A DNA stretch of 64,000 nt from Gemmatimonadales bacterium (lineage in GTDB: Bacteria > Gemmatimonadota > Gemmatimonadetes > Gemmatimonadales > GWC2-71-9), in NCBI GenBank assembly GCA_037189525.1, contig JBBCJC010000005.1:320001-384000 (forward strand). The letters are read 5' to 3'. Positions 1 to 64,000 of the stretch are shown one piece after another. The translations under genes were made by a program, and so were the position numbers. Positions within the stretch are counted from its first letter, which is position 1, and the number at the start of each line of letters is the position of its first letter. The notes below the pieces were generated by a model. That model saw only the letters and a program-made list of their open reading frames with translations, did no database searches and was not told the origin of the DNA.

Positions 1-626
1 AGCTCGAGGGCATCATAGACCCGCCGCACGAAGGCGAGGTCCTCCGCCGTATCCACCGTCCACCGCAAATCGCTCGCGTCCTCCGCGGCCCGAACGCTCC
101 GCACCCGAAACGCATCGGGCGCCTCCAACCGCGCCGGAATGGTTACATGTTCCCGAGCCGCCGCCGAGGTGCCTAGACGATCCATCCGATCGAGCGCCTC
201 GCGGGTAAAGACTTCCGTATCGAGCCCGCGCGGGTAGCTCCGCTCGAGCACGTTGGCCGCGTAGTCGAAAGGCCCGTCGAGCGCCGCGATCGTCTCATCG
301 ATGACCGCCGGATCGAGCAACGGACAGTCCGCCGTCAATCGCACGATCCTCGTGGCCCGAGCCAACTCGGCCGTGGCCACGAAACGGCCCAGCACATCGG
401 ACTCGGATCCGCGGAACGACGGCACCGCGTTGGCTTCACACCACCGGGCAATCGGATCGTCGGCCGGCCCGGTCGTGCACGCCACCCAGACCGCATCGAC
501 CCGCTTCGCCGCCTGCGCACGCCGGACGACACGATCGAGCATCGGCTTGCCGGCCAGGTCCATCAATACCTTGCCCGGCAGTCGCGACGACGTCATCCGC
601 GCCTGAACGATTGCGACCACGCTCAT
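1..626 (-). CDS. SpsF/PseF-type acylneuraminate cytidylyltransferase family protein (3' end outside window)
   Basis: Not in the ORF track. Read by hand from ATG at 626: MSVVAIVQARMTSSRLPGKVL...RGSESDVLGRF...VRLTADCPLLDP...YPRGLDTEVF...REHVT...RWTVDT. ATGA overlap with the upstream gene. Confidence 0.9.
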   Translation of the reverse strand, partial: MSVVAIVQARMTSSRLPGKVLMDLAGKPMLDRVVRRAQAAKRVDAVWVACTTGPADDPIARWCEANAVPSFRGSESDVLGRFVATAELARATRIVRLTADCPLLDPAVIDETIAALDGPFDYAANVLERSYPRGLDTEVFTREALDRMDRLGTSAAAREHVTIPARLEAPDAFRVRSVRAAEDASDLRWTVDTAEDLAFVRRVYDALE

Positions 627-1579
627 GGCCGCTCCCAGGTTGCGACGTAGTAGGGAGTCGGAACCGCTCCGAAACTGGTCTTGAAGTCGCCGCGCGACGG
701 GGAGTTGAGCCCGACGACGTCGAGCGCCGTCAAACCACGCGCCAGAGCACGCTCCGCACCGCTCAGGAAGAGCAGCGTCGACACTCCCGCCGACCGATAG
801 TCCGGATCGTTGGCCGCGACGAGGTAATACGCCGAGGTCTGATCGAAGAGGAAGAGAACGGCGCCCGCGGCGATGCCATCGCCATCGAAGGCCACCAGCA
901 GCTCACCGAACCCATGCTCCAGGGCGGCGGCGGTAATCGACCGGAGCAACCGTCCTTCTCGTTCGCTGCGCACGATTCCCTGCCGGTCGAAGGTCCGCCG
1001 ATGCAGGCCGTCGAGCAGATCGAGATCCTCCGACGGCTCGACCCGGAATCGTGTCGCGGCCTTTCGGTATTCCTGCCGTCGTACCGTACGCGCCCCGGCC
1101 AGCACACCATCGAGCCCGGCGGCCGGGTCGAGCGCGATGATACCGGTGTACCGGACCTCGATCCGGAACTGCCCCAGTTCGGGCTCGTGATAGTGGAACC
1201 AGCTGAGCGCTCGTATGTCCGTCAACGACGGATGGAGACACCACGAAAGGCGCGCTTCGCCCGAGAGCCCGTCGAGCAAGCTGCCCACCGAATCGAGCTC
1301 ACGCCGGACCTTGCGATGCGGCGCCTCGTCGGGACGATGCGGGAGGAAAATCCCCTGATAGAGACAGAACGGCACCGGCGCCCGCACCGCCGTCCCTGCA
1401 TCGCGCAGCACCAGTGCGGCGGCCTCCGGGCAGTCGACCGCTCCCCCAACCGATCGGACTTCCCAGCTGACGTCCAGGGCATCGAGCAGTTCAGCCCGGC
1501 TGAAGACCGAGCCCTGCGGTGAGGCCGAGACGTAGCGGTTCCAGGCCGTCCGGTCGGCGGATACGAGCGTGGTGGTCAT
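623..1579 (-). CDS. GNAT-fold (FemAB-like) acyl/aminoacyltransferase
   Basis: WNRYVSASPQGSVF N-terminus and C-terminal LDVVGLNSP..FKTSFGA motif typical of FemAB-like GNATs. Start moved to ATG 1579 (ATGA overlap). Confidence 0.7.
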   Translation of the reverse strand: MTTTLVSADRTAWNRYVSASPQGSVFSRAELLDALDVSWEVRSVGGAVDCPEAAALVLRDAGTAVRAPVPFCLYQGIFLPHRPDEAPHRKVRRELDSVGSLLDGLSGEARLSWCLHPSLTDIRALSWFHYHEPELGQFRIEVRYTGIIALDPAAGLDGVLAGARTVRRQEYRKAATRFRVEPSEDLDLLDGLHRRTFDRQGIVRSEREGRLLRSITAAALEHGFGELLVAFDGDGIAAGAVLFLFDQTSAYYLVAANDPDYRSAGVSTLLFLSGAERALARGLTALDVVGLNSPSRGDFKTSFGAVPTPYYVATWERP

Positions 1580-2169
1580 CGGTAGACGAACACGGCGACG
1601 TCGCACCGCTCATAATGATGTTCGATCCGGACTCGACGCGACAACCGGCGCACACAGAAATCGAAGACTCGCGCCGGATCGTGGTACGCCATCGTCGCAT
1701 CGGTGAAGTTGTGATGCGACGACAGAAAGTTGAATCCGAGCCCACGCTCCGCATGGTCCCAGGACCGTTCGATCAGCGCTTCGAGGAACGAAGTCGGGTC
1801 CGGAATGGCATTGTTGAAAATCGCCGACAGCAGCACATAGTCGAACCGCCCCACCCGGGCGCCACTCAGCAAATCCGCGACCTGGAACTGCGCCTCGGGA
1901 TACTTGGCTGCGGCGCACTCGACCATATCAGGTACGACATCGACCCCGGTATAGCGAGTCCGCGGATACCGCGCGCGTAGGTATGGATATAGGTCAGCCA
2001 GGCCACAACCGACATCGAGGACGTCGGCGCCGTCGAGATCCGCAATCTCCAGCAGCTTGAGAAAGCGGAACCGCTGGCCCTCGGCGCTCATCTGCGTGGC
2101 GAGCGGCGCATCACCATGCTCGCGGAACAAGGCGCCGTAGTGGGCGCTCAGATCGGCAACGGAACTCAT
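1576..2169 (-). CDS. Class I SAM-dependent methyltransferase
   Basis: VLDVGCGLADL motif I, YTGVDV, FDYVLLSAIFN. Confidence 0.85.
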   Translation of the reverse strand: MSSVADLSAHYGALFREHGDAPLATQMSAEGQRFRFLKLLEIADLDGADVLDVGCGLADLYPYLRARYPRTRYTGVDVVPDMVECAAAKYPEAQFQVADLLSGARVGRFDYVLLSAIFNNAIPDPTSFLEALIERSWDHAERGLGFNFLSSHHNFTDATMAYHDPARVFDFCVRRLSRRVRIEHHYERCDVAVFVYR

Positions 2170-3440
2170 ACGGCCTCGAGCACCCCGGCATGGCGCAGCA
2201 CCTTCTCGAATGCCTGGACGACGTCATCGAGATCGGCCCGGCTCACCCCGGCGTGGCACACGGTGAGATAGAGCAGTTCCTGCTCGTGCATCCGCTCCGC
2301 CACCGGGCAAAGTCCGTCGGGATACCGCACCGGCGCCCTGCCCTGCTGGCGGAATGGGAACCCGTCGCGGCCAAGCGCAATACCCTGTCGATACATCGGC
2401 TGGCGATAGAGCGGTTCGACGTAGCCCACATGGATCGGCACGCCCTCGGCGCGCACCGCCTCGGCAAAGCGGCCGCGGCTGAGGCCGGTGGCCTGCGCAT
2501 CGTACTTGATGGCATAGACGTAGTAGCCGTGGCGGACACCCTCGCGGACCGCCGGAGGAGTCAGGCCGGTCATCCCTCTGACTTGTGCCGTCAGATAGTC
2601 GGCGGCGTCGATCCGAGGCTGCACCAGTCCCTCGAGCTTGCGCAGCTGTTCAAGCGCAATGGCCGCTTCGATTTCCGTCATCCGATAGTTGAACCCGACC
2701 ATGTTGACCAGATCGTCGTGCCCTTTGGCCTTGACGACGGCCTCGCCATGGTTGCGAATCAACTGGAGCCGTTCGGCCAGGCGTGAATCGTCGGTGACGA
2801 CGATGCCCCCCTCGCCGCTGTGGATCGTCTTGTGATAGTTGAGGCTGAACACGCCCATGTCGGCCAATGTGCCTGCCCAGCGATTGCCCATCCGGGCGCC
2901 CGGCGCCTGCGCCGTATCTTCGATCAGGACGATATCCCGGCCCGCCGTAACCGCACGCAGTTCATCCCACGCCGCGGGGTGACCGAAGATGTCGACCCCG
3001 ATGATCGCACGAGTCCGGTCGGTCAGCAAACGGCGGACTGATTCGGGATCGAGACAGAAGGTGTCCGGATCGATGTCTGCAAAGACCGGCACCGCGCCGT
3101 AGACGATTGCGGCCGCAGCCGAAGCACTCATGGTATAGGGCGACACGATCACTTCGTCGCCTGGCCCCACGCCAGCCGCGCCGACTGCCGCGTAGAGCCC
3201 GGAGGTGGCCGAGTTGACCGAGACCGCGTAGGCCACCTCGAAATGGCGCGCCCAGGCCGATTCGAGCGCCTGCACTCGCGGCCCTCCGAAAAAATCGGGA
3301 CCCCAGACCCCGACGAACTGCGACAGCACCCCGCTGTCGAGCACCTCGAGCACCGCACGGCGTTCCTCGGCCCCAATGGTGTTGTAGATCGGAAAAGGGG
3401 CCGTCCGAACCGGAGTGCCGCCTTGAATGGCCAATTTCAT
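2166..3440 (-). CDS. DegT/DnrJ/EryC1/StrS PLP-dependent sugar aminotransferase
   Basis: NSATSGL, IEDTAQA, SLNYHKTIHSGEGG (PLP lysine), GFNYRMTE. Confidence 0.9.
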   Translation of the reverse strand: MKLAIQGGTPVRTAPFPIYNTIGAEERRAVLEVLDSGVLSQFVGVWGPDFFGGPRVQALESAWARHFEVAYAVSVNSATSGLYAAVGAAGVGPGDEVIVSPYTMSASAAAAIVYGAVPVFADIDPDTFCLDPESVRRLLTDRTRAIIGVDIFGHPAAWDELRAVTAGRDIVLIEDTAQAPGARMGNRWAGTLADMGVFSLNYHKTIHSGEGGIVVTDDSRLAERLQLIRNHGEAVVKAKGHDDLVNMVGFNYRMTEIEAAIALEQLRKLEGLVQPRIDAADYLTAQVRGMTGLTPPAVREGVRHGYYVYAIKYDAQATGLSRGRFAEAVRAEGVPIHVGYVEPLYRQPMYRQGIALGRDGFPFRQQGRAPVRYPDGLCPVAERMHEQELLYLTVCHAGVSRADLDDVVQAFEKVLRHAGVLEAV

Positions 3441-4540
3441 GAAGTCACCTCGGAAAAATCACGAGCTCCCATTTCAACGACGAGGTCGAGCAGGCGCATC
3501 GTGGCGCCCGTGGCATGCAGGCGCAGCCGCTGCACCTCGCGCGCCGACCCCAGATGCGCCGGGCGTGCCAGCACCCGGTACAACGCCGAGCCGACCCCTG
3601 CCGCATCGATCACACCTTCACTCAGGCCCATGCGGTTGCTCGGCAGATGGTCCACGCCGATCAATCCCGGCTGGACGCTCACCACGCGGAGTCCCAGCAA
3701 CGCAGCCTGAAGCAACAGGGCACTGCTCATCCCGACGACCAGATCGGCCGCGAGTATCCAGGACAGCGGGTCGCCCTCATCGGCGCGACGCACCGCGACT
3801 TTGGCGGTGCCTTCCGGCAGCCACGCTCCCCCGTCCTGCCGCGGATGACTCCGCACCGCCAGCGTAATTCCGTGGCCCAGCCAGTCCGCCACGTTCTCGA
3901 CGCCGTCGCGCACCAGAGAAACGACCTGGTCTTCGTCGTACCCGATCCGGCTGCCGTACAGCGCGCGGATCGGCTGCGAAGCAAACAGGACCAGCGTCGC
4001 CTTACGCGATACGCCGACCCGTTCCCGAAAGGCCAGGCGCGCATCGCGATCGAACCCTTGCCCCTGCCTGAGGAGTACCTCGTAGTGAGGATTGCCCGTC
4101 GCCACGACCCGCTCGGCAGGCAGCCCCTCGGCCACGGCTTCCGCCGCGGCGACATCGTCGGGAACCGCAATCCGGTCCGGCAGGACGAGCCGGCCGTCGC
4201 TGCCCAGAAAGCGCGCCGCGTAGTTCGACCAGAAATCCACGACGGACAGCACCGGAATGCCCTCCCGCGTCGCGGCCCCGATATAGTCGAGTTCCGGCGG
4301 CTGCTCGGCCCAGGAGGTTCCTGTCAGCAGCACCGTCGGACTGGTCAGCTCGAGGAGCGCATTCGGCGTCCGCTCGACCAGCGGGCGATGCGGGATTCCC
4401 TCTCGGCGCAGAACCTGCTGGGCCGGGCCCGCGGCCCAGACGCCGGCGAGGGTCTTCCGCTGTTCGAGCAGCTTGAGCACCGGCACGACGGCTTCCGCGC
4501 CGCCGGCATCGCCGAGGACGCTAGCGACCGACAACTGCAT
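3437..4540 (-). CDS. GT-B fold sugar-nucleotide enzyme (glycosyltransferase/epimerase-like)
   Basis: GDAGGAE, VLLTGTS, VDFWSNY, VATGNPHY, RSHPR, ADLVVGMSSALLLQA pattern. Start ATG 4540 chosen. Confidence 0.6.
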   Translation of the reverse strand: MQLSVASVLGDAGGAEAVVPVLKLLEQRKTLAGVWAAGPAQQVLRREGIPHRPLVERTPNALLELTSPTVLLTGTSWAEQPPELDYIGAATREGIPVLSVVDFWSNYAARFLGSDGRLVLPDRIAVPDDVAAAEAVAEGLPAERVVATGNPHYEVLLRQGQGFDRDARLAFRERVGVSRKATLVLFASQPIRALYGSRIGYDEDQVVSLVRDGVENVADWLGHGITLAVRSHPRQDGGAWLPEGTAKVAVRRADEGDPLSWILAADLVVGMSSALLLQAALLGLRVVSVQPGLIGVDHLPSNRMGLSEGVIDAAGVGSALYRVLARPAHLGSAREVQRLRLHATGATMRLLDLVVEMGARDFSEVTS

Positions 4541-5513
4541 GGCGCCCCTCCTCTGCCTCTGCACTTGCCAATGCCTCGGAAGCCAACCGCAGGGCAGCGA
4601 CGGCATCGGTGCCCGTCCCTGCCGGAGCGCGCCCGGTCGTCAGAGCCGCCAACAGATCGCGAACGGCGTGGCCAAGGAGATCAGTCAGATCGCCGGCTGG
4701 GCATCCGATCGGCGCCAGTTCGGCAAAGCCGGGGAACGAGCGGCTGGGCACTGCCGTCCACGCCTCGAAACGGCGCCCCGATTCTGTCAAACGCACCCGG
4801 CCGTTCGAACCAATCAGATCGATTTCGAAGAGCGAGTAGCTGACATCGCGCACCCCACGTAGCGATCCGATCGCACCCGATGCAAACCGAAGCTCTGCAT
4901 CGATGGTGGCGTCGGACGCCTCCGGCTCGACGGCGCCATGACCCCGGATCTCCGTGATCTCACCCGCCAGCCAGCGCGCCAGATCCAGCCAATGCGTACC
5001 GTTGTGCTTGATCCCGCGAACGTAGACCCCATCCACCCGCTGAATCGCTCCGATCGGAGCGGACTCGAGCCACGCAGCCAGCGCGCGATGGCTCGGGGTA
5101 TACCGCCGGCTATAATTGACCGCCAGGACAATGCCGCGCTCCTCCGCCATGCGGACCAGAGACTCGGCCCGGTCCACGTCCACCGCCAGCGGCTTCTCGG
5201 CCAGCACGGCACGGACGGAGGATCCGGCAAGCACCTGTTCGAGCAGATCCGCGTGGGTCGCATCCGGAGACGCCACGCTCACGACCTCGGGCCGGACCGC
5301 CTCGAGCATCGAGGCGACATCCGAATAGAGGGCGTCGACACCCCACCGCGCGCCGGCCGACGCCAGCCGCGCGGCGTCGGGTTCGACCAGCGCGGCAAGC
5401 GTGACACCATCCGCTTCGCGCCAGGCGGCGGCATGCGACTGCGCCCCGGCGCCCGGAACACTCGCTCCGGCACCGATGAACCCGCAGCCGATCACCGCCG
5501 CGCGCATGGTCAC
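4521..5513 (-). CDS. Gfo/Idh/MocA family NAD(P)-dependent oxidoreductase
   Basis: IGCGFIG Rossmann motif, VLAEKPLA, HNGTHWLD. Confidence 0.9.
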   Translation of the reverse strand: MTMRAAVIGCGFIGAGASVPGAGAQSHAAAWREADGVTLAALVEPDAARLASAGARWGVDALYSDVASMLEAVRPEVVSVASPDATHADLLEQVLAGSSVRAVLAEKPLAVDVDRAESLVRMAEERGIVLAVNYSRRYTPSHRALAAWLESAPIGAIQRVDGVYVRGIKHNGTHWLDLARWLAGEITEIRGHGAVEPEASDATIDAELRFASGAIGSLRGVRDVSYSLFEIDLIGSNGRVRLTESGRRFEAWTAVPSRSFPGFAELAPIGCPAGDLTDLLGHAVRDLLAALTTGRAPAGTGTDAVAALRLASEALASAEAEEGRHAVVGR

Positions 5514-6178
5514 GCCACGCCGGCCTTTTCGAACAGCACGACCTGATCGACGAGCCCGGGACCGCCGGTCGACTCGCTGTAGGGATAGAGCTGGCGTTCG
5601 ACCTCACGCAGCCCAGGCGCCGTCTCGAGGTAGCGCCGCGCAAAGTCCGTCTTCCAAAGCAGGCCGGTCTGTCCGTGATACGGAATCTCGACCGTGTCCG
5701 GCGCATAGTATTCGTGACACAGCACGAAACGACGGCTCACCCGGACGATCTCGGCGAGGGCGCGAGGCAGGTCGTTCGGATGGATGTGGATCAGTACACC
5801 GTGCGTGAAGACCAGGTCGTACAACCCGTCTGCAAACGGCAGGGCAAAGGCATTGCCCTGATGAAAATGATGATGCGGCGCCAGAGCCTTGGCCCGCTCG
5901 ATGGCGTAGCTCTGCGGCTCGAGGCCGTGCAGTTCGAGCGCCGGATTGGCCTTTTCCAGCAATCGCAACTGGAGGCCGATGTTGCAACCCACCTCGAGCA
6001 CCCGGCCGCCCGGCAGCCGATCCGGCCCAACAAAGCGGCGGTAGATGCTCGACTTGCTGACGCCGAATTGTTCGGCAAAGGCCGCATCCATCTCGTCCAG
6101 CGAGAGCGTATTGCGGTCGGTGTACTCCTTCCCGAAGGTCGAAGTCCAGGTGGACAGCTGCGCAGTCGACGTGCTCAT
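5510..6178 (-). CDS. Pseudaminic acid biosynthesis-associated methyltransferase
   Basis: W...FGKEYTDRN, LEVGCNIG, FTHGVLIHIHP, EYY, LWKTDFA motifs; lies inside the pse cluster. Confidence 0.85.
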   Translation of the reverse strand: MSTSTAQLSTWTSTFGKEYTDRNTLSLDEMDAAFAEQFGVSKSSIYRRFVGPDRLPGGRVLEVGCNIGLQLRLLEKANPALELHGLEPQSYAIERAKALAPHHHFHQGNAFALPFADGLYDLVFTHGVLIHIHPNDLPRALAEIVRVSRRFVLCHEYYAPDTVEIPYHGQTGLLWKTDFARRYLETAPGLREVERQLYPYSESTGGPGLVDQVVLFEKAGVA

Positions 6179-6921
6179 GCGATCCTCTCGCGAACGGCCT
6201 TTTGCCGAACATGGTTGTTGATGGTATGCAGTTCCGGATACCGGCTCATCAGCGTCAGAATGTCGTGAAGCGTGAACCGGGGGTCGATCGGATACAGTTC
6301 CTGATAGATCCGGGACACCAGCTCGTAGTCTTCCGGCGTATCCACCGTGAGTCGCAGCGATGACACCGACGGGTCGAGACCGCTGGCCACGTTGAGCAGC
6401 CGGTACTGGTCCGGATGCTGGTAGATGTAGAGCGAGACATGCTCCCGGTCATCCGGGTCGTCCGTCTGCATCGCCACGTCCGCCAGCACGGCGGTCGGAA
6501 ACACCTGAACGTCCATTCCCCGCGGGTACGTGGGCCACTGAACATTTGCGCAGTAGTCGACGTCATTGGTCGCGAAGGTCTGAATGACCTGGTCGATGAC
6601 GCCCGGATCGATCAGCGGGCAATCGGCCGTCGTCTCGACGATCAGTTCCGCCCCCGCCTCGGTGGCTGCACCGAGCACACGGGACAGCACGTCTTCCTCG
6701 CTGCCGCGATAGCAGCCCACACCGAGCGCACTGGCCAGCGCCACGATCGGCTCGTCGGCTTCGTGCACCGTCGTGGCTACCACGATTTCGTCCGCCAAAC
6801 GGACCCGCCGGAGCCGCTCGACCATCAGGGCCAGCATCGGCTGCCCCAGAATCGGCCGGAGCACTTTGCCCGGCAACCGGCTCGAGCGCATCCGCGCTTC
6901 GATCGTGATCACGGTTTTCAT
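6175..6921 (-). CDS. SpsF/PseF-type cytidylyltransferase (CMP-nonulosonate synthetase-like)
   Basis: EARMRSSRLPGKVL, RGSEEDVLSR, TADCPLIDP, YPRGMDV, REHVS, RLTVDT. Start 6921 via ATGA overlap. Confidence 0.88.
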   Translation of the reverse strand: MKTVITIEARMRSSRLPGKVLRPILGQPMLALMVERLRRVRLADEIVVATTVHEADEPIVALASALGVGCYRGSEEDVLSRVLGAATEAGAELIVETTADCPLIDPGVIDQVIQTFATNDVDYCANVQWPTYPRGMDVQVFPTAVLADVAMQTDDPDDREHVSLYIYQHPDQYRLLNVASGLDPSVSSLRLTVDTPEDYELVSRIYQELYPIDPRFTLHDILTLMSRYPELHTINNHVRQKAVRERIA

Positions 6922-7985
6922 TGCACCACCTCCACCATCCCGTCGATCAGTTCCCATGAGAGCGGCGTCCCCCGCTCCACCGCGACCCGGGCGCGCTGCC
7001 CAAGCACCACTTCGCGATGCCGAGGCGCCAGCCCGAACCCGGGGCGGATCGACCGCACGTTGCGTTCGGTAAAGGGCGCCCCCTGCGCAACATCCTCGAC
7101 CACGTAGAGCGAACGCCGGAACGTGACGCTCCCCTCCTCCGCGACGCCGGCGCCGAAAGTGGGCCGGCCCAGCATCTGACTGGCCCGTCCGACCGCGTCG
7201 GCCAGGGCGCGAAACTCGTCCGGCTCGAGCGAGAAGTGGCTGTCCACCCCGCCCGCCGCGCGATCCAGCGTGAAGTGTTTCTCGATCATCACGGCGCCCT
7301 GAGCCACGGCCACGATCGAGGCAATGATCCCCATGCTGTGATCGGAGAGACCCACCAGGCCTCCGGTCAACTCGGCCAGCGCCGGGAGCGTGCTCAGATG
7401 CATTTCAGCATCGGGAGCCGGATAACTGCTGGTGCAGCGCAGCGTGATCAGATCGCGGGTTCCCGCCTCACGCAGGATCTCGACGGCGCGGCGGATCTCC
7501 TCCTTCGTCGCCATACCCGTCGAGAGCACGACCGGTTTTCCCGTGGCAGCCACTTCACGAAGCAGGGCGTCGTCGACCAGCTCGAACGAGGCGATTTTGT
7601 ACGCCGGCGCGCCGAGCCGCTCGAGCAGTGTCACGGCCGTGCTGTCGAAAGGCGTCGAAAAGATTTCCAGTCCGATGGACCGGGCCTCGTCGAAAAGGCG
7701 CTCGTGCCAGTCCCAGGGCGTATGCGCCTCCTGGTACAGATCGTAGAGCGTCCGGCCTCCCCAGGGGCCGTTGCCCGGCACAACGAACTCGGCCCGATTC
7801 GAACGGATCGTCAGCGTATCTGCCGTATAGGTCTGGAGCTTGATGGCGTGCGCCCCTGCTTGCTTGGCAGCATGCACCGTCGCCAGCGCGCGATCGAGGT
7901 CGCCGTTGTGATTGCCCGACAGCTCCGCCACCAGAAAGCAGGGGTGCCCCGCGCCGACGGTGATCCGCCCGATCTGAATCGTCAT
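6918..7985 (-). CDS. pseI: Pseudaminic acid synthase
   Basis: AELSGNHNG, AIKLQTYTADT, AHTPWDWH, YKIASFE, GLSDHS, IEKHFT, C-terminal SAF domain (RRSLY..RSIRPG). Start ATG 7985. Confidence 0.93.
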   Translation of the reverse strand: MTIQIGRITVGAGHPCFLVAELSGNHNGDLDRALATVHAAKQAGAHAIKLQTYTADTLTIRSNRAEFVVPGNGPWGGRTLYDLYQEAHTPWDWHERLFDEARSIGLEIFSTPFDSTAVTLLERLGAPAYKIASFELVDDALLREVAATGKPVVLSTGMATKEEIRRAVEILREAGTRDLITLRCTSSYPAPDAEMHLSTLPALAELTGGLVGLSDHSMGIIASIVAVAQGAVMIEKHFTLDRAAGGVDSHFSLEPDEFRALADAVGRASQMLGRPTFGAGVAEEGSVTFRRSLYVVEDVAQGAPFTERNVRSIRPGFGLAPRHREVVLGQRARVAVERGTPLSWELIDGMVEVVQ

Positions 7986-8446
7986 ACGCTTGCCGCCCGC
8001 CGATCGGCAAACTGCCGACGTCCGCCGACCGGTGTGAGTTCCTCCCAACCGAGAAATTCGAAGAGCCGAGTCGATCGGGTATTGCCGGTTGCAACCTCCG
8101 CGGTCAGCACCAGGCCGGGATGCACCGCCCGAACCGCCTCGACCCCTTCCACCAGCAGCGCGCGACCGAAGCCGCGGCCACGAACTTCCGGCGCCACCAC
8201 ATAGCTGAGTACCGCCGTCCGCCATCCGTCCTGACTCTCGAACCGGATTGCCCCGATCGGCTGTTCATTGGCGTTCTCGCCGATATAGATCAGCGCAGAA
8301 GACGACCGCAGGCGCCGGTCGAACCAATCGATGTGGCCGGCCCAGTCGATCACCGGACGCGCACCAGACGCCTCGCGAGTGACCGGATCATTGGCCCAGA
8401 GCCACAGGGCGTACGCATCGGCACGCTCCGCGCTACGAAGTCGCAT
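7982..8446 (-). CDS. PseH-like GNAT N-acetyltransferase
   Basis: WANDP..R..S....I.W..H..WF and RGRGFG acetyl-CoA motif; sits between pseG-like and pseI. Confidence 0.75.
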   Translation of the reverse strand: MRLRSAERADAYALWLWANDPVTREASGARPVIDWAGHIDWFDRRLRSSSALIYIGENANEQPIGAIRFESQDGWRTAVLSYVVAPEVRGRGFGRALLVEGVEAVRAVHPGLVLTAEVATGNTRSTRLFEFLGWEELTPVGGRRQFADRRAASV

Positions 8447-9365
8447 GCACGGCCTCCTTCGAGGTCAGCAGTTCGATCAGCCGTTGCACCACCCGATCGG
8501 TACCATCCGCGACCGGTGGCAGGGGGCTGGGCACGGCGAGGAGCGCCCGAAGTTGGTGGGCAAGGAACTCCGCATCGACGAGCAGTGTGTTGATGCCCGG
8601 AATTGCCGCGTCCCGACCCCATCGATAGACCAGTCGCTGGTTTTCGGCCGTCATCAGCAGAATGACGGGAATGCCGACCGCCGCCGCCTCCCAGACGGTC
8701 GTACCCGCCGCCACCACCAGTTGGCGCGCATGCTGCGCCTCGTCCCATAGGCGATCGGCGGCGATCTTCCGCCACCGCGGCGGCGCCCAGTTACCGGTGG
8801 TCGCGAATTGCTCGGTGTCGAGCAAGGCGTCCAACTGGCGCATCGACTCGATCAGAACCGGGCTCGGAACTCCACCGCCCAGGATGACGAGGATTTCGGT
8901 CTGCCCCACGTTGCGCCAGCTCGGCAGGCCGTCGCGAATGGCCAGATAGTCGACGCCGGCCAGCACGGTGCCTGCGCTGTTTGGATACATCGACTCCGTG
9001 CTGTACGCGTTTGGATTCCAGACGACGTCATAGCCCCTCGGCACGTCGCCGTCCGCCGTATCGTCGACCAGAACGCGCAAGGCCGATCCGGCCCGCTTGG
9101 ACCAGGCAAACCGCGTTGCAGCATCATAGGTGTCGACGACGACCACAGCATTCGGGCCAAAATCGGTGCCCTCATCCGCGCGCTCGATGCCCAGGCTCCG
9201 GTACCGGTCCTGCACGAAATCGAGCTCGATCGCCCCGATCGCGACCGCGCGTCCTCCACGTCGCCGCCAGGCAGCCGCAAGCGTGCCGAGCCGCATGGCG
9301 TGCCCGGCGCCGGAGCGCCCGGTCGCATGGGTAACGAGGACGAGGGATCGATCGGCCGTCGTCAC
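8433..9365 (-). CDS. PseG/SpsG-like UDP-sugar hydrolase
   Basis: SGAGHAMR (catalytic His motif), VVDTY, AAGTTVWE, AENQ. Confidence 0.75.
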   Translation of the reverse strand: MTTADRSLVLVTHATGRSGAGHAMRLGTLAAAWRRRGGRAVAIGAIELDFVQDRYRSLGIERADEGTDFGPNAVVVVDTYDAATRFAWSKRAGSALRVLVDDTADGDVPRGYDVVWNPNAYSTESMYPNSAGTVLAGVDYLAIRDGLPSWRNVGQTEILVILGGGVPSPVLIESMRQLDALLDTEQFATTGNWAPPRWRKIAADRLWDEAQHARQLVVAAGTTVWEAAAVGIPVILLMTAENQRLVYRWGRDAAIPGINTLLVDAEFLAHQLRALLAVPSPLPPVADGTDRVVQRLIELLTSKEAVHATS

Positions 9366-10528
9366 GATACGGTCTCCGTCCGCACGGCCGACGCGAGGAT
9401 CGTCACGACCCGATCGACATCGGCTTCCGTCATGGCCGGAAAAAGCGGCAGCGTCAACGCCGATTCGTAGTAGGCTTCAGCACCCGGCAGCGCCGTACGG
9501 CCGAAGCCGCGCTGCCGATAGAACGGCTGATGGTAGACCGGGATGTAATGCACGTTGGCCCCGATCCCCTGGCGCACCAGCTCGTCATAGATGCGGCGAC
9601 GGCGATCCGCCGGCACCCGCACCACGAAGAGATGATGCGCACCCTTCGAGCCGGTCGGGCGACGGAGCGGCGTCACACCCTCGAGCCCCTCCAGGCGCGC
9701 CTCGTACCAGTTTGCGACCGTGCGCCGGCGCTCGACCCACTCGGGCAGCCGCGCCAATTGCGATATGCCTAACGCACTCTGGAAGTCGGTCAGGCGATAG
9801 TTGAAGCCGAGTTCATGCTGTTCGTAGTACCAGGGCCCTTCCGCCGCGCCGAGTTCGCTCGGCTCCCTGGTAATCCCATGGGTCCGGAAGCGCTTGAGCC
9901 GTCGATACAAGGCCGGGTCGTTGGTCGTCACCGCCCCACCCTCACCCGTCGTCATCTGCTTGACGGGATGGAAGCTGAAGCAGCACATCAGGCTGTGCGC
10001 GCATTCGCCGACGCGGTATTCCTGCCCGTCCGCGGCTTTGTACCGGGCGCCGATGGCATGAGCCGCATCCTCGATCACGACCCAGCCCCGAGCCTGCGCA
10101 ATGGCGCTCAGCGCTTCGACCGGAGCGACCTCTCCTCCAAAATGGACCGGCACCACCAGCGCCGTGTCCGCCTCGGCCCGATCGTCAGCCGAATCGGGAT
10201 CGATCAGGCCGGTCGACGGATCGATATCCGCAAATCCCACTCGGCCGCCCAGATAGAGCGACGCGTTGGCGGTCGCGACGAAGGTGATCGGACTGGTCAC
10301 CACGCTGCGGCCCGGACCGATCTCCGCCGCTGCGTACGCCGCGTGGAGTGCCGCCGTCCCGCTATTGAACGCGACCGCATACTCGGCGCCTGTGAACTCC
10401 GCCAGCGCCTGCTCGAATCGGTCGACCAGCGGCCCCTGCGTAATGTGCGAAGCGCGCAACGCCTCGGTCACCGCGGCGATGTCGGCATCCGAGATCTGGT
10501 GCCGACCATAAGGGAGAAATCCGCTCAT
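9362..10528 (-). CDS. pseC: UDP-4-amino-4,6-dideoxy-N-acetyl-beta-L-altrosamine transaminase
   Basis: LPYGRHQI, ITQGP, EDAAHAIG, SFHPVKQMTTGEGG, WYYEQ..LGFNYR, VHYIPVY. Start 10528 (TGATG overlap with pseB). Confidence 0.92.
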   Translation of the reverse strand: MSGFLPYGRHQISDADIAAVTEALRASHITQGPLVDRFEQALAEFTGAEYAVAFNSGTAALHAAYAAAEIGPGRSVVTSPITFVATANASLYLGGRVGFADIDPSTGLIDPDSADDRAEADTALVVPVHFGGEVAPVEALSAIAQARGWVVIEDAAHAIGARYKAADGQEYRVGECAHSLMCCFSFHPVKQMTTGEGGAVTTNDPALYRRLKRFRTHGITREPSELGAAEGPWYYEQHELGFNYRLTDFQSALGISQLARLPEWVERRRTVANWYEARLEGLEGVTPLRRPTGSKGAHHLFVVRVPADRRRRIYDELVRQGIGANVHYIPVYHQPFYRQRGFGRTALPGAEAYYESALTLPLFPAMTEADVDRVVTILASAVRTETVS

Positions 10529-11508
10529 CAGTCGAGTCCGAGCGAACCGAGCAGGTCGCGAACTTCCGTGACACCGAGCCGCTCGGGATTGGTGTCGCTC
10601 CGGTATGAGAATCCTTCCGGCACCACGGTCCCCGCGCTGGTCACCGCATCGTCCCACCACGACTGCTGTGGCTGGAGCACATAGTGCGACCCCATGTCGA
10701 CGGTACGCCGCGCATCGTCTTCGCTGATCATCAGCTCGTGCAGCTTCTCACCGGGCCGGATCCCGATCACCTCGGTCCGGCATTGGGGCGCCAGCGCCTC
10801 GACCAGCGTCATGATGTCGGTCGACGGAATCTTGGGCACGAAGAGCTCGCCGCCATGCATCCGCCGGAGCGAATCGAGCACGAAAGCGACGCCCTGCTCG
10901 AGCGTGATCCAGAACCGCGTCATCCGCGGATCGGTAATCGGCAGGACACCATTGCGCCGCGCCTTGAGGAAGAAGGGGACGACCGAGCCGCGGCTGCCGA
11001 CGACGTTGCCATATCGGACCACGCTCATCAGCGGTCCGCGGCCCGCAGCGTAGGCATTGGCCGCCACGAACAGTTTGTCGGAGCAAAGCTTGGTGGCGCC
11101 GTAGAGATTGGCGGGATTGGCAGCCTTGTCGGTCGAGAGCGCAATCACCTTTTCGACCCCGGTGTTGAGCGCCGCCTCGATCACATTCTGGCCGCCCAGC
11201 ACGTTGGTCTTGATGCACTCGAACGGATTGTATTCCGCGGCAGGCACCTGTTTGAGCGCGGCGGCGTGTACCACCACCTGCACACCTGACATGGCGCGCT
11301 GTAGCCGCGACAGATCCCGAACATCGCCCAGGAAGAACCGGATCCGGCGGTCGCGGATCTGCTCCGCCATCTCATACTGTTTCAGCTCGTCACGGCTGTA
11401 GACGATGACCCGGCGCGGTTCATAACGCTCGAGTACCGTCTTGACGAAGGCGCGCCCGAACGAACCGGTACCGCCGGTGATGAGGATCGATTGACCTTCG
11501 AGAAACAT
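10528..11508 (-). CDS. pseB: UDP-N-acetylglucosamine 4,6-dehydratase (inverting)
   Basis: TGGTGSFG, SRDELKQ, HAAALKQVPAAEYNP, STDKA, YGATK, RYGNVVGSRGSV, MTRFWI. Confidence 0.95.
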   Translation of the reverse strand: MFLEGQSILITGGTGSFGRAFVKTVLERYEPRRVIVYSRDELKQYEMAEQIRDRRIRFFLGDVRDLSRLQRAMSGVQVVVHAAALKQVPAAEYNPFECIKTNVLGGQNVIEAALNTGVEKVIALSTDKAANPANLYGATKLCSDKLFVAANAYAAGRGPLMSVVRYGNVVGSRGSVVPFFLKARRNGVLPITDPRMTRFWITLEQGVAFVLDSLRRMHGGELFVPKIPSTDIMTLVEALAPQCRTEVIGIRPGEKLHELMISEDDARRTVDMGSHYVLQPQQSWWDDAVTSAGTVVPEGFSYRSDTNPERLGVTEVRDLLGSLGLD

Positions 11509-11511
11509 TGC

Positions 11512-13023
11512 TTATGCCCTTCCGGTATCCGAAGCCGCGACCTCGCGGCTTCTGCGGATGATCAGTTCCTGCTCGATCCGGCGACACACCGGACCCCAGT
11601 CGTTGGTTCCATACTCGCGCGTGAAAGCACGGATCGCCGGCAGCCACGGCGATCGCTCCTCGCCAAACAGCGTCCAGTCGGTGCCCGCATCCAGCTGCCA
11701 CGTCTCGGTCCCGATGGCGCCCGCCAGCGAGCTCACGGCGGTAGGCGCCGTGATGACGAGATCGAGATGCCAGGCGAGCGCTGCCACACTTTCCAGATCC
11801 TGCTTGAGATCCACCCCGGCCCAGCGATGAATCCGAATTCCGAGCCGCGCTTCGGCCTCTTCCAGCTCCGTACGACAGTCGTCGTACTGGAGGTTGACGA
11901 ACTCGACGCCGGGCACCCGGAGCACCGGAGCCAGATCGAGCAAGGTCGGGTAATAGCGACGCCGTTCCCCACCATTGAGGCCGCTGCGCCAGCAGAGGCC
12001 CACGCGGAGCGGACCGTTCAGTGCGCGCAGCCGCTCGGTCCAGTTCGCAATCTCTGCGGGAGCAGGAACGAGATGACTCCAGCGTGGACGGAAGGCCGTG
12101 CGAGAAGTGCGAAGACGCCCGGGCAGGTCACCAAGCGGTGCCTGGAACTCGAACGCCTTCGCTCCCCACTCGCCATGGGCCACGACCTCCACAGCCGGGA
12201 ACGACCGGGCGTAGAGGCTGACCAACCGTCGATCGACCGCGAGCGTCACCAACGCTCCCGCATCGATCAAATCCGGGACACAGGTGGCAAACAGGATTTC
12301 ATCGCCCACCCCCTGCTCACCCCACACCAGTATCCGCTTTCCTTCGAGCGACTCCCCCTGCCAATGCGTCCAGGGCAACGCGGACGGTCCGGGAAGCCCG
12401 GCCCGCGCCCATCGGTGCGCATATCCGGACCAACCGTCCGCCAGACACCCATCCGCCAGGTTCACGAGGCCGAGATTCCACTGCGCTTCGGCCCAGTCGG
12501 ACTTGAACTGGATGGCGCGCTCGAGCGATGCCCGTGCTTCCGTCAAACGGCCCAGCTCGCGTTGAACGTTGCCCAGGTTGAGCCAGACATCGGCCGCTTG
12601 CGGAGCTGCCTCTGCGGCTTCGGCAAACGCCTCCGCCGCGGCCACCAACTGCCCCTGTTTACGAAGTACGTTGCCGATGTTGAAGAGCCCGGTAGCCCGC
12701 CACGTCCCGCCCAACTCCACTGCCTGACGATACGCGACCATCGCCAGTTCGAGCTCGCCCAGCCCTTCGCGCGATACGCCAAGATGGAGCCAGGCATCGG
12801 CCGCCGAGGGGCGGAGATGCGCTGCAGCCTCGAATGCCCGCGCCGCCCCGGCCAGGTCCTTCGCCGCGCGCAGCAAGTGACCAAGGTTGAAATGGGCCGC
12901 GGCATGCCGCGGATCCGAAGCGATGGTCCGGCGGTACGCGGCAATGGCTCCCTGAGCATCGCCCGATTTCTGCGCGGCCAAGCCGCGGTCGAAGTCGGTC
13001 AGCGCGGGTGCGGCGGCAATCAT
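11512..13023 (-). CDS. TPR + GT-B protein, FlmG-like flagellin glycosyltransferase paralog 4
   Basis: N-terminal TPR repeats, then WGEQGVGDE, GLCWRSG, NLQYDDC, APTAVSSLAGA, RSPW. Start 13023 via ATGA overlap. Confidence 0.8.
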   Translation of the reverse strand: MIAAAPALTDFDRGLAAQKSGDAQGAIAAYRRTIASDPRHAAAHFNLGHLLRAAKDLAGAARAFEAAAHLRPSAADAWLHLGVSREGLGELELAMVAYRQAVELGGTWRATGLFNIGNVLRKQGQLVAAAEAFAEAAEAAPQAADVWLNLGNVQRELGRLTEARASLERAIQFKSDWAEAQWNLGLVNLADGCLADGWSGYAHRWARAGLPGPSALPWTHWQGESLEGKRILVWGEQGVGDEILFATCVPDLIDAGALVTLAVDRRLVSLYARSFPAVEVVAHGEWGAKAFEFQAPLGDLPGRLRTSRTAFRPRWSHLVPAPAEIANWTERLRALNGPLRVGLCWRSGLNGGERRRYYPTLLDLAPVLRVPGVEFVNLQYDDCRTELEEAEARLGIRIHRWAGVDLKQDLESVAALAWHLDLVITAPTAVSSLAGAIGTETWQLDAGTDWTLFGEERSPWLPAIRAFTREYGTNDWGPVCRRIEQELIIRRSREVAASDTGRA

Positions 13024-14948
13024 GGCAAACGCTCCAATCCGGTGCGCACCCATCGCTCGACCTGCCTGGCCACTCCGTTCAGCACCGGCTGCCAATCCTG
13101 ACCAGGCCCTTTGCGCGCCAATCCAATCGACGGCCACCACGGCGAACGATCCCGGCCGAAGACGGTCCAGTCGTTGCCGCCGTCGGTCTGCCAGGTGCGA
13201 ACACCACTGGCTCCCGCGAGCGACGACACCGCGGTCGGCGCCGTAATCACGGCATCGAGCGACGCGAGCAACCCGACGACACTCTCGAGATCCTGCTTGA
13301 GATCTTCACCCGCCCAGCGGTGCACCCGCACCCCGTGAATGCGCTCGATCTCGGCCAGTTCCACGTCGCAGTCGTCATACTGCAGATTGATCCAGGTCAC
13401 ACCGGGTACGCGCCACACCGGCGCCCACGCGGCGAGCGGAGCGTAGTGCCGCTGCCGTTCGGCCGTGAGCAACCCGCTACGCCAGCAGACACCGATCTTC
13501 GGACCTGCCGGGAGCGCTGCCAGCCGCTCCGCCCAGCGGTCGGCCAGATCGGGCCGCGCACGGAGATACGCGCCGCTCCCTGCGAATGCCGCATGGGTGC
13601 GCCGCCAGAATCGAGGCAGGCTTCCCATCGGCAGATGGAAATCGAACGGTCCCGCCGCAGTGATCAGCACACCGCCATCCGGGAGGACCCGCACCGTAGG
13701 AAAGGCGCGTTCGACCATGGAGACCAGACGGGGCGACACCGCCACCGTCACCTGCGCACCTGACTGCAGCACATCGTCCAGGCAGGTCAGGAACATCAGT
13801 TCGTCGCCCAAACCCTGCTCACGCCAGATCAGGATCCGCTTGCCGTTCAGGTCCTCGCCCTGATACGCCGGCCACGGATAGGTCCGATACTCTGCCGGCC
13901 GGCTGGTTGCCCGCCAGCGCCACTCGTACTCGTCCCACCCGGCCGGAATGTCACCGTGCCCGATCAGGGCAAGGGATCGGTTCCACCGGGTATCGGCTCG
14001 GTCGGGACTCCGGGCCATTGCCTGATCGTGCAGCTCGACCGCCAGCGCGAAGTCCCCACGCTCCGCCGCCAGACTCCCCATGGCGGTCAGCGGTTCGGGA
14101 CCATCGGACAGCGCGGCGGCTTGCATGAAGTACTGCAGCGCTTCGTCGAGTCGCCCGGCCGCCTGCAGCGCCGTGCCACCGTTGAGCCAGCCGTCGGCCT
14201 GCCGGGGTGCAACCGTGACGGCGCGCCCCTGCAGCGCAATCGCGTCCTCCACCCGATCGAGCTTGAGGCAGAGCACCCCCAGGTTCGTGAGGACATCGGC
14301 GTCGTTCGGCGCGGTCGCCAGAGCGCGCTGGTAGGCCAGCACGGCTTCATCGTTCCGTCCCGCCAGCTGGGCAAGCACGCCGAGGTTCTTGTGGGCAATC
14401 GACAGCTCGGGCGCGATTCCGGCGGCGGTGCGATACCGAGCGGCCGCCTCATCTAGCCGGCCGGCGGCGCGCAGCGCGTTACCCAGGTTGAGCTGAGCCA
14501 GCGGCGACCGCGGGTCCTTGATCACCGCAGTCTCCAGCACGTCGACCGCCTCGGCAATGTCCCCGCGGTCGAGCCGCACCAGACCCAGGTTGATCCAGGC
14601 GTCGGTATATCCGGGTTCGAGCCGGGTAGCGGTCGTGAGTTCACGCAGGGCGCTCTCGAGGTCGCCGAGACCGCGCAACACGTGCCCATAGTTCGAGCGA
14701 TACTCCGCCACTTTGGGACGCAGGGCCACGAGACGCTCGAAGTGCGACGCCGCCTCCGTCAGATGCCCATCGGCCAGCAGCAGCAACCCCAGCAGGTGAT
14801 GCGCATCGGCATTGGACGGCTCGGCCGCGAGCACCTGGCTGTAGCACGAGGCCGCCGCTTCGTGGCGGCCGGCACGATGATGCGCCAGGCCGTCGTGCAA
14901 CTGCTGACGAACGGCGCCAGCGCGCTGGGTGCGAACGGCGCCGCTCAT
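13020..14948 (-). CDS. TPR + GT-B protein, FlmG-like paralog 3
   Basis: Long TPR array, then WREQGLGDE, GVCWRSG, NLQYDDC, APTAVSSLAGA. Start 14948. Confidence 0.8.
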   Translation of the reverse strand: MSGAVRTQRAGAVRQQLHDGLAHHRAGRHEAAASCYSQVLAAEPSNADAHHLLGLLLLADGHLTEAASHFERLVALRPKVAEYRSNYGHVLRGLGDLESALRELTTATRLEPGYTDAWINLGLVRLDRGDIAEAVDVLETAVIKDPRSPLAQLNLGNALRAAGRLDEAAARYRTAAGIAPELSIAHKNLGVLAQLAGRNDEAVLAYQRALATAPNDADVLTNLGVLCLKLDRVEDAIALQGRAVTVAPRQADGWLNGGTALQAAGRLDEALQYFMQAAALSDGPEPLTAMGSLAAERGDFALAVELHDQAMARSPDRADTRWNRSLALIGHGDIPAGWDEYEWRWRATSRPAEYRTYPWPAYQGEDLNGKRILIWREQGLGDELMFLTCLDDVLQSGAQVTVAVSPRLVSMVERAFPTVRVLPDGGVLITAAGPFDFHLPMGSLPRFWRRTHAAFAGSGAYLRARPDLADRWAERLAALPAGPKIGVCWRSGLLTAERQRHYAPLAAWAPVWRVPGVTWINLQYDDCDVELAEIERIHGVRVHRWAGEDLKQDLESVVGLLASLDAVITAPTAVSSLAGASGVRTWQTDGGNDWTVFGRDRSPWWPSIGLARKGPGQDWQPVLNGVARQVERWVRTGLERLP

Positions 14949-16348
14949 ACGATACCGTCCTCGACCCGGCGCGCATCGAGTTCCATGGCGGCGCGCCGGA
15001 GTACCGGCGCCCAGTCGGCGGATCCGAAGGTTCGGCGAATCAGGCGGATGCTCGGGAACCACGGCGATCGGTCCTCACCGTGCGCCGTCCAGTCGAGCCC
15101 GTTGTCGATCTGCCAGGTCGAAACCCCCGCCGCGCCGGCCAGCGAACTCACGGCGGTCGGTGCGGTGACCACGGCGTCCAGATTCCAGATCAGCCCGAGC
15201 GCGCTCTCGAGATCGTTCTTGAGATCCTCCTCGTCCCAGCGATGGATCGTGATCCCGTGCTGCGCTTCCGCAGTCGTCAGCTCCGCCAGGCAGTCATCGT
15301 ACTGGAGATTGATCCAGTGAATGCCCGGCGTCGTCAGAACAGGGCCCCACTCTTCCAAACGGCTGTAGGTGCGCGACCGCTCTTCCGTCATCATGCCGCT
15401 CCGCCAGCAGATCCCGACCTTGAGGCCGGGACCCAGCGCATCGAGCCGGGTCGTCCACCGGGTGGCATGCGCCGAATCCGGGGTCAGAAACTTGGTCTGC
15501 AACGGAAAGGCGTCGCGATTCTTTCGCAGGTACCGCGGCAACGTGCCGAGCGGAACGTGGAAATCGTACTCGGCGTCACCCCACGCGCCATCGTCGATGA
15601 CCGTCACGCCGGGAAAGGCGCGCGTCAGCATGCCGACCAGGCGCGGTGAGACGGCCAGCGTGACCTCCGCGCCGGCGGCAACCAGATCTCGGAGGCAGGT
15701 GGCAAAGAGGAGTTCGTCGCCCAGTCCCTGCTCCCGCCAGACCAGGATCCGTTTGGCGGCCACCGGCTCGCCCGCCCAGAGCGGCCAGGAAAACCGGGTA
15801 GCGGGGTCGACGCCAAGTTGGGTCCAGCGATGCTCGTACTGGGCCCATCCCGCCTGGAAGCTCCCGCCGGCCAACAGGGCCGTGGCCAAATTCCACTGCG
15901 CGCCGGTGTATTCCGGCTCCTGTTCGAGGACGGCGCGGTAGCTCTCCGCCGCTTCCGAAAACTCGCCTAACGCCAGCAGCGCGTTGGCCAGGTTGTAGCG
16001 GGGCCGCACATCGTCGCTCACGCACTCGACCGCCTGGCGGTACATCACCACGGCTTCCTGATGCCGTTCGAGGCGCTCCAGCATGGCGCCCAGATTGAGC
16101 CACGCGTCGCCCGCTGTCGGACGGAGCCGGACCGCGGCCTCGAAGCAGGTCACCGCCCCTTCGTAGTCCCGTTCCTCCCGAAGCAACTGGCCCAGATTGA
16201 AATGTGCCGGCGCCAGACCCGGATTGATCCGGATCGCCTTCCGGTACGCGGCCACCGCGCGAACCCGGTCACCCGCCTGCTGCGCTGCGATGCCGCGACG
16301 CAACACGTCGATTCCGGGTACCAGCGTCGCTCCTTGTACTCCGATCAT
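14945..16348 (-). CDS. TPR + GT-B protein, FlmG-like paralog 2
   Basis: Short TPR array and the same GT motifs. Start 16348. Confidence 0.8.
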   Translation of the reverse strand: MIGVQGATLVPGIDVLRRGIAAQQAGDRVRAVAAYRKAIRINPGLAPAHFNLGQLLREERDYEGAVTCFEAAVRLRPTAGDAWLNLGAMLERLERHQEAVVMYRQAVECVSDDVRPRYNLANALLALGEFSEAAESYRAVLEQEPEYTGAQWNLATALLAGGSFQAGWAQYEHRWTQLGVDPATRFSWPLWAGEPVAAKRILVWREQGLGDELLFATCLRDLVAAGAEVTLAVSPRLVGMLTRAFPGVTVIDDGAWGDAEYDFHVPLGTLPRYLRKNRDAFPLQTKFLTPDSAHATRWTTRLDALGPGLKVGICWRSGMMTEERSRTYSRLEEWGPVLTTPGIHWINLQYDDCLAELTTAEAQHGITIHRWDEEDLKNDLESALGLIWNLDAVVTAPTAVSSLAGAAGVSTWQIDNGLDWTAHGEDRSPWFPSIRLIRRTFGSADWAPVLRRAAMELDARRVEDGIV

Positions 16349-18711
16349 CGGCCGTTCTCCCGCCCCATCGAAATCCATTCACCCAGCCGACCCGCCAAGC
16401 GCTGAACGGCCGACTCCCATGTCGTTTCCCCCGGTCGCTTCCGCTCGAGCCGAATGCTCGGCCACCAGGGCGACCGATCCGCCCCGAAGACGGTCCAGTC
16501 GCTCCCGCTGTCGAGCTGCCAGGTCGGAATGCCCGTCGCTCCGGCCAGCGAGCTCACCGCGGTCGGTGCGCTCACCACCGCATCGAGCTGGCTCATCAGG
16601 CCGACGACGCTCTCCAGGTCGTTCTTCAAGTCCTCACCGTCCCAGCGATGGACCCGGACGCCCGTCGCCGCCTCGATGGCAGACAACTCGGCCTCACAGT
16701 CGTCATATTGCAGGTTGACCCAGGTCACCCCAGGCACCCGCCAGAGCGCGCCCCATTCGTCGGCAGGCGCGTAATACCGGCGGCGTTCCGGCGTCACCAG
16801 CCCGCTCCGCCAGCAGATGCCCACCTTGCGGTCGTCGCCCAGCGTGTCCAGCCGCGCCCGCCACCGGGCCGCCTCGGATGCCGTCGGCGCGAGAAACACA
16901 CCGGAACTCCGGAACGTTTCCCGGCTCCGACGCCACCAGCGCGGCAGGCTCCCCATCGGTAGCTGCCCATCGAAGTGTTCGAGTTCGCCCAGCACCCCAG
17001 GCCCATCCGCCAGCACCTCTGCTTCGGGAAAGGCCCGGCCGACCAGCGACACCAGCCGAGGACTGACCACGAGCGTGACGGTAGCGCCAGCGGTAATCAG
17101 GTCGGGTACGCAGGTCAGGAAGAGCAGTTCGTCGCCCAATCCCTGCTCCCGCCACACCAGGAGACGCCGCCCCGCCACCTCCGCACCGCCCTGCCAAACC
17201 GGCACCTTGGGCAGCTCGGGCACCTGCGGGGTATCGCCGTTCCGCCAACGCCATTCGTAACCGTCCCAACCACGGGCCAGTTCGCCCTTGCCCAGCTGCG
17301 CCAGCGCCAGATTCCAGTTGGCCTCGCCGTACTGCGGACGAATCCGCAACGCCTGGTAGTAACCGGTAATGGCTTCGTCGTAGCGGCCCACCTCACGCCA
17401 CGCATTGCCGATGTTGTACGCAGCTTCCGCATAGTCGTGACGGAGCTGCAGCGCTTCGTGATAACTGACGACCGCGCGCGCCGTGTCGCCGCGGGCTTTG
17501 AGCGCGTTCCCCAGACCCAGGCGCGCATCGGCCTGTCCGGGATCGAGCGCGACCGCGCCTTCGAGGGTGACTACGGCAGCATCGACCTCACCGGCCGCCA
17601 GCAGCACGTTGCCGAGATTGGTGGCGATCCGTACCGATTCGGGAGCCAGTTGCACGGCGCGCCGGAGGTCGACGACGGCAGCGTCGAACTGACCGAGATG
17701 CCGGTACACGCCACCCCGCGTCGACAGCAGGTCCGCATGATCGGGCGCCTGGCGGAGCCCTTCGGTCAGCGCAGCGAGTGCCTGATCGAGCGCGCCCTGC
17801 GCCTGACAGATCACGCCCAGATGGAGATAGGCTTGCGCCGCGGCGGGACGCGCCACGCAGGCCGTCTCGAACGCTTCGCGGGCTTCGTCGAGCCGCCCCA
17901 GCGCCTGCAGCGCAATGCCTAGATTGATGACGGCTTCGTAGTGGGCGGGCTCGAGCACCAATCCCTGGCGATAGACCTCGACCGCGCCCGCGAGATCGCC
18001 CGCGGCCGACAGCGCAGTCCCCAGGTTCGAATAGGCCTCGACCAGCGTGGGTTTGAGCTCGATGGCCCGGCGATAGGACGCGACCGCCTCATCCAGGCGA
18101 TCGGTGGCCTGCAGCAGCGAGCCCAGATCGGAGTGGGCTTCGGCAAAATCGGGCTTCAATTCGAGCGAGGTTCGGAGCGCGCGCTCCGCATCGCTCATCC
18201 GGCCCAGCGCATGGAGAGCGGCGCCCCGGGTCGCGTGGGCCTCCGCAAAGCCGGGATCCAACGCCAGCGCACGATCGTACCCCCGGACCGCGCCGCGCGG
18301 ATCGCCGAGCAGCCGGCGGACGGTGCCCAGATGGAGGTGCGCATGCGGCGAAGCCGGACGGAGGACGACGGCACGCTCGAAGGCCGCCCGCGCGCGATCG
18401 ACCTGCCCGGTCGCCTGCAACGCCAGACCGAGATTGATGACGAAATCGGGCGCCTTGGGATCGAGCGCCACCGCCTGCTCGAGCAGCGAAACGGCCACCG
18501 CGTGCTTTCCCGCCTGATGGGCCAATACCCCACTCAGATGGAGCGCATCGGGCTGGCGCGGATCCAGGGACAGCACGGCCTGATAGCAGGCCAGCGCACG
18601 GCTCAACTCGCCCCGTTGATGGAAGGCGAGCCCCTGGCGCAGTACCTGTCGCAGATCCTGGGTCGAACCCGGCAGATCCAGCTCGACCCCTGGCAGTACA
18701 TCAGTGTCCAT
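16345..18711 (-). CDS. TPR + GT-B protein, FlmG-like paralog 1
   Basis: Longest TPR array and the same GT motifs. ATG 18711 preferred over TTG 18744. Confidence 0.8.
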   Translation of the reverse strand: MDTDVLPGVELDLPGSTQDLRQVLRQGLAFHQRGELSRALACYQAVLSLDPRQPDALHLSGVLAHQAGKHAVAVSLLEQAVALDPKAPDFVINLGLALQATGQVDRARAAFERAVVLRPASPHAHLHLGTVRRLLGDPRGAVRGYDRALALDPGFAEAHATRGAALHALGRMSDAERALRTSLELKPDFAEAHSDLGSLLQATDRLDEAVASYRRAIELKPTLVEAYSNLGTALSAAGDLAGAVEVYRQGLVLEPAHYEAVINLGIALQALGRLDEAREAFETACVARPAAAQAYLHLGVICQAQGALDQALAALTEGLRQAPDHADLLSTRGGVYRHLGQFDAAVVDLRRAVQLAPESVRIATNLGNVLLAAGEVDAAVVTLEGAVALDPGQADARLGLGNALKARGDTARAVVSYHEALQLRHDYAEAAYNIGNAWREVGRYDEAITGYYQALRIRPQYGEANWNLALAQLGKGELARGWDGYEWRWRNGDTPQVPELPKVPVWQGGAEVAGRRLLVWREQGLGDELLFLTCVPDLITAGATVTLVVSPRLVSLVGRAFPEAEVLADGPGVLGELEHFDGQLPMGSLPRWWRRSRETFRSSGVFLAPTASEAARWRARLDTLGDDRKVGICWRSGLVTPERRRYYAPADEWGALWRVPGVTWVNLQYDDCEAELSAIEAATGVRVHRWDGEDLKNDLESVVGLMSQLDAVVSAPTAVSSLAGATGIPTWQLDSGSDWTVFGADRSPWWPSIRLERKRPGETTWESAVQRLAGRLGEWISMGRENGR

Positions 18712-18867
18712 GGCGTTCCCGTACGTCGCGTCAGCCGATGACAACAGTTGAGACGGATACCGGCGTATCCAGCCGCTGCTTCGATCGTTTGTGCCGATCC
18801 CGTTCCAGGATCAGGCCGATCGACGAGGCATGATTTGCCGGTTTCCCCGTCGGTACAGGCAGGAGGG

Positions 18868-18883
18868 GCAAGAGGGGGGCCAG
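18868..18883 (-). promoter_or_regulatory. Candidate sigma-54 (-24/-12) promoter of the glycosylation operon
   Basis: Minus strand reads CTGGC-CCCCCTC-TTGC, i.e. exact TGGC-N7-TTGC spacing, about 155 nt upstream of ATG 18711. Confidence 0.45.
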
Positions 18884-18931
18884 GGCCGTAAAAGGCGCCA
18901 CATGGGCACCGAAAGCGCTCCACCTATCGCA

Positions 18932-18961
18932 TTGCCGAATAATGACTTAGGATTCTATGAT
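18932..18961 (+). promoter_or_regulatory. Candidate sigma-70 promoter upstream of flgM
   Basis: TTGCCG-N18-TATGAT in a locally AT-rich patch. Confidence 0.4.
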
Positions 18962-19076
18962 CGGGGTGTTTTCCCGAGCCGGGCCGCAGTGCGTGCGCAC
19001 CGGGAGGAGAGGAGAAATCGGCCGGACCTTTCTTCCCGGGCACAGAGCGTGCACTCCTGCCCTTCGGCGCGCGGGC

Positions 19077-19104
19077 TCAAGTTTTCCGGGCGACCGACCG
19101 ATAC
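19077..19104 (+). promoter_or_regulatory. Candidate sigma-28 (FliA) promoter of flgM
   Basis: TCAAGTTT-N12-ACCGATAC versus consensus TAAAGTTT-N11-GCCGATAA; 63 nt upstream of the flgM ATG. Confidence 0.65.
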
Positions 19105-19167
19105 CATCCGGAGTCGGGGAAATCGGTTATGGAACCGGCTCCCGTCTGGCGAGGAGAAGAGGATCGA

Positions 19168-19509
19168 ATGGCCATCAATCCAGCGGCACCCCAAGGCCCA
19201 AGGCGCGGGACCGACCCAGCCGCGCTCGAAGCCAATCGGGCCCAGGAAGCCCGGCGACCGGGATCAGGCAATCCGGAGCCGGGGGCAGCAGACTCGACCC
19301 GGCCGCGCGCCGACTCGGTCGACCTGTCGGCCGACGCCCGGGCACTTTCGGAGCAGCAGGAGGTCCGCAGCGCGAAGTCGTCCCTGCCGACCGACCGTCT
19401 CAAGGAGATCGGTGAACGCCTGGCTACCGGGTTCTACGATCAGCCCGAGGTGATCGAGTCCGTGGCGCGCCGCATCTCGGCAGACCCCGGTTTCCGCGCA
19501 GACGGCTGA
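19168..19509 (+). CDS. flgM: Anti-sigma-28 factor FlgM
   Basis: DSVDLSADARAL and DRLKEI...LATGFY motifs of FlgM; disordered N-terminus; GAGGAG/AGAGG RBS; sigma-28-like promoter upstream. Confidence 0.8.
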   Translation: MAINPAAPQGPRRGTDPAALEANRAQEARRPGSGNPEPGAADSTRPRADSVDLSADARALSEQQEVRSAKSSLPTDRLKEIGERLATGFYDQPEVIESVARRISADPGFRADG

Positions 19510-19514
19510 GCAGC

Positions 19515-19925
19515 ATGATGGCGCAGCCCGCCCCGGAACCGCGTCCGACCGTCCTGCTCGTCGATGATGACGAGATGGTCTGTCGGAGCGTCGCGCGTTT
19601 TCTGGGGAGGGCGGGCTTCGATGTCACCGTATCCCACTCGGGACACGATGCGCTGGAGCGGGTTCGAACCCGTCACTTCGATGCCGTTGTGACCGACCAC
19701 AACATGCCCACCATGAGCGGCATCGAATTGATCGAGGAACTGGTCCGCCGCAATCCGGAATTGCGTGGGCACATCTTTCTGACCAGCGGCGACCTCGACA
19801 TTCTGAGGCACGACGCCTTCCTCAAGAGCACCGGCTCGCGGGGGCTCGAAAAGCCGTTTCAGGTGGCCGAACTCGCCTCGACGCTCCGCAGCACCCTGGG
19901 CCTGGCCCCCGCCTCCGTCAGCTGA
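19515..19925 (+). CDS. Stand-alone response regulator receiver protein
   Basis: VLLVDDD, VTDHNMP (phospho-Asp), TSG, EKPF; no output domain. Confidence 0.88.
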   Translation: MMAQPAPEPRPTVLLVDDDEMVCRSVARFLGRAGFDVTVSHSGHDALERVRTRHFDAVVTDHNMPTMSGIELIEELVRRNPELRGHIFLTSGDLDILRHDAFLKSTGSRGLEKPFQVAELASTLRSTLGLAPASVS

Positions 19926-19931
19926 CCCGCC

Positions 19932-20825
19932 TCAGGGCTGCAGGTCAGACCGATACGTCGTCAAAAACTGCAGCAGCGTTACCGCGTCCGTGAGCGACGG
20001 CGTCGCATAGCGGATGGTGTGCGCATCGTGTCGAGTCACACCAGGCATCAGCGCAGCGGCTTCCGCCGGCAGATAACTCTTGTAGGTGACATCGAGGGTA
20101 TAGGGCCCCCGAACCACGAACGGCTTGATCTGCCGCAACCGCTCGATGGCAGCTTTAGCCTTGGTCCGAATCAGCTCCTGCCCGGCCTGCGGCGTCATCG
20201 TCTCGGCCGAATGGAAGCCGAGCGACCGCTTGACCACCGCGCCCTCGACGTTCGGAATGAACTTCTGCACCTCGGCCACCGCGGCGTCATCACCCGATAC
20301 GAGCACCACCGGCACCCCGAACAGCCCGGCAACCGCAGCATTGAGACTCGACTCGGACTGCGTCACCCCGTTCAGCGAAACGGCCGCGAAGGTCGCACTC
20401 GAGAGCGTATGGGCGCGCACCCCGTTCGGGTTGGTCGTCGCCGAGTGGTAGCCGATGAACATCACCGCGCTCACCGAGGAATCGATCCCGGCGACCATCG
20501 AATACTTCCGCGGCGACCCCCGGATGATCCGGACATCGGCCGGGAACCGGTCGATCAGCAGGTTCTGCATGTTGCCGTGGGAGTCGGCGACCAGAAACTC
20601 GGTCGCGCCGCCGGCCCGGGCGCCCTCGACTGCGGCAAGCGCCTCCGCCGTCATGAACTCGCGGAACCGTTGATACTCGAAGCCCGTCGGCCCGAGTTGC
20701 TCGCCCGTGACCACCCCGGTAATGCCTTCCATGTCGACCGTGATCAGGACCTTGATCGGTCGCTGGGCATCGAGGGTACCGGCGCCCGCGCCGAGACAGA
20801 GCGCAGCCAGAATCCATCGGGTCAT
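19932..20825 (-). CDS. M55 family D-aminopeptidase (DppA-like), exported
   Basis: Signal peptide; VDMEG, DSHG, IGYH, AHT motifs. Confidence 0.9.
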   Translation of the reverse strand: MTRWILAALCLGAGAGTLDAQRPIKVLITVDMEGITGVVTGEQLGPTGFEYQRFREFMTAEALAAVEGARAGGATEFLVADSHGNMQNLLIDRFPADVRIIRGSPRKYSMVAGIDSSVSAVMFIGYHSATTNPNGVRAHTLSSATFAAVSLNGVTQSESSLNAAVAGLFGVPVVLVSGDDAAVAEVQKFIPNVEGAVVKRSLGFHSAETMTPQAGQELIRTKAKAAIERLRQIKPFVVRGPYTLDVTYKSYLPAEAAALMPGVTRHDAHTIRYATPSLTDAVTLLQFLTTYRSDLQP

Positions 20826-20901
20826 CGTATCGTCTGCTCCTCCGGATCGGGCACGGCCCTTCCCGGTCGTTGAGTCATCCAGCCTGGCCCACCCGTGCTC
20901 A

Positions 20902-22059
20902 TCACGGGCGACCGTCGAAATACCGAACCGTGGCGTCGACCAGCACGTCGACCACGGGCTCGAGCGTCGCCACCTCGACGTACTCGTTCTTCTCGTGGAA
21001 GCCGGTGCCCCGCGGTCCGAACGTCACCGTCGGAATCCTGCCCTCCCCGAGATAGACGTTACCGTCGGTGATGACCAGCGTGCCCCCCAGCCGCGGCGCC
21101 ACGCCGAGCCGCGCCTGGTACGCAGCCTCGAAGGCGGCCATCCCGGGATGCGCCGGATCGAGCTCGAACGGCTCGTACGACGGCGGCGCGGCTTCGACCG
21201 TGACCGTCGACTCGAGCCCGAGCCCCGCGATCAGCGTTCGCAGTTCGTCGAGCGCCTTGGCCTGGGTTTCGCCAGGAGCCAGCAGGCGGGTGATGATGAT
21301 CTCGCACCGTTCGGGCACGATCACCGAGTACTCGCGATACCCGCCGTCGATCTTGAGGGTGGAGTAATTCATCGGCCCGATCAGGTGATGCGAACCGAGC
21401 GGCAGCCGATCGAGCGCCGCCACGATCTTGGACGCATCGTGAACCGCGTTGATGCCCCGCTCCGGCGAGAGCAGCGCATGCGAGGTCCGCCCCGTCACCA
21501 CGACACGGTAGAGGATCTTGCCCGGCTGCGCAATCGGGATCACCAGGTCGGTCGCTTCCGAACCGCCGTAGAAGCTCTCGGTCAGAAAGAGCAAGTCGCT
21601 CTTGCCTAACGGCGTCTCGAGGAGCGCGCGCGAGCCGGTGCCGAACGCCTCCTCATCCACCGTCGCCGCAAACGCCAGCGTGCCCAGCCGGCTGGCCAGG
21701 GCCGGATCCTGGATCAACCGGCGAAACGCATGAAAGGCGCAGGCAATGCCCGACTTCATGTCGAGCGCGCCCAGTCCGTACAGCTTGCCGTCACGCTCCA
21801 CCGGGTCCAGCGGGTCCGTCTCCCATCCCTCGGCCGCATCGACGGTATCGAGGTGACCGGTAAACGTGACCAGTCCGGACTTGGGACCGGCTTTGACGAT
21901 GACATAGACGTTCGGCCGGCCCGGCGAAACCTCCTGCCAGACGGGCTCGAGCCCGATACTCCGAATTTCGTCCGCCACCAGCTGCGCAAGCGGCCCTTCG
22001 GCCGGCAGCCGGGAATCGACCCGCACCATCCGCTTCGTAAAGGAAAGAACGTCGCTCAT
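20902..22059 (-). CDS. M20 family metallopeptidase/deacylase (ArgE/DapE-like)
   Basis: GHLDTV, GALDMKSG, DEE, FGP....H...E ligands. Confidence 0.9.
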   Translation of the reverse strand: MSDVLSFTKRMVRVDSRLPAEGPLAQLVADEIRSIGLEPVWQEVSPGRPNVYVIVKAGPKSGLVTFTGHLDTVDAAEGWETDPLDPVERDGKLYGLGALDMKSGIACAFHAFRRLIQDPALASRLGTLAFAATVDEEAFGTGSRALLETPLGKSDLLFLTESFYGGSEATDLVIPIAQPGKILYRVVVTGRTSHALLSPERGINAVHDASKIVAALDRLPLGSHHLIGPMNYSTLKIDGGYREYSVIVPERCEIIITRLLAPGETQAKALDELRTLIAGLGLESTVTVEAAPPSYEPFELDPAHPGMAAFEAAYQARLGVAPRLGGTLVITDGNVYLGEGRIPTVTFGPRGTGFHEKNEYVEVATLEPVVDVLVDATVRYFDGRP

Positions 22060-22128
22060 GCCGAACCTTGGGAGAAGAACGAGGAACCTGCGAAAGCCGC
22101 CAAATATACCGGCCCGATGGATCGTGCC

Positions 22129-23277
22129 CTAGTCACCAGACGTCCTGGCAAACGAGCGATCGATCCGGAAATGACTGATGTCGGCCGCGGTTTCGCCCCG
22201 GGTGACCAGATCGGTGAGGATCTCGCCGATAGCGGGAGCGAACTTGAACCCGTGGCCGGAACACGGACTGGCGATCACGACCCGCCGATCGTCCGGATGG
22301 AAATCGAGGATGAAATCTTCGTCGGGCGTGTTGGTGTAGAGGCAGACGCCACCCCGCACCGCCGGCCCGATCATCCCAGGAAAGGTCTGGTCGACGATGG
22401 CCCGAACCGCTCGTTCGTCGGCGTCGTGGACGGTTCGATCGGCCGTATCCGGATCGACCGCCGTCCCCTCGTGATGCACCGCCACTTTGAAGCCGTGCCC
22501 CTGGTCTGGAAAACCGTAGATCGAACGCCCCGGCGACCACTCCCAGAGGAAGATCGGACAGCGGCCGAGCTCGAACCACGCCTTGGGCGCGGTGGGCTCG
22601 AACCAGAACAGAACCTGACGATTGGGCGCCAGCGACAACGACCGCTTGGGCAATCCCTTGGCCATCCACGCGCCCGCCGCGAGGATCAGACGATCGGCGG
22701 TGTACCGACCCTCTGCCGTCGTCACCGTGATCCGCTCCCCGCTTTCCCAATCGAGGACCGGCTCGTTGTAGTGCAAGTCAGCCCCAGCCCCGCGCGCGAC
22801 CCCGAGCGCCGACTCGATCGCGTCTTCCGGCATCAGCGATCCGGCGCGCGGCTCATAGACCGCCACCTGTCCCGGCAGCAAACGGAAGGCCGGGAACCGC
22901 TCCGCCACCTGCGCAGCCTCCAGCAGTTCCGCCTGCAGGCCGAATTGCTGCGCACTGGCCATGGCGCCTGACACGATGTAACCACTCCGCTCGCCGATCA
23001 GCAGCCCGCCGGTCGTCGTCAGGATGGATCGGCCGGCCAGCCGCTCGAGCTCCGCCCAGAGCGGATAGGCCCGTTGCACGATCGGGACATAGTAGCGCTG
23101 CTCGGAATAGCATTCGCGAATGATCCGGCTCAATCCGGTGGAGGAACCGTTGGCATGCGGCGGCGCAAAACGGTCGAAGCCGATGACCTTGAGGCCGCGC
23201 GCACTCGCCTGCCATGCGGCCATGCTGCCCATTGCGCCGAGCCCGGCGATTGCCACATCGTAGTGCGCGGTACTCAT
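22129..23277 (-). CDS. Monomeric sarcosine / N-methyl-L-tryptophan oxidase family flavoenzyme
   Basis: GLGAMG, GSSTGLSRIIR, CLYTNTPD (covalent-FAD Cys), CSGHGFKF. Start 23277 with GGAGG RBS. Confidence 0.88.
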   Translation of the reverse strand: MSTAHYDVAIAGLGAMGSMAAWQASARGLKVIGFDRFAPPHANGSSTGLSRIIRECYSEQRYYVPIVQRAYPLWAELERLAGRSILTTTGGLLIGERSGYIVSGAMASAQQFGLQAELLEAAQVAERFPAFRLLPGQVAVYEPRAGSLMPEDAIESALGVARGAGADLHYNEPVLDWESGERITVTTAEGRYTADRLILAAGAWMAKGLPKRSLSLAPNRQVLFWFEPTAPKAWFELGRCPIFLWEWSPGRSIYGFPDQGHGFKVAVHHEGTAVDPDTADRTVHDADERAVRAIVDQTFPGMIGPAVRGGVCLYTNTPDEDFILDFHPDDRRVVIASPCSGHGFKFAPAIGEILTDLVTRGETAADISHFRIDRSFARTSGD

Positions 23278-23321
23278 CGTGCCTCCCGAAGGAACCCGCT
23301 CCGGCTCATTAGATTGCCGGC

Positions 23322-24245
23322 ATGCCATTCAACGATACGACCATCGATGTGCAGCATCTCAACCGTCGGCAGTACGTTGCCGTCGAGTTGCTGGCGACCT
23401 CGGCCGGGCCGGTGCTGCTCGACACAGGCCCGGGCTCGACCCTCGATACCCTCGAAGCCGGTCTTGCCGCGGCAGGCACCCGGGTCGAGGCGCTCCATGC
23501 CGTCCTGCTCTCGCACATTCACTTCGATCACGCCGGCGCCACTGGCCTTCTGGTGGAGCGCAATCCGAACCTGATCGTGTATGTCCACGAGCGGGGCGCC
23601 CGCCACCTGGCCGATCCCGCCAAACTGGTGGCCAGCGCCACGCGGATCTATGGCGATCGCATGGACAGCCTGTGGGGTCGCTTCCTGCCGGTTCCGCCGC
23701 CCAACCTGCGCTCACTCACGGGCGGCGAAACCGTCCGCCTGGGTAACCGCGAGTTTGCCGTGGCCGCCACGCCGGGGCACGCCTCACATCATGTCGGCTA
23801 CTACGAGGCCGCTACGTCGACCGCCTACGTCGGCGATACCGGCGGCCTGCACGTGCCTGCCCTGCCGATCACGCTTCCGGTGACACCGCCGCCGGATTTC
23901 GACCTGGAAGCATGGCTCGCCAGCCTGGACCAGATCGCCAGCTGGGCACCGGCGCGGCTCTTCTGCACCCACTACGGCTTCAGCAACGACGTTCCTGCCC
24001 ACCTGGCAGATCTCCGTCGCGGGCTGGCACAGTGGACGGCGCTGGCTCGGGACCTGCTTTCACGAGACCTGTCGGACGACGCGCGAGCCGATCAGTTCCA
24101 CCGCGCCGTCCTGGCCGGTCTCGAAGGTCAGGCCTCACCCGAGGCCATCGCCGCCTTCTCGTCGTTTGCCGACTTCAGGGCCAGCTATCACGGCATTGCC
24201 CGCTATTGGCAGAAGCGACTGGCCCAACCATCGCCGACAGCCTGA
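23322..24245 (+). CDS. MBL-fold metallo-hydrolase
   Basis: SHIHFDHAG, TPGHASHH, GD, THYG. Confidence 0.9.
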   Translation: MPFNDTTIDVQHLNRRQYVAVELLATSAGPVLLDTGPGSTLDTLEAGLAAAGTRVEALHAVLLSHIHFDHAGATGLLVERNPNLIVYVHERGARHLADPAKLVASATRIYGDRMDSLWGRFLPVPPPNLRSLTGGETVRLGNREFAVAATPGHASHHVGYYEAATSTAYVGDTGGLHVPALPITLPVTPPPDFDLEAWLASLDQIASWAPARLFCTHYGFSNDVPAHLADLRRGLAQWTALARDLLSRDLSDDARADQFHRAVLAGLEGQASPEAIAAFSSFADFRASYHGIARYWQKRLAQPSPTA

Positions 24246-24332
24246 CCAACCGGTCCAGCCGGTGCAGCGCCGCATCCAGCGCCTGCCGGACCGTGTGGAT
24301 CGGCGCTCCGGCAGCCCCGGCCTCCGGGTGGC

Positions 24333-25583
24333 TTACCAGTTGAAGCGACCCGGATCGAACGGCGCCAGCGCATCGGGCGCGGCATTTCCCGTCATCGCAT
24401 CGGCCATCACATTGCCCGTGACCGGCGCGAGCGTAATTCCCAGCATCGCATGCCCGGTAGCCAGGTAGACGTTCCGGAATCCCGGCACCAGGCCGAGCAT
24501 CGGTAAACCGTCTGGTGTGAGCGGACGCATCCCGACCCACTCGGTGCCCACGTTGGGACCGATCTTGGCGTTCAGGTAGCGATCGATGCCCTTGCGAATC
24601 CCGCGAACCCGGCGCGGATCGAAGTAGGTGTTGACCCCGGAGAGTTCCATCGTTCCGGCAAATCGCACCGCCTCACCATCGAACGGCGTCACGCCGATCC
24701 GCGCCTCGCCCAGGTAGAGCGGACGGGTCAATTGCGGTGCGGCGCCGTCGTTGACGGTGATGCTGTAGCCTTTGCCCGCCTGCACCGGCAGCGACCGCCC
24801 GAACGGCTGCAGCACTTCTCCGGACCAGGCGCCCGCCGCCACCAGCACCTCGTCCGCCAGGAGCGTCCCGGCCGTCGTCTCGACGCCGGTCACCCGATCA
24901 CCGCTCACGACCGCGCCGCGTACCTCGATCCCGGTCTGTACCTCGACGCCAAGTTCCTTGAGCCGCTGGACATAGCCGGAGGTCAGCGTCTCGGGGCGAA
25001 TATGGTATTCCTCTTTGACCAGGAAACCGCCATGGACCTGATCTGACAGGCCGGGCTCGAGCTGGCGTAGTTCTCGGCCCGAAATCGGCGACGGCACCAC
25101 GTAGCCGTAACGCTGGTAGTAGTCGAATTCCTGCAGCGTGTTCTGAAGGTACTGCTCGCCCATGAAGACGAAGAGCAGTCCTTCGCGATGCAACTCGAAC
25201 TTGACGCCGTCGGCTTCGAGCGCATCGAACGCGGCGAGCGTAGTGCTGTTGAGCTCCGCCATGAGCGTGAGCCCGCGGAGGAAATCCTTCTGGTTGCAGT
25301 AGCGCCAGAAGCGCCAGAGCCAGCGGGCGAGACGAGGCGCAGCCGTCGGCGCGATGTACAACGGGCTGTCACTCTTGAGCATCCACTTGAGCGAAGTCCA
25401 GGTCAGACCCGGCGCCGGAATCGGCGCCGAAATGGACGGCGTGATCCAGCCGGCATTCCCTTTGGAGGCGCCCTCACCCGGCAAACCCTTGTCGATCACC
25501 AGCACGTCGCGACCACGCTGACGTAAGGCGTACGCACAGGCCAATCCAATCGCGCCGGCGCCCACCACGATGGTTCGTTTCAT
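24333..25583 (-). CDS. D-amino acid dehydrogenase-like FAD oxidoreductase
   Basis: VGAGAIG, ASKGNAG, AGKGYS, WVGMRPLTPDGLP, GHAMLG. Confidence 0.88.
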   Translation of the reverse strand: MKRTIVVGAGAIGLACAYALRQRGRDVLVIDKGLPGEGASKGNAGWITPSISAPIPAPGLTWTSLKWMLKSDSPLYIAPTAAPRLARWLWRFWRYCNQKDFLRGLTLMAELNSTTLAAFDALEADGVKFELHREGLLFVFMGEQYLQNTLQEFDYYQRYGYVVPSPISGRELRQLEPGLSDQVHGGFLVKEEYHIRPETLTSGYVQRLKELGVEVQTGIEVRGAVVSGDRVTGVETTAGTLLADEVLVAAGAWSGEVLQPFGRSLPVQAGKGYSITVNDGAAPQLTRPLYLGEARIGVTPFDGEAVRFAGTMELSGVNTYFDPRRVRGIRKGIDRYLNAKIGPNVGTEWVGMRPLTPDGLPMLGLVPGFRNVYLATGHAMLGITLAPVTGNVMADAMTGNAAPDALAPFDPGRFNW

Positions 25584-25610
25584 ATCCGTTCCGATCCGTC
25601 AGAGCGCCGA

Positions 25611-27695
25611 TTAGCGCTTCAGATGACGATTGAAAAAGTCGAGCGACGCCCGATAGATCCTGGACCAGTTGTCGTAGGTCAGGAAGTCGTGGACGTCATC
25701 CGGGAAGACCATCGTTTCCGGTTCGATCCCCTGGTTCCGGAGCGCGGCCACCAGGCGAATCGACTCGTTGAACTTGACGTTCCGGTCGTCGTCGCCATGG
25801 ATGATGAGGACCGGCGAGCGCCAGGTATCGACCCACCGGAGCGGCGACGAGTCGAACGCCAGCTGCGTAGCGCGGGGATCCTCCAGCGGGTTGTAGCTGG
25901 GGACGAAGTTATGGATCCCTTCGTTCCAGTCATGCACCCCGTGGATGTCGACGCCGGCCTTGTAGAGATCCGACGCCTTCGCGAGCCCCATGGCCGTCAG
26001 ATAGCCGCCGTACGATCCGCCCCACAGACCGATCCGGTTACCGTCGACGTCGGCGCGCCCGCGCAGGTACATCCCGGCGCCCATTACGTCGTTGAACTCG
26101 GTGGCGCCGGTGGCGCCGTAATTTTCCGCCTCCCGGAATTTCATCCCGTACCCGGTACCGCTCCGGTAGTTAGCCGACAACACCACATAGCCGTGCTGCG
26201 CCAGCCACTGATTCATGGCATAGGCGCCGGCGTAGTAGCCCATGTAGTGAAAGCCGAGCAGCATCTGTCGCCGGGATCCACCATGGAAGAAGACCACCGC
26301 TGGCCGCTTCTCACCCGACTTGAGATCGGGCGGCAGGAACAGCTGCGCATGGATCTGCATCCCGTCGGCCGAGGTGTAGATGACCTGCTCGGGCTCGACC
26401 AGACGGCTCGACGGGAAGGAAGCGGGAGTCGACCCGGGCGCCAGCGGCCGGATCTTGCCGTCGATCAGGACGGCGGCGTGCGACGGAGTCCGCGCATCGG
26501 AATGCAGGAACGCCAGCGTCCGCCCATCGGCCAGCGGTTCCGGCGCCCACTCGATGCTCTTCTCGCTCCGCCAGAGCGGCTCCGGCGCGCCGCCGTTGAC
26601 GCTGACGCGATAGAGGTCGCGCCGATCGATATTGCCTATGTTGGTGTTGTAGTAGACCGACTGCCCGTCGGGAGACAGGGTGACGTACTCGACTTCACCG
26701 GCGCCGGGCGTGAGATGCACGGGCTCGCCGCCCTGCGCAGGAATCGAATACAACTGGCCCCAGTCGTTCCGCTCCCACAGGAACACCAGCCGGTCGCCCG
26801 CGCCCCACATCAACCCGGGGCCGGTCGGACCCTGGAAGACGCTGCCGTCGCCTTCGGCCGCCGTCCAGATCTTGCGGGCCGTACCGGCGCCGACATCGGC
26901 GACCCAGATCGACCAGGGACGCGCCGACCGGATCGCGCCGAAGAGCGGCATCCGGATGCCCGCCGGAATCCGCACGAAGGCCAGCCGCTTCCCGTCCGGC
27001 GACCATGCCGCATGGCCGTCGCGATCATAGCTCGGTTCGATCCAGCGCAGCGAGCGCGCCGAGAAATCATAGAGGCCGATGAACGAGTGGGTACCGCGGC
27101 CGCTGGTGAACGCCAGCTTGGAACCGTCCGGCGAAAACCGCAGCGTGCCGGCTCCGCCCCGCGCCTTGAACAACTCCGTCGCGGCGGGCGTCGCGCCTCC
27201 GACCTGCGCCGTCCAGACCTGGCCGCGAGAGACATAGACCACCCGATCGCCCGTCGGCGACATCGCAACGCCGGAACCGACCCCGACCCGCACCGGTTCC
27301 CCGCCCGCCACCGCAATCCGCCAGACCGCCTGCTCCTGGCCGCGCGGATCACTGGTGGGATTGGGAATCTCTCCCTGCCGATTGGGACCGCCGCCGCGCA
27401 CATAGAAAACCGTCTTCCCATCCGGAGAGACGACGACATTCCCGATGGCCTGGCCGTCATCGGCCGTATAGCGCGTGAGCTGCCGCCCGGTAAACTGTGG
27501 CCCCGTCGCGACCCAGACGTTGCGGACACCGCGAGTGTTGTGCACCCACGCGATGGTGGCCCCGCCCGACGTCAGATTCTCCGCGAAAGGAGCGGCAATC
27601 ACGTCGTCGATCGAAAATGGCGTCTGCTGCGCAGAGACCGGACCCGCCAGCATCCCGGCCATCGACAGCACTGCCACCATGGTCCGTAATCTCAT
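25611..27695 (-). CDS. S9 family peptidase (dipeptidyl/acylaminoacyl peptidase) with beta-propeller, exported
   Basis: Signal peptide, SPDG repeats, GGSYGG nucleophile, HGDDD, H. Start 27695 with GAGGAG RBS. Confidence 0.9.
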   Translation of the reverse strand: MRLRTMVAVLSMAGMLAGPVSAQQTPFSIDDVIAAPFAENLTSGGATIAWVHNTRGVRNVWVATGPQFTGRQLTRYTADDGQAIGNVVVSPDGKTVFYVRGGGPNRQGEIPNPTSDPRGQEQAVWRIAVAGGEPVRVGVGSGVAMSPTGDRVVYVSRGQVWTAQVGGATPAATELFKARGGAGTLRFSPDGSKLAFTSGRGTHSFIGLYDFSARSLRWIEPSYDRDGHAAWSPDGKRLAFVRIPAGIRMPLFGAIRSARPWSIWVADVGAGTARKIWTAAEGDGSVFQGPTGPGLMWGAGDRLVFLWERNDWGQLYSIPAQGGEPVHLTPGAGEVEYVTLSPDGQSVYYNTNIGNIDRRDLYRVSVNGGAPEPLWRSEKSIEWAPEPLADGRTLAFLHSDARTPSHAAVLIDGKIRPLAPGSTPASFPSSRLVEPEQVIYTSADGMQIHAQLFLPPDLKSGEKRPAVVFFHGGSRRQMLLGFHYMGYYAGAYAMNQWLAQHGYVVLSANYRSGTGYGMKFREAENYGATGATEFNDVMGAGMYLRGRADVDGNRIGLWGGSYGGYLTAMGLAKASDLYKAGVDIHGVHDWNEGIHNFVPSYNPLEDPRATQLAFDSSPLRWVDTWRSPVLIIHGDDDRNVKFNESIRLVAALRNQGIEPETMVFPDDVHDFLTYDNWSRIYRASLDFFNRHLKR

Positions 27696-27816
27696 CGTGT
27701 ACTCCTCGTTCCGAGTCTCGAACGCCGGCGTCCCCGGCCCGGGATCGATCGGCCGGCATTGCCAGGCCACCGTCCGTGATCCACTATATGTCACCCTCAC
27801 CCACTACCGGCCGACC

Positions 27817-29046
27817 ATGACCGCTACGCCCCGGGACACCCGCCTGCTGGTCGGCATGCTCGCGCTCCTGAGCCTGATCGGCTACCTGCTCCGCACCGAC
27901 ATCACCATCGCGCAAGAACTGATGGCGCCCGCGCTCGGCCTCTCGATGGCCGACATGGGCCTGATCACCGGTCTCGGCTTTCAACTGGCCTACGCCCTGT
28001 TCCAGGTTCCCGCCGGCATTCTCGGCGACCGTTTCGGGGCCCGGCCCATACTCGGCATTGCCCTGATCGGGATGGGAATTGCCTCGCTCGCCTCGGGATT
28101 GGCCGGCACCTTCGGGAGCGCCTTTATCCTGCTGTTCGCCGCCCGGTCATTGCTCGGCGTGGCCCAGGCCGCCACCTACCCGGTCGGCGCACTGGCCATT
28201 CGCCAGCGAGTCCCAGGCGACTATCAAACCACGGCCAGCGCCATCTTCGTCTCGACCTCACTGCTCGGATCGGCGCTCGCTCCGCTCGTCCTCGCCCCGC
28301 TGATGGCCGCCACCGGCTGGCGTCCCGTCTTTCTGGTGAGCGGCCTGGTCGGGCTGCTCGGCGCGGCGGCCTGGTTTGCCCTGGCCCCCGCCATTCCACG
28401 TCCCGCCGCCGCGACGACGCTCGGTTCGCAGACGCGGAGCGCGCTGGCACTCTTCCGCAACCGGGATGTCGTGCTGCTCTCGCTTGCCTACCTGCTCCAC
28501 TCGGCGGTCTTCTTCGTCTTCATCTTCTGGTTCTTCCGCTACCTCACCGACGCGCGTGGCATGAGCCTGCTCGCCAGCGGCTTCTGGGGCAGCATCCCGC
28601 CGATCACGGCGTTCCTGTTCGCGCCCATCGGGGGTCTGCTCGCCGACCGGCTCGGCCGTCGCTATCGCCCCGGACGGGCCCGGCGCGCCGTGGCCGTCGG
28701 CTGCCTCGTTGTTGCCGCCCTGCTGGTGCTGCTCGGCGCCAACCTGAGCGATCCGATCCTCGCCATCGCGGTCCTCTCCCTCTCGGTCGCCAGCATCAAC
28801 GCGGCGGAAGGCCCCTTCTGGGTCACCATCACCTCGCTGGGCGGCAGCACGCCCGGCGCCGCTGCCGGGGTCCTCAACCTGATGGGCAACCTGGGCGGGG
28901 TCATCTCCATCTGGGCCGTGCCCCACATGCGCGAGGCTCTGGGCTGGACCACCCTGCTGGCCGTCTGGGCCGGCGTAGCCGGGGTGGCGGCCCTGCTCTG
29001 GCTCCTGGTCAGAGTCGACCGCCCCGAGGTACCCGCCACCGCCTAA
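27817..29046 (+). CDS. MFS transporter (anion:cation symporter-like)
   Basis: About 12 hydrophobic segments; GILGDRFGAR and GLLADRLGRR motif A. Start ATG 27817. Confidence 0.88.
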   Translation: MTATPRDTRLLVGMLALLSLIGYLLRTDITIAQELMAPALGLSMADMGLITGLGFQLAYALFQVPAGILGDRFGARPILGIALIGMGIASLASGLAGTFGSAFILLFAARSLLGVAQAATYPVGALAIRQRVPGDYQTTASAIFVSTSLLGSALAPLVLAPLMAATGWRPVFLVSGLVGLLGAAAWFALAPAIPRPAAATTLGSQTRSALALFRNRDVVLLSLAYLLHSAVFFVFIFWFFRYLTDARGMSLLASGFWGSIPPITAFLFAPIGGLLADRLGRRYRPGRARRAVAVGCLVVAALLVLLGANLSDPILAIAVLSLSVASINAAEGPFWVTITSLGGSTPGAAAGVLNLMGNLGGVISIWAVPHMREALGWTTLLAVWAGVAGVAALLWLLVRVDRPEVPATA

Positions 29047-29052
29047 CGACGC

Positions 29053-30462
29053 CTAACGCTTGGGTGCGGTCGCCTTCACGAACACGAGGTTCTGGGTCCG
29101 CGCCGCGCTCAGCCGAAAGCCGGTGACCTGCCCTCGGCGATCGCGATCGACGTCGATCCGCGCCCCACCCACCATGAAGGCATCCGGACCAATCGGCCGC
29201 CAGCGCACCGGCGTGCTCCAGCGGGTCCGCGCGAAGAGCGTGTCGCCTCGCGCCTCGACCACTGCCCAGGTATCGAGCTCCTCACTGGTATACCGCCCAA
29301 CATACGCCGCTGCCTGCTGCGCAGTGATCGGCACGGTCTCCGGCGGTCCGGCCGGTCGGGACGCCGAGGCCTCGGGCGCGGGCCCCAGCTTGCCGGCCAG
29401 ATAGAGGTCGGCAACCTGGTTGGTCAGCACCGTCGGATTGGCGGAACCGTCGTTGCACAACACGGCAATGCCGAGTCGTTCCGACGGGAAGCGAACCAGG
29501 TTGGTGCGGAACCCGAACATCGCGCCGCCGTGCGACACCGTCGCGAGTCCGCGATAGTTCCCCGGCACCAGGCCAAAGGCGTAGGTTGCCTGCGCGCTGT
29601 CCAATCCGCCCGGCGTGATGACGCGATCGATCAGCGCCTGGCCGCCGCCCAGCCGGTTCTGGTAGAAGTTGTGGTCCCAGTTGACCAGGTCTTCGATGCT
29701 GGAGAGGAGCCCGCCGTCGCCCACCAGCGCGTAGCTCGAGCGAATCGCACGATACCCGTCGCCGCGACGCTCATAGCTCTCGGCCCGTCCCGGGACGATC
29801 AGGCTGTTGTCGTCGTGAAAATGGGTATGCCCCATCCCGAGCGGCCCGAACATCTTGGCCTCGGTGTACTCCCGCAGCGACTTGCCGCTCGCCCGTTTGA
29901 CGATCTCGGCCATCAGGATGTACCCCGAATTCGAGTACGAGTACCGCGAGCCGGGTGCAAAGTCGAGCGACCGCTGCCGGGCAATCAGTTCGATCGCGGC
30001 TTCCTGCGGGATCTCGTCCGTGAAGGGCCGGCCCGACAGGCTCCAGAGGCCGAGGTAGTCACGAATCCCGCTGGTGTGGTGCACCAGATGACGAATCCGG
30101 ATCGGATCGGTGTAGGCCGGGAGCTCGGGCACCCACTTGCGCACCGGATCCTCGAGGGAAATCCGGCCTTCTTCGGCAAGCAAGGCGATGGCAAAGGCGG
30201 CGAACTGTTTGGAAACGGAGGCGAGGTAGAAGACGGTGGAGGGGGTGATGGGCACGCCCTGGTTCAGATCCGCCATCCCGTAACCACGGCTGTAGACGAT
30301 CCGGCCATCCCGGAACACCCCCAGGGCACACCCGGGTGTATTGGTGTGGTCGTACCGGGCAAAGATCGCGTCAATGGCCTTGGGGGCGGGCCCTGTCTCC
30401 TGGGCGCTCAACGCCCCTCCGGCGACGAAAAGGCCCAGCAGGCTCGTGGCGAGGAGCTTCAT
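29053..30462 (-). CDS. Serine hydrolase, beta-lactamase/D-aminopeptidase family, exported
   Basis: ASVSKQF (SxxK), YSNSGY, HGG; signal peptide. Confidence 0.9.
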   Translation of the reverse strand: MKLLATSLLGLFVAGGALSAQETGPAPKAIDAIFARYDHTNTPGCALGVFRDGRIVYSRGYGMADLNQGVPITPSTVFYLASVSKQFAAFAIALLAEEGRISLEDPVRKWVPELPAYTDPIRIRHLVHHTSGIRDYLGLWSLSGRPFTDEIPQEAAIELIARQRSLDFAPGSRYSYSNSGYILMAEIVKRASGKSLREYTEAKMFGPLGMGHTHFHDDNSLIVPGRAESYERRGDGYRAIRSSYALVGDGGLLSSIEDLVNWDHNFYQNRLGGGQALIDRVITPGGLDSAQATYAFGLVPGNYRGLATVSHGGAMFGFRTNLVRFPSERLGIAVLCNDGSANPTVLTNQVADLYLAGKLGPAPEASASRPAGPPETVPITAQQAAAYVGRYTSEELDTWAVVEARGDTLFARTRWSTPVRWRPIGPDAFMVGGARIDVDRDRRGQVTGFRLSAARTQNLVFVKATAPKR

Positions 30463-30568
30463 GCGAATCTCGATGGGATTTGGAAGTTGGTATACAATAA
30501 CGAATCCAAAAGGCTAAGTTCAAGGCGAGCTTCCGGTACATCCTTGCCAATTCACAGAGGTTTTTCCG

Positions 30569-32032
30569 ATGCGCATGCGCCTCCTGCTGCTCGTCCTGGC
30601 CGTTCTCGGTACCGCCCCGGCGTTGGCCGCCCAGGGGAACGATCGTTTTGCCCCGGTTCGGGCGACCATCAAACGGATCCTGGATTCGACCGGCACCCCG
30701 TCGATTGCCGTGGCCGTCTCCAAGGACGGCAAGGTCATCTGGGAGGAAGGATTCGGCTGGGCCAATCGCGAAAAGCGGATTCCGGCGACCGAGCACACCA
30801 TGTACTCCCTGGCCTCGATCTCCAAGCCGATCACGGCGACCGCCCTCATGGTCCTCGTCGATCGGGGCCTGGTCGCCCTGGATAAGCCCGCCAACGACTA
30901 CCTGGGAGTCGGTAAGATCACCGGCCTGGCCGGCGACGCCTCGGGGGCGACCGTGGCCCGGGTGCTGAGCCACACCGCCGGCCTGCCGCTCCACTACCGG
31001 TTCTTCTACGACAACCTTCCGTATGGCGCGCCGTCCATGGACGAGGCCATCGGGCGGTACGGCAACACGGTCTTTCCTCCGGGCCAGATCTACGAGTACT
31101 CGAACCTGGGCTATGGCATCATCGACCACATCGTCGAGCGAGTGGGCGGACAGACCTACGCCGACTTCATGCGGAGCGAGGTTTTCCTGCCCCTGGGCCT
31201 GACCCACACCACCATCGATATCGGCCCCGGACTCGAGGAGTATGCGGCGGAGCGGTATGACAACCGCGGCCGGCCGATTCCGTTCTACGCCTTCGACCAC
31301 GCCGGCGCCTCTGCGGTGTATTCGAGCGCGCACGACCTGGTCCGCTTCGGCATGTTCCACATGAAGAACAAGCTCCCCGGCCAGCGCCAGATCCTCAAGC
31401 CGGCCACGATCGACCTGATGCAGCAGCCGATTGCTCCGGCCAACTACGGCCTCGGGTGGAACACCAGCAGCGACCGGGGCCATCGCCGGTTTTCCCACAC
31501 CGGCGGTATGCCCGGAGTCTCGACGGTGCTCAACATGTATCCGGATCAGAACGTCACCATCACCGTGCTGACCAATGCCGGGCCCAGCGGACTGATTGCG
31601 CAGGAAATCGCGGCGGTGATGCTGCCGGGCTATGCCGATTCGCTCAAGGCCCAGCGCGCCCGCGGCCCCCAGCAGCCGCCCCGTCGGGAATTCACCCCGT
31701 CCGCCGACCTGGTCGGTGAATGGGTCGGCACGATGCGCACCTGGCAGCGGACCGTACCGCTCCGCCTGCTGGTCAAGCCCGACGGCGATATCCACGTCTG
31801 GCTGGGCTCGCAGCCTCGCGCCATTCTCAACTTCGTGTCGTTCAACAACGGCCGCCTCTCCGGACGGTTTGCCGGCACCATCCCGACGGATGACGCCCAG
31901 CTCTGGCGTCACGACATTCTCTTCGGCCTCTTGCACGGCAACGGCACGTTGCGCGGCGAGGCGAACGCCATGTCGACCGACGAGCTCAACATGGGATCGA
32001 TTGCGTCCTATGTAGACCTGCGCAAAAACTGA
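30569..32032 (+). CDS. Serine hydrolase, beta-lactamase/AmpC-like family, exported
   Basis: ASISKP (SxxK), YSNLGY, HTGG; signal peptide. Confidence 0.9.
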   Translation: MRMRLLLLVLAVLGTAPALAAQGNDRFAPVRATIKRILDSTGTPSIAVAVSKDGKVIWEEGFGWANREKRIPATEHTMYSLASISKPITATALMVLVDRGLVALDKPANDYLGVGKITGLAGDASGATVARVLSHTAGLPLHYRFFYDNLPYGAPSMDEAIGRYGNTVFPPGQIYEYSNLGYGIIDHIVERVGGQTYADFMRSEVFLPLGLTHTTIDIGPGLEEYAAERYDNRGRPIPFYAFDHAGASAVYSSAHDLVRFGMFHMKNKLPGQRQILKPATIDLMQQPIAPANYGLGWNTSSDRGHRRFSHTGGMPGVSTVLNMYPDQNVTITVLTNAGPSGLIAQEIAAVMLPGYADSLKAQRARGPQQPPRREFTPSADLVGEWVGTMRTWQRTVPLRLLVKPDGDIHVWLGSQPRAILNFVSFNNGRLSGRFAGTIPTDDAQLWRHDILFGLLHGNGTLRGEANAMSTDELNMGSIASYVDLRKN

Positions 32033-32087
32033 CCCGCTCGGCCTGGGGCGTCCCGGAACAGGGGCGCTCCGGGAACCAACCTGCCCT

Positions 32088-32113
32088 CGCGGCCCGCTTC
32101 CCAGCGGGCCGCG
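32088..32113 (+). terminator. GC-rich hairpin downstream of the serine hydrolase
   Basis: CGCGGCCCGCT-TCCC-AGCGGGCCGCG, perfect 11-bp stem; no clear U-tract. Confidence 0.45.
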
Positions 32114-32133
32114 GCTCCGACTAGCTTTCCGGC

Positions 32134-32397
32134 ATGACGTCTCGATCAGAAACGCCCGGGACTGCCTTGATTGCAGCGGATGAGCTCTATGAACCGGAAT
32201 GGGTTGCGTGGTTTGCGCTCTCGCCGGCCGAGCGGTGGATCGAGAGCCAGCGAATCCTCGAGCTGTTCCTCGCGCTGGGAGGCACCCTTGAACCGGAACC
32301 CGACCTCCAGAGTCCTTTCTTCGATGCGCACGCATGGCGTCCAGTCCCTCTTGATGGGCGGCCAGGCGTGCGTGTTATACGGCGCTCTGGAGTTTAG
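32134..32397 (+). CDS. Small hypothetical protein, putative partner of the downstream nucleotidyltransferase
   Basis: 87 aa with EW..W..LSP.ERW.ES pattern; overlaps the next gene. Confidence 0.55.
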   Translation: MTSRSETPGTALIAADELYEPEWVAWFALSPAERWIESQRILELFLALGGTLEPEPDLQSPFFDAHAWRPVPLDGRPGVRVIRRSGV

Positions 32398-33036
32398 TCG
32401 GGACACCGATCTCGTCGTCCTGGCATCATCGGACAATCTCGATCGCTTGCGCCGCGCCCTCGATGCGATAGGTGCGAAGACGATCGCAGTCCCCCCGTTC
32501 GAACGCGAGTATCTCGACCGCGGCCATGCCGTCCATTTCGCGGCCGGCGATGCCGGGCCGTCTCGCGTGCGGATTGACATTATGGCCAAGATGCGCAATG
32601 TCGATGCCTTCCCGGACCTCTGGACCCGTCGGACGACCATTGAGCTCGATGGGGAGACCATCGACGTTGTGTCGCTGCCGGATCTGGTACTCGCGAAAAA
32701 GACGCAGCGAGACAAGGATTGGCCAGTCATTCGGCGATTGGTCGACAATCACTACCTGACCTATCGCACCGAGCCGACCGACGAGCGGATCCGCTGGTGG
32801 CTCGAGGAGCTGCGCACGCCGACGCTGCTCGAAGAGGCGGCCCGGACCTATCCCCACGCGGCGCAATCGCTCCACGAGAAGCGGCCCCTGCTTCGTCTGA
32901 TCGACCAGGAGGCCGAATCGGTACTACAGATCGGGAGGAAGCGAGCGAGCGCGAGGCGGATCGAGCGTACTGGGCGCCGCTTCGGGCCGAGTTGGAGACG
33001 CTGCGGCGTCAGCGCCGCACGGGTCAAGGGACCTAG
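32288..33036 (+). pseudogene. Nucleotidyltransferase (Pol-beta/AbiEii-like superfamily) with apparent frameshift near 32930
   Basis: TTG start with GGAGG RBS; MGGQACVLYG..FSRDTD, RIDIM, LVLAKKTQRDKD motifs. A protein-like C-terminus (EEASEREADRAYWAPLRAELETLRR) lies in another frame ending at 33036. Confidence 0.6.
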
Positions 33037-33100
33037 CGAACCGCAGCCCTTCGGTATCACCAACCAGATCGAAAGGCTCGGCCATGAAGGCGAGCCACGC

Positions 33101-33595
33101 CTAACGTCTCGGGAACCGCTCGCGATAGAGATCCACGAACTGGCCGGCCAGGTCGCGCGCCGCGAACCGGAGCGCTTCATCGAGCTCGGCGCGCTCCACG
33201 ATATTCGACCGCGAGGGCCCCTGCCAGATCACGGTCCAGGCCGGCACGCGACCGAATTGGTCCCGATATCCGAGTTCCAGATTCATGGCAAAGCCGACCC
33301 CGAACCGGGCCCGCCCCGCCCCGGTCGCGAGCCGGACATCCAGCCGCAGCACACAGCAGTCATCGGCCCGCGGGTCCGACAATTCGTACAGTACGTCGGC
33401 GCGGCGGAGTTCCTGGCGAATCACCTCTTCCAGCAACCGCGCGGAGCGACCGTTGTCACCGGCCCCCGCGACGTCGACCCGAACCGAAAGCGATTGTAAC
33501 TCCTCGACCGCATCGCGCGAAAAATTGACCTGCGCGTCGAGCAGCCCCGGGCCCGCCAGGCAGGCGATCAGTCCGAAAATCAGTCGAGTATGCAT
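33101..33595 (-). CDS. Exported hypothetical protein
   Basis: Signal peptide (...LLDAQ), alpha/beta pattern, vicinal CC. Confidence 0.7.
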   Translation of the reverse strand: MHTRLIFGLIACLAGPGLLDAQVNFSRDAVEELQSLSVRVDVAGAGDNGRSARLLEEVIRQELRRADVLYELSDPRADDCCVLRLDVRLATGAGRARFGVGFAMNLELGYRDQFGRVPAWTVIWQGPSRSNIVERAELDEALRFAARDLAGQFVDLYRERFPRR

Positions 33596-33627
33596 ACTCT
33601 GAGTATCGGCACGAACGCCCCTCGCGG

Positions 33628-35049
33628 TTAGCGAACGCCCACCATGCCCCGGACCGACTCGATCAGCTTGGCGGAGTCGTAGCCGATGCCCTCCTTGAAC
33701 ACCGTGACCACCCGCCGGATCTGGCTCGGATCGGCGGTCGGATCGCCCTGAACCACGACCAGGTCGGCGATTTTCCCGACGGTGATGGTTCCGAGCTCCG
33801 CGTCGACGCCCAATACCTTGGCGCCGTTGGCCGACATGATGCGCACCACCTCGACCGGGGCAAACCCGGCCTCGGCCAGGAGCTCGAAGTTCCGCTGATC
33901 GCCGTAGCCGGGAAGCGCGCCGCCGTTGCCGGTCGGGTCGACGCCCGCCGCCAGCAGACCGCCGGCACGGACGAAGGCCCGCTCATAAGCCATGGCTTTC
34001 TGGAGGCTCTCCAGGGTCCGTCCCTGTCCCGGTTGCTTGGCAAGCCGTTCGCGGGTGTCGAGGTACTCGCCCTTCACGTCCGGGCTCATGGCGTCGAGAA
34101 CCCGCTGATCGAGCGGCGGCCGGTTGGGAACGGAGATCTCATACACGGCAAGGGTTGATGTCATCGGCACGCCCTTGTCGATCATCGCCTTGAAGGTGGC
34201 GCGTGCCTCGGCGCCGTCGGGATCGAACGCACCCGTCACCGCCAGGTTCCGCGCCGGACACCGGTCGGGTTGCTTGGAGGGATCGTACTCGAAGTTGGCC
34301 ATCAGGCCATGCTCGAGCGCATCGATCCCGGCCTCGACGGCTTCCCGGTAGCCGACCGAACAGAGATGCCCGGTGACTTTGACGCCCCGTGCATGCGCAG
34401 CTTCCGCGACCGCCCGTAGGTTCTCACGGCTGATCTCGGTGTAGACCTTGAACCAGGTGGCCCCTTCGTCGGCCCAGTAATCGACCACCCGCTTGGCCTG
34501 CTCGGGCGTCGTGATGTGCTTCCGCTCGACCACCTGATCCGGCCCGGTGATGTACGGCCCGCTCACATGCATCCGCGGCCCCGGCACATCGCCCGCCTCG
34601 ATCTGGCGCTTGAGCGAGATCTCGGCGTACGGCACGATGCTGCCTGTAGTGCGGATCGTGGTCACCCCCGACGCGAGATAGAGGCGCGGGGCGCTGACCG
34701 ACAGCTGCGCACGCCGGCCCGCCGAGGTGGTGTAGAAGGTGTGGTTGTGCATCCCGACCAGGCCGGGAATGACGGTATGTCCCGACAGATCGAGCACCCG
34801 AGCCCCGGCCGGAATCGCGACCGAGCCGGTGGGGCCGACGGCGCTGATCCTCCCCTTGGCAAGGACGACGGTCTGATCAGTCCGGGCGGCGGCACCGGTA
34901 CCATCGACGACGCGCACCCGCGTCAGCGCAACCACCGGCGCATCGACGGACACGAACGCCCGGGTTGTCTCAGACAGGGACGGACGATTCTGGGCCAGTA
35001 ACGGCGCGGCCAGGGCGACACTCGAGGCCGCGAGCAGCAGACGGATCAT
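33628..35049 (-). CDS. Amidohydrolase family protein, exported
   Basis: PGLVGMHNH, GVTTIRT, FKVY, GHL, LEHG, AGVD, GKIADLVV. Confidence 0.9.
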   Translation of the reverse strand: MIRLLLAASSVALAAPLLAQNRPSLSETTRAFVSVDAPVVALTRVRVVDGTGAAARTDQTVVLAKGRISAVGPTGSVAIPAGARVLDLSGHTVIPGLVGMHNHTFYTTSAGRRAQLSVSAPRLYLASGVTTIRTTGSIVPYAEISLKRQIEAGDVPGPRMHVSGPYITGPDQVVERKHITTPEQAKRVVDYWADEGATWFKVYTEISRENLRAVAEAAHARGVKVTGHLCSVGYREAVEAGIDALEHGLMANFEYDPSKQPDRCPARNLAVTGAFDPDGAEARATFKAMIDKGVPMTSTLAVYEISVPNRPPLDQRVLDAMSPDVKGEYLDTRERLAKQPGQGRTLESLQKAMAYERAFVRAGGLLAAGVDPTGNGGALPGYGDQRNFELLAEAGFAPVEVVRIMSANGAKVLGVDAELGTITVGKIADLVVVQGDPTADPSQIRRVVTVFKEGIGYDSAKLIESVRGMVGVR

Positions 35050-35229
35050 GGATCACTCGTTCGGAGGGTCCCGGAATTCTACGCGATGGCCGCCCCATGG
35101 CGATAGGGCCACCCGAGCATAATGCGCAATAATGAACCGTATTGCGTCGGTACGGTTATTACCTTCTCACCGGCATGTCCAGCTTGCGGACATGACACCT
35201 TGCACATTCACCCCGGCCGAGCGTAGCGT

Positions 35230-35793
35230 ATGGTTATGCCAGCACTTGCACGCAGATGGACGCGAGAGGAAGTCCTCGCCCTCCCCGACGACGGAAACCG
35301 CTACGAGCTCATCGACGGGACGCTGCTCGTGAGCCCGAGCCCGCGCTATCTACATCAGCGCGCGATCATCAGTCTGCTCATGCTGCTCGAGCCGTACGTC
35401 AGGACGCATCGGATCGGGAGCCTGGTCATCTCGCCGGCGGATCTCGATTTCAAGTCCCGGCAGGTTCTGCAACCTGATCTGTTCGTCGGCGCACTGGTCG
35501 ACGGTCGTGAGCCGGCCGAATGGAAGGACGTAGGCATTCCGTTCCTGGTGGTCGAGATCCTCTCGCCCTCGACCGAGCGGTACGATCGCTTTACCAAGCG
35601 GCACTTCTATCAGCGTTCCGGTGTCGCAGCGTACTGGATCGTCGATCTCGATGCCGGTGCAGTCGAGGTGTGGACACCGGCGGACATGGACCCGACCGTC
35701 GTGCGGGACACGCTCACCTGGCATCCGGATCGGTCGGTACCGCCGCTCGCAATCGATCTCCACGAATACTTCGACACGCTGATCCGGACCTAG
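35230..35793 (+). CDS. Uma2 family (DUF820) PD-(D/E)XK-fold protein
   Basis: RYELIDG.L.VSPSP...HQ, QPDL, LVVEILSPST..YDR..K...Y...GV..YWIVD. Confidence 0.9.
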   Translation: MVMPALARRWTREEVLALPDDGNRYELIDGTLLVSPSPRYLHQRAIISLLMLLEPYVRTHRIGSLVISPADLDFKSRQVLQPDLFVGALVDGREPAEWKDVGIPFLVVEILSPSTERYDRFTKRHFYQRSGVAAYWIVDLDAGAVEVWTPADMDPTVVRDTLTWHPDRSVPPLAIDLHEYFDTLIRT

Positions 35794-35816
35794 TCTGGCT
35801 CGAGTACCTGACTCCC

Positions 35817-35849
35817 GGTGATCGGTGCCCTCTCGGAGCACCGATCACC
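35817..35849. terminator. Hairpin between convergent genes
   Basis: GGTGATCGGTGC-N9-GCACCGATCACC, perfect 12-bp stem. Confidence 0.55.
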
Positions 35850-35919
35850 TCGGTCAAGCAAACGGCGTGGCCCCGACGACAGGGAAACATCGCTTCCTGG
35901 CGACACCGCGGGCAGACGC

Positions 35920-38166
35920 TTACAGGATCCCATCCAGGTAGAGATCGAACCGCCACCCCGTCGGGCCCCGGAGACCGCGCGCCAGGTCCGCACGGATCAG
36001 CCCGTCGAGAAAACTGGCCCCGACCCCGGCGCTCAAGAGCGGCCGCCCCGACCAGAACTCGTCGCGCGCGCCGGCCCATCCGATATCGGAGAACAGCGAC
36101 AGGCGGACCGCAGGAAAGCTGTTGGCAACCTCGGCGCGACCGGTCCAGAACGCAGGCCCCGCCATCACGCCCCCATCATAGCCACGCAGCGTTACCGGGC
36201 CGCCGAGGTAGAACCAACTCTGCACCGGCGAGGTCCCCTCGGTGGCTCCCGCCGATACGGAGGCGCCAAAGGCCAGCGGGCCGCGCGGCGTAACCCAACT
36301 GCGGAGGGTCATCGAGCCACGACCGAACTTGTAGTCGCCGGTGGCGCCCTCGACGAACGCTTCGCCTCCGATGCCGACTGACCGGGACAACGCCCGAGTG
36401 CCGCGAACTTTGAGGCTGCCGCCGAACTGATCCGCACCATTCGCAGCAATGTTCGGACGATATGCCGCGTCGGACCCCAGCAGGTGCGCAATCGAAAAAT
36501 CGGTTTCCACCCGGGCTGCGCGTTGACGTTCGTAGTAGATCCGGCTTTCCAGCCATCCCGAACCGACGGTTTGCGTCCCCTCGATGCCCTCGGTACGGTA
36601 GTACTGGCCGTCGTCACGATGGGTAAAGAGGCCCGCCAGGCTGTTCATGACGCCAAAGGGCCGAGTCTCGGGATTGGCCGCAACCAGCCGGCGATAGACG
36701 GCTACCCGGCTGTTGTCGCCCAGCGTCGACCCGGTGCTTACCCCCACCTCGGCGTTGAGCCACCCATCGGCCAGGCCGATCCGCGCCCGCCCGTCCACCG
36801 CAAACTTGCCGAAGTCGGCCCGCGCCCCGGTGCCGAGCGACAACGCCTCGATCCGGTTGAAACGCGCGTGCCGGAGCACCTCGGTTGCTCCGTAGGGAAG
36901 TTCCAGACGCGAGGCCCAGACCGGTCCCGGCAACTGGCCGATCGACGAGGCCAGGCCGCGTAACTCGTCTTCGCTGATCAGGTCGCCCATCGAGAGGATC
37001 GGTTCGCCGAGTGCGGGACTGGTGATCAGTTGGAGCGTATCATCAGGTACCGCGACGACCAGCACCGAGTCGGCGGTGTAGCGGTGCCGGCAGTCGGCGA
37101 CTTTCTGCCGATAGGCCCGGCGACCCTCTTCGGTCCGCATCGAACGATCGTCCCGCGCCTCATCGACACACTCGCGAACTACTCGACGCACGCTGTCGGA
37201 GCGGGCCCGCCGCATGGCGGAGTCGATCGGAATACCTGCTGCAGTCGTATCGGGCTGCCGCCTGGTGCCGGCCGGGCGGAAGGTACTGGCCGGATCGGGA
37301 GGCGTACCGCCTTCGACCTCGTAGTCGGCATAGACCTGCTCCATCCGGATCGGCATGTTGAGCCACGACCCCATAGTGCCGACCGCGTCGATAGCCGCGT
37401 AGCGCAACATCCACCAGCGCTCTTCGTACAAGCCGTATTCGAGCGTGACGTACTTGACCTCGCCCTTGGGATTGACCCAGCGGGGCACGTCCTCCCGATC
37501 TTCGGCCGAGATGTCCCGGCGGAACTCGAAGGGACGGGCTGGCCGAAAAATCATGCGCACCAGGCCATGCGTGTCGCCGTCGAACCAGAGCGCGCCCGAC
37601 ATCAACCGCCAGTCGGAACGGCGCGGAATGACACGGAGTTCGAGCAGCCGGATCCGTTTGCCGGAGGGGAGTGCAATCACGGTGGAATCGCCGACGGCAA
37701 AGCGGTAGTCGCGTTCCCCGCCCTCGCGCAGAGGATAGATGAACCCCTCGTCGTCCTCGCCCAGCCCGGCAAAGCGGAGCACGTCCTCGGCCGGATTGAT
37801 GACGAGGTCCCGGAGCCCGCTCTGCAGATCCTCGGGTACCTGATCGCCGCGCAAGGCAATCGGAACCCCCTGCCGGGCCCCGATGACTTCGATTCGGCTC
37901 GGCCGGTCACGGTACCATTCGATGTTGGCCGCGACTTCCTGGCGGAACAGCATCCGATCCCGGCCAACGGCCCGCACCCCGACCCCGATCCGCTGCGATA
38001 CAGAGGCGCGGTAGGAGGTGACCAGTCGCTCGTTCCGGTCCCGCGCCGCCCGGGCTCGCGCAACCAACTCGGCCGTCGCCGCATTGGCGTAGCTGTCGGA
38101 CGGCAGATTGGCGCGAACCGTGTCTTGAACGAGAAGGACAGAAAGGAGGGCGACTGCGACGACCAT
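35920..38166 (-). CDS. Outer-membrane protein with C-terminal beta-barrel (DUF5686/Omp85-like)
   Basis: Signal peptide; RFNRIEALSLG; GGPVTLRGY (Omp85-like loop); alternating C-terminal strands. Confidence 0.65.
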   Translation of the reverse strand: MVVAVALLSVLLVQDTVRANLPSDSYANAATAELVARARAARDRNERLVTSYRASVSQRIGVGVRAVGRDRMLFRQEVAANIEWYRDRPSRIEVIGARQGVPIALRGDQVPEDLQSGLRDLVINPAEDVLRFAGLGEDDEGFIYPLREGGERDYRFAVGDSTVIALPSGKRIRLLELRVIPRRSDWRLMSGALWFDGDTHGLVRMIFRPARPFEFRRDISAEDREDVPRWVNPKGEVKYVTLEYGLYEERWWMLRYAAIDAVGTMGSWLNMPIRMEQVYADYEVEGGTPPDPASTFRPAGTRRQPDTTAAGIPIDSAMRRARSDSVRRVVRECVDEARDDRSMRTEEGRRAYRQKVADCRHRYTADSVLVVAVPDDTLQLITSPALGEPILSMGDLISEDELRGLASSIGQLPGPVWASRLELPYGATEVLRHARFNRIEALSLGTGARADFGKFAVDGRARIGLADGWLNAEVGVSTGSTLGDNSRVAVYRRLVAANPETRPFGVMNSLAGLFTHRDDGQYYRTEGIEGTQTVGSGWLESRIYYERQRAARVETDFSIAHLLGSDAAYRPNIAANGADQFGGSLKVRGTRALSRSVGIGGEAFVEGATGDYKFGRGSMTLRSWVTPRGPLAFGASVSAGATEGTSPVQSWFYLGGPVTLRGYDGGVMAGPAFWTGRAEVANSFPAVRLSLFSDIGWAGARDEFWSGRPLLSAGVGASFLDGLIRADLARGLRGPTGWRFDLYLDGIL

Positions 38167-38194
38167 TATTTCAATCCGGCAGGGACCCCACCCC

Positions 38195-38220
38195 TACGGC
38201 GGGGCCTTCTCCCGGGTTTC
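38195..38220 (-). promoter_or_regulatory. Candidate ECF sigma promoter
   Basis: Minus strand GAAAC-N17-CGTA, 28 nt upstream of ATG 38166. Confidence 0.3.
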
Positions 38221-38262
38221 GTTTCGGAACAAGTCCGGTGACCGTATTCCACTCAGGGCGCG

Positions 38263-39822
38263 TTACACATATTTGACCTCGAGCGCCATCCCGGCCACGT
38301 GGTGATACTGATTGTGGCAGTGAAGCATCCACCGAGGCCCCGGGTTGTCCGCCACGAACTCGAGTACGTGACGATCGACGTTGTGCAAAGTCAGGGTGTC
38401 CTTCCGGAGCGGCGCCCTCAGATCCTCGGTGGCGCCATAGGGGCGGACCAGATCGAAGAAATGGCCGTGGAAGTGCACCGGGTGCCCGACGACCGTCCCA
38501 TTCCGAATCGACAGCCGAACCCGTTCGCCGCGCTTGACCTCGAGCGGTTCACCCGCCGGATAGATCCGCCCGCTGATGGCCCAGAGAAATCCGTTGTGCC
38601 CCATTTCGAAGAGCAGATCGTACTCGCGATCGACGGGCTGGGGTGTCCGCGGCTCGATGCCCACCAGGCCATCGTAGGGCCGCCATTCGTACGACTCGAG
38701 CGGCGGCGGACGATCGACGGCCTCGGTACCGCGCACCCCGTGATAGCGGACATCGATCCCAAAGCCCCGATCACGATACAGGGGCTCCATCGAACCAAGC
38801 CGCCAGACGCCAGGTTGATCGGCTTCGACGATGACATCGAACCGTTCTCCCATGCCCACCGAAAGGACCTCGACGGTCTTGGGCGACACCGGCTGTCCAT
38901 CGGTGTGAGTGATGGTCATCCGGTGCCCTGAGAGATAGATCGGGAAGACCGCCGCCGTCCCGACGTTGATGAAACGGAGCCGAATCCGTTCACCCTCGCG
39001 AAAGACCAGCGGCGGATTCGCGCGGGCGACCCGTCCGTTGACCGTGAACGCGTCGAAGACCGGCTCCATGATCGGCAGCCCGTGGCCGCCGCCGTGATGG
39101 CCGACTCGCGCCGCAGCCAGCGAATCGGCCTGCCTCCGCATCCGGGCAAGCGACGGTCCCTTCGCGGCCACGCCGGGGAATCCGTTGAGACGGTACCGCA
39201 CCGAATCGGTCGTAAAATCCCGACTGCCGAGCACTTTGCCGCCCAGCACGAAATTGTGATACGCCTCGGCAAAGACGGGATCGTCCGGTTGATGGAGCCA
39301 GTCGTCGAGCAGGATCGTGTACTCCCGATCGTAGGCCAGCTCCTCCCGACGGGGACGCACGATGATGCCCCCGAAGAGTCCCCGCTCGTACTGAAAGGCG
39401 TAGTGCGAGTGGTACCAGTAAGTGCCGGCATGGTCGACCGGAAATTCGTACACGAAGCGCTCGCCCGGCGCGATCGGTTCCTGGGTAAGCTCCGGCACAC
39501 CGTCCATGGCAAACGGCACCGGCAAGCCATGCCAATGCGCCGTGATCGGCTCGCTGAGCGCGTTATCGACCACGATTCGGGCCGTCTGCCCGACCTCGAA
39601 CTCGAGCATCGGGCCCGGCACCGTTCCATTGAACGTATACGCCGGAACGATTCGTCCGTCGCCAACATCCCACGGGGCCTGCTGGGCCTTGAGGTGATAC
39701 TCCCGGATCTGGCGACCAGCGACCGGGTCCGTCAATTCGCGCACCAGCCACGGCAGAGCCGCGGCACTGGCCGCAGCTCCGCTCAGTCGGCGAATGAACG
39801 CTCTACGAGTTTCATCACGCAT
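38263..39822 (-). CDS. Multicopper oxidase, Tat-exported
   Basis: TRRAFI Tat signal; HWHG, YWYHSH, HPVHFHG, HCHNQYHHVAGM copper motifs. Confidence 0.93.
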   Translation of the reverse strand: MRDETRRAFIRRLSGAAASAAALPWLVRELTDPVAGRQIREYHLKAQQAPWDVGDGRIVPAYTFNGTVPGPMLEFEVGQTARIVVDNALSEPITAHWHGLPVPFAMDGVPELTQEPIAPGERFVYEFPVDHAGTYWYHSHYAFQYERGLFGGIIVRPRREELAYDREYTILLDDWLHQPDDPVFAEAYHNFVLGGKVLGSRDFTTDSVRYRLNGFPGVAAKGPSLARMRRQADSLAAARVGHHGGGHGLPIMEPVFDAFTVNGRVARANPPLVFREGERIRLRFINVGTAAVFPIYLSGHRMTITHTDGQPVSPKTVEVLSVGMGERFDVIVEADQPGVWRLGSMEPLYRDRGFGIDVRYHGVRGTEAVDRPPPLESYEWRPYDGLVGIEPRTPQPVDREYDLLFEMGHNGFLWAISGRIYPAGEPLEVKRGERVRLSIRNGTVVGHPVHFHGHFFDLVRPYGATEDLRAPLRKDTLTLHNVDRHVLEFVADNPGPRWMLHCHNQYHHVAGMALEVKYV

Positions 39823-39831
39823 GGTTGAAAC

Positions 39832-41352
39832 CTATGCTCGCGTTGGATCGCACGCGACAAAATTCGGGTTGTTCTCCTCGGCCTTGGGAATCGGCAGCGC
39901 GACATGATTCCCGTAGGTGCCGTTGGTCGGATTCTGCCGCACGATGGCGCCACCACTGACCCGTTCGACGAAGTAGGGCCGGTTACCGCCACCGGGATAG
40001 GTAGCGGCCTCGGTCCGGCCGTACGGCGCGCGGAGCAAGCGCCGCAGATCCGCGAGGCGATGACCCGTTCCCCACAGCCAAAAGGCCCGTTCCCGGAAGA
40101 GCAAGTCGACATCCTCGGTCGTGATCTGCCCGGGTGTCGGAGCCGCCAGCGGAGGCAGCGGGGTGGTGACCGGCGCGGGGTTCGTCGCGGACGCGCCCGT
40201 CGCGAACGGATCGGCGGGATAGAGCGTCAGGTCGGCGCGCAGCGCGTTGAGAATATCGAGGTAACCCGCCTCGTCGCCGGCACGCTGCCTGGCTTCCGCG
40301 ATGATCAGCTGCGCCTCCAGATAGTCCGCCAGGACGATCGGCGTTACCAGCGTCGGGTACTTGCCACCGAAGAAAAACGGCAGCGCCCCGTCGAACGACA
40401 GGGCCGAGGCGCCCGTGCCCCGCCGCGACGTCACCCGAGGATCACCGGCGCCGCGGAAGTCGAGACCGACACCGCCCGGAATCGGGCCGGTCGTCTCAGC
40501 GGGTGCGGCGGCTTCCCGATCGGCAATCGAGTAGCGTCGGGTATTCCAGTTCATCGGGAAGAACCCGTTGGTCTGCCGGGTCGTCGTGGTCGAGTGCGTC
40601 GAGGTAAACCGGAAGCCTCGCGGCACGCCGGCAACCGTCGTCGCTGCCGCCGCGGCATCACCCAGGCCGAGTTGCGCTCGCGCTTTGCCCACGGTGGCGA
40701 AATGAACCAGGTTGGCCGCATTGGCTCCGATCGGCGTCAGCGCAGCCACCGCCGAGTCAAACTTCGCGATGGCGCGGCCGACGATCGCTTCTCGCGTCAC
40801 CAGCGAGCTGTAGATCTCCGTGCCTGTGGCGGCATCGAACTCACTGATCGGTTGGGGAGCGCAGAAGTTCTCCGCCAGCCAGAGATAGGTATAGCCGGCA
40901 TAGGCCAGCAGTTCGCCGTGACGAACATCGGTCGCCGGCGTCGGCGACAGCCGGCGGACGGCGGCGGCCGCCTGCTCCGTAGCGCGCCGCGCCCGATGGA
41001 TATTGCGGTAGACGCCGAGGACGGTGCCGTTGTCGGGCGTCACGGCGCGCGCATCGATCTCCTGACGCGACGCAGCGGGGTCGCCGATCGGGACCTCGTC
41101 GGAAAAGAGCGCGGTAATCTGCAGCACCCCTTCACTGTTCCCGCTCCCGACGGCCGAGTTGGCCACCATCCATTCACCGATGGCGCCGGCCCAGAGTGGA
41201 CCGATCCCGTTGGGCGACTCGAGCCGGTCGGGCGTGAAGACGTTGGGCGTATCGACATCGACGATGTCGGACGGCGAGCACGCGCTCAGCGCCGCGAGCA
41301 CGATGCCCCAGACGGCCGATGAGCGGAGTGGATATCGGATTGAGATTCGCAT
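39832..41352 (-). CDS. SusD/RagB-like lipoprotein
   Basis: Lipobox LSAC; FSDE, GYTYLWLAENFC, ILNALR, RERAFWLWGTGHRLADLRR, PIPKAEENNPN. Start ATG 41352. Confidence 0.88.
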   Translation of the reverse strand: MRISIRYPLRSSAVWGIVLAALSACSPSDIVDVDTPNVFTPDRLESPNGIGPLWAGAIGEWMVANSAVGSGNSEGVLQITALFSDEVPIGDPAASRQEIDARAVTPDNGTVLGVYRNIHRARRATEQAAAAVRRLSPTPATDVRHGELLAYAGYTYLWLAENFCAPQPISEFDAATGTEIYSSLVTREAIVGRAIAKFDSAVAALTPIGANAANLVHFATVGKARAQLGLGDAAAAATTVAGVPRGFRFTSTHSTTTTRQTNGFFPMNWNTRRYSIADREAAAPAETTGPIPGGVGLDFRGAGDPRVTSRRGTGASALSFDGALPFFFGGKYPTLVTPIVLADYLEAQLIIAEARQRAGDEAGYLDILNALRADLTLYPADPFATGASATNPAPVTTPLPPLAAPTPGQITTEDVDLLFRERAFWLWGTGHRLADLRRLLRAPYGRTEAATYPGGGNRPYFVERVSGGAIVRQNPTNGTYGNHVALPIPKAEENNPNFVACDPTRA

Positions 41353-41357
41353 AGTGA

Positions 41358-44300
41358 TCAGAGCCCCAGGCTGGCGCGAACGATGAAGCTGCGCGTCGGC
41401 GGCTGCGTAAAATTGTCGCGGGTCAGTGTCTCGATGATGCCGCCAAAACCGTTGACCTCCGGGTCGGAGCCGGAGTACCCCGTCAGGATCCCGAGATTGC
41501 GGACCGCGAACAGCAGCGTCGCGCTCTGCGCACCGACCAGACGGGCTACCCGGGTCGGCGCCAGGTAACTCACCGACAACTCGCGGAATCGGACGAAGTC
41601 GCCCTTCTCGATGAAGCCGTACGGCGTACTGCCGAGCGCCGCCGTTACCCGAGCCACGGCCGCGGCCTGGACATCGAGCGGCGCGGACGGATCGTTGACA
41701 CCCCGGCAGTTGAGCGCGGTGGCGCACCGGGAGGCCTCGGTGCCGTTCTGCACCTTGTGGCCGCCCCGATAGTCGACCTGCCCCGCAATCCGCACCCGGT
41801 GTTTGAACGTGATCGAGGTATTGAAGGCCAGTTCCCGGGTCGGGAACGCCGAGCCGGCGTACACGGCGGTATCACCGACGGTGATTTCGGACGCGGCCAG
41901 CAAGCCGTCGCCGTTGACATCGCCGTAGCTCACGATCGGACGGGCCCAGAATCCGTACAGCGGATATCCGATCGCGATGCGCTGCTCGGTCGAATTGCCA
42001 TGATAGAAGGGCGGGATCGGGTTCCCCTGCGGATCGGTGCCTAGATCGCGCACCCTATTGCGCAGCAGGTTGCCCGTGAAGGTCGCGTCCCACGCCACGC
42101 CGTCGCTCCGGAACGGACGGAGCACCAGCGCAACCTCGAGGCCTTCGTTGCGGGTACTGCCGAGGTTGTACAACTGCGTCGCGGCGACACCGAGCGAGGG
42201 GGCCAGGGTCCGGAAGATCAGCGCGTCGCGGGTCGTCTTCTGGAAGAAGGTCGCCTCGAGCCCGATCGCTCCGCTGGTGGTCGCGAAGTCCAGACCGGCT
42301 TCGATTTCGCTCGACGTTTCCGGGCGCAGATTGCCGTTGCCGGCATTGTTGAGGATTACACCGGGATAGTCGGTGCCTCCGACCGTGGCCGTGACCAGCG
42401 AGAGCGTCTGCAGCGCAGCCGTGATGTTCGAGCCGGTCGGCAGCACACTCGCTTCGCCCCACGCCGCCCGAAGCCGCAAGGTGCCCAGCCAGTCGGGGCG
42501 CGGGAACCAGCTTTCTTCCGACACGAGATAGGACGCATTGAACCGCGGCTGGATCGACGGGGTGAAGTTGGTCCCGACCGACGAAGCCCGGTCGATCCGG
42601 CCGGCCGCCGTTAGAAACAACCGATCGCGAATCGCGACCTGCTGCTCGACCAGCGCACCGACCGTGACCGACGCGATCCGCGACTCGGACGCGGACAGCG
42701 TCCCCGAGCCGGTGATGATCTCGGAGCCGGGAATGAAGTTGGAGCCTTGCGAGGTCTGGCTCTGGAACGAATTGCGGAAGTACTGGAGGCCGGCCGTGGT
42801 GCGAGCCGTGATGCGCTGCCCCAACGGATACGACGCGGTCGCATCGACCGTTCCGGTATACTGCCGGATCGTGGCCAGATCCTTGGCGCGGTTGCCGGTG
42901 GCCTGCCCTGTGGGGCACTCGCCGATCTGGCAGAACTCCTGGTCGGCCCGCTGGGTCAGGTCATAACCGAAGACGCCGCGAACCGACAGTCCGCCAAACG
43001 GACTCCAGGTTCCGGACAGACTCGAGGTGAAGCGTTCGATCCCCTGGGTCAGTCGATCCGAAAAGATTTCGCCGGGTCGATAGGTGCGCCACCCCCCGTT
43101 GGCCTGCGCATCGCCGAAACTGCCCGGACCAAGCAGCGCGTTGTACAGGAGGCCGGTGCCGTTCCCGTCGTTGAGCGGCCGGCGCCAGTTGCTCGACAAA
43201 TACCCGACGCTCGCATTGAGCTCGCCGTTGGCTGCCACCTTGGCCGCCACATTCGATCGGAAACTGTAGCGCCCGTAGAACCCGGGGCGGCGAATCAGAT
43301 CCGGCACACCGTCCTGGTACCCTCGCTCGGCGATGATCCGATCCGCCTCGACCTGAGGCAGCCGGTAAGGACCTTCATCGCTCTCGTACTCCCCGGACAC
43401 GTAGTACCGGACCGCGTCGGTCCCGCCGGATACGTTGGCTCCGTACTGCTGGCGTCGTCCTGACGCGATCGGACTCCGCTCGACGTCGAAGAGCACGCTG
43501 AAGGTGGTCACGCTGTCGATGCTGCAGGTGCCGAGCGCCGCTGCGTAGGTGTAGCAGTTGTGAACCGCGGTACCCGAAGCGTTCCGTCCGTAGCTAGCGT
43601 AGTTGGGCTGGTACCGCTTGGGGTCGGTAATGACGCCCTGCTCGACCGAAAATGTCCAGCGCGGCCCCGACGCCTTGCCGCGTCGGGTGGTCACCAACAG
43701 CACCCCGTTGGCGGCTTCGGGTCCGTAGAGCGTGGAGGCCGACGGCCCCTTGATGACCTGGACGTTCTCGATGTCGTCCGGATTGATATCGTTGAGCCGG
43801 GACGGCGTCTGTGTAAAGGTGGCCCGGGTCGCGGAAATAGTGCTGCTCTCGACTCGCACCCCGTCGACGAACAGGAGTGGCGCGTTGGTGAGCGACACGG
43901 ATGAGATCCCGCGAATGCGGACGATCGCTCCCGATCCCGGCGCACCGGAGGTCGGCGCGATGGCCAAACCGGGCACCCGACCTTGCAGCAGGTCGGACAA
44001 GGTTCGGATCGGCGCTTCGCCCACCAGCGAATCGGCCCCGATCCGTCCGATCGTGTGGCCTAACGCCAGGCGCCGCTGCTCTCCGGTCGCCGTCACGACG
44101 AGTTCACCAAGGTTGTAGGGCAGCGCCACGAGCGCGATGTCGAGCACCGTGGAGCCGCCATCCGTGACGGTAACCGACTGACGACGACTCTGATATCCGA
44201 TGGCCGTGACCTGGACTTCCCGAAGTCCCGGCTCGACCTCGCTCAACCGATACGCTCCGTTCTCGTCGGTAACGGCCTGTTCTCTGGACCCGACGAGGCT

Positions 44301-44501
44301 GACCCGGCCTCCCGCCACCGGCCGTTCCGTTGCCGCATCCCGGACCGTTCCCGAAATCACCGCCGCGGCTCGACGCTGCTGCTGCGCGACTACACCCGCG
44401 GGGCCGCCCTGCGCTGACCCGATGTCCACCCCGCCTATGCCAACCAGGAGCATCAGTGCTCCAAGCGTTCGCGGGATTCGTTTCCCTGCTGAACCGACCA
44501 C
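41358..44501 (-). CDS. SusC/RagA TonB-dependent outer-membrane receptor
   Basis: Carboxypeptidase-regulatory N-domain, LVVTATG TonB box, IRGISS, NPDDIENVQVIKGPSASTLYGPEAANGV, LRPE, DPEV. GTG 44501 with GGAGGA RBS preferred. Confidence 0.93.
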   Translation of the reverse strand: MVGSAGKRIPRTLGALMLLVGIGGVDIGSAQGGPAGVVAQQQRRAAAVISGTVRDAATERPVAGGRVSLVGSREQAVTDENGAYRLSEVEPGLREVQVTAIGYQSRRQSVTVTDGGSTVLDIALVALPYNLGELVVTATGEQRRLALGHTIGRIGADSLVGEAPIRTLSDLLQGRVPGLAIAPTSGAPGSGAIVRIRGISSVSLTNAPLLFVDGVRVESSTISATRATFTQTPSRLNDINPDDIENVQVIKGPSASTLYGPEAANGVLLVTTRRGKASGPRWTFSVEQGVITDPKRYQPNYASYGRNASGTAVHNCYTYAAALGTCSIDSVTTFSVLFDVERSPIASGRRQQYGANVSGGTDAVRYYVSGEYESDEGPYRLPQVEADRIIAERGYQDGVPDLIRRPGFYGRYSFRSNVAAKVAANGELNASVGYLSSNWRRPLNDGNGTGLLYNALLGPGSFGDAQANGGWRTYRPGEIFSDRLTQGIERFTSSLSGTWSPFGGLSVRGVFGYDLTQRADQEFCQIGECPTGQATGNRAKDLATIRQYTGTVDATASYPLGQRITARTTAGLQYFRNSFQSQTSQGSNFIPGSEIITGSGTLSASESRIASVTVGALVEQQVAIRDRLFLTAAGRIDRASSVGTNFTPSIQPRFNASYLVSEESWFPRPDWLGTLRLRAAWGEASVLPTGSNITAALQTLSLVTATVGGTDYPGVILNNAGNGNLRPETSSEIEAGLDFATTSGAIGLEATFFQKTTRDALIFRTLAPSLGVAATQLYNLGSTRNEGLEVALVLRPFRSDGVAWDATFTGNLLRNRVRDLGTDPQGNPIPPFYHGNSTEQRIAIGYPLYGFWARPIVSYGDVNGDGLLAASEITVGDTAVYAGSAFPTRELAFNTSITFKHRVRIAGQVDYRGGHKVQNGTEASRCATALNCRGVNDPSAPLDVQAAAVARVTAALGSTPYGFIEKGDFVRFRELSVSYLAPTRVARLVGAQSATLLFAVRNLGILTGYSGSDPEVNGFGGIIETLTRDNFTQPPTRSFIVRASLGL

Positions 44502-44583
44502 AACGTCCTCCAAACCATGAACGTCACGACGCGTCCCCGATCGAGGGGCCTGAGATGGTCCTCGTCGGATCAACGTCCAATTG

Positions 44584-44721
44584 AGGGAGTTTCCCGTCTG
44601 ACGTCGGCGTCAGCGGTTTCCCTTTATGGTTGATGCGAGATCTGTTCGCTCCACACCGGCTTCGATTCCGTGAGCGGAATCGACGGACGCCACGCGATAC
44701 GCCCCGCTGTGCCGGGGCGTA
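44584..44721 (-). promoter_or_regulatory. Structured leader with three hairpins between the small ORF and susC
   Basis: Stems on + strand: CTGACG-TCGG-CGTCAG (44598-44613, extendable to 44584-44623); TCGATTCCG-TGAG-CGGAATCGA (44662-44683); TACGCCCCG-CTGTGC-CGGGGCGTA (44698-44721). Confidence 0.6.
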
Positions 44722-44753
44722 CTACGGTGCGCCACTTGCGTCGATGCAGCGGT

Positions 44754-45128
44754 CTACACGACGGGTGGAGCGTGCGACGGAGGCAGGAGGTAACGAGGAC
44801 GGGTCAGTGCGTCGTCCGGCGCCGCGGCGCCGGCGCCGATCACCAGCGTGATCGGCAGATTGCCCAACATGACCTGGCCCGGCGGTACCGTCCCTACGAC
44901 CGCCGCGCCGGTACATGATCCGACACAATGACAGGCAGAGTGACCTTTGTGCTGATGGTCATCCTCTGTTGCGCAATGATGCTCGTTCTGATCGGCCTCG
45001 TGGCTGGTGACGAGCCAAGGCGCATCGACCGGGCAGGGATGGACGATCGGCGCGATGATCCCTGCCAGCAGTGGGGACACCACTAGCAGGTAGGCCAACC
45101 ATCGCATGCGCCGAAGCCGAGCCATCAT
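44754..45128 (-). CDS. Small exported His/Cys-rich protein, DUF2946/CutF/CruR-like leader peptide ending in HAPP
   Basis: Basic N-terminus plus hydrophobic segment, HPC, EHHC..DDHQHKGHSACHCVGSC, C-terminal LLPPSHAPPVV-stop. Confidence 0.75.
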   Translation of the reverse strand: MMARLRRMRWLAYLLVVSPLLAGIIAPIVHPCPVDAPWLVTSHEADQNEHHCATEDDHQHKGHSACHCVGSCTGAAVVGTVPPGQVMLGNLPITLVIGAGAAAPDDALTRPRYLLPPSHAPPVV

Positions 45129-45185
45129 GAAGCCAAAATAGTCACACCGCGTGCGGCTGGCCAAGCAGCCGGGCAACACCCCCGG

Positions 45186-47387
45186 CTACTTCACCTCGAA
45201 GACCCCCATCATCCCCGCTTCCATGTGCTCGGCGATGTGGCAGTGCATCATCCATTTGCCCGGATTCGACATCTCCACCAGCAGGTCGACCGTGCCACCC
45301 ACCGGAATCAGCGCCGTATCCTTCCAGACCAGATTGGTGCTGGGCACGTCGTTGTGGGTCAGAATCAGGAAACGCTGCCCGTGCAGATGGATCGGGTGCG
45401 ACATCGGGTGCAGCGAGGTGCGGTCGTTCCCGATCCGGATCTTGACCAGGTCGCCGACCCGGAACTTCCAGTCGACCGCCATGTTCTCGTTACCGGTCTT
45501 GGCGTCCCGAAGGACCCACTCGACCTGCTTCGCCGTCGGGAGCCAGTCCATCATCGGCATGGTGCCGGCCCACTCCACCGGATGCGAATACATCACGTCC
45601 CGCCGAAGCATCTGGAGCAGGCCGAACGGCAGTTCACCCAACCGCAGAGTGAGCAGGATTTCGCGATCGGGCGCCTTGTCGATCCAGGCCCGATAGGGCG
45701 CCACCTCAGTCACCACATCCCGGTTGGTCCGCAGCGTTCGGTATTCCTGCTCGTAACTCGGAGCAGCCGGCGCCCCGGCGACCTGCACCACACCGAGCGT
45801 GTCGTGCTCGGGGAAGAAAGCCCCGATGTTGTGATCGATCCCCTGCACCTGGTTCATCATCGCGTACCGGCCGGCCGCGGGGAACCGGACATCGACGATG
45901 TAGCGTTGCGCCGGCGCCAGCGGCACGCTCTCAGTCCAGCTTTCCCGCTCGTACCGGCCGATGTCGGCGCCGACTAACTTCATGGTCGCGCCGGGAATGG
46001 TCCAGTTGAAGGTGCGGGTATTGGACGCATTGGTGAGATAGAAGCGAACGATCTCGCCGGGCCGCGCCTCGAAGCGGTAGTCGGTTTCGCCGTTGACGAG
46101 AAAGACGTTGCCGAACCGGCCCATCAGTGCGTGGGTCGCATGCTCCGCCCCGAACGGCACCAGACCCTGGTCGCCGAGCAGGAGGTCGTCGAGCAGGAGC
46201 GTCTCTTCCCGGTGGACCGGACCGAACGCATCGGGCCGCTTGGGATGCACCAGTATATTGCCGTAGAGCCCCAGATCCTGCTGGATGTCTTCCCGGAAAT
46301 GCGAGTGATACCAGTAGATCCCCGCGTCCTTGAAATGGACCCGGTAGAGATACTCGCCGCCCGCGGGCACCGGGTCCTGAGTGACACCGGGCACCCCGTC
46401 ACTTCGGTTTTCCAGCCGGATCCCGTGCCAGTGCACCGCGCTCGGCTGATCGAGCGCATTCCGGAAGCGCACGGTGACCGTGGCGTTCTCGGCGACCTGC
46501 AACAGCGGGCCGGGATACTGCCCGTTGTAGGCAAACATCACCAGCGTCCTGCCGTTGATGGTCCGGCGGACCAGCGATGCGGTCATCGTGAGCGTGTCGC
46601 CGTCGGCGAGTTTGAGCAGCTCCCGCGGCCGCGCTTCCGGCAGCAGGCGCGCATTCAATCCGGTGCCCGGGAGATACGGCGTTGCCGGAGGCACCAGTTC
46701 ATCGACACCCGGCATCGGCATCATCGGAATGCGGGGATTGTCCGGCGGCATGAACCACTGGGCCGGCGGAACCGTATCCCCACCAACCGCCTGGCCGTGA
46801 CCGTGCGCGCCGTGGCCATGATGCGCCATGCCGGCCGAATCGGCCGTTCCCGCCAGCATCATCATCGAATGCTGCTGCATCCGAATACTGGGTGACATCC
46901 CGCGCAGTACCAGCCGGCCGGCCCGTTCGGTCACATCGGCGGATGCTTCGGCCGTGATGAAGACCAGGAACTTGTCGTCGTTGATCTCACCGATCGGAGT
47001 GCGGCCGTTCTTGACGATGCCCACCTTGCGCATCGGGTCGAGCGAAGGCGGGGTGACCCACGCCACATACGCCGTGTACGGACCGAGCGACGACGGCGGC
47101 GGCAGGTTCTCGACGACGATCGTGGCGTCGTAGCGCTGATTGCCCGCCGCCGTGACCGCCACATCATAGGGAGAGTCCGGACGGCCCAGTTCGACCACAC
47201 CTTTGAGGTCGGGCACCTCGGGACGGGGAATCAGGTCGAGACAGTAGAGGTCGGTGCTGGGGCGAAGTCCGGCCGCCCCGTTCTCTTCACATAGCGGGCG
47301 AGTTCCCGGTACCGGTACGCCGCCCAGGGCCAGCACACAGACACCGAGCGCGACGGCTCGTAACCACCGCCTGGGCCTTCGCATCAT
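45186..47387 (-). CDS. Multicopper oxidase with extra N-terminal domain and His/Met-rich linker
   Basis: HWHG, YWYHSH, HPIHLHG, HCHIAEHMEAGM; MQQHSMMM..MAHHGHGAHGHG linker. ATG 47387 with GGAG RBS. Confidence 0.93.
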   Translation of the reverse strand: MMRRPRRWLRAVALGVCVLALGGVPVPGTRPLCEENGAAGLRPSTDLYCLDLIPRPEVPDLKGVVELGRPDSPYDVAVTAAGNQRYDATIVVENLPPPSSLGPYTAYVAWVTPPSLDPMRKVGIVKNGRTPIGEINDDKFLVFITAEASADVTERAGRLVLRGMSPSIRMQQHSMMMLAGTADSAGMAHHGHGAHGHGQAVGGDTVPPAQWFMPPDNPRIPMMPMPGVDELVPPATPYLPGTGLNARLLPEARPRELLKLADGDTLTMTASLVRRTINGRTLVMFAYNGQYPGPLLQVAENATVTVRFRNALDQPSAVHWHGIRLENRSDGVPGVTQDPVPAGGEYLYRVHFKDAGIYWYHSHFREDIQQDLGLYGNILVHPKRPDAFGPVHREETLLLDDLLLGDQGLVPFGAEHATHALMGRFGNVFLVNGETDYRFEARPGEIVRFYLTNASNTRTFNWTIPGATMKLVGADIGRYERESWTESVPLAPAQRYIVDVRFPAAGRYAMMNQVQGIDHNIGAFFPEHDTLGVVQVAGAPAAPSYEQEYRTLRTNRDVVTEVAPYRAWIDKAPDREILLTLRLGELPFGLLQMLRRDVMYSHPVEWAGTMPMMDWLPTAKQVEWVLRDAKTGNENMAVDWKFRVGDLVKIRIGNDRTSLHPMSHPIHLHGQRFLILTHNDVPSTNLVWKDTALIPVGGTVDLLVEMSNPGKWMMHCHIAEHMEAGMMGVFEVK

Positions 47388-47420
47388 TGCATACTCCGGT
47401 CGCACGTCGTCAAGCCGGCG

Positions 47421-47987
47421 TCAGTGCGCCCGATTGAGGTATTTGGCGGGAATCGGATTGGTCGCCGTCTCGCTGTCCCAGAAAATGCTGACGATGTAGT
47501 ACCGGGTTCCGTCGGTCATCATCTGGATACTGTTGATGCCCCGCGAAAACGGCTTCTCGTCCTGCAGGGTCCGCTTCGAGTCGTAGCTGCTGAAGGCGTG
47601 CACCACGTTGCCGAAACGCTCTTCGACGCGTCCGATTTCCCGCTCGAAGAACCCGCTTTCCTCCAGGCGCCTGCCGACGGAGGTCGCATACTCATCGGGC
47701 GACCAGTTGGCCGCGATCCGCCCCTTACCCTGCTGATCGCGCCCGGTCGGAACCATTCGGGCCCCCGGCGCAAACAGCGACCGGAACCGGTCCCAGTCAC
47801 GCGCCTGGCCTGCCGGTCCCGAGATCACGTCATACAAGGCCTTGATGATGGCATCGACCGACTCGACGTCTCCCGCCTTGGCCGGCGGAGGTGGCGGCGC
47901 GGCGGGCGCGGCCTGGCCCACCCCGGTGTCCGGTGCCATCGTAGCCAAGGCCACCACACTCATCAGCGAATAGACGAAGGTTCTCAT
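47421..47987 (-). CDS. Exported NTF2-like hypothetical protein
   Basis: Signal peptide; LYDVISGP..RDWDRFR.LF, GFFERE, GINSIQ pattern. Confidence 0.75.
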   Translation of the reverse strand: MRTFVYSLMSVVALATMAPDTGVGQAAPAAPPPPPAKAGDVESVDAIIKALYDVISGPAGQARDWDRFRSLFAPGARMVPTGRDQQGKGRIAANWSPDEYATSVGRRLEESGFFEREIGRVEERFGNVVHAFSSYDSKRTLQDEKPFSRGINSIQMMTDGTRYYIVSIFWDSETATNPIPAKYLNRAH

Positions 47988-48129
47988 CGGTTCCGACGCT
48001 CCTCACAGACCCAGGAAACCCGCCCCGCCGGCATCAGGCCGCGGGGGACGCCGGCGCAATCTGCCCGATTCCTCCACGGGACGCCAGAGCCGGTCCGCTG
48101 TTATTCTTCGGACCTCGGATCCATCCCCG

Positions 48130-49017
48130 GTGACCGCCATTCGTACCGACGTACGCGACGAAATTCTGGGCGCCGAAGCCGGCAGCCTGTGGACCAAGTT
48201 CCGCCAACCCGGCGGGATGCGGGCGTTGCTGCGTCTGCTCGCCGCGGCTGGCTGGACCGTGTTCCTGTTGCCCGTTCTGATCGTCGGCATGGCTCTCGCC
48301 AGCCCGCGCGCCATCTGGCGGCGCCGGGCTCGCAACCGGGTCGTCCGGCTCTGGGCCCGGGGCCTCGCCTGGATTGCCGGGATGCGGATTCGCGTCTACG
48401 GCACCCCGCCCGCCCCGCCGTTTTTCCTGGTCGCCAACCACGTCAGCTACGTCGATATCCTGCTCCTCCTGGCCACCACCGAAACGACCGTCTTCGTCGC
48501 CAAGCGGGAATTGGCCGAATGGCCCTTTCTCGGCTATCTCACCCGCTTGGTCGGCACGATCTACCTCGATCGCGCGAGCCGCCGGGATGCCCGGCGGGCG
48601 GTGACCGCCATCGAGCACTGCACCCGATCGGGCGACGGCGCCATCGCGTTTCCCGAAGGAACCAGTTCCGACGGCGCGACCATCTATCCGATGAAGGCCG
48701 CGCTGTTCGAATGGGCCGTGGCCGAGTCGCGTCCGGTCCGCACCGCAACGCTGTACTATCAGACGCCGGTCGATGCGCCGCCCGCGCGCACCGCCATCTG
48801 CTGGTGGGGCACGGCGACGTTTCTGCCGCACCTGATCGATCTCTGCCGGCTCCACGGTTTTGCCGGCACCGTGCATTTTCATTCCGACCCGATCCACGGC
48901 GACGATCGCACCGCGCTCGCGACGCTCGCCCGGCAACGTATTGCAGCGTCCTTCGTCCCGCATCTCGAACCTTTGTCTCCAGCGGAAAGCGTCCAGTATG
49001 TCCACTCCTCGCCGTGA
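48130..49017 (+). CDS. Lysophospholipid (1-acyl-sn-glycerol-3-phosphate-type) acyltransferase
   Basis: NHVSYVD (HX4D), FVAK, FPEGT. Confidence 0.9.
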   Translation: MTAIRTDVRDEILGAEAGSLWTKFRQPGGMRALLRLLAAAGWTVFLLPVLIVGMALASPRAIWRRRARNRVVRLWARGLAWIAGMRIRVYGTPPAPPFFLVANHVSYVDILLLLATTETTVFVAKRELAEWPFLGYLTRLVGTIYLDRASRRDARRAVTAIEHCTRSGDGAIAFPEGTSSDGATIYPMKAALFEWAVAESRPVRTATLYYQTPVDAPPARTAICWWGTATFLPHLIDLCRLHGFAGTVHFHSDPIHGDDRTALATLARQRIAASFVPHLEPLSPAESVQYVHSSP

Positions 49018-49660
49018 GTTCCTCGAACGCCTGGCCACCGGCGCCGTCTTTGCCGCCGGCCTGGGCGCCCTCGATCCCGAAACGACCCACGCGCAAGCCG
49101 CGCAAACCACGGAGTGGGACACCCGGTGGCCCGATCGGATCAAAGGGAAACACCGCGCCGTATTCGATGCGCCGGAAATGGAAGCCGGCTTCGGCGTGCT
49201 GCGCGCCGTCATCTGGCGCCGGCAGTACATGGCCGCGCTGGGGGTCGACGGCTCCGACCTGACGGCGGTCGCCGTGATTCGCCATTCGGCCATTCCGCTG
49301 GCGATGAGCCAGGCCTTCTGGGATCGCTACCAGCTCGGGAAAAAGCTCAAGATCAAGGACGAAGAGACCAACAAGATCACGAATCTCAATCCGGTGCTGA
49401 CCTCGGACGATCAGCTCCCGGCGAGCTGGAAGGGGCTCAACCTCGACGGCTTTTTCGCGACCGGCGGGATCGCGCTGGCCTGCGACCTCGCACTTGGCTC
49501 GCTGATCTCGATCGTGGCCAAGGAGGACAAACTGGAGCGGCCCGCCGCGCGGGCTCGGGTCGTCGAGCATCTGTACCCGGGCGTCATCCTGCAGCCGTCA
49601 GGCGTCTTTGCCGTGATCCGCGCGCAGGAAGCGGGCTGCCACTACATCCGGTCGAGCTGA
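48998..49660 (+). CDS. Tat-exported hypothetical protein (possibly DsrE-like fold)
   Basis: PRREFL Tat signal; HRAVFD, LACDLAL, PSGVFAVIRAQEAG. Start ATG 48998. Confidence 0.7.
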   Translation: MSTPRREFLERLATGAVFAAGLGALDPETTHAQAAQTTEWDTRWPDRIKGKHRAVFDAPEMEAGFGVLRAVIWRRQYMAALGVDGSDLTAVAVIRHSAIPLAMSQAFWDRYQLGKKLKIKDEETNKITNLNPVLTSDDQLPASWKGLNLDGFFATGGIALACDLALGSLISIVAKEDKLERPAARARVVEHLYPGVILQPSGVFAVIRAQEAGCHYIRSS

Positions 49661-49674
49661 CGCCGACACCACTC

Positions 49675-49719
49675 ACGAAAACGGGGGACCCGGCAACCTG
49701 CCGAGTCCCCCGTTTTCGT
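49675..49719. terminator. Bidirectional intrinsic terminator
   Basis: ACGAAAACGGGGGAC-C-CGGCA-ACC-TGCCG-A-GTCCCCCGTTTTCGT between convergent genes, with A and T tracts flanking. Confidence 0.85.
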
Positions 49720-49731
49720 TTCGAACAACCC

Positions 49732-50739
49732 TCAGCGACCGGGATTGAAGAGGAAGAAGTCGTAGGCGGCCCGCGCTGCCTGCGCAATGGCGCGTTCCTG
49801 CACCGGCGTCTCGCGGGTCGAGCGCTTGACGAAGGCGCTCACGACGACATGACCGCCGTTGTTCGGCAGTTCGATGATCCCGACATCGGCTGCTACACCC
49901 AGGCCGAGCGTTCCGGTCTTGTGAGCCACGCGGATATCGGGAGGCAGCAGGCCCTTGATCCGGGCGTCGCCGGTTTCGCAGCGATACATGATGTCGAGCA
50001 GGAGCGCCGTGCTGGCCGGGCTCAGCGCCTCGCCTTTGAAGATCTTCCGAAGCAGCGTCGTCATCCCTTCCGGGGTCGCCGTATCCCGCTTGTCGGCATA
50101 GAATCGGTCGACCGCCGCCTTCCGCTCCTCGTCGGTCCGAGGCCGAGGCAGGCTCCGGAACAGGCCGGGGCTCCACTGCCCTTCCGGAGGCAGATTGGTG
50201 ATCCCGACGGCATCGGCAATCAGATTGAGGGTCGGACGATCGGCCGAGACGCCGCGGACACCGAGCGCCGCCATCCGTGCATTGACGCGCTCCCCGCCGC
50301 CCACGACCCTAAACAGAATATCGGTCGCCGAGTTGTCGCTGATCAGCAGCATCAGCTCGAGCAGATTCCGAATCGAGAGCGCCACACCCGGATCGTCGAA
50401 CAGCCGCGTCAAGGTCCCGCTGCCCGGATGCAGGTCACTCGGTTCCAAGGTGATCATGCTGTCGAGCCGGAGCCGGCCTTGGTCGACCTGATGCAACAAT
50501 TCCACCGCGAGCGGGACTTTGACCGAACTGGCCATCGGGAAATGATCACCGGAGCCCACGAAGACTTCACGTCCGGTTTCGATGTGATGAATGCCGACCC
50601 CCAGCACACCGCCCGAGATCGGCGCCACCCGTTCGATTTCGGCTTTGAGGAGATCGAGTCGGCCACCTTGGGCAGCGACGGGCGTGGCGGCAACGCCGAG
50701 GGCGACTGCCACGCCGACAGTTCGGAGGAGAGTCCGCAT
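49732..50739 (-). CDS. Class A beta-lactamase-like serine hydrolase lacking Glu166
   Basis: FPMASSVK (SxxK), SDN, HKTG; DRPT where class A enzymes have DRxE. Confidence 0.85.
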   Translation of the reverse strand: MRTLLRTVGVAVALGVAATPVAAQGGRLDLLKAEIERVAPISGGVLGVGIHHIETGREVFVGSGDHFPMASSVKVPLAVELLHQVDQGRLRLDSMITLEPSDLHPGSGTLTRLFDDPGVALSIRNLLELMLLISDNSATDILFRVVGGGERVNARMAALGVRGVSADRPTLNLIADAVGITNLPPEGQWSPGLFRSLPRPRTDEERKAAVDRFYADKRDTATPEGMTTLLRKIFKGEALSPASTALLLDIMYRCETGDARIKGLLPPDIRVAHKTGTLGLGVAADVGIIELPNNGGHVVVSAFVKRSTRETPVQERAIAQAARAAYDFFLFNPGR

Positions 50740-50829
50740 AGGGAGCTTCCTTAAAGAGAGATTTCAGAGGAGAATCGACCCGGCGGTCGAACGGTGCCGA
50801 AAAGTAACCTCCGCCCCGGTGGGGCTGCC

Positions 50830-53220
50830 CTAGGGGGTCACGAACAGCGTGGCCCAGTCCCGACCCTGACGTGCCATGGCCTTGAGATGCAGGACCTTGG
50901 CGGCGGCATCGTAGAAATAGCGGTCGCCGGTGCTGGTATCGAGTTCCGCCAGCGACGCGGCAGCCGGGATTGTCGTAGTCGTGCTGTAGTCCCGATAGAC
51001 TCGGATGCCGGCGCCCTGATACGGCAACGCCAGCCGGACCCAGTCGCCCTGCGCGAGGCCGTTGGCGTAGAACTGTGGCTTGGTGGGCAACGCCGTCCGG
51101 TGGACGACCCGGTAGGTGCGCCCGGCGGGTACCGTCGCCGAGACGTTGTACGCCTGTCCCGGCACGCCGACATATCCGGTCGTCGCGCCGTCGTCGCGCA
51201 CCAGGTCGAGCGGTGCCACCGCCGCCTGGTCGGCCGAGCGGATCCGGATGTTGACGTAGCGCCCGCCGCAAATGTGGGCGTTCCAGGTCGCGTCGAGCCG
51301 GCAGCCGGGCGTCACCATCACGTTGGCGCGCGACACGACGAACTGCCCGGCAACCCCGGTCAGGCTGCCGTCCGTATCGAGCACGGCCGAGGCCTTGTCG
51401 CCGTCTTTGTCGTCCCGGGGATTCTCGAAGTAGAGCCGGTTGGCGTTCACGAACGACAGCTGCGCAGCAAAGTTGCGGGGGTTGACCGGGAACCCGTTGG
51501 CCCGATTGTACCCCAGCGCGCTCATGTAGTTCGACCCGCTGGGTATGAAGTTCACGAACGTCACCCGTTCCGCGCCGACTCGGCCGTCGTAGAACTCGTA
51601 GCCGCGGACCGGGAAGTTGGCCGTGAACGCCGTGGCCGAATTGTCGGTGCGCCCCACGATCAGGGCGGCTTCGAGGAACGACTCGCTCGATGCGAAGGTG
51701 GCGCCGATGTGGTTGTCGCTCAGCACGGCGCCGATCAGCTTGTGGCCCGTGCCCCGAAGCCAGACGGCGCGGCCGCTGTGCTTGTAGCCGACGAAATTGC
51801 GGAAGACCGTTGGCACCACGGCCGAGCTGGTGTTACCGGGCGTTTCGCGGGCGGTATGATGCGCGGTTTCGATGGTGCCGTCGGGTCTCGGTCCATGATC
51901 GACGTTGAGCCCTGTGTTCCGGTTCGAATGCGCCACGTTGTCCGAGAACTCGCCTAACGCCGTCTGCCTGGGCAGCGCCGGATGCCCCGCCGACATTCCC
52001 GTCGGCGAAACCGGCAGGGCATACCAGAACCCGAAGCCCCTGGAGCCCGCCGCCACGTTGCGCCGAAGGACGTTATCGGGATTGGTAATCCAGAACGTGG
52101 CGGGGTCGTTGTCCGACGGAAGCACCCGGTCGGCCACGTCGGGCCGCCGGGTGACCAGGCCGAGATTGTCTTCCAGGATGTTGCCGGTCTCGGCGCCATC
52201 CTCGAGAAAGTAGGCGTGTCCCAGGTTGTCGTAGCAGACGTTCCGCGCCACCGCGAGGCGCTGAGTACCGTGGATCGTTAGGCAGCGGTTGAACGTCTTC
52301 CAGACGCTGTTGTTCCGGAAGTACTGCCCCTCGACCGAGCCCGCCATGTGCCAATGCATCGGGTAGCGGGCCAGCTTGCCCTTCTGCCCCATCCGGGTGA
52401 ATTCGACGCCCTGCACTCGCGCCTCCGCCCCGGCGTTGACGACGACCTGTCCACCGGACCCGGTCGTGAGACTGGTCGAGTCTCCCCGAATCACGATGTT
52501 GCGGCTCAGGAGCCCAATCTCGCCGCGCTGATCGACCGGCCGTCCCTCGATCTGCTGGACCACGCCCCAATGGCGATACCGGAGCGCCGGCTGGAATGAC
52601 ACCGTATTCCCCTGCACCGCTGTGACGACGACTTCCTCAGCCTGAAACGGATCGAAATCGGTCGAAGCCAGCACGATGCGTTCACCGGCGCGCCAGTCGA
52701 CCGAACCGGCCAGCGAAAGCTGGGTAGCGCCCGGCTCGGCGGTGGCGCTCAACTTCGTCCACGTAGTCCGCAACTCGCCATGCAGATCGAGGGTTCCGCT
52801 CAGGACCGCCAGGACCCGGCCACCCATGCCCTGCACGTCCTCGGTATCGGAACCGGTCAGGGTGATCGACGCGCGATGGGTATAGGGCGCATCGGCCGTC
52901 CCGATGCGAAGCCCGCCGCGGACCACGATCCAATCGGCGGTCAGATCGAGATCCTGCCGATCGAAATGCAGCTGACCGTCGATCGTCAGATTGCGCAGCG
53001 CAGGAGGCGATACGTCGAGCACCACCACCCGATCCGCGGGGATGGTCACCGATTCACCCGCAGCCGGGACTCGATTCCCGGGCCAGATCGAAGGGTCGGA
53101 CCAGCGGAGGGCGCCCGGCGGCGAGCCGGGGGGCGGTTCGAGGTGCTCCCGCTCGGTAATGCAGGCACCCGTCAGGGTAACCAAAAGGACGGCGTGACGA
53201 ACAGCAGATGACCGTACCAT
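50830..53220 (-). CDS. G8-domain + parallel beta-helix lipoprotein (TMEM2/CEMIP-like)
   Basis: Lipobox TGAC; WSDP..W...VP..G..V.IP G8 start; GQ...ARYPMHWH, NRCLTIHGT, GHAYFLEDGAE, FWITNPDN, AAGS.GFGFWY. Confidence 0.82.
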   Translation of the reverse strand: MVRSSAVRHAVLLVTLTGACITEREHLEPPPGSPPGALRWSDPSIWPGNRVPAAGESVTIPADRVVVLDVSPPALRNLTIDGQLHFDRQDLDLTADWIVVRGGLRIGTADAPYTHRASITLTGSDTEDVQGMGGRVLAVLSGTLDLHGELRTTWTKLSATAEPGATQLSLAGSVDWRAGERIVLASTDFDPFQAEEVVVTAVQGNTVSFQPALRYRHWGVVQQIEGRPVDQRGEIGLLSRNIVIRGDSTSLTTGSGGQVVVNAGAEARVQGVEFTRMGQKGKLARYPMHWHMAGSVEGQYFRNNSVWKTFNRCLTIHGTQRLAVARNVCYDNLGHAYFLEDGAETGNILEDNLGLVTRRPDVADRVLPSDNDPATFWITNPDNVLRRNVAAGSRGFGFWYALPVSPTGMSAGHPALPRQTALGEFSDNVAHSNRNTGLNVDHGPRPDGTIETAHHTARETPGNTSSAVVPTVFRNFVGYKHSGRAVWLRGTGHKLIGAVLSDNHIGATFASSESFLEAALIVGRTDNSATAFTANFPVRGYEFYDGRVGAERVTFVNFIPSGSNYMSALGYNRANGFPVNPRNFAAQLSFVNANRLYFENPRDDKDGDKASAVLDTDGSLTGVAGQFVVSRANVMVTPGCRLDATWNAHICGGRYVNIRIRSADQAAVAPLDLVRDDGATTGYVGVPGQAYNVSATVPAGRTYRVVHRTALPTKPQFYANGLAQGDWVRLALPYQGAGIRVYRDYSTTTTIPAAASLAELDTSTGDRYFYDAAAKVLHLKAMARQGRDWATLFVTP

Positions 53221-53660
53221 CGACCACTCCGGCAAACGAACGGAATCAGACCGGAATCGAGTCTCACTGCGGAGTCCGATTCCGACCGATGAAATTCAGA
53301 TATGCCGATGTGGTCGCACATTCCACGCCGCCCCAATGCCCGGACGGCGGTTGCACGCGCCGAGCTAGATCGGGTCTCCCGACCGGCGATCCGCGCAATC
53401 TTTCGCAGCCGGTGGCTCGAATCCGCGCTCGGCCGTCAAAGCATCGGCTTCGGACTCGGACGGGGCCCACCAGGCATATAGCACGATGCGAGGCCGCTCC
53501 GCGCGGGAACGGGCCCGCGCCAGCGGCGGCAGGTCGAAAGGCAGAGGAATCGAGGTCATTTGCGAAGTCCTTTGTGGATGTCTACGTTCCAGACAATCGT
53601 CCCCCCCCGTTACCCCGTCGTGACTGCTATCGTTTCTCGCTTCGTGACACCTTTACCGGC

Positions 53661-56279
53661 ATGATCGAGCTTCGCACTCTGGGAGCGGTCGACCTTCGTT
53701 CCTCGGACGGGGCCGAGCTTCGGGCCGTGCTCCAGCAGCCCAAACGGCTGGCGCTCCTGGTCTATCTGGTTTCGGCCAAACCCGGCAAGCTGATCCGGCG
53801 CGACTCGCTCCTGGCCCTGTTCTGGCCCGAGTTGGATCAGGACCACGCCCGGGCCGCCCTGCGCCGCGCCCTCTACTTCCTGCGCCAGGCGGGCGGATCC
53901 GATCTGGTCGTAAGTCGGGGCGACGAAGAGGTCGGGGTGGCCAGCGACCGGATCTGGTGCGACGCCAACGCATTCGACCAGGCCATCGACGAGAACCAGC
54001 TGGAGCAGGCGCTGGAAGCCTACCGGGGGGATTTTCTCGACGGCTTCTACGTCCAGGGCGCGCCGGAAGCCGAGGCGTGGCTCGACCGGGAGCGGATTCG
54101 GCGCCGGTACGACGCGGCCCTGGCCTCCTGGCGCCTGGCTCGGACCGCCCTGCCCGACTTGTCCGCCGCTGCCCGCTGGGCCCAGCGGGCCATCGAGCTG
54201 GCGCCGCAGGACGAGGACGCCATCCTGGCCTACCTCCTGGAGTTGGAGCGGCGGGGCGAACGCAGCCTGGCCCTCCGCCTCTATGCCCAGGCCGCCGAAC
54301 GGATCCAGACCGAGTTGGGCACGGCGCCCCACGCCAAGCTGACCTCGGCGGCCGAGCGAATTCGCAACGCCGGACCGGCGGCAGCGGCGACCACGGCCAC
54401 CACCACGCGCGACGAATGGCTGGTGGCCGTCTGTCCGTTCGTGGTCCGCGGCGATCCCGCCTTTGCCTATCTCGCCGAAGGCATGGTCGATCTGCTCAGC
54501 ACCAAGCTCGACGGCACCGGCGCGCTGCGCACCACCGACCCCCGCACCGTGGTGCAACTCGCCGGACCAACCGCCTCAACCGGCGCCGATCTCGCCACCG
54601 GGGCGCGAATTGCCGACCAGCTGGGAGCCGGGTTGTTCGTCATCGGCACCATTGTCGAGAGCGGCGGACGGCTCGAAGCCAGTGTCAGCCTGCATCAGGC
54701 GGATCGGACATTACGTGCCAGGGTCGAGGGACGCACCGAAACGGAAAGCGGCCTCTTCGACCTGGTCGACGAACTGATCCGTCGCCTGGTGGCCGACTTC
54801 GATCAATCCGCTGCGGGCCGGTTGAGCCGGCTCGCCGCCCTGACGACGAGTTCGCTCCCCGCCCTGCGCGCCTACCTGCAGGGCGAACACGAGTTCCGGC
54901 TGGGCCGCCACCTCCAGGCGCTCGACCTGTTCCGGCGTTCGACGGTCGAGGATCGCTCGTTTGCGCTGGCCTACTATCGGCTGGCCTCATCGCTCGCGGC
55001 CAATGCGCTGATCGGCCCGGCCCGGCAGGCATCGGCCGATGCCTACCGCCATCGCGACCGGCTTTCGGACCACGACCGTCTGCTCCTCGAAGCCCAGCAC
55101 GCCTGGCTCCATGGCCACACCGGCGAGGCGGAGCGCCGTTACGTCAGCCTCACCATGGCCTTTCCCGAGCACGTCGAGCCCTGGTACCTGCTCGGCGATC
55201 TGCTGCTCCACGCCAATCCGTACCGGGGCCGCTCGATCGCGGAGGCGCGGGAACCGCTGGAGCGTGCGCTACGCATCGATGGTGCGCATGTCGGCGCGCT
55301 GACCCAGTTGGCCCGGATTGCGGCCATGGAAGGACGTGGCGACGATCTGGCCCGCCTGGTCGAGCGCGTCCTCCAGCTGAGTCCCACTGCGGACCAGGCG
55401 TTGGGGCTCGAAGTGCTGCGGGCGTTCGCGCTCGGCTCACTTGCTGAGCAGGATGCGGTGGTCGAGTCGGTGGCCAAGGCGTCGGGGCTCGTGATCGCGC
55501 GCGCATTTACGGATATCGCGCTCTACGTCCGCGATCTGGAAGGCGCCGAGCGCCTTGCCGCCGCCGTGCTTCCCGCGGCTCGGTCGACCGACTTTGCGGC
55601 CTTGGGCAATATCATCCTGGCGCATCTCGAGCTGGCGCTGGGCCGCGACGAGGCCGTCACCACCCGGCTGACGACCGCGAGCCGTCTCGAACCGGTCTGG
55701 GGCCTCGAACTGCGCGCCTATTTCGCCGCGCTGCCGTTTGCCGAGGTGGCGGCCGAGGTCCGCGATCAGGTCCAGGCCGAGCTCGAGGTCTGGAACCCCG
55801 ATGATCTGCCCGCGAGCATCGCGCCGCCGTTCGTATTTCACGACGGGCTGCATCCGCACCTGCGGAGCTACCTGCTCGGTCTCCTGGCCGCCCGCCGCAA
55901 CGACTCGGCCGCCGTACGTCTGGCTGCGGAAGCCCTCTCCGAGTTGGCGGTCCCAGCCGGCGCCGAAGCCATGGCCGAACAGTTGGGACGCACGCTGGAT
56001 GCGCTGGCGTGGCGGCTCGAAGGCCGCCCCGGTGACGCGCTAGCCGCGCTGGAACGGTTGAAAACCGATGTCTGGTTTCAGTACGCCGTCGGATCGCCGT
56101 TCTTTGCCGGTACCTACCAGCGCTATCTCCGCGCCGAGTTGCTGGAGCAGGTCGGTCGCGTCGATGAAGCCATCCGATGGTGGGAGACCATTGCCCAGCG
56201 GTCGCCGTTCGAACTGGCGTTTGCCCCGGCCGCGGCCCGCCGTATCAAACACGCTGCCTCACCCCAGGTGTCATCATGA
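53661..56279 (+). CDS. SARP/BTAD-domain transcriptional regulator with TolB-like and TPR regions
   Basis: LRTLG, QPKRLALLVYL, RRDSLLALFWPE..ARAALR, YRGDFL..F, VAVCPF, TTSSLPALRAYLQG. Start ATG 53661. Confidence 0.85.
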   Translation: MIELRTLGAVDLRSSDGAELRAVLQQPKRLALLVYLVSAKPGKLIRRDSLLALFWPELDQDHARAALRRALYFLRQAGGSDLVVSRGDEEVGVASDRIWCDANAFDQAIDENQLEQALEAYRGDFLDGFYVQGAPEAEAWLDRERIRRRYDAALASWRLARTALPDLSAAARWAQRAIELAPQDEDAILAYLLELERRGERSLALRLYAQAAERIQTELGTAPHAKLTSAAERIRNAGPAAAATTATTTRDEWLVAVCPFVVRGDPAFAYLAEGMVDLLSTKLDGTGALRTTDPRTVVQLAGPTASTGADLATGARIADQLGAGLFVIGTIVESGGRLEASVSLHQADRTLRARVEGRTETESGLFDLVDELIRRLVADFDQSAAGRLSRLAALTTSSLPALRAYLQGEHEFRLGRHLQALDLFRRSTVEDRSFALAYYRLASSLAANALIGPARQASADAYRHRDRLSDHDRLLLEAQHAWLHGHTGEAERRYVSLTMAFPEHVEPWYLLGDLLLHANPYRGRSIAEAREPLERALRIDGAHVGALTQLARIAAMEGRGDDLARLVERVLQLSPTADQALGLEVLRAFALGSLAEQDAVVESVAKASGLVIARAFTDIALYVRDLEGAERLAAAVLPAARSTDFAALGNIILAHLELALGRDEAVTTRLTTASRLEPVWGLELRAYFAALPFAEVAAEVRDQVQAELEVWNPDDLPASIAPPFVFHDGLHPHLRSYLLGLLAARRNDSAAVRLAAEALSELAVPAGAEAMAEQLGRTLDALAWRLEGRPGDALAALERLKTDVWFQYAVGSPFFAGTYQRYLRAELLEQVGRVDEAIRWWETIAQRSPFELAFAPAAARRIKHAASPQVSS

Positions 56280-56638
56280 AAGCAACCATGCGACGAACGA
56301 CCTCAGGCCTCCTGATCGTGGGCACACTGAGCGGATGCACCGCGTGGCGCACCCAGAACGTGCCGGTCACGGAAGTGCTGGCCAGGAACCCCGAGGTCGT
56401 TCGAGTCAGCACCGCCGACTCCTCGGGCATCACGGTCTTCAGTCCGAAGATTCAGAACGACACCCTGACGGGGTTCCCGACCGATCTCGCAATTCAGCGG
56501 GTCAACGTCCCGGTCCGTGACATCACCGGCGTCTCGACCCGCTACAAGCACATCGGCAAAACCCTCCTGGCCGGACTCGCGATCCTGGGAGGGGTTGCGG
56601 TGTATGGACTGCTCCAGACCCTCAACGCCGTCCAGTAG
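56276..56638 (+). CDS. Small lipoprotein with C-terminal membrane helix
   Basis: Lipobox LSGC; ATGA overlap with the regulator. Confidence 0.7.
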   Translation: MKATMRRTTSGLLIVGTLSGCTAWRTQNVPVTEVLARNPEVVRVSTADSSGITVFSPKIQNDTLTGFPTDLAIQRVNVPVRDITGVSTRYKHIGKTLLAGLAILGGVAVYGLLQTLNAVQ

Positions 56639-56669
56639 CTCGGCATAACGGCGCCGCGCACCTGCCAGG

Positions 56670-59336
56670 TCAGCGCGCGTCGTCGGCCCGGAGCACGGTG
56701 GCCGGATCGACCGCGAGCGCGCGCCGGATCGGCCCGATACACGCGACAGCGGCGGTGGTCAGCACGAGCGCGGCCGCGCCGGCAAAGACGACCGGATTGC
56801 CCGGCGAAACCTCGAAGAGAAAACCGCGCACCACCTGTCCTACTCCGAGCGCCACGGCCGCGCCGGCCAGGAGACCGAGCAGCACCGGACGGAGCGCGTG
56901 CCCGAACGCCGCCCCCGCGACGTTGGTCCGCGGCGCACCGAGCGCGAGGCGGACGCCGATCTCCCGGGTCCGTCGCAGCACGATGAAGCCGACAACGCCG
57001 AAGAGTCCGACGCCCGCCAGCAGGAGCGCCGCCGAGGCAAAAACGCCAAGCACGATGGTGCGTAGCTTGGGTACGGCGACGACGTCGTTCAGGGCATGGG
57101 CGAGCAAGATTCCGTCGAACGGCATCTCCGGATCCAGCCTGGCGAGTTCGGCCTGCGCCGCGCGCAGGACGGGACCGGGAGAACCGTCGACCCGGGCGAC
57201 CGCGCTCACCAACCGAAACTGGGGCCGCTGGCCGAGCGGGAAGTACATGGTCGGCGCCGGCTCCGCTCCGGGGCCATCCTGGCGCACATCGCCGACGACG
57301 CCGACGATCGCGGCCCAGTCCTCCCCCGTTGGAACGATGTCCATCCCGGGCATGCGGACCAACCGACCGAGCGGATCACCGCCCGGCAGGTAGGTCCGAA
57401 CGAACGCATCGTTCACGATTGCGACGCGCTGAGCGCCGGCGCGGTCGTGCGCGGTAAAGTCGCGCCCGCGGCTCACCGGAATGCCCAGCACCTCGAAGAA
57501 CCCCGGGCTCACCACCCGGAAGTCGGCGGTAGCCCCCGGCCCGCCAGTGCTGGAGGGCTCACCCTGGATCATGCCGCCACCGTTAGGCGACCCGCCCTGA
57601 AGCGGGACGGCGGTGGTCAGCGCGACGGACGCGACGCCGGGAATCGCCGCCAGCCGCTCACGCGCCGTTTCGAGCACGAGCCCGCGTCGTGCGAGATCGC
57701 CGGCCAGATTACCCGCATCGACCGGGAGCGGCAGCGGGATCACCACCCGTCCTTCGCTCCGGAAGCCAAGATCCTGATCCAGCATCCGCGTCAGGCTCCG
57801 GCTCAGGAGACCGGCCCCGGCCAGCAGCACGAACGTCGCCGCAACCTCGACCCCGATCAGCGTCTGGAGCACCCGGCTCGGCCCGACGATCCGATGGCTG
57901 GGACGCGCCGCGGAGCCGTGTTCGACCGACCGCGCGGCCCAGAGCGCGGGCACCACGCCCGCGACGATGCCAACCACCACGACGAGCCCACTGATGAACG
58001 CCAGGAACGGGAGGTCGATTGGCAATGTGCGCACGAAGGGGACGATCCGGTCGATGGCCCGGACGAGCGCCGCCCGAAGGGGAAGCCAGGCGGCGACCCC
58101 GAGCGCCACGCCGGCGGCCGTGAGCAGCAGGCTCTCGACCACGAAACGGCGAATCAGATCGACGCGAGTTGCCCCGAGCGTCCGGAGCATCACCAGTTCG
58201 CCCTGACGCTTGGCGGCCCGCGCCAGCAGGAGGGCTGTGAGATTGAGCACGGCGATCAGCAGCAGCAGGCCGACCGCGCCTTGCAGAAACCGGAGCACCC
58301 GAGGGGACTGCCCGAGCAGGGTCTGCCGAAATGGGGTGACCCTGGCCCCGTCGGCAAGAAAATCGCTGTCGCCTTCACCCGCGACGATCTGCCTGGTGAG
58401 CACGGAAAGCGACCGGGTGGCTTCTTCCGGACCGACACCGGCGCGGAGCCGGCCGATGACGCGCCAGTTGTGGGCCGTCCGGCTCGGGCCGTCGTCCCAC
58501 CGCTCGGCCGGCATCCAGATCTGCGCACCGACCGGGAAATCGACGCGGCGCGGCATCACGCCCACGACGGTCGCGGCCAGGCCGTCGACCCGGACCTGCC
58601 TGCCGAGCACGTCCGGATCGGCGCCGAAACGATCGCGCCAGTATCCTTCGCTGAGCACCACGGCGGGAGCGCCGCCGGCGACCGCCTCCTCCGCATCGAA
58701 CCACCGGCCCAGCATCGGATCGATGCCCAGCACGGCAGGAAACGTTCGCGAGGCCACGGCCGTGGCAATCGTCTCCGGAGCGCCGGCCCCCGTCAGCACC
58801 GTATTGGTGATATAGTAGCCCGCCAGGTGGGTAAAGTCGTTGGCCGAGCGCTGCCAGTCGCGGAGATTGGGACCCGCCACCGACATCCCTCGCCCCTGCC
58901 GCGTCTCCACCACCGTGACGATCCGATCCGCATCCGGATAAGGCAGCGCGCGTACGAAGGCGGCGTTCAGGATGCTGAAGACCGCGATATTGGCGCCGAC
59001 GCCAAGCGCGACGAGCAGAACGGCCGCCGCGGTGAACCAGGGATCGCGGCGGAAACCGCGCCTGGCGAGCCGCAGGTCACTCTGCCACTTGCCGATCACC
59101 TCGGCGCGGCGCATCCGGCGTTCCCGCACCCGGTCGATGGCAAGCACCTGCCGCGAGAGCGTTGCCCGGTCGCCCAGCTCATCGGCGGCCAGGCGGGCCG
59201 CTTCTTCCGGAGCAACGCCCTGGCGAAGCAGCTCTTCCTCGGCAAGCGTGCGGTGCAGCTCGAGCTCGTCCGCGACGTCCGCCTCGACCCGGCTTCTGCC
59301 GGTCGCCAGCCGAAAGAGGGATCGGAGTGTACCCAT
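56670..59336 (-). CDS. Duplicated orphan ABC permease (ADOP, MacB/FtsX-type)
   Basis: Two MacB-periplasmic/FtsX halves; LGVGANIAVFS, VVGVMP, RRTREIGVRLALGA, VDPATVLR; directly downstream of PadR. Confidence 0.9.
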   Translation of the reverse strand: MGTLRSLFRLATGRSRVEADVADELELHRTLAEEELLRQGVAPEEAARLAADELGDRATLSRQVLAIDRVRERRMRRAEVIGKWQSDLRLARRGFRRDPWFTAAAVLLVALGVGANIAVFSILNAAFVRALPYPDADRIVTVVETRQGRGMSVAGPNLRDWQRSANDFTHLAGYYITNTVLTGAGAPETIATAVASRTFPAVLGIDPMLGRWFDAEEAVAGGAPAVVLSEGYWRDRFGADPDVLGRQVRVDGLAATVVGVMPRRVDFPVGAQIWMPAERWDDGPSRTAHNWRVIGRLRAGVGPEEATRSLSVLTRQIVAGEGDSDFLADGARVTPFRQTLLGQSPRVLRFLQGAVGLLLLIAVLNLTALLLARAAKRQGELVMLRTLGATRVDLIRRFVVESLLLTAAGVALGVAAWLPLRAALVRAIDRIVPFVRTLPIDLPFLAFISGLVVVVGIVAGVVPALWAARSVEHGSAARPSHRIVGPSRVLQTLIGVEVAATFVLLAGAGLLSRSLTRMLDQDLGFRSEGRVVIPLPLPVDAGNLAGDLARRGLVLETARERLAAIPGVASVALTTAVPLQGGSPNGGGMIQGEPSSTGGPGATADFRVVSPGFFEVLGIPVSRGRDFTAHDRAGAQRVAIVNDAFVRTYLPGGDPLGRLVRMPGMDIVPTGEDWAAIVGVVGDVRQDGPGAEPAPTMYFPLGQRPQFRLVSAVARVDGSPGPVLRAAQAELARLDPEMPFDGILLAHALNDVVAVPKLRTIVLGVFASAALLLAGVGLFGVVGFIVLRRTREIGVRLALGAPRTNVAGAAFGHALRPVLLGLLAGAAVALGVGQVVRGFLFEVSPGNPVVFAGAAALVLTTAAVACIGPIRRALAVDPATVLRADDAR

Positions 59337-59338
59337 GA

Positions 59339-59674
59339 TCAACTCCTGGCCGCGGCGAGGATCTTCCCTACCGCCGCCACGTAGCGGCGCCAGTCGGCGT
59401 CCTGCGTCTGCAACTGTTTCCGGCCGAGCCGGGTGAGCCGGTAGTACTTGGCGCGGCGCCGGTGCTCGGTAATGGCCCACTCGGCCTCGAGCCAGCCGCG
59501 CTGCTCCATCCGATGCAACGCCGGATAGAGCGCTCCCTGCTCAATGGTGAGCGCCTGATCGGTGGTGTCCCGAATCCAGCGGGAGACTTCGAAGCCGTGC
59601 TTCGGGCCCCAGGTCAGCGCTTTCAAGATCAGAAAATCGAGGGTTCCCTGCAGCAGATCGACGGAACCGGCCAT
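59339..59674 (-). CDS. PadR family transcriptional regulator (ADOP-associated type)
   Basis: LLQGTLDFLILK, HGF, GALYPALHRME..GW, RRAKYYRLT..G. Confidence 0.93.
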   Translation of the reverse strand: MAGSVDLLQGTLDFLILKALTWGPKHGFEVSRWIRDTTDQALTIEQGALYPALHRMEQRGWLEAEWAITEHRRRAKYYRLTRLGRKQLQTQDADWRRYVAAVGKILAAARS

Positions 59675-59698
59675 GGGTGCTCCTGACGGTGTTGCCTC

Positions 59699-59727
59699 AA
59701 TCTCTTAGCCTAAGCTATTTAGGTCAA
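59699..59727 (-). promoter_or_regulatory. Candidate padR promoter with overlapping operator palindrome
   Basis: Minus strand TTGACC-N17-GAGATT; inverted repeat CCTAA-N5-TTAGG at 59709-59723 overlaps the spacer. Confidence 0.5.
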
Positions 59728-59734
59728 CGGCCAC

Positions 59735-59779
59735 AAAAAAGCGCCGCCTTACAGGATCAGATCCCGGCAAGGCGGCGTT
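59735..59779 (-). terminator. Intrinsic terminator of the acylase gene
   Basis: Minus strand ACGCCGCCTT...AAGGCGGCGC followed by TTTTTT. Confidence 0.85.
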
Positions 59780-59795
59780 CGTTGCAATGACCGGT

Positions 59796-62198
59796 TCAGT
59801 TGCCCTGGCAGCTCCGGCCCGCAGCCGTCCGGCAGAGCTCGACGACCTTGAGCGTGGGATCGGCCTCGATGTCTTTCCGATCGAAGAGGATCGGTTTCGA
59901 CTCCTTGCGCGAAAAGAGCAACGTCTGGTCGCCGTGATGGGGCGAATCGGGATCGTCCGACTGCGACGAAGCCAGCAACGATCGTCCGACCGGGCCCCGG
60001 TCGGTATACTGCACCCAGGCCACGTAGCTGGTGGCATGCATGATCGTGTTCCACCCCTTCCCCGGCACCCACCCCGAACCGTTCATGATGAGGTTGTACT
60101 GCCCGGTCTGCCCCGGACCACCATGGATGGGAATCCGCTGGCCGGAACGCTCCTCGATCTGATAGTCGCGCAGTTTGGCGGCGAGCGGCATGCCCGAATC
60201 CCGCAGGTTGCTGATCGCCGCAGCCAGCGCGCGGCCGACCCGAGGATTGGCCGCATTGAGCCCCCGCGGCGTAGAGACCGGGTCCTTGGGATCGAACGGG
60301 ACGGTAAAGAGGTCAGCCTCGGGCTGCGCGGCTTGCGTGAGGTTCTCCATGAAACGGCGCCAGAGCACCGCGCCCGGACTATCCAGGTTGTCCGTCATGT
60401 CCCACGCGGCGAGTACGTCGCAGGCTTCCGGAATGCCCTTCTGAATCGGCAGAGTCCGGCAGTACGCGACCAACGGATCGCGCCAGAGTTCCGCCGAGTA
60501 GACGCGGTTGTCCATGGTGATCGCTTCGAGATCCGCGAGTGAGAAACGATTACCCGGCCGGCCATCGGTGCCGCGGAGACGGCCTGCGATCTTATGGAGC
60601 CCGTTCCGGGTCCGGAGGCTCCGGGGCGTCTGCTCGTCGCCGACGATGGCGTCGAACCCTTCGAGCAGATTGCCGGCATGGTTGGCCCAATGGCTGTCGT
60701 TCGAGTTGGTGGCGTAGTCCCACCGATCGAGCATCGGCAGGCGCTTGGGACCGAAGATCCCCGGCACTGGTGCGTCCGGATCGGTGCCCCATTCACAGTC
60801 ATTGCGCCAGCCGTCGAACACCAGCAGTTGCTGCCGGCTCCAGAGTTCCTTGCCGAGATCCGAGGTCACGCATGCGGTGCGCATCGCATCGGTCACATGG
60901 GGAACCGATGAGCGATCCGCATAGATAACCCGTCCCTGATCATCCGCAGCAACCGTATTGAGCCAGCCGAGCCCCATGTAGCGGCGTCCGGCAAGGTCGA
61001 GAGCCTCGGCCGAGCGGGCCACGTTCATCTCGTAGTGCTGATTGAGCCACCGGAAGCTGGTCGAGACGGTCCGCACGGCATAGGCTGTCGTCGAAGTCCA
61101 GACGAAATTGGCATTGGTAACGACCGGCCCCAGATGGGTTTCCCAGAAGGTGTGGCTCCGCCGAGCCAGCTTTCCGTCTTCGCCCAGGACCTCGACCGAC
61201 ACCACGCGCGGAGTCATGCGCCGAGTGGTTCTCTCGTACTGATAGGCGGTGGGATCGCCCGGAGTGAGGCGGAGCTGATAGATCGTTTCTCGCTTGGGCA
61301 CGCTGGCAGTATGGCTCCACGCGACGTTCCGGTTGAAGCCGAGCAGCACGAGCGGAATACCGGAGAAAGTCCCGCCATAGACATCGAGCACACCCGGGAC
61401 GGTGAGATGGACTTCGAAAAACCGCTCCGGCTCGTGCCAGCGCCAGTGCGGGTTGATAAAGACCATACCTTTCCCGTTGTTGGTACCGTCGCGGCCGAGT
61501 GCAATCACATTGCTCATGGTCAGGCGCGGCTCGGCCTCGCCCTCCGGCGAGGGCGTCCGGGGTCCGCTGGCGCTGTCACCCGGTCGCACCGCATCGACGA
61601 CGGGACCGATCCAACTGGCGTTGAGGATCATCGCGGTGTGCAGCGCGCGGAGATAGACGTCTCGTTCCGTGATCGGCCGAACCCAGACCTGGCCACGGCA
61701 ACGGCTGTCGGGCAGGTTGGCAACGCCGACTTCCTCGAGATAGTGGTTGTACCCCGCGACGTAGCCGCGCACGATCTCTCGAACTTCGGGAATGGGTCCT
61801 GACGGCGGCGGCTGCCGCAACTCCTGGCCGACGACATCGCGATCGATCAACCATTGCCAGTACAGGTCGCTCTGGAGATTCGTCACCGTCTGGCGACCGT
61901 CTCGTTTGCCTTCGATACCGAAGAACCGGGATCGCTCCGCGCGCACGGTCACCCAACGATCGGCAATGGTGCAGAGATCCGCGGCCGCGATGGCATAGCC
62001 GTGGCCGAAGCCGACCCCGGCTAGACTGGCGGCCTCGACGTGCGGCACGCCGTACGCCGTGGTGCTGATACGTGCGCGCAGGTCTCCGCCGCGCGCCACC
62101 GCTTGGGCCGACACATCGCTCCACGTCACCAGCACGCTCAACGCAACCAGCCACGCCGTACCCCGGCGGGATACGGAACTTCGAATCTGCCACGACAT
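59796..62198 (-). CDS. Ntn-hydrolase of the penicillin/AHL/aculeacin acylase family, exported
   Basis: YGVPH, GFGHGY, MSNVIALG (beta-chain Ser), NPHWRW, AWSHT, NSNDSHW, SQS.DP.SPH..DQT. Confidence 0.9.
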   Translation of the reverse strand: MSWQIRSSVSRRGTAWLVALSVLVTWSDVSAQAVARGGDLRARISTTAYGVPHVEAASLAGVGFGHGYAIAAADLCTIADRWVTVRAERSRFFGIEGKRDGRQTVTNLQSDLYWQWLIDRDVVGQELRQPPPSGPIPEVREIVRGYVAGYNHYLEEVGVANLPDSRCRGQVWVRPITERDVYLRALHTAMILNASWIGPVVDAVRPGDSASGPRTPSPEGEAEPRLTMSNVIALGRDGTNNGKGMVFINPHWRWHEPERFFEVHLTVPGVLDVYGGTFSGIPLVLLGFNRNVAWSHTASVPKRETIYQLRLTPGDPTAYQYERTTRRMTPRVVSVEVLGEDGKLARRSHTFWETHLGPVVTNANFVWTSTTAYAVRTVSTSFRWLNQHYEMNVARSAEALDLAGRRYMGLGWLNTVAADDQGRVIYADRSSVPHVTDAMRTACVTSDLGKELWSRQQLLVFDGWRNDCEWGTDPDAPVPGIFGPKRLPMLDRWDYATNSNDSHWANHAGNLLEGFDAIVGDEQTPRSLRTRNGLHKIAGRLRGTDGRPGNRFSLADLEAITMDNRVYSAELWRDPLVAYCRTLPIQKGIPEACDVLAAWDMTDNLDSPGAVLWRRFMENLTQAAQPEADLFTVPFDPKDPVSTPRGLNAANPRVGRALAAAISNLRDSGMPLAAKLRDYQIEERSGQRIPIHGGPGQTGQYNLIMNGSGWVPGKGWNTIMHATSYVAWVQYTDRGPVGRSLLASSQSDDPDSPHHGDQTLLFSRKESKPILFDRKDIEADPTLKVVELCRTAAGRSCQGN

Positions 62199-62547
62199 CA
62201 GCCTGGCTCCGGCAGGAGGGTTGAAAGACGAATCTCTGAAATGATACGAGATCAGATCGGGGGCGCAATCAGGGCCGGCGGGATGCGGCGGAGGCCAGCC
62301 GCAGCCTTGTTCACGCAGCGCTCGACCAGTGTTCAGCCTCAGGCACTAGGCTCCGATCGTTTCCTCCGCCAATCGCGGCGAAAGTCGTCCAGCCGGTTGC
62401 ACACCACGGGATCGCCGATCAGGAAACGATCGGGGCGCGCTCGCGGCCTTGAACCCCGCCGTCTCCTCAGCCGTCGACCCGCCTCACCGCTCGGCAGGCA
62501 GCGGCTGAATCGCTTCTCGGCCGCCGACCAGCAGGTCCCTGGCGATG

Positions 62548-64000
62548 TCAGCGGAAAAAGCCGAATCCGATGGACCAGCGTTTGGTCGGATATGAGGAAA
62601 GCTGGCGCGTGATTGCGACGGTCAAGTCGAACGGCGCCAGGAATGGCGTGAGCCCGTCGAACCGCACGCCGACTTCACTGTACATCCGATCGGTCGCATC
62701 CTGCGCACCAGCCGGGCGCGTTCCCGAGCTGCGGTGCCATGCCGTCCGGAACACTCCGCCATGAACGCTCACCCGCACCGGCAGATCACGCACGACCGGG
62801 ATGCCGCTCGCCGCAAACGGCAGGCGTCCGAATTCATGGCTGGCCGTCAGCGCCCAGATCCGATTCCCGGCAAAGAGGGTGTCGCCCAGGTTGTTGAAGC
62901 CGATCCGTTCGAGCCCGAAGAGATCGGTGCCATGGTCGACCCCGAACTGACGTTGCAGCGGCAGCGCCCCGGTACCCCAGCCGGCCATTCCCAGCAGCGT
63001 CAGCGTCCCGATCGTTCCGACGCGCCGCCGATGGATCGCGTCCAACTGAAGCCGGCGATAGGAAAAATCCGAATCGATCCAATCCGGATCAGACCACTCC
63101 GCGCTGAACTGTACTCGGCTCCAGGACGGTACCGGCAGCGGGTAGTCGCCGCTCTTGCCGCGAACGACCGGCCGGGTATCGAGACTCAACCGACCGGTGA
63201 GCGACCGGAGCCGGCCTTCCTGAATCGGGCCATTCTCCCTGACGACGCGATCGCCCCGCCGCACCGTGAAATCGGAGGATACCGGCAGGCTGGTCTGCCG
63301 CGCATCCCGATAGTCGCCCCCGAGACGGACCTTGCCGACCAAGCGGGAATCGACCGACACGATCAAGCCGCGTTCCCGGTAGTAGTCGAACGGGTCACGA
63401 GCCACCAGCGCTTTGAGGGTGGCGTCCCGACCCTGCGAAGGCAGCGTCGGCCGAGCCAGCGTTTCGTCGTGAAAACGCCAGCCGACCCAGAGATCCCGCG
63501 CGGGAAGGACTCGGACATCGGTGCCGAAGCGATACTGCACCCGATCGTCGCCGGTACCGTAGCCGAGTTTGGCGACGGCCCGCACATCGTTGCCGATCGG
63601 TTGGATGATGCTGCCGCCGAGATAGACACCGTCGACTCGATTGAAGTGCAGGAAGTCGGCGCCTCGCGCATCGACCATCCCGTCGAGTATCAGCCGCGCA
63701 ATCTGCCGCAGCGGTCCGCGCCGCCGATCGGCAATCGAGTCGATGCGCACCCAGGCCCGCGCCTCCACCGGCGTGAGGGATGGACCGGGAACGTCGCGCC
63801 AACGGGACGAATCCGCGCGATCCGCATCCGGCGCCACCACGACCCGATAGTGGAAGTCCCGATCGATGCCGCGATCGACCCCAAACGGTCCCATGGTGGC
63901 GATGTGTTCGACGCCCAGTCGTTTGGGCAGGCCCGGCAGCGGGACCTTGAAAGCCAGCTCCGCAGTAAAGCGGATTTCCCGCGGCCACCAGAGACCGCCC
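62548..64000 (-). CDS. Outer-membrane protein, DUF5686-like (5' end outside window)
   Basis: Frame stays open to the right edge (GGLWWPREIRFTAE...); FNRVDGVYLG, DYYRERG, aromatic C-terminal strand. Confidence 0.65.
   Translation of the reverse strand, partial: GGLWWPREIRFTAELAFKVPLPGLPKRLGVEHIATMGPFGVDRGIDRDFHYRVVVAPDADRADSSRWRDVPGPSLTPVEARAWVRIDSIADRRRGPLRQIARLILDGMVDARGADFLHFNRVDGVYLGGSIIQPIGNDVRAVAKLGYGTGDDRVQYRFGTDVRVLPARDLWVGWRFHDETLARPTLPSQGRDATLKALVARDPFDYYRERGLIVSVDSRLVGKVRLGGDYRDARQTSLPVSSDFTVRRGDRVVRENGPIQEGRLRSLTGRLSLDTRPVVRGKSGDYPLPVPSWSRVQFSAEWSDPDWIDSDFSYRRLQLDAIHRRRVGTIGTLTLLGMAGWGTGALPLQRQFGVDHGTDLFGLERIGFNNLGDTLFAGNRIWALTASHEFGRLPFAASGIPVVRDLPVRVSVHGGVFRTAWHRSSGTRPAGAQDATDRMYSEVGVRFDGLTPFLAPFDLTVAITRQLSSYPTKRWSIGFGFFR

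Follow-up and report, generated by a model that had tools for sequence, protein, structure and literature searches.

Among the described systems closest to the locus reported here are two small peptides whose ORFs stand upstream of genes related to metals, CruR (Bp2923, before bfrG) and CutF (before cutO of Rhodobacter capsulatus). Regulation by CruR requires its Cys motif, its RAPP sequence and a 45-residue spacing between the two that is conserved within 1-2 residues, and copper relieves the stalling, leading to Rho termination (PMC9426467). In vitro work has demonstrated stalling by CruR, and leaders with RAPP/RGPP are widespread in front of TonB genes (PMC12992588). CutF, which carries a CxxxC motif and a PEPEGPPPRL sequence, stalls with copper and opens cutO's Shine-Dalgarno (SD) sequence (PMC9973294; bioRxiv 10.1101/2025.02.05.636593). 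It is rapidly degraded after export, and the CutF-like list of Ozturk 2023 is 40% Bacteroidota after normalising, with many TonB neighbours (PMC9973294). HAPP is itself a published arrest motif, and its His mattered in one RQH peptide in vitro (PMC10987492).

The window, i.e., the whole 64,000-nucleotide stretch of DNA analysed here, comes from a Gemmatimonadales bacterium and encodes on its reverse strand (45128-44754) a protein of 124 aa whose C-terminal end, RYLLPPSHAPPVV, is followed directly by the stop codon. An earlier note had ascribed to this ORF a signal or membrane N-terminus, a His/Cys cluster and a terminal HAPP, and all of these are present in the translation. The features of the ORF are the following:

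44754..45128 (-), leader ORF, 124 aa, assigned to an Arg-less CutF/CruR-like family from its sequence, homologs and dN/dS
45042..45128 (-), basic and hydrophobic N-terminus, residues 1-29, predicted export signal or signal anchor (sequence; modelled helix 2-29)
45033..45041 (-), HPC motif with an invariant C32 (alignment)
44913..44933 (-), CxCxGxC putative metal site, C66/C68/C72, preceded by a His-rich variable linker (alignment)
44763..44786 (-), LPPSHAPP putative pause motif, family consensus LP[F/P/Y/W]x-X-[A/G]PP (alignment, loci counts)

The protein contains nine His and five Cys residues, with His/Cys segments at residues 50-52 (HHC), 58-63 (HQHKGH) and 66-72 (CHCVGSC), and C68-V-G-S-C72 constitutes a CxxxC; the HHC of the proposed cluster is thus present, but its C52 lies outside the conserved columns of the family. 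Pro-Pro pairs occupy residues 116-117 and 121-122, and the HAPP codons (44774-44763, reverse strand) are separated from the stop by two residues. A structure model placed a helix at residues 2-29 and left the remainder mostly unfolded (pTM 0.26), with no domain fold or stable fold seen in it. The dN/dS of the leader was ~0.41 against a paralog in the same genome and ~0.35 against the orthologue of that paralog in a same-genus genome (G292), and by these ratios the ORF is under purifying selection. A terminal motif of this kind is found in five of the 22,735 stop-to-stop frames of at least 100 aa in the genome, three of which are members of the family.

To define this family, an exhaustive search of a 50% protein library was used, yielding 87 proteins at E<=0.001 (including the leader itself and a few spurious or truncated matches), while a word-indexed search for the leader returned only three proteins. 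The alignment (n=79) includes the query and two matches of the word-indexed search, and leaves out the query duplicate and the truncated, N-extended and spurious matches. Its conserved columns are HPC, CxCxGxC and P-x-x-x-APP, with C66, C68, G70 and C72 kept in at least 90% of the proteins. In a six-frame genome search the family profile matched 116 of the 401 genomes of the class at 143 places, three of them in this genome; 136 of the 140 other places were fetched, the four left out being one at a contig end, two inside fetched loci and one with an internal stop. Atlas clusters matching the family indicate Gemmatimonadota, and a metagenome scan gave three short loci, one with a TonB receptor downstream and two with too little flank.

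Ninety-three of the first 100 loci terminate in [A/G]PP. The position occupied by Arg in RAPP (hereafter X) is in these 93 loci T (33), N (28), H (9), Q (9), L (7), I (5) or V (2) and never R, counts that, like those of length, are biased by a profile seeded with an Arg-less leader. Pro stands at -3 in all 93, and the residue after it is F in 41, P in 23, Y in 13 and W in 9. Among the remaining 36 loci the motif is present in 30 (X being N in 18, T in 4, L in 4, H in 3 and R in 1), and the sole R belongs to a weak canonical-looking match. Overall, X is H in 12 of 123 loci and R in one of 123, and among the aligned library proteins (n=77) it is T in 69, H in three and Arg in none. With T or N predominating at X, what the family conserves is LP[F/P/Y/W]x-X-[A/G]PP and not HAPP. 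Of the (R/H/N)(A/G)PP whose conservation was to be checked in homologs, the [A/G]PP is kept, while the residue before it varies and is dominated by T and N. HAPP, which had been taken for the key element as an arrest variant, turns out to carry a minority residue at a variable position and to be a motif already in print (PMC10987492). The Cys motif, the terminal [A/G]PP and the spacing between the two were all conserved: wherever both motifs were detected (71 of 79 proteins and 80 of 100 loci), the last Cys and X lie 43-48 residues apart, with a mode of 46, which is also the spacing of the leader itself. At two places two family members are adjacent, in tandem (G295:C1:3633719-3634703) or divergent (G253:C205:52981-53847).

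We next compared the family with the described systems. The leader had been placed with DUF2946-type ORFs, an assignment that the profile search did not bear out (PF11162, 13.1 bits, E 0.17, cut-off 23.7). Twenty-five of the 79 homologs match PF11162 at E<=1, the best at 0.0039; hhalign against 14 canonical CxxC/RAPP members of the class, a small and diverse template, gave a probability of 0.1%; and two of 30 Atlas matches are clusters with DUF2946 in some members. Canonical CxxC/RAPP DUF2946 genes occur in the class at 21 places, none of which overlaps the family, and there is one in this genome. In place of the CxxC of DUF2946 the leader has CxCxGxC, and it lacks the terminal RAPP Arg, but the ~45-residue spacing is there (46). 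This canonical-looking CxxC/RAPP leader (G000:C2:1098034-1098435, forward strand) precedes a 760-aa TonB-receptor-like gene; no Pfam match was obtained at E<=0.01.

With CruR the family shares the position as first gene of an operon, a Cys motif ~45 residues before the pause motif and a long gap behind it; CruR, however, has CxxC and an RAPP with an essential Arg, whereas the family has CxCxxxC and no Arg. With CutF it shares an export signal (predicted here), a CxxxC, an Arg-less PxxX-[A/G]PP end and SD unmasking (predicted here), the likeness being one of layout and motifs; it differs in its CxCxxxC, its LP[F/P/Y/W] and its mostly TonB-receptor targets, and in that the anti-SD of CutF lies in an intergenic stem-loop, whereas that predicted for the family lies inside the APP codons. 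The leader also agrees with the length, PP and CxxxC rules used for CutF-like proteins by Ozturk 2023 (<150 aa, PP in the last 15 residues). RQH arrest peptides (RAPP/HAPP/QAPP; uDF_RQH_Lachnospirales; Fujiwara et al. 2024) share an N-terminal localisation signal and a C-terminal HAPP, but they precede sec/yidC and sense translocation, whereas the family has a Cys/His cluster, metal genes and a free X (T, N, H, Q, L, I, V). The leader has no sec/yidC gene downstream, and no R/Q/H is conserved before its [A/G]PP; likewise, neither sec nor yidC was the first downstream gene in any of the 131 assigned loci among the 136. The proposal of a CruR/CutF-like upstream ORF thus stands as regards the Cys motif, the spacing, the [A/G]PP, the first position and the metal genes, and falls as regards the DUF2946 score, the CxxC and the Arg.

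Taken together, the leader is a real leader-peptide candidate of the CutF/CruR kind, belonging to a widespread family, so far without a name, of leader peptides that probably pause the ribosome. Arrest-peptide surveys would miss it, because they are aimed mainly at RAPP/RGPP and treat the Arg as irreplaceable. The main text of PMC10987492 contains neither TAPP nor NAPP, the consulted text of PMC12992588 contains no TAPP, and the main texts of the CruR and CutF papers do not mention SusC. In a literature search that left most subscription papers outside its reach, we found no report of this Arg-less family or of such a leader before SusCD, and the family had no match in three small supplementary files of the CutF-like survey; since the published CutF-like list stands in supplements beyond those files, an overlap with it is possible.

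Upstream of the leader, promoter-like hexamers were found close to the start codon:

45159..45164 (-), -35-like hexamer TTGGCC, inferred own promoter of the leader (layout common to the C5 paralog)
45135..45140 (-), -10-like hexamer TATTTT, 6 nt before the start codon, inferred leaderless transcript (homolog box counts)

The layout TTGGCC-18-TATTTT-6-ATG is shared by the paralog (spacer 17-18 nt, TAnnnT). Across the homologs, TAnnnT precedes an in-frame start by 5-8 nt in 38 of 98 loci, with a peak at 7 nt; among the controls it does so in 3 of 89 cases for out-of-frame starts and in 2 of 97 for downstream genes. A promoter scanner reported no site at its 9/12 threshold, below which the hexamers of the leader score, and one weak hairpin at 45155-45143. 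From these box counts, the leader probably heads a leaderless mRNA. In a sludge RNA run 0.09 of the words were present, and a 191-nt contig identical to 45078-45268 (depth 2.6) spans the MCO1 end, the promoter and the leader start; it could be DNA or read-through, and with the motif, the gap and MCO2 uncovered the run is no evidence either way on expression.

We then characterized the genes downstream of the 136 homolog loci, assigning each by tblastn to the best-matching of a set of representatives typed with Pfam/NCBIfam. The first gene was a TonB receptor in 80 loci (12 of them OprC-like), another outer-membrane barrel in 34 (some of these labels having a weak or no Pfam match and being our own reading), MbnP in 7, PCuAC, CopC and an Asp hydroxylase in 3 each, CcmH in 1, and unassigned in 5; CopC/D, SCO1, DUF1775, MbnH-type peroxidase and AhpC/TSA genes were found further downstream. 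This repertoire matches that listed for cruR by Roy et al. (PMC9426467), the two having in common TonB receptors, OprC-like proteins, PCuAC, SCO, CopC, YcnI, MbnPH and AhpC/TSA. The placement in front of metal-related genes and first in the transcript is hence conserved. A SusC barrel, SusD or oxidase, by contrast, was found downstream at none of the 136 loci (flank of at least 1.5 kb in 132 and at least 4.5 kb in 108), so the SusCD-multicopper oxidase operon proposed as the target is not supported as that of the family.

Three loci deserve mention in their own right. The paralog (G000:C5:97583-97170, reverse strand; 54% identity, HAPP end; orthologous locus in G292) is followed by a TonB receptor of 783-788 aa, a BNR-propeller lipoprotein and pyrR. 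The third family member of this genome (G000:C3:202896-202519, reverse strand; LPYATAPP end) is followed by MbnP-, di-haem peroxidase- and CopC-like genes, typed via the G292 counterpart. An unexpected target was found at L050 and L072, where the leader stands in front of an Asp/Asn beta-hydroxylase gene, followed by PCuAC.

The codons of the putative pause motif were themselves biased. The first Pro of APP is CCT or CCA in 65 of 93 homologs compared to 122 of 752 other prolines, which creates a CUCC or CCUCC. At the locus under study the elements concerned are the following:

44765..44772 (-), anti-SD stretch CGCTCCAC within the H-A-P-P codons, predicted to pair with 44654-44647
44502..44753 (-), intergenic region, 252 nt, whose first ~100 nt form a three-hairpin multiloop of a shape common to the paralog
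44647..44654 (-), orphan SD-like site GTGGAGCG, then 7 nt, then ATC instead of ATG; homologous to the ribosome-binding site of the TonB receptor of the paralog

The multiloop is closed by the APP codons and GTGGAGCG, and the same shape is predicted in the paralog and its orthologue, where the site is the SD of the TonB receptor. We modelled a paused ribosome as 30 nt blocked at the motif, in 72 loci with a recognisable downstream SD, with a control footprint 15 codons upstream. The motif footprint cut the cost of opening the next start by at least 2 kcal/mol in 42 of 72 loci and the control in 4 of 72, a comparison in which distance confounds the control, related loci do not count as independent cases and pairing with an SD is the default for C-rich Pro codons. 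The effect was seen in 38 of 52 loci with a gap of up to 140 nt and in 2 of 18 with a longer one, two own-genome loci falling outside this split, and in 38 of the 52 short-gap loci the native codons are predicted to mask the next start more than synonymous recoding does. Motifs taken from other loci pair with the SD almost as well as the native ones (4.3 compared to 4.7 nt), and the anti-SD is therefore generic. The APP codons of family members are thus predicted, by folding, to mask the ribosome-binding site of the next gene.

At this locus, the APP codons pair with the orphan site and not with that of susC, leaving control of susC uncertain. The orphan GTGGAGCG lies 100 nt downstream of the APP codons and 146 nt before the susC start and is followed by a five-codon frame. 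Opening of the susC site fell from 12.7 to 10.3 kcal/mol with motif and control footprints alike, and no stall-specific effect on the susC SD appeared at a folding span of 150 either, so folding lends no backing to the idea that the leader governs susC by opening its ribosome-binding site. A 14-codon frame starting from a GTG of the orphan site (44654-44610, reverse strand) is in the susC frame, with a single TGA between them and no good SD before it. The rest of the 252-nt gap contains no credible homolog, no TAnnnT and no Rfam family. A riboswitch in the gap was rejected, the Rfam matches being chance ones below gathering scores, and so was a conserved susC leader RNA, for which weak DNA matches were found in 26 other genomes; five that were inspected are unrelated coding sequence, and nine loci with such similarity have no SusC, SusD or oxidase match.

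The genes around the leader are arranged as follows:

41358..44501 (-), SusC/RagA TonB-dependent transporter, 1047 aa (TIGR04056, 374.1 bits, cut-off 368.25)
39832..41358 (-), SusD-like lipoprotein, 508 aa, start overlapping the susC stop (PF07980, E 1.8e-4, 21.7 bits, cut-off 23.1)
38263..39822 (-), Tat-type multicopper oxidase MCO2, 519 aa, final gene of the block, 10 nt past the SusD-like gene (domain matches)
45186..47405 (-), upstream multicopper oxidase MCO1, a neighbour outside the block, ending 58 nt before the leader ORF (G292 comparison)
38235..45190 (-), inserted block leader-susC-susD-MCO2, ~6.95 kb, missing in two same-genus genomes

The placement of susC 252 nt past the leader stop was confirmed, with a GTG start at 44501, an SD (GGAGG) at 44511-44507 and a TIGR04056 score above the cut-off. 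As in other SusC/SusD (RagA/RagB) pairs, SusC is accompanied by a SusD-like lipoprotein; what differs is the oxidase after the pair and the leader peptide ahead of it, an arrangement found once. In G292, the MCO1 counterpart (92% identical, with no leader behind it) adjoins the gene that lies beyond MCO2 here, the flanks being adjacent (C4:49082/49077), and in G337 the block is absent and the flanks lie ~140 nt apart. By this comparison the block either was inserted in this lineage or has disappeared from both relatives, and MCO1 is a neighbour and not a member of it. The leader does lie between two oxidases, as had been pointed out, but this is an accident of the insertion. The 3' ends of MCO1 (45186-45260) and MCO2 (38263-38330), both on the reverse strand, are alike and border the block, so recombination between the oxidase ends could explain its gain or loss. 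A 98% identical MCO2 is found on another contig (P0091), the SusD relatives in the class are generic (about 40% identity, at most 43%), no such leader lies within 1 kb of the five closest SusC paralogs in the genome, and no features tying SusC or SusD to copper were found. That the leader stands ahead of a SusCD importer and a copper oxidase seems to be the result of a single insertion, peculiar to this genome. A 748-aa outer-membrane protein with weak ShlB/Omp85 matches (35920-38166, reverse strand) stands directly after MCO1 in the relatives without the block.

Our preferred reading, which we consider reasonably probable, is that the ORF encodes a leader peptide that acts in cis and is one of an Arg-less CutF/CruR-like family, with some leader-dependent, metal-linked control at this locus. 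The leader would start its own, probably leaderless, transcript, and its nascent N-terminus may engage the Sec channel. With the ribosome at A-P-P, the Cys cluster, 46 residues back, would lie just outside the tunnel and could sample a metal, most likely copper, whose occupancy might alter the length of the pause at the prolines. In typical members the paused ribosome would cover the anti-SD in the A-P-P codons and unmask the ribosome-binding site of the gene that follows, which in most cases encodes a TonB receptor or a copper-handling protein, so that the pause means ON. As most targets are uptake or cuproprotein-assembly genes, this suggests that ON corresponds to metal shortage; MCO2 in the block would fit the opposite sign. 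The present copy would have arrived in, or been assembled into, the inserted block with susC, susD and the oxidase, supplying its likely promoter, its RNA switch being apparently intact yet aimed at the orphan site, which precedes the susC start by 146 nt. With the switch so aimed, any control of susCD and the oxidase would have to be a CruR-like transcription polarity, or be weak.

A more far-reaching form of this reading seems to us possible but rather tentative: LP[F/P/Y/W]x-X-[A/G]PP would be an Arg-independent, metal-gated arrest motif throughout the class, its codons doubling as an anti-SD on a leaderless mRNA, and the module would have been captured here for metal control of SusCD and an oxidase. 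If true, this genome would show a new regulon in the course of its wiring.

Somewhat unlikely, in our judgement, is that the ORF is a real family member whose promoter drives susCD-MCO2 while its switch acts on the orphan site, leaving susC without metal control. The orphan GTGGAGCG with its ATC and five-codon frame, the lack of a stall-specific effect on the susC SD, the absence of a leader-susCD linkage from all 136 homolog loci and the insertion of the block all point this way. Against it, the three-hairpin fold and every one of the protein motifs have persisted although dS from the paralog is near 1, a C-rich stretch at ~44828-44740 (27-28 C compared to 13-16 G per 60 nt) and the long untranslated gap fit Rho polarity of the CruR type, and a copper oxidase terminates the block.

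It is improbable that the ORF yields a secreted metal chaperone of the His/Cys type acting in trans, with the proline end as a degradation or sorting tag. An export-like N-terminus, the nine His and five Cys residues and the metal genes downstream would suit such a protein, whereas the Cys-to-end spacing, fixed at about tunnel length, the synonymous codon bias at the first APP proline, the first position on a leaderless mRNA and the absence of a predicted fold would not; CutF, similarly built, is degraded soon after export (PMC9973294).

The full version given in the earlier note, a HAPP-specific arrest peptide in a conserved system for opening a SusCD-oxidase operon that lies between two co-regulated oxidases, has the anatomy as described and a tested arrest motif in its favour but is highly improbable, given the low frequency of H (12 of 123 genome loci, and three of the 77 library proteins), no SusC, SusD or oxidase downstream at 136 loci, MCO1 without the block in G292 and G337, and no SusC or SusD near any of 80 distant MCO2 relatives in GTDB; as a conserved system, HAPP-SusCD-oxidase is largely refuted.

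The interesting part is accordingly the Arg-less, codon-encoded switch across the class and not the SusCD-oxidase pairing, a single-genome event whose chief value is to illustrate regulatory rewiring. With more than 100 natural variants, the family lends itself to asking whether the Arg contact can be taken over by an upstream LP-aromatic element, and whether pause site and RNA switch can be combined in one codon stretch; control of metal uptake in a little-studied phylum would come into view as well.

Elsewhere in the window, the reverse strand encodes a class A beta-lactamase-like gene (49732-50739; PF13354, E 1.4e-55) and an 801-aa protein with G8 and CEMIP beta-helix domains (50830-53235).
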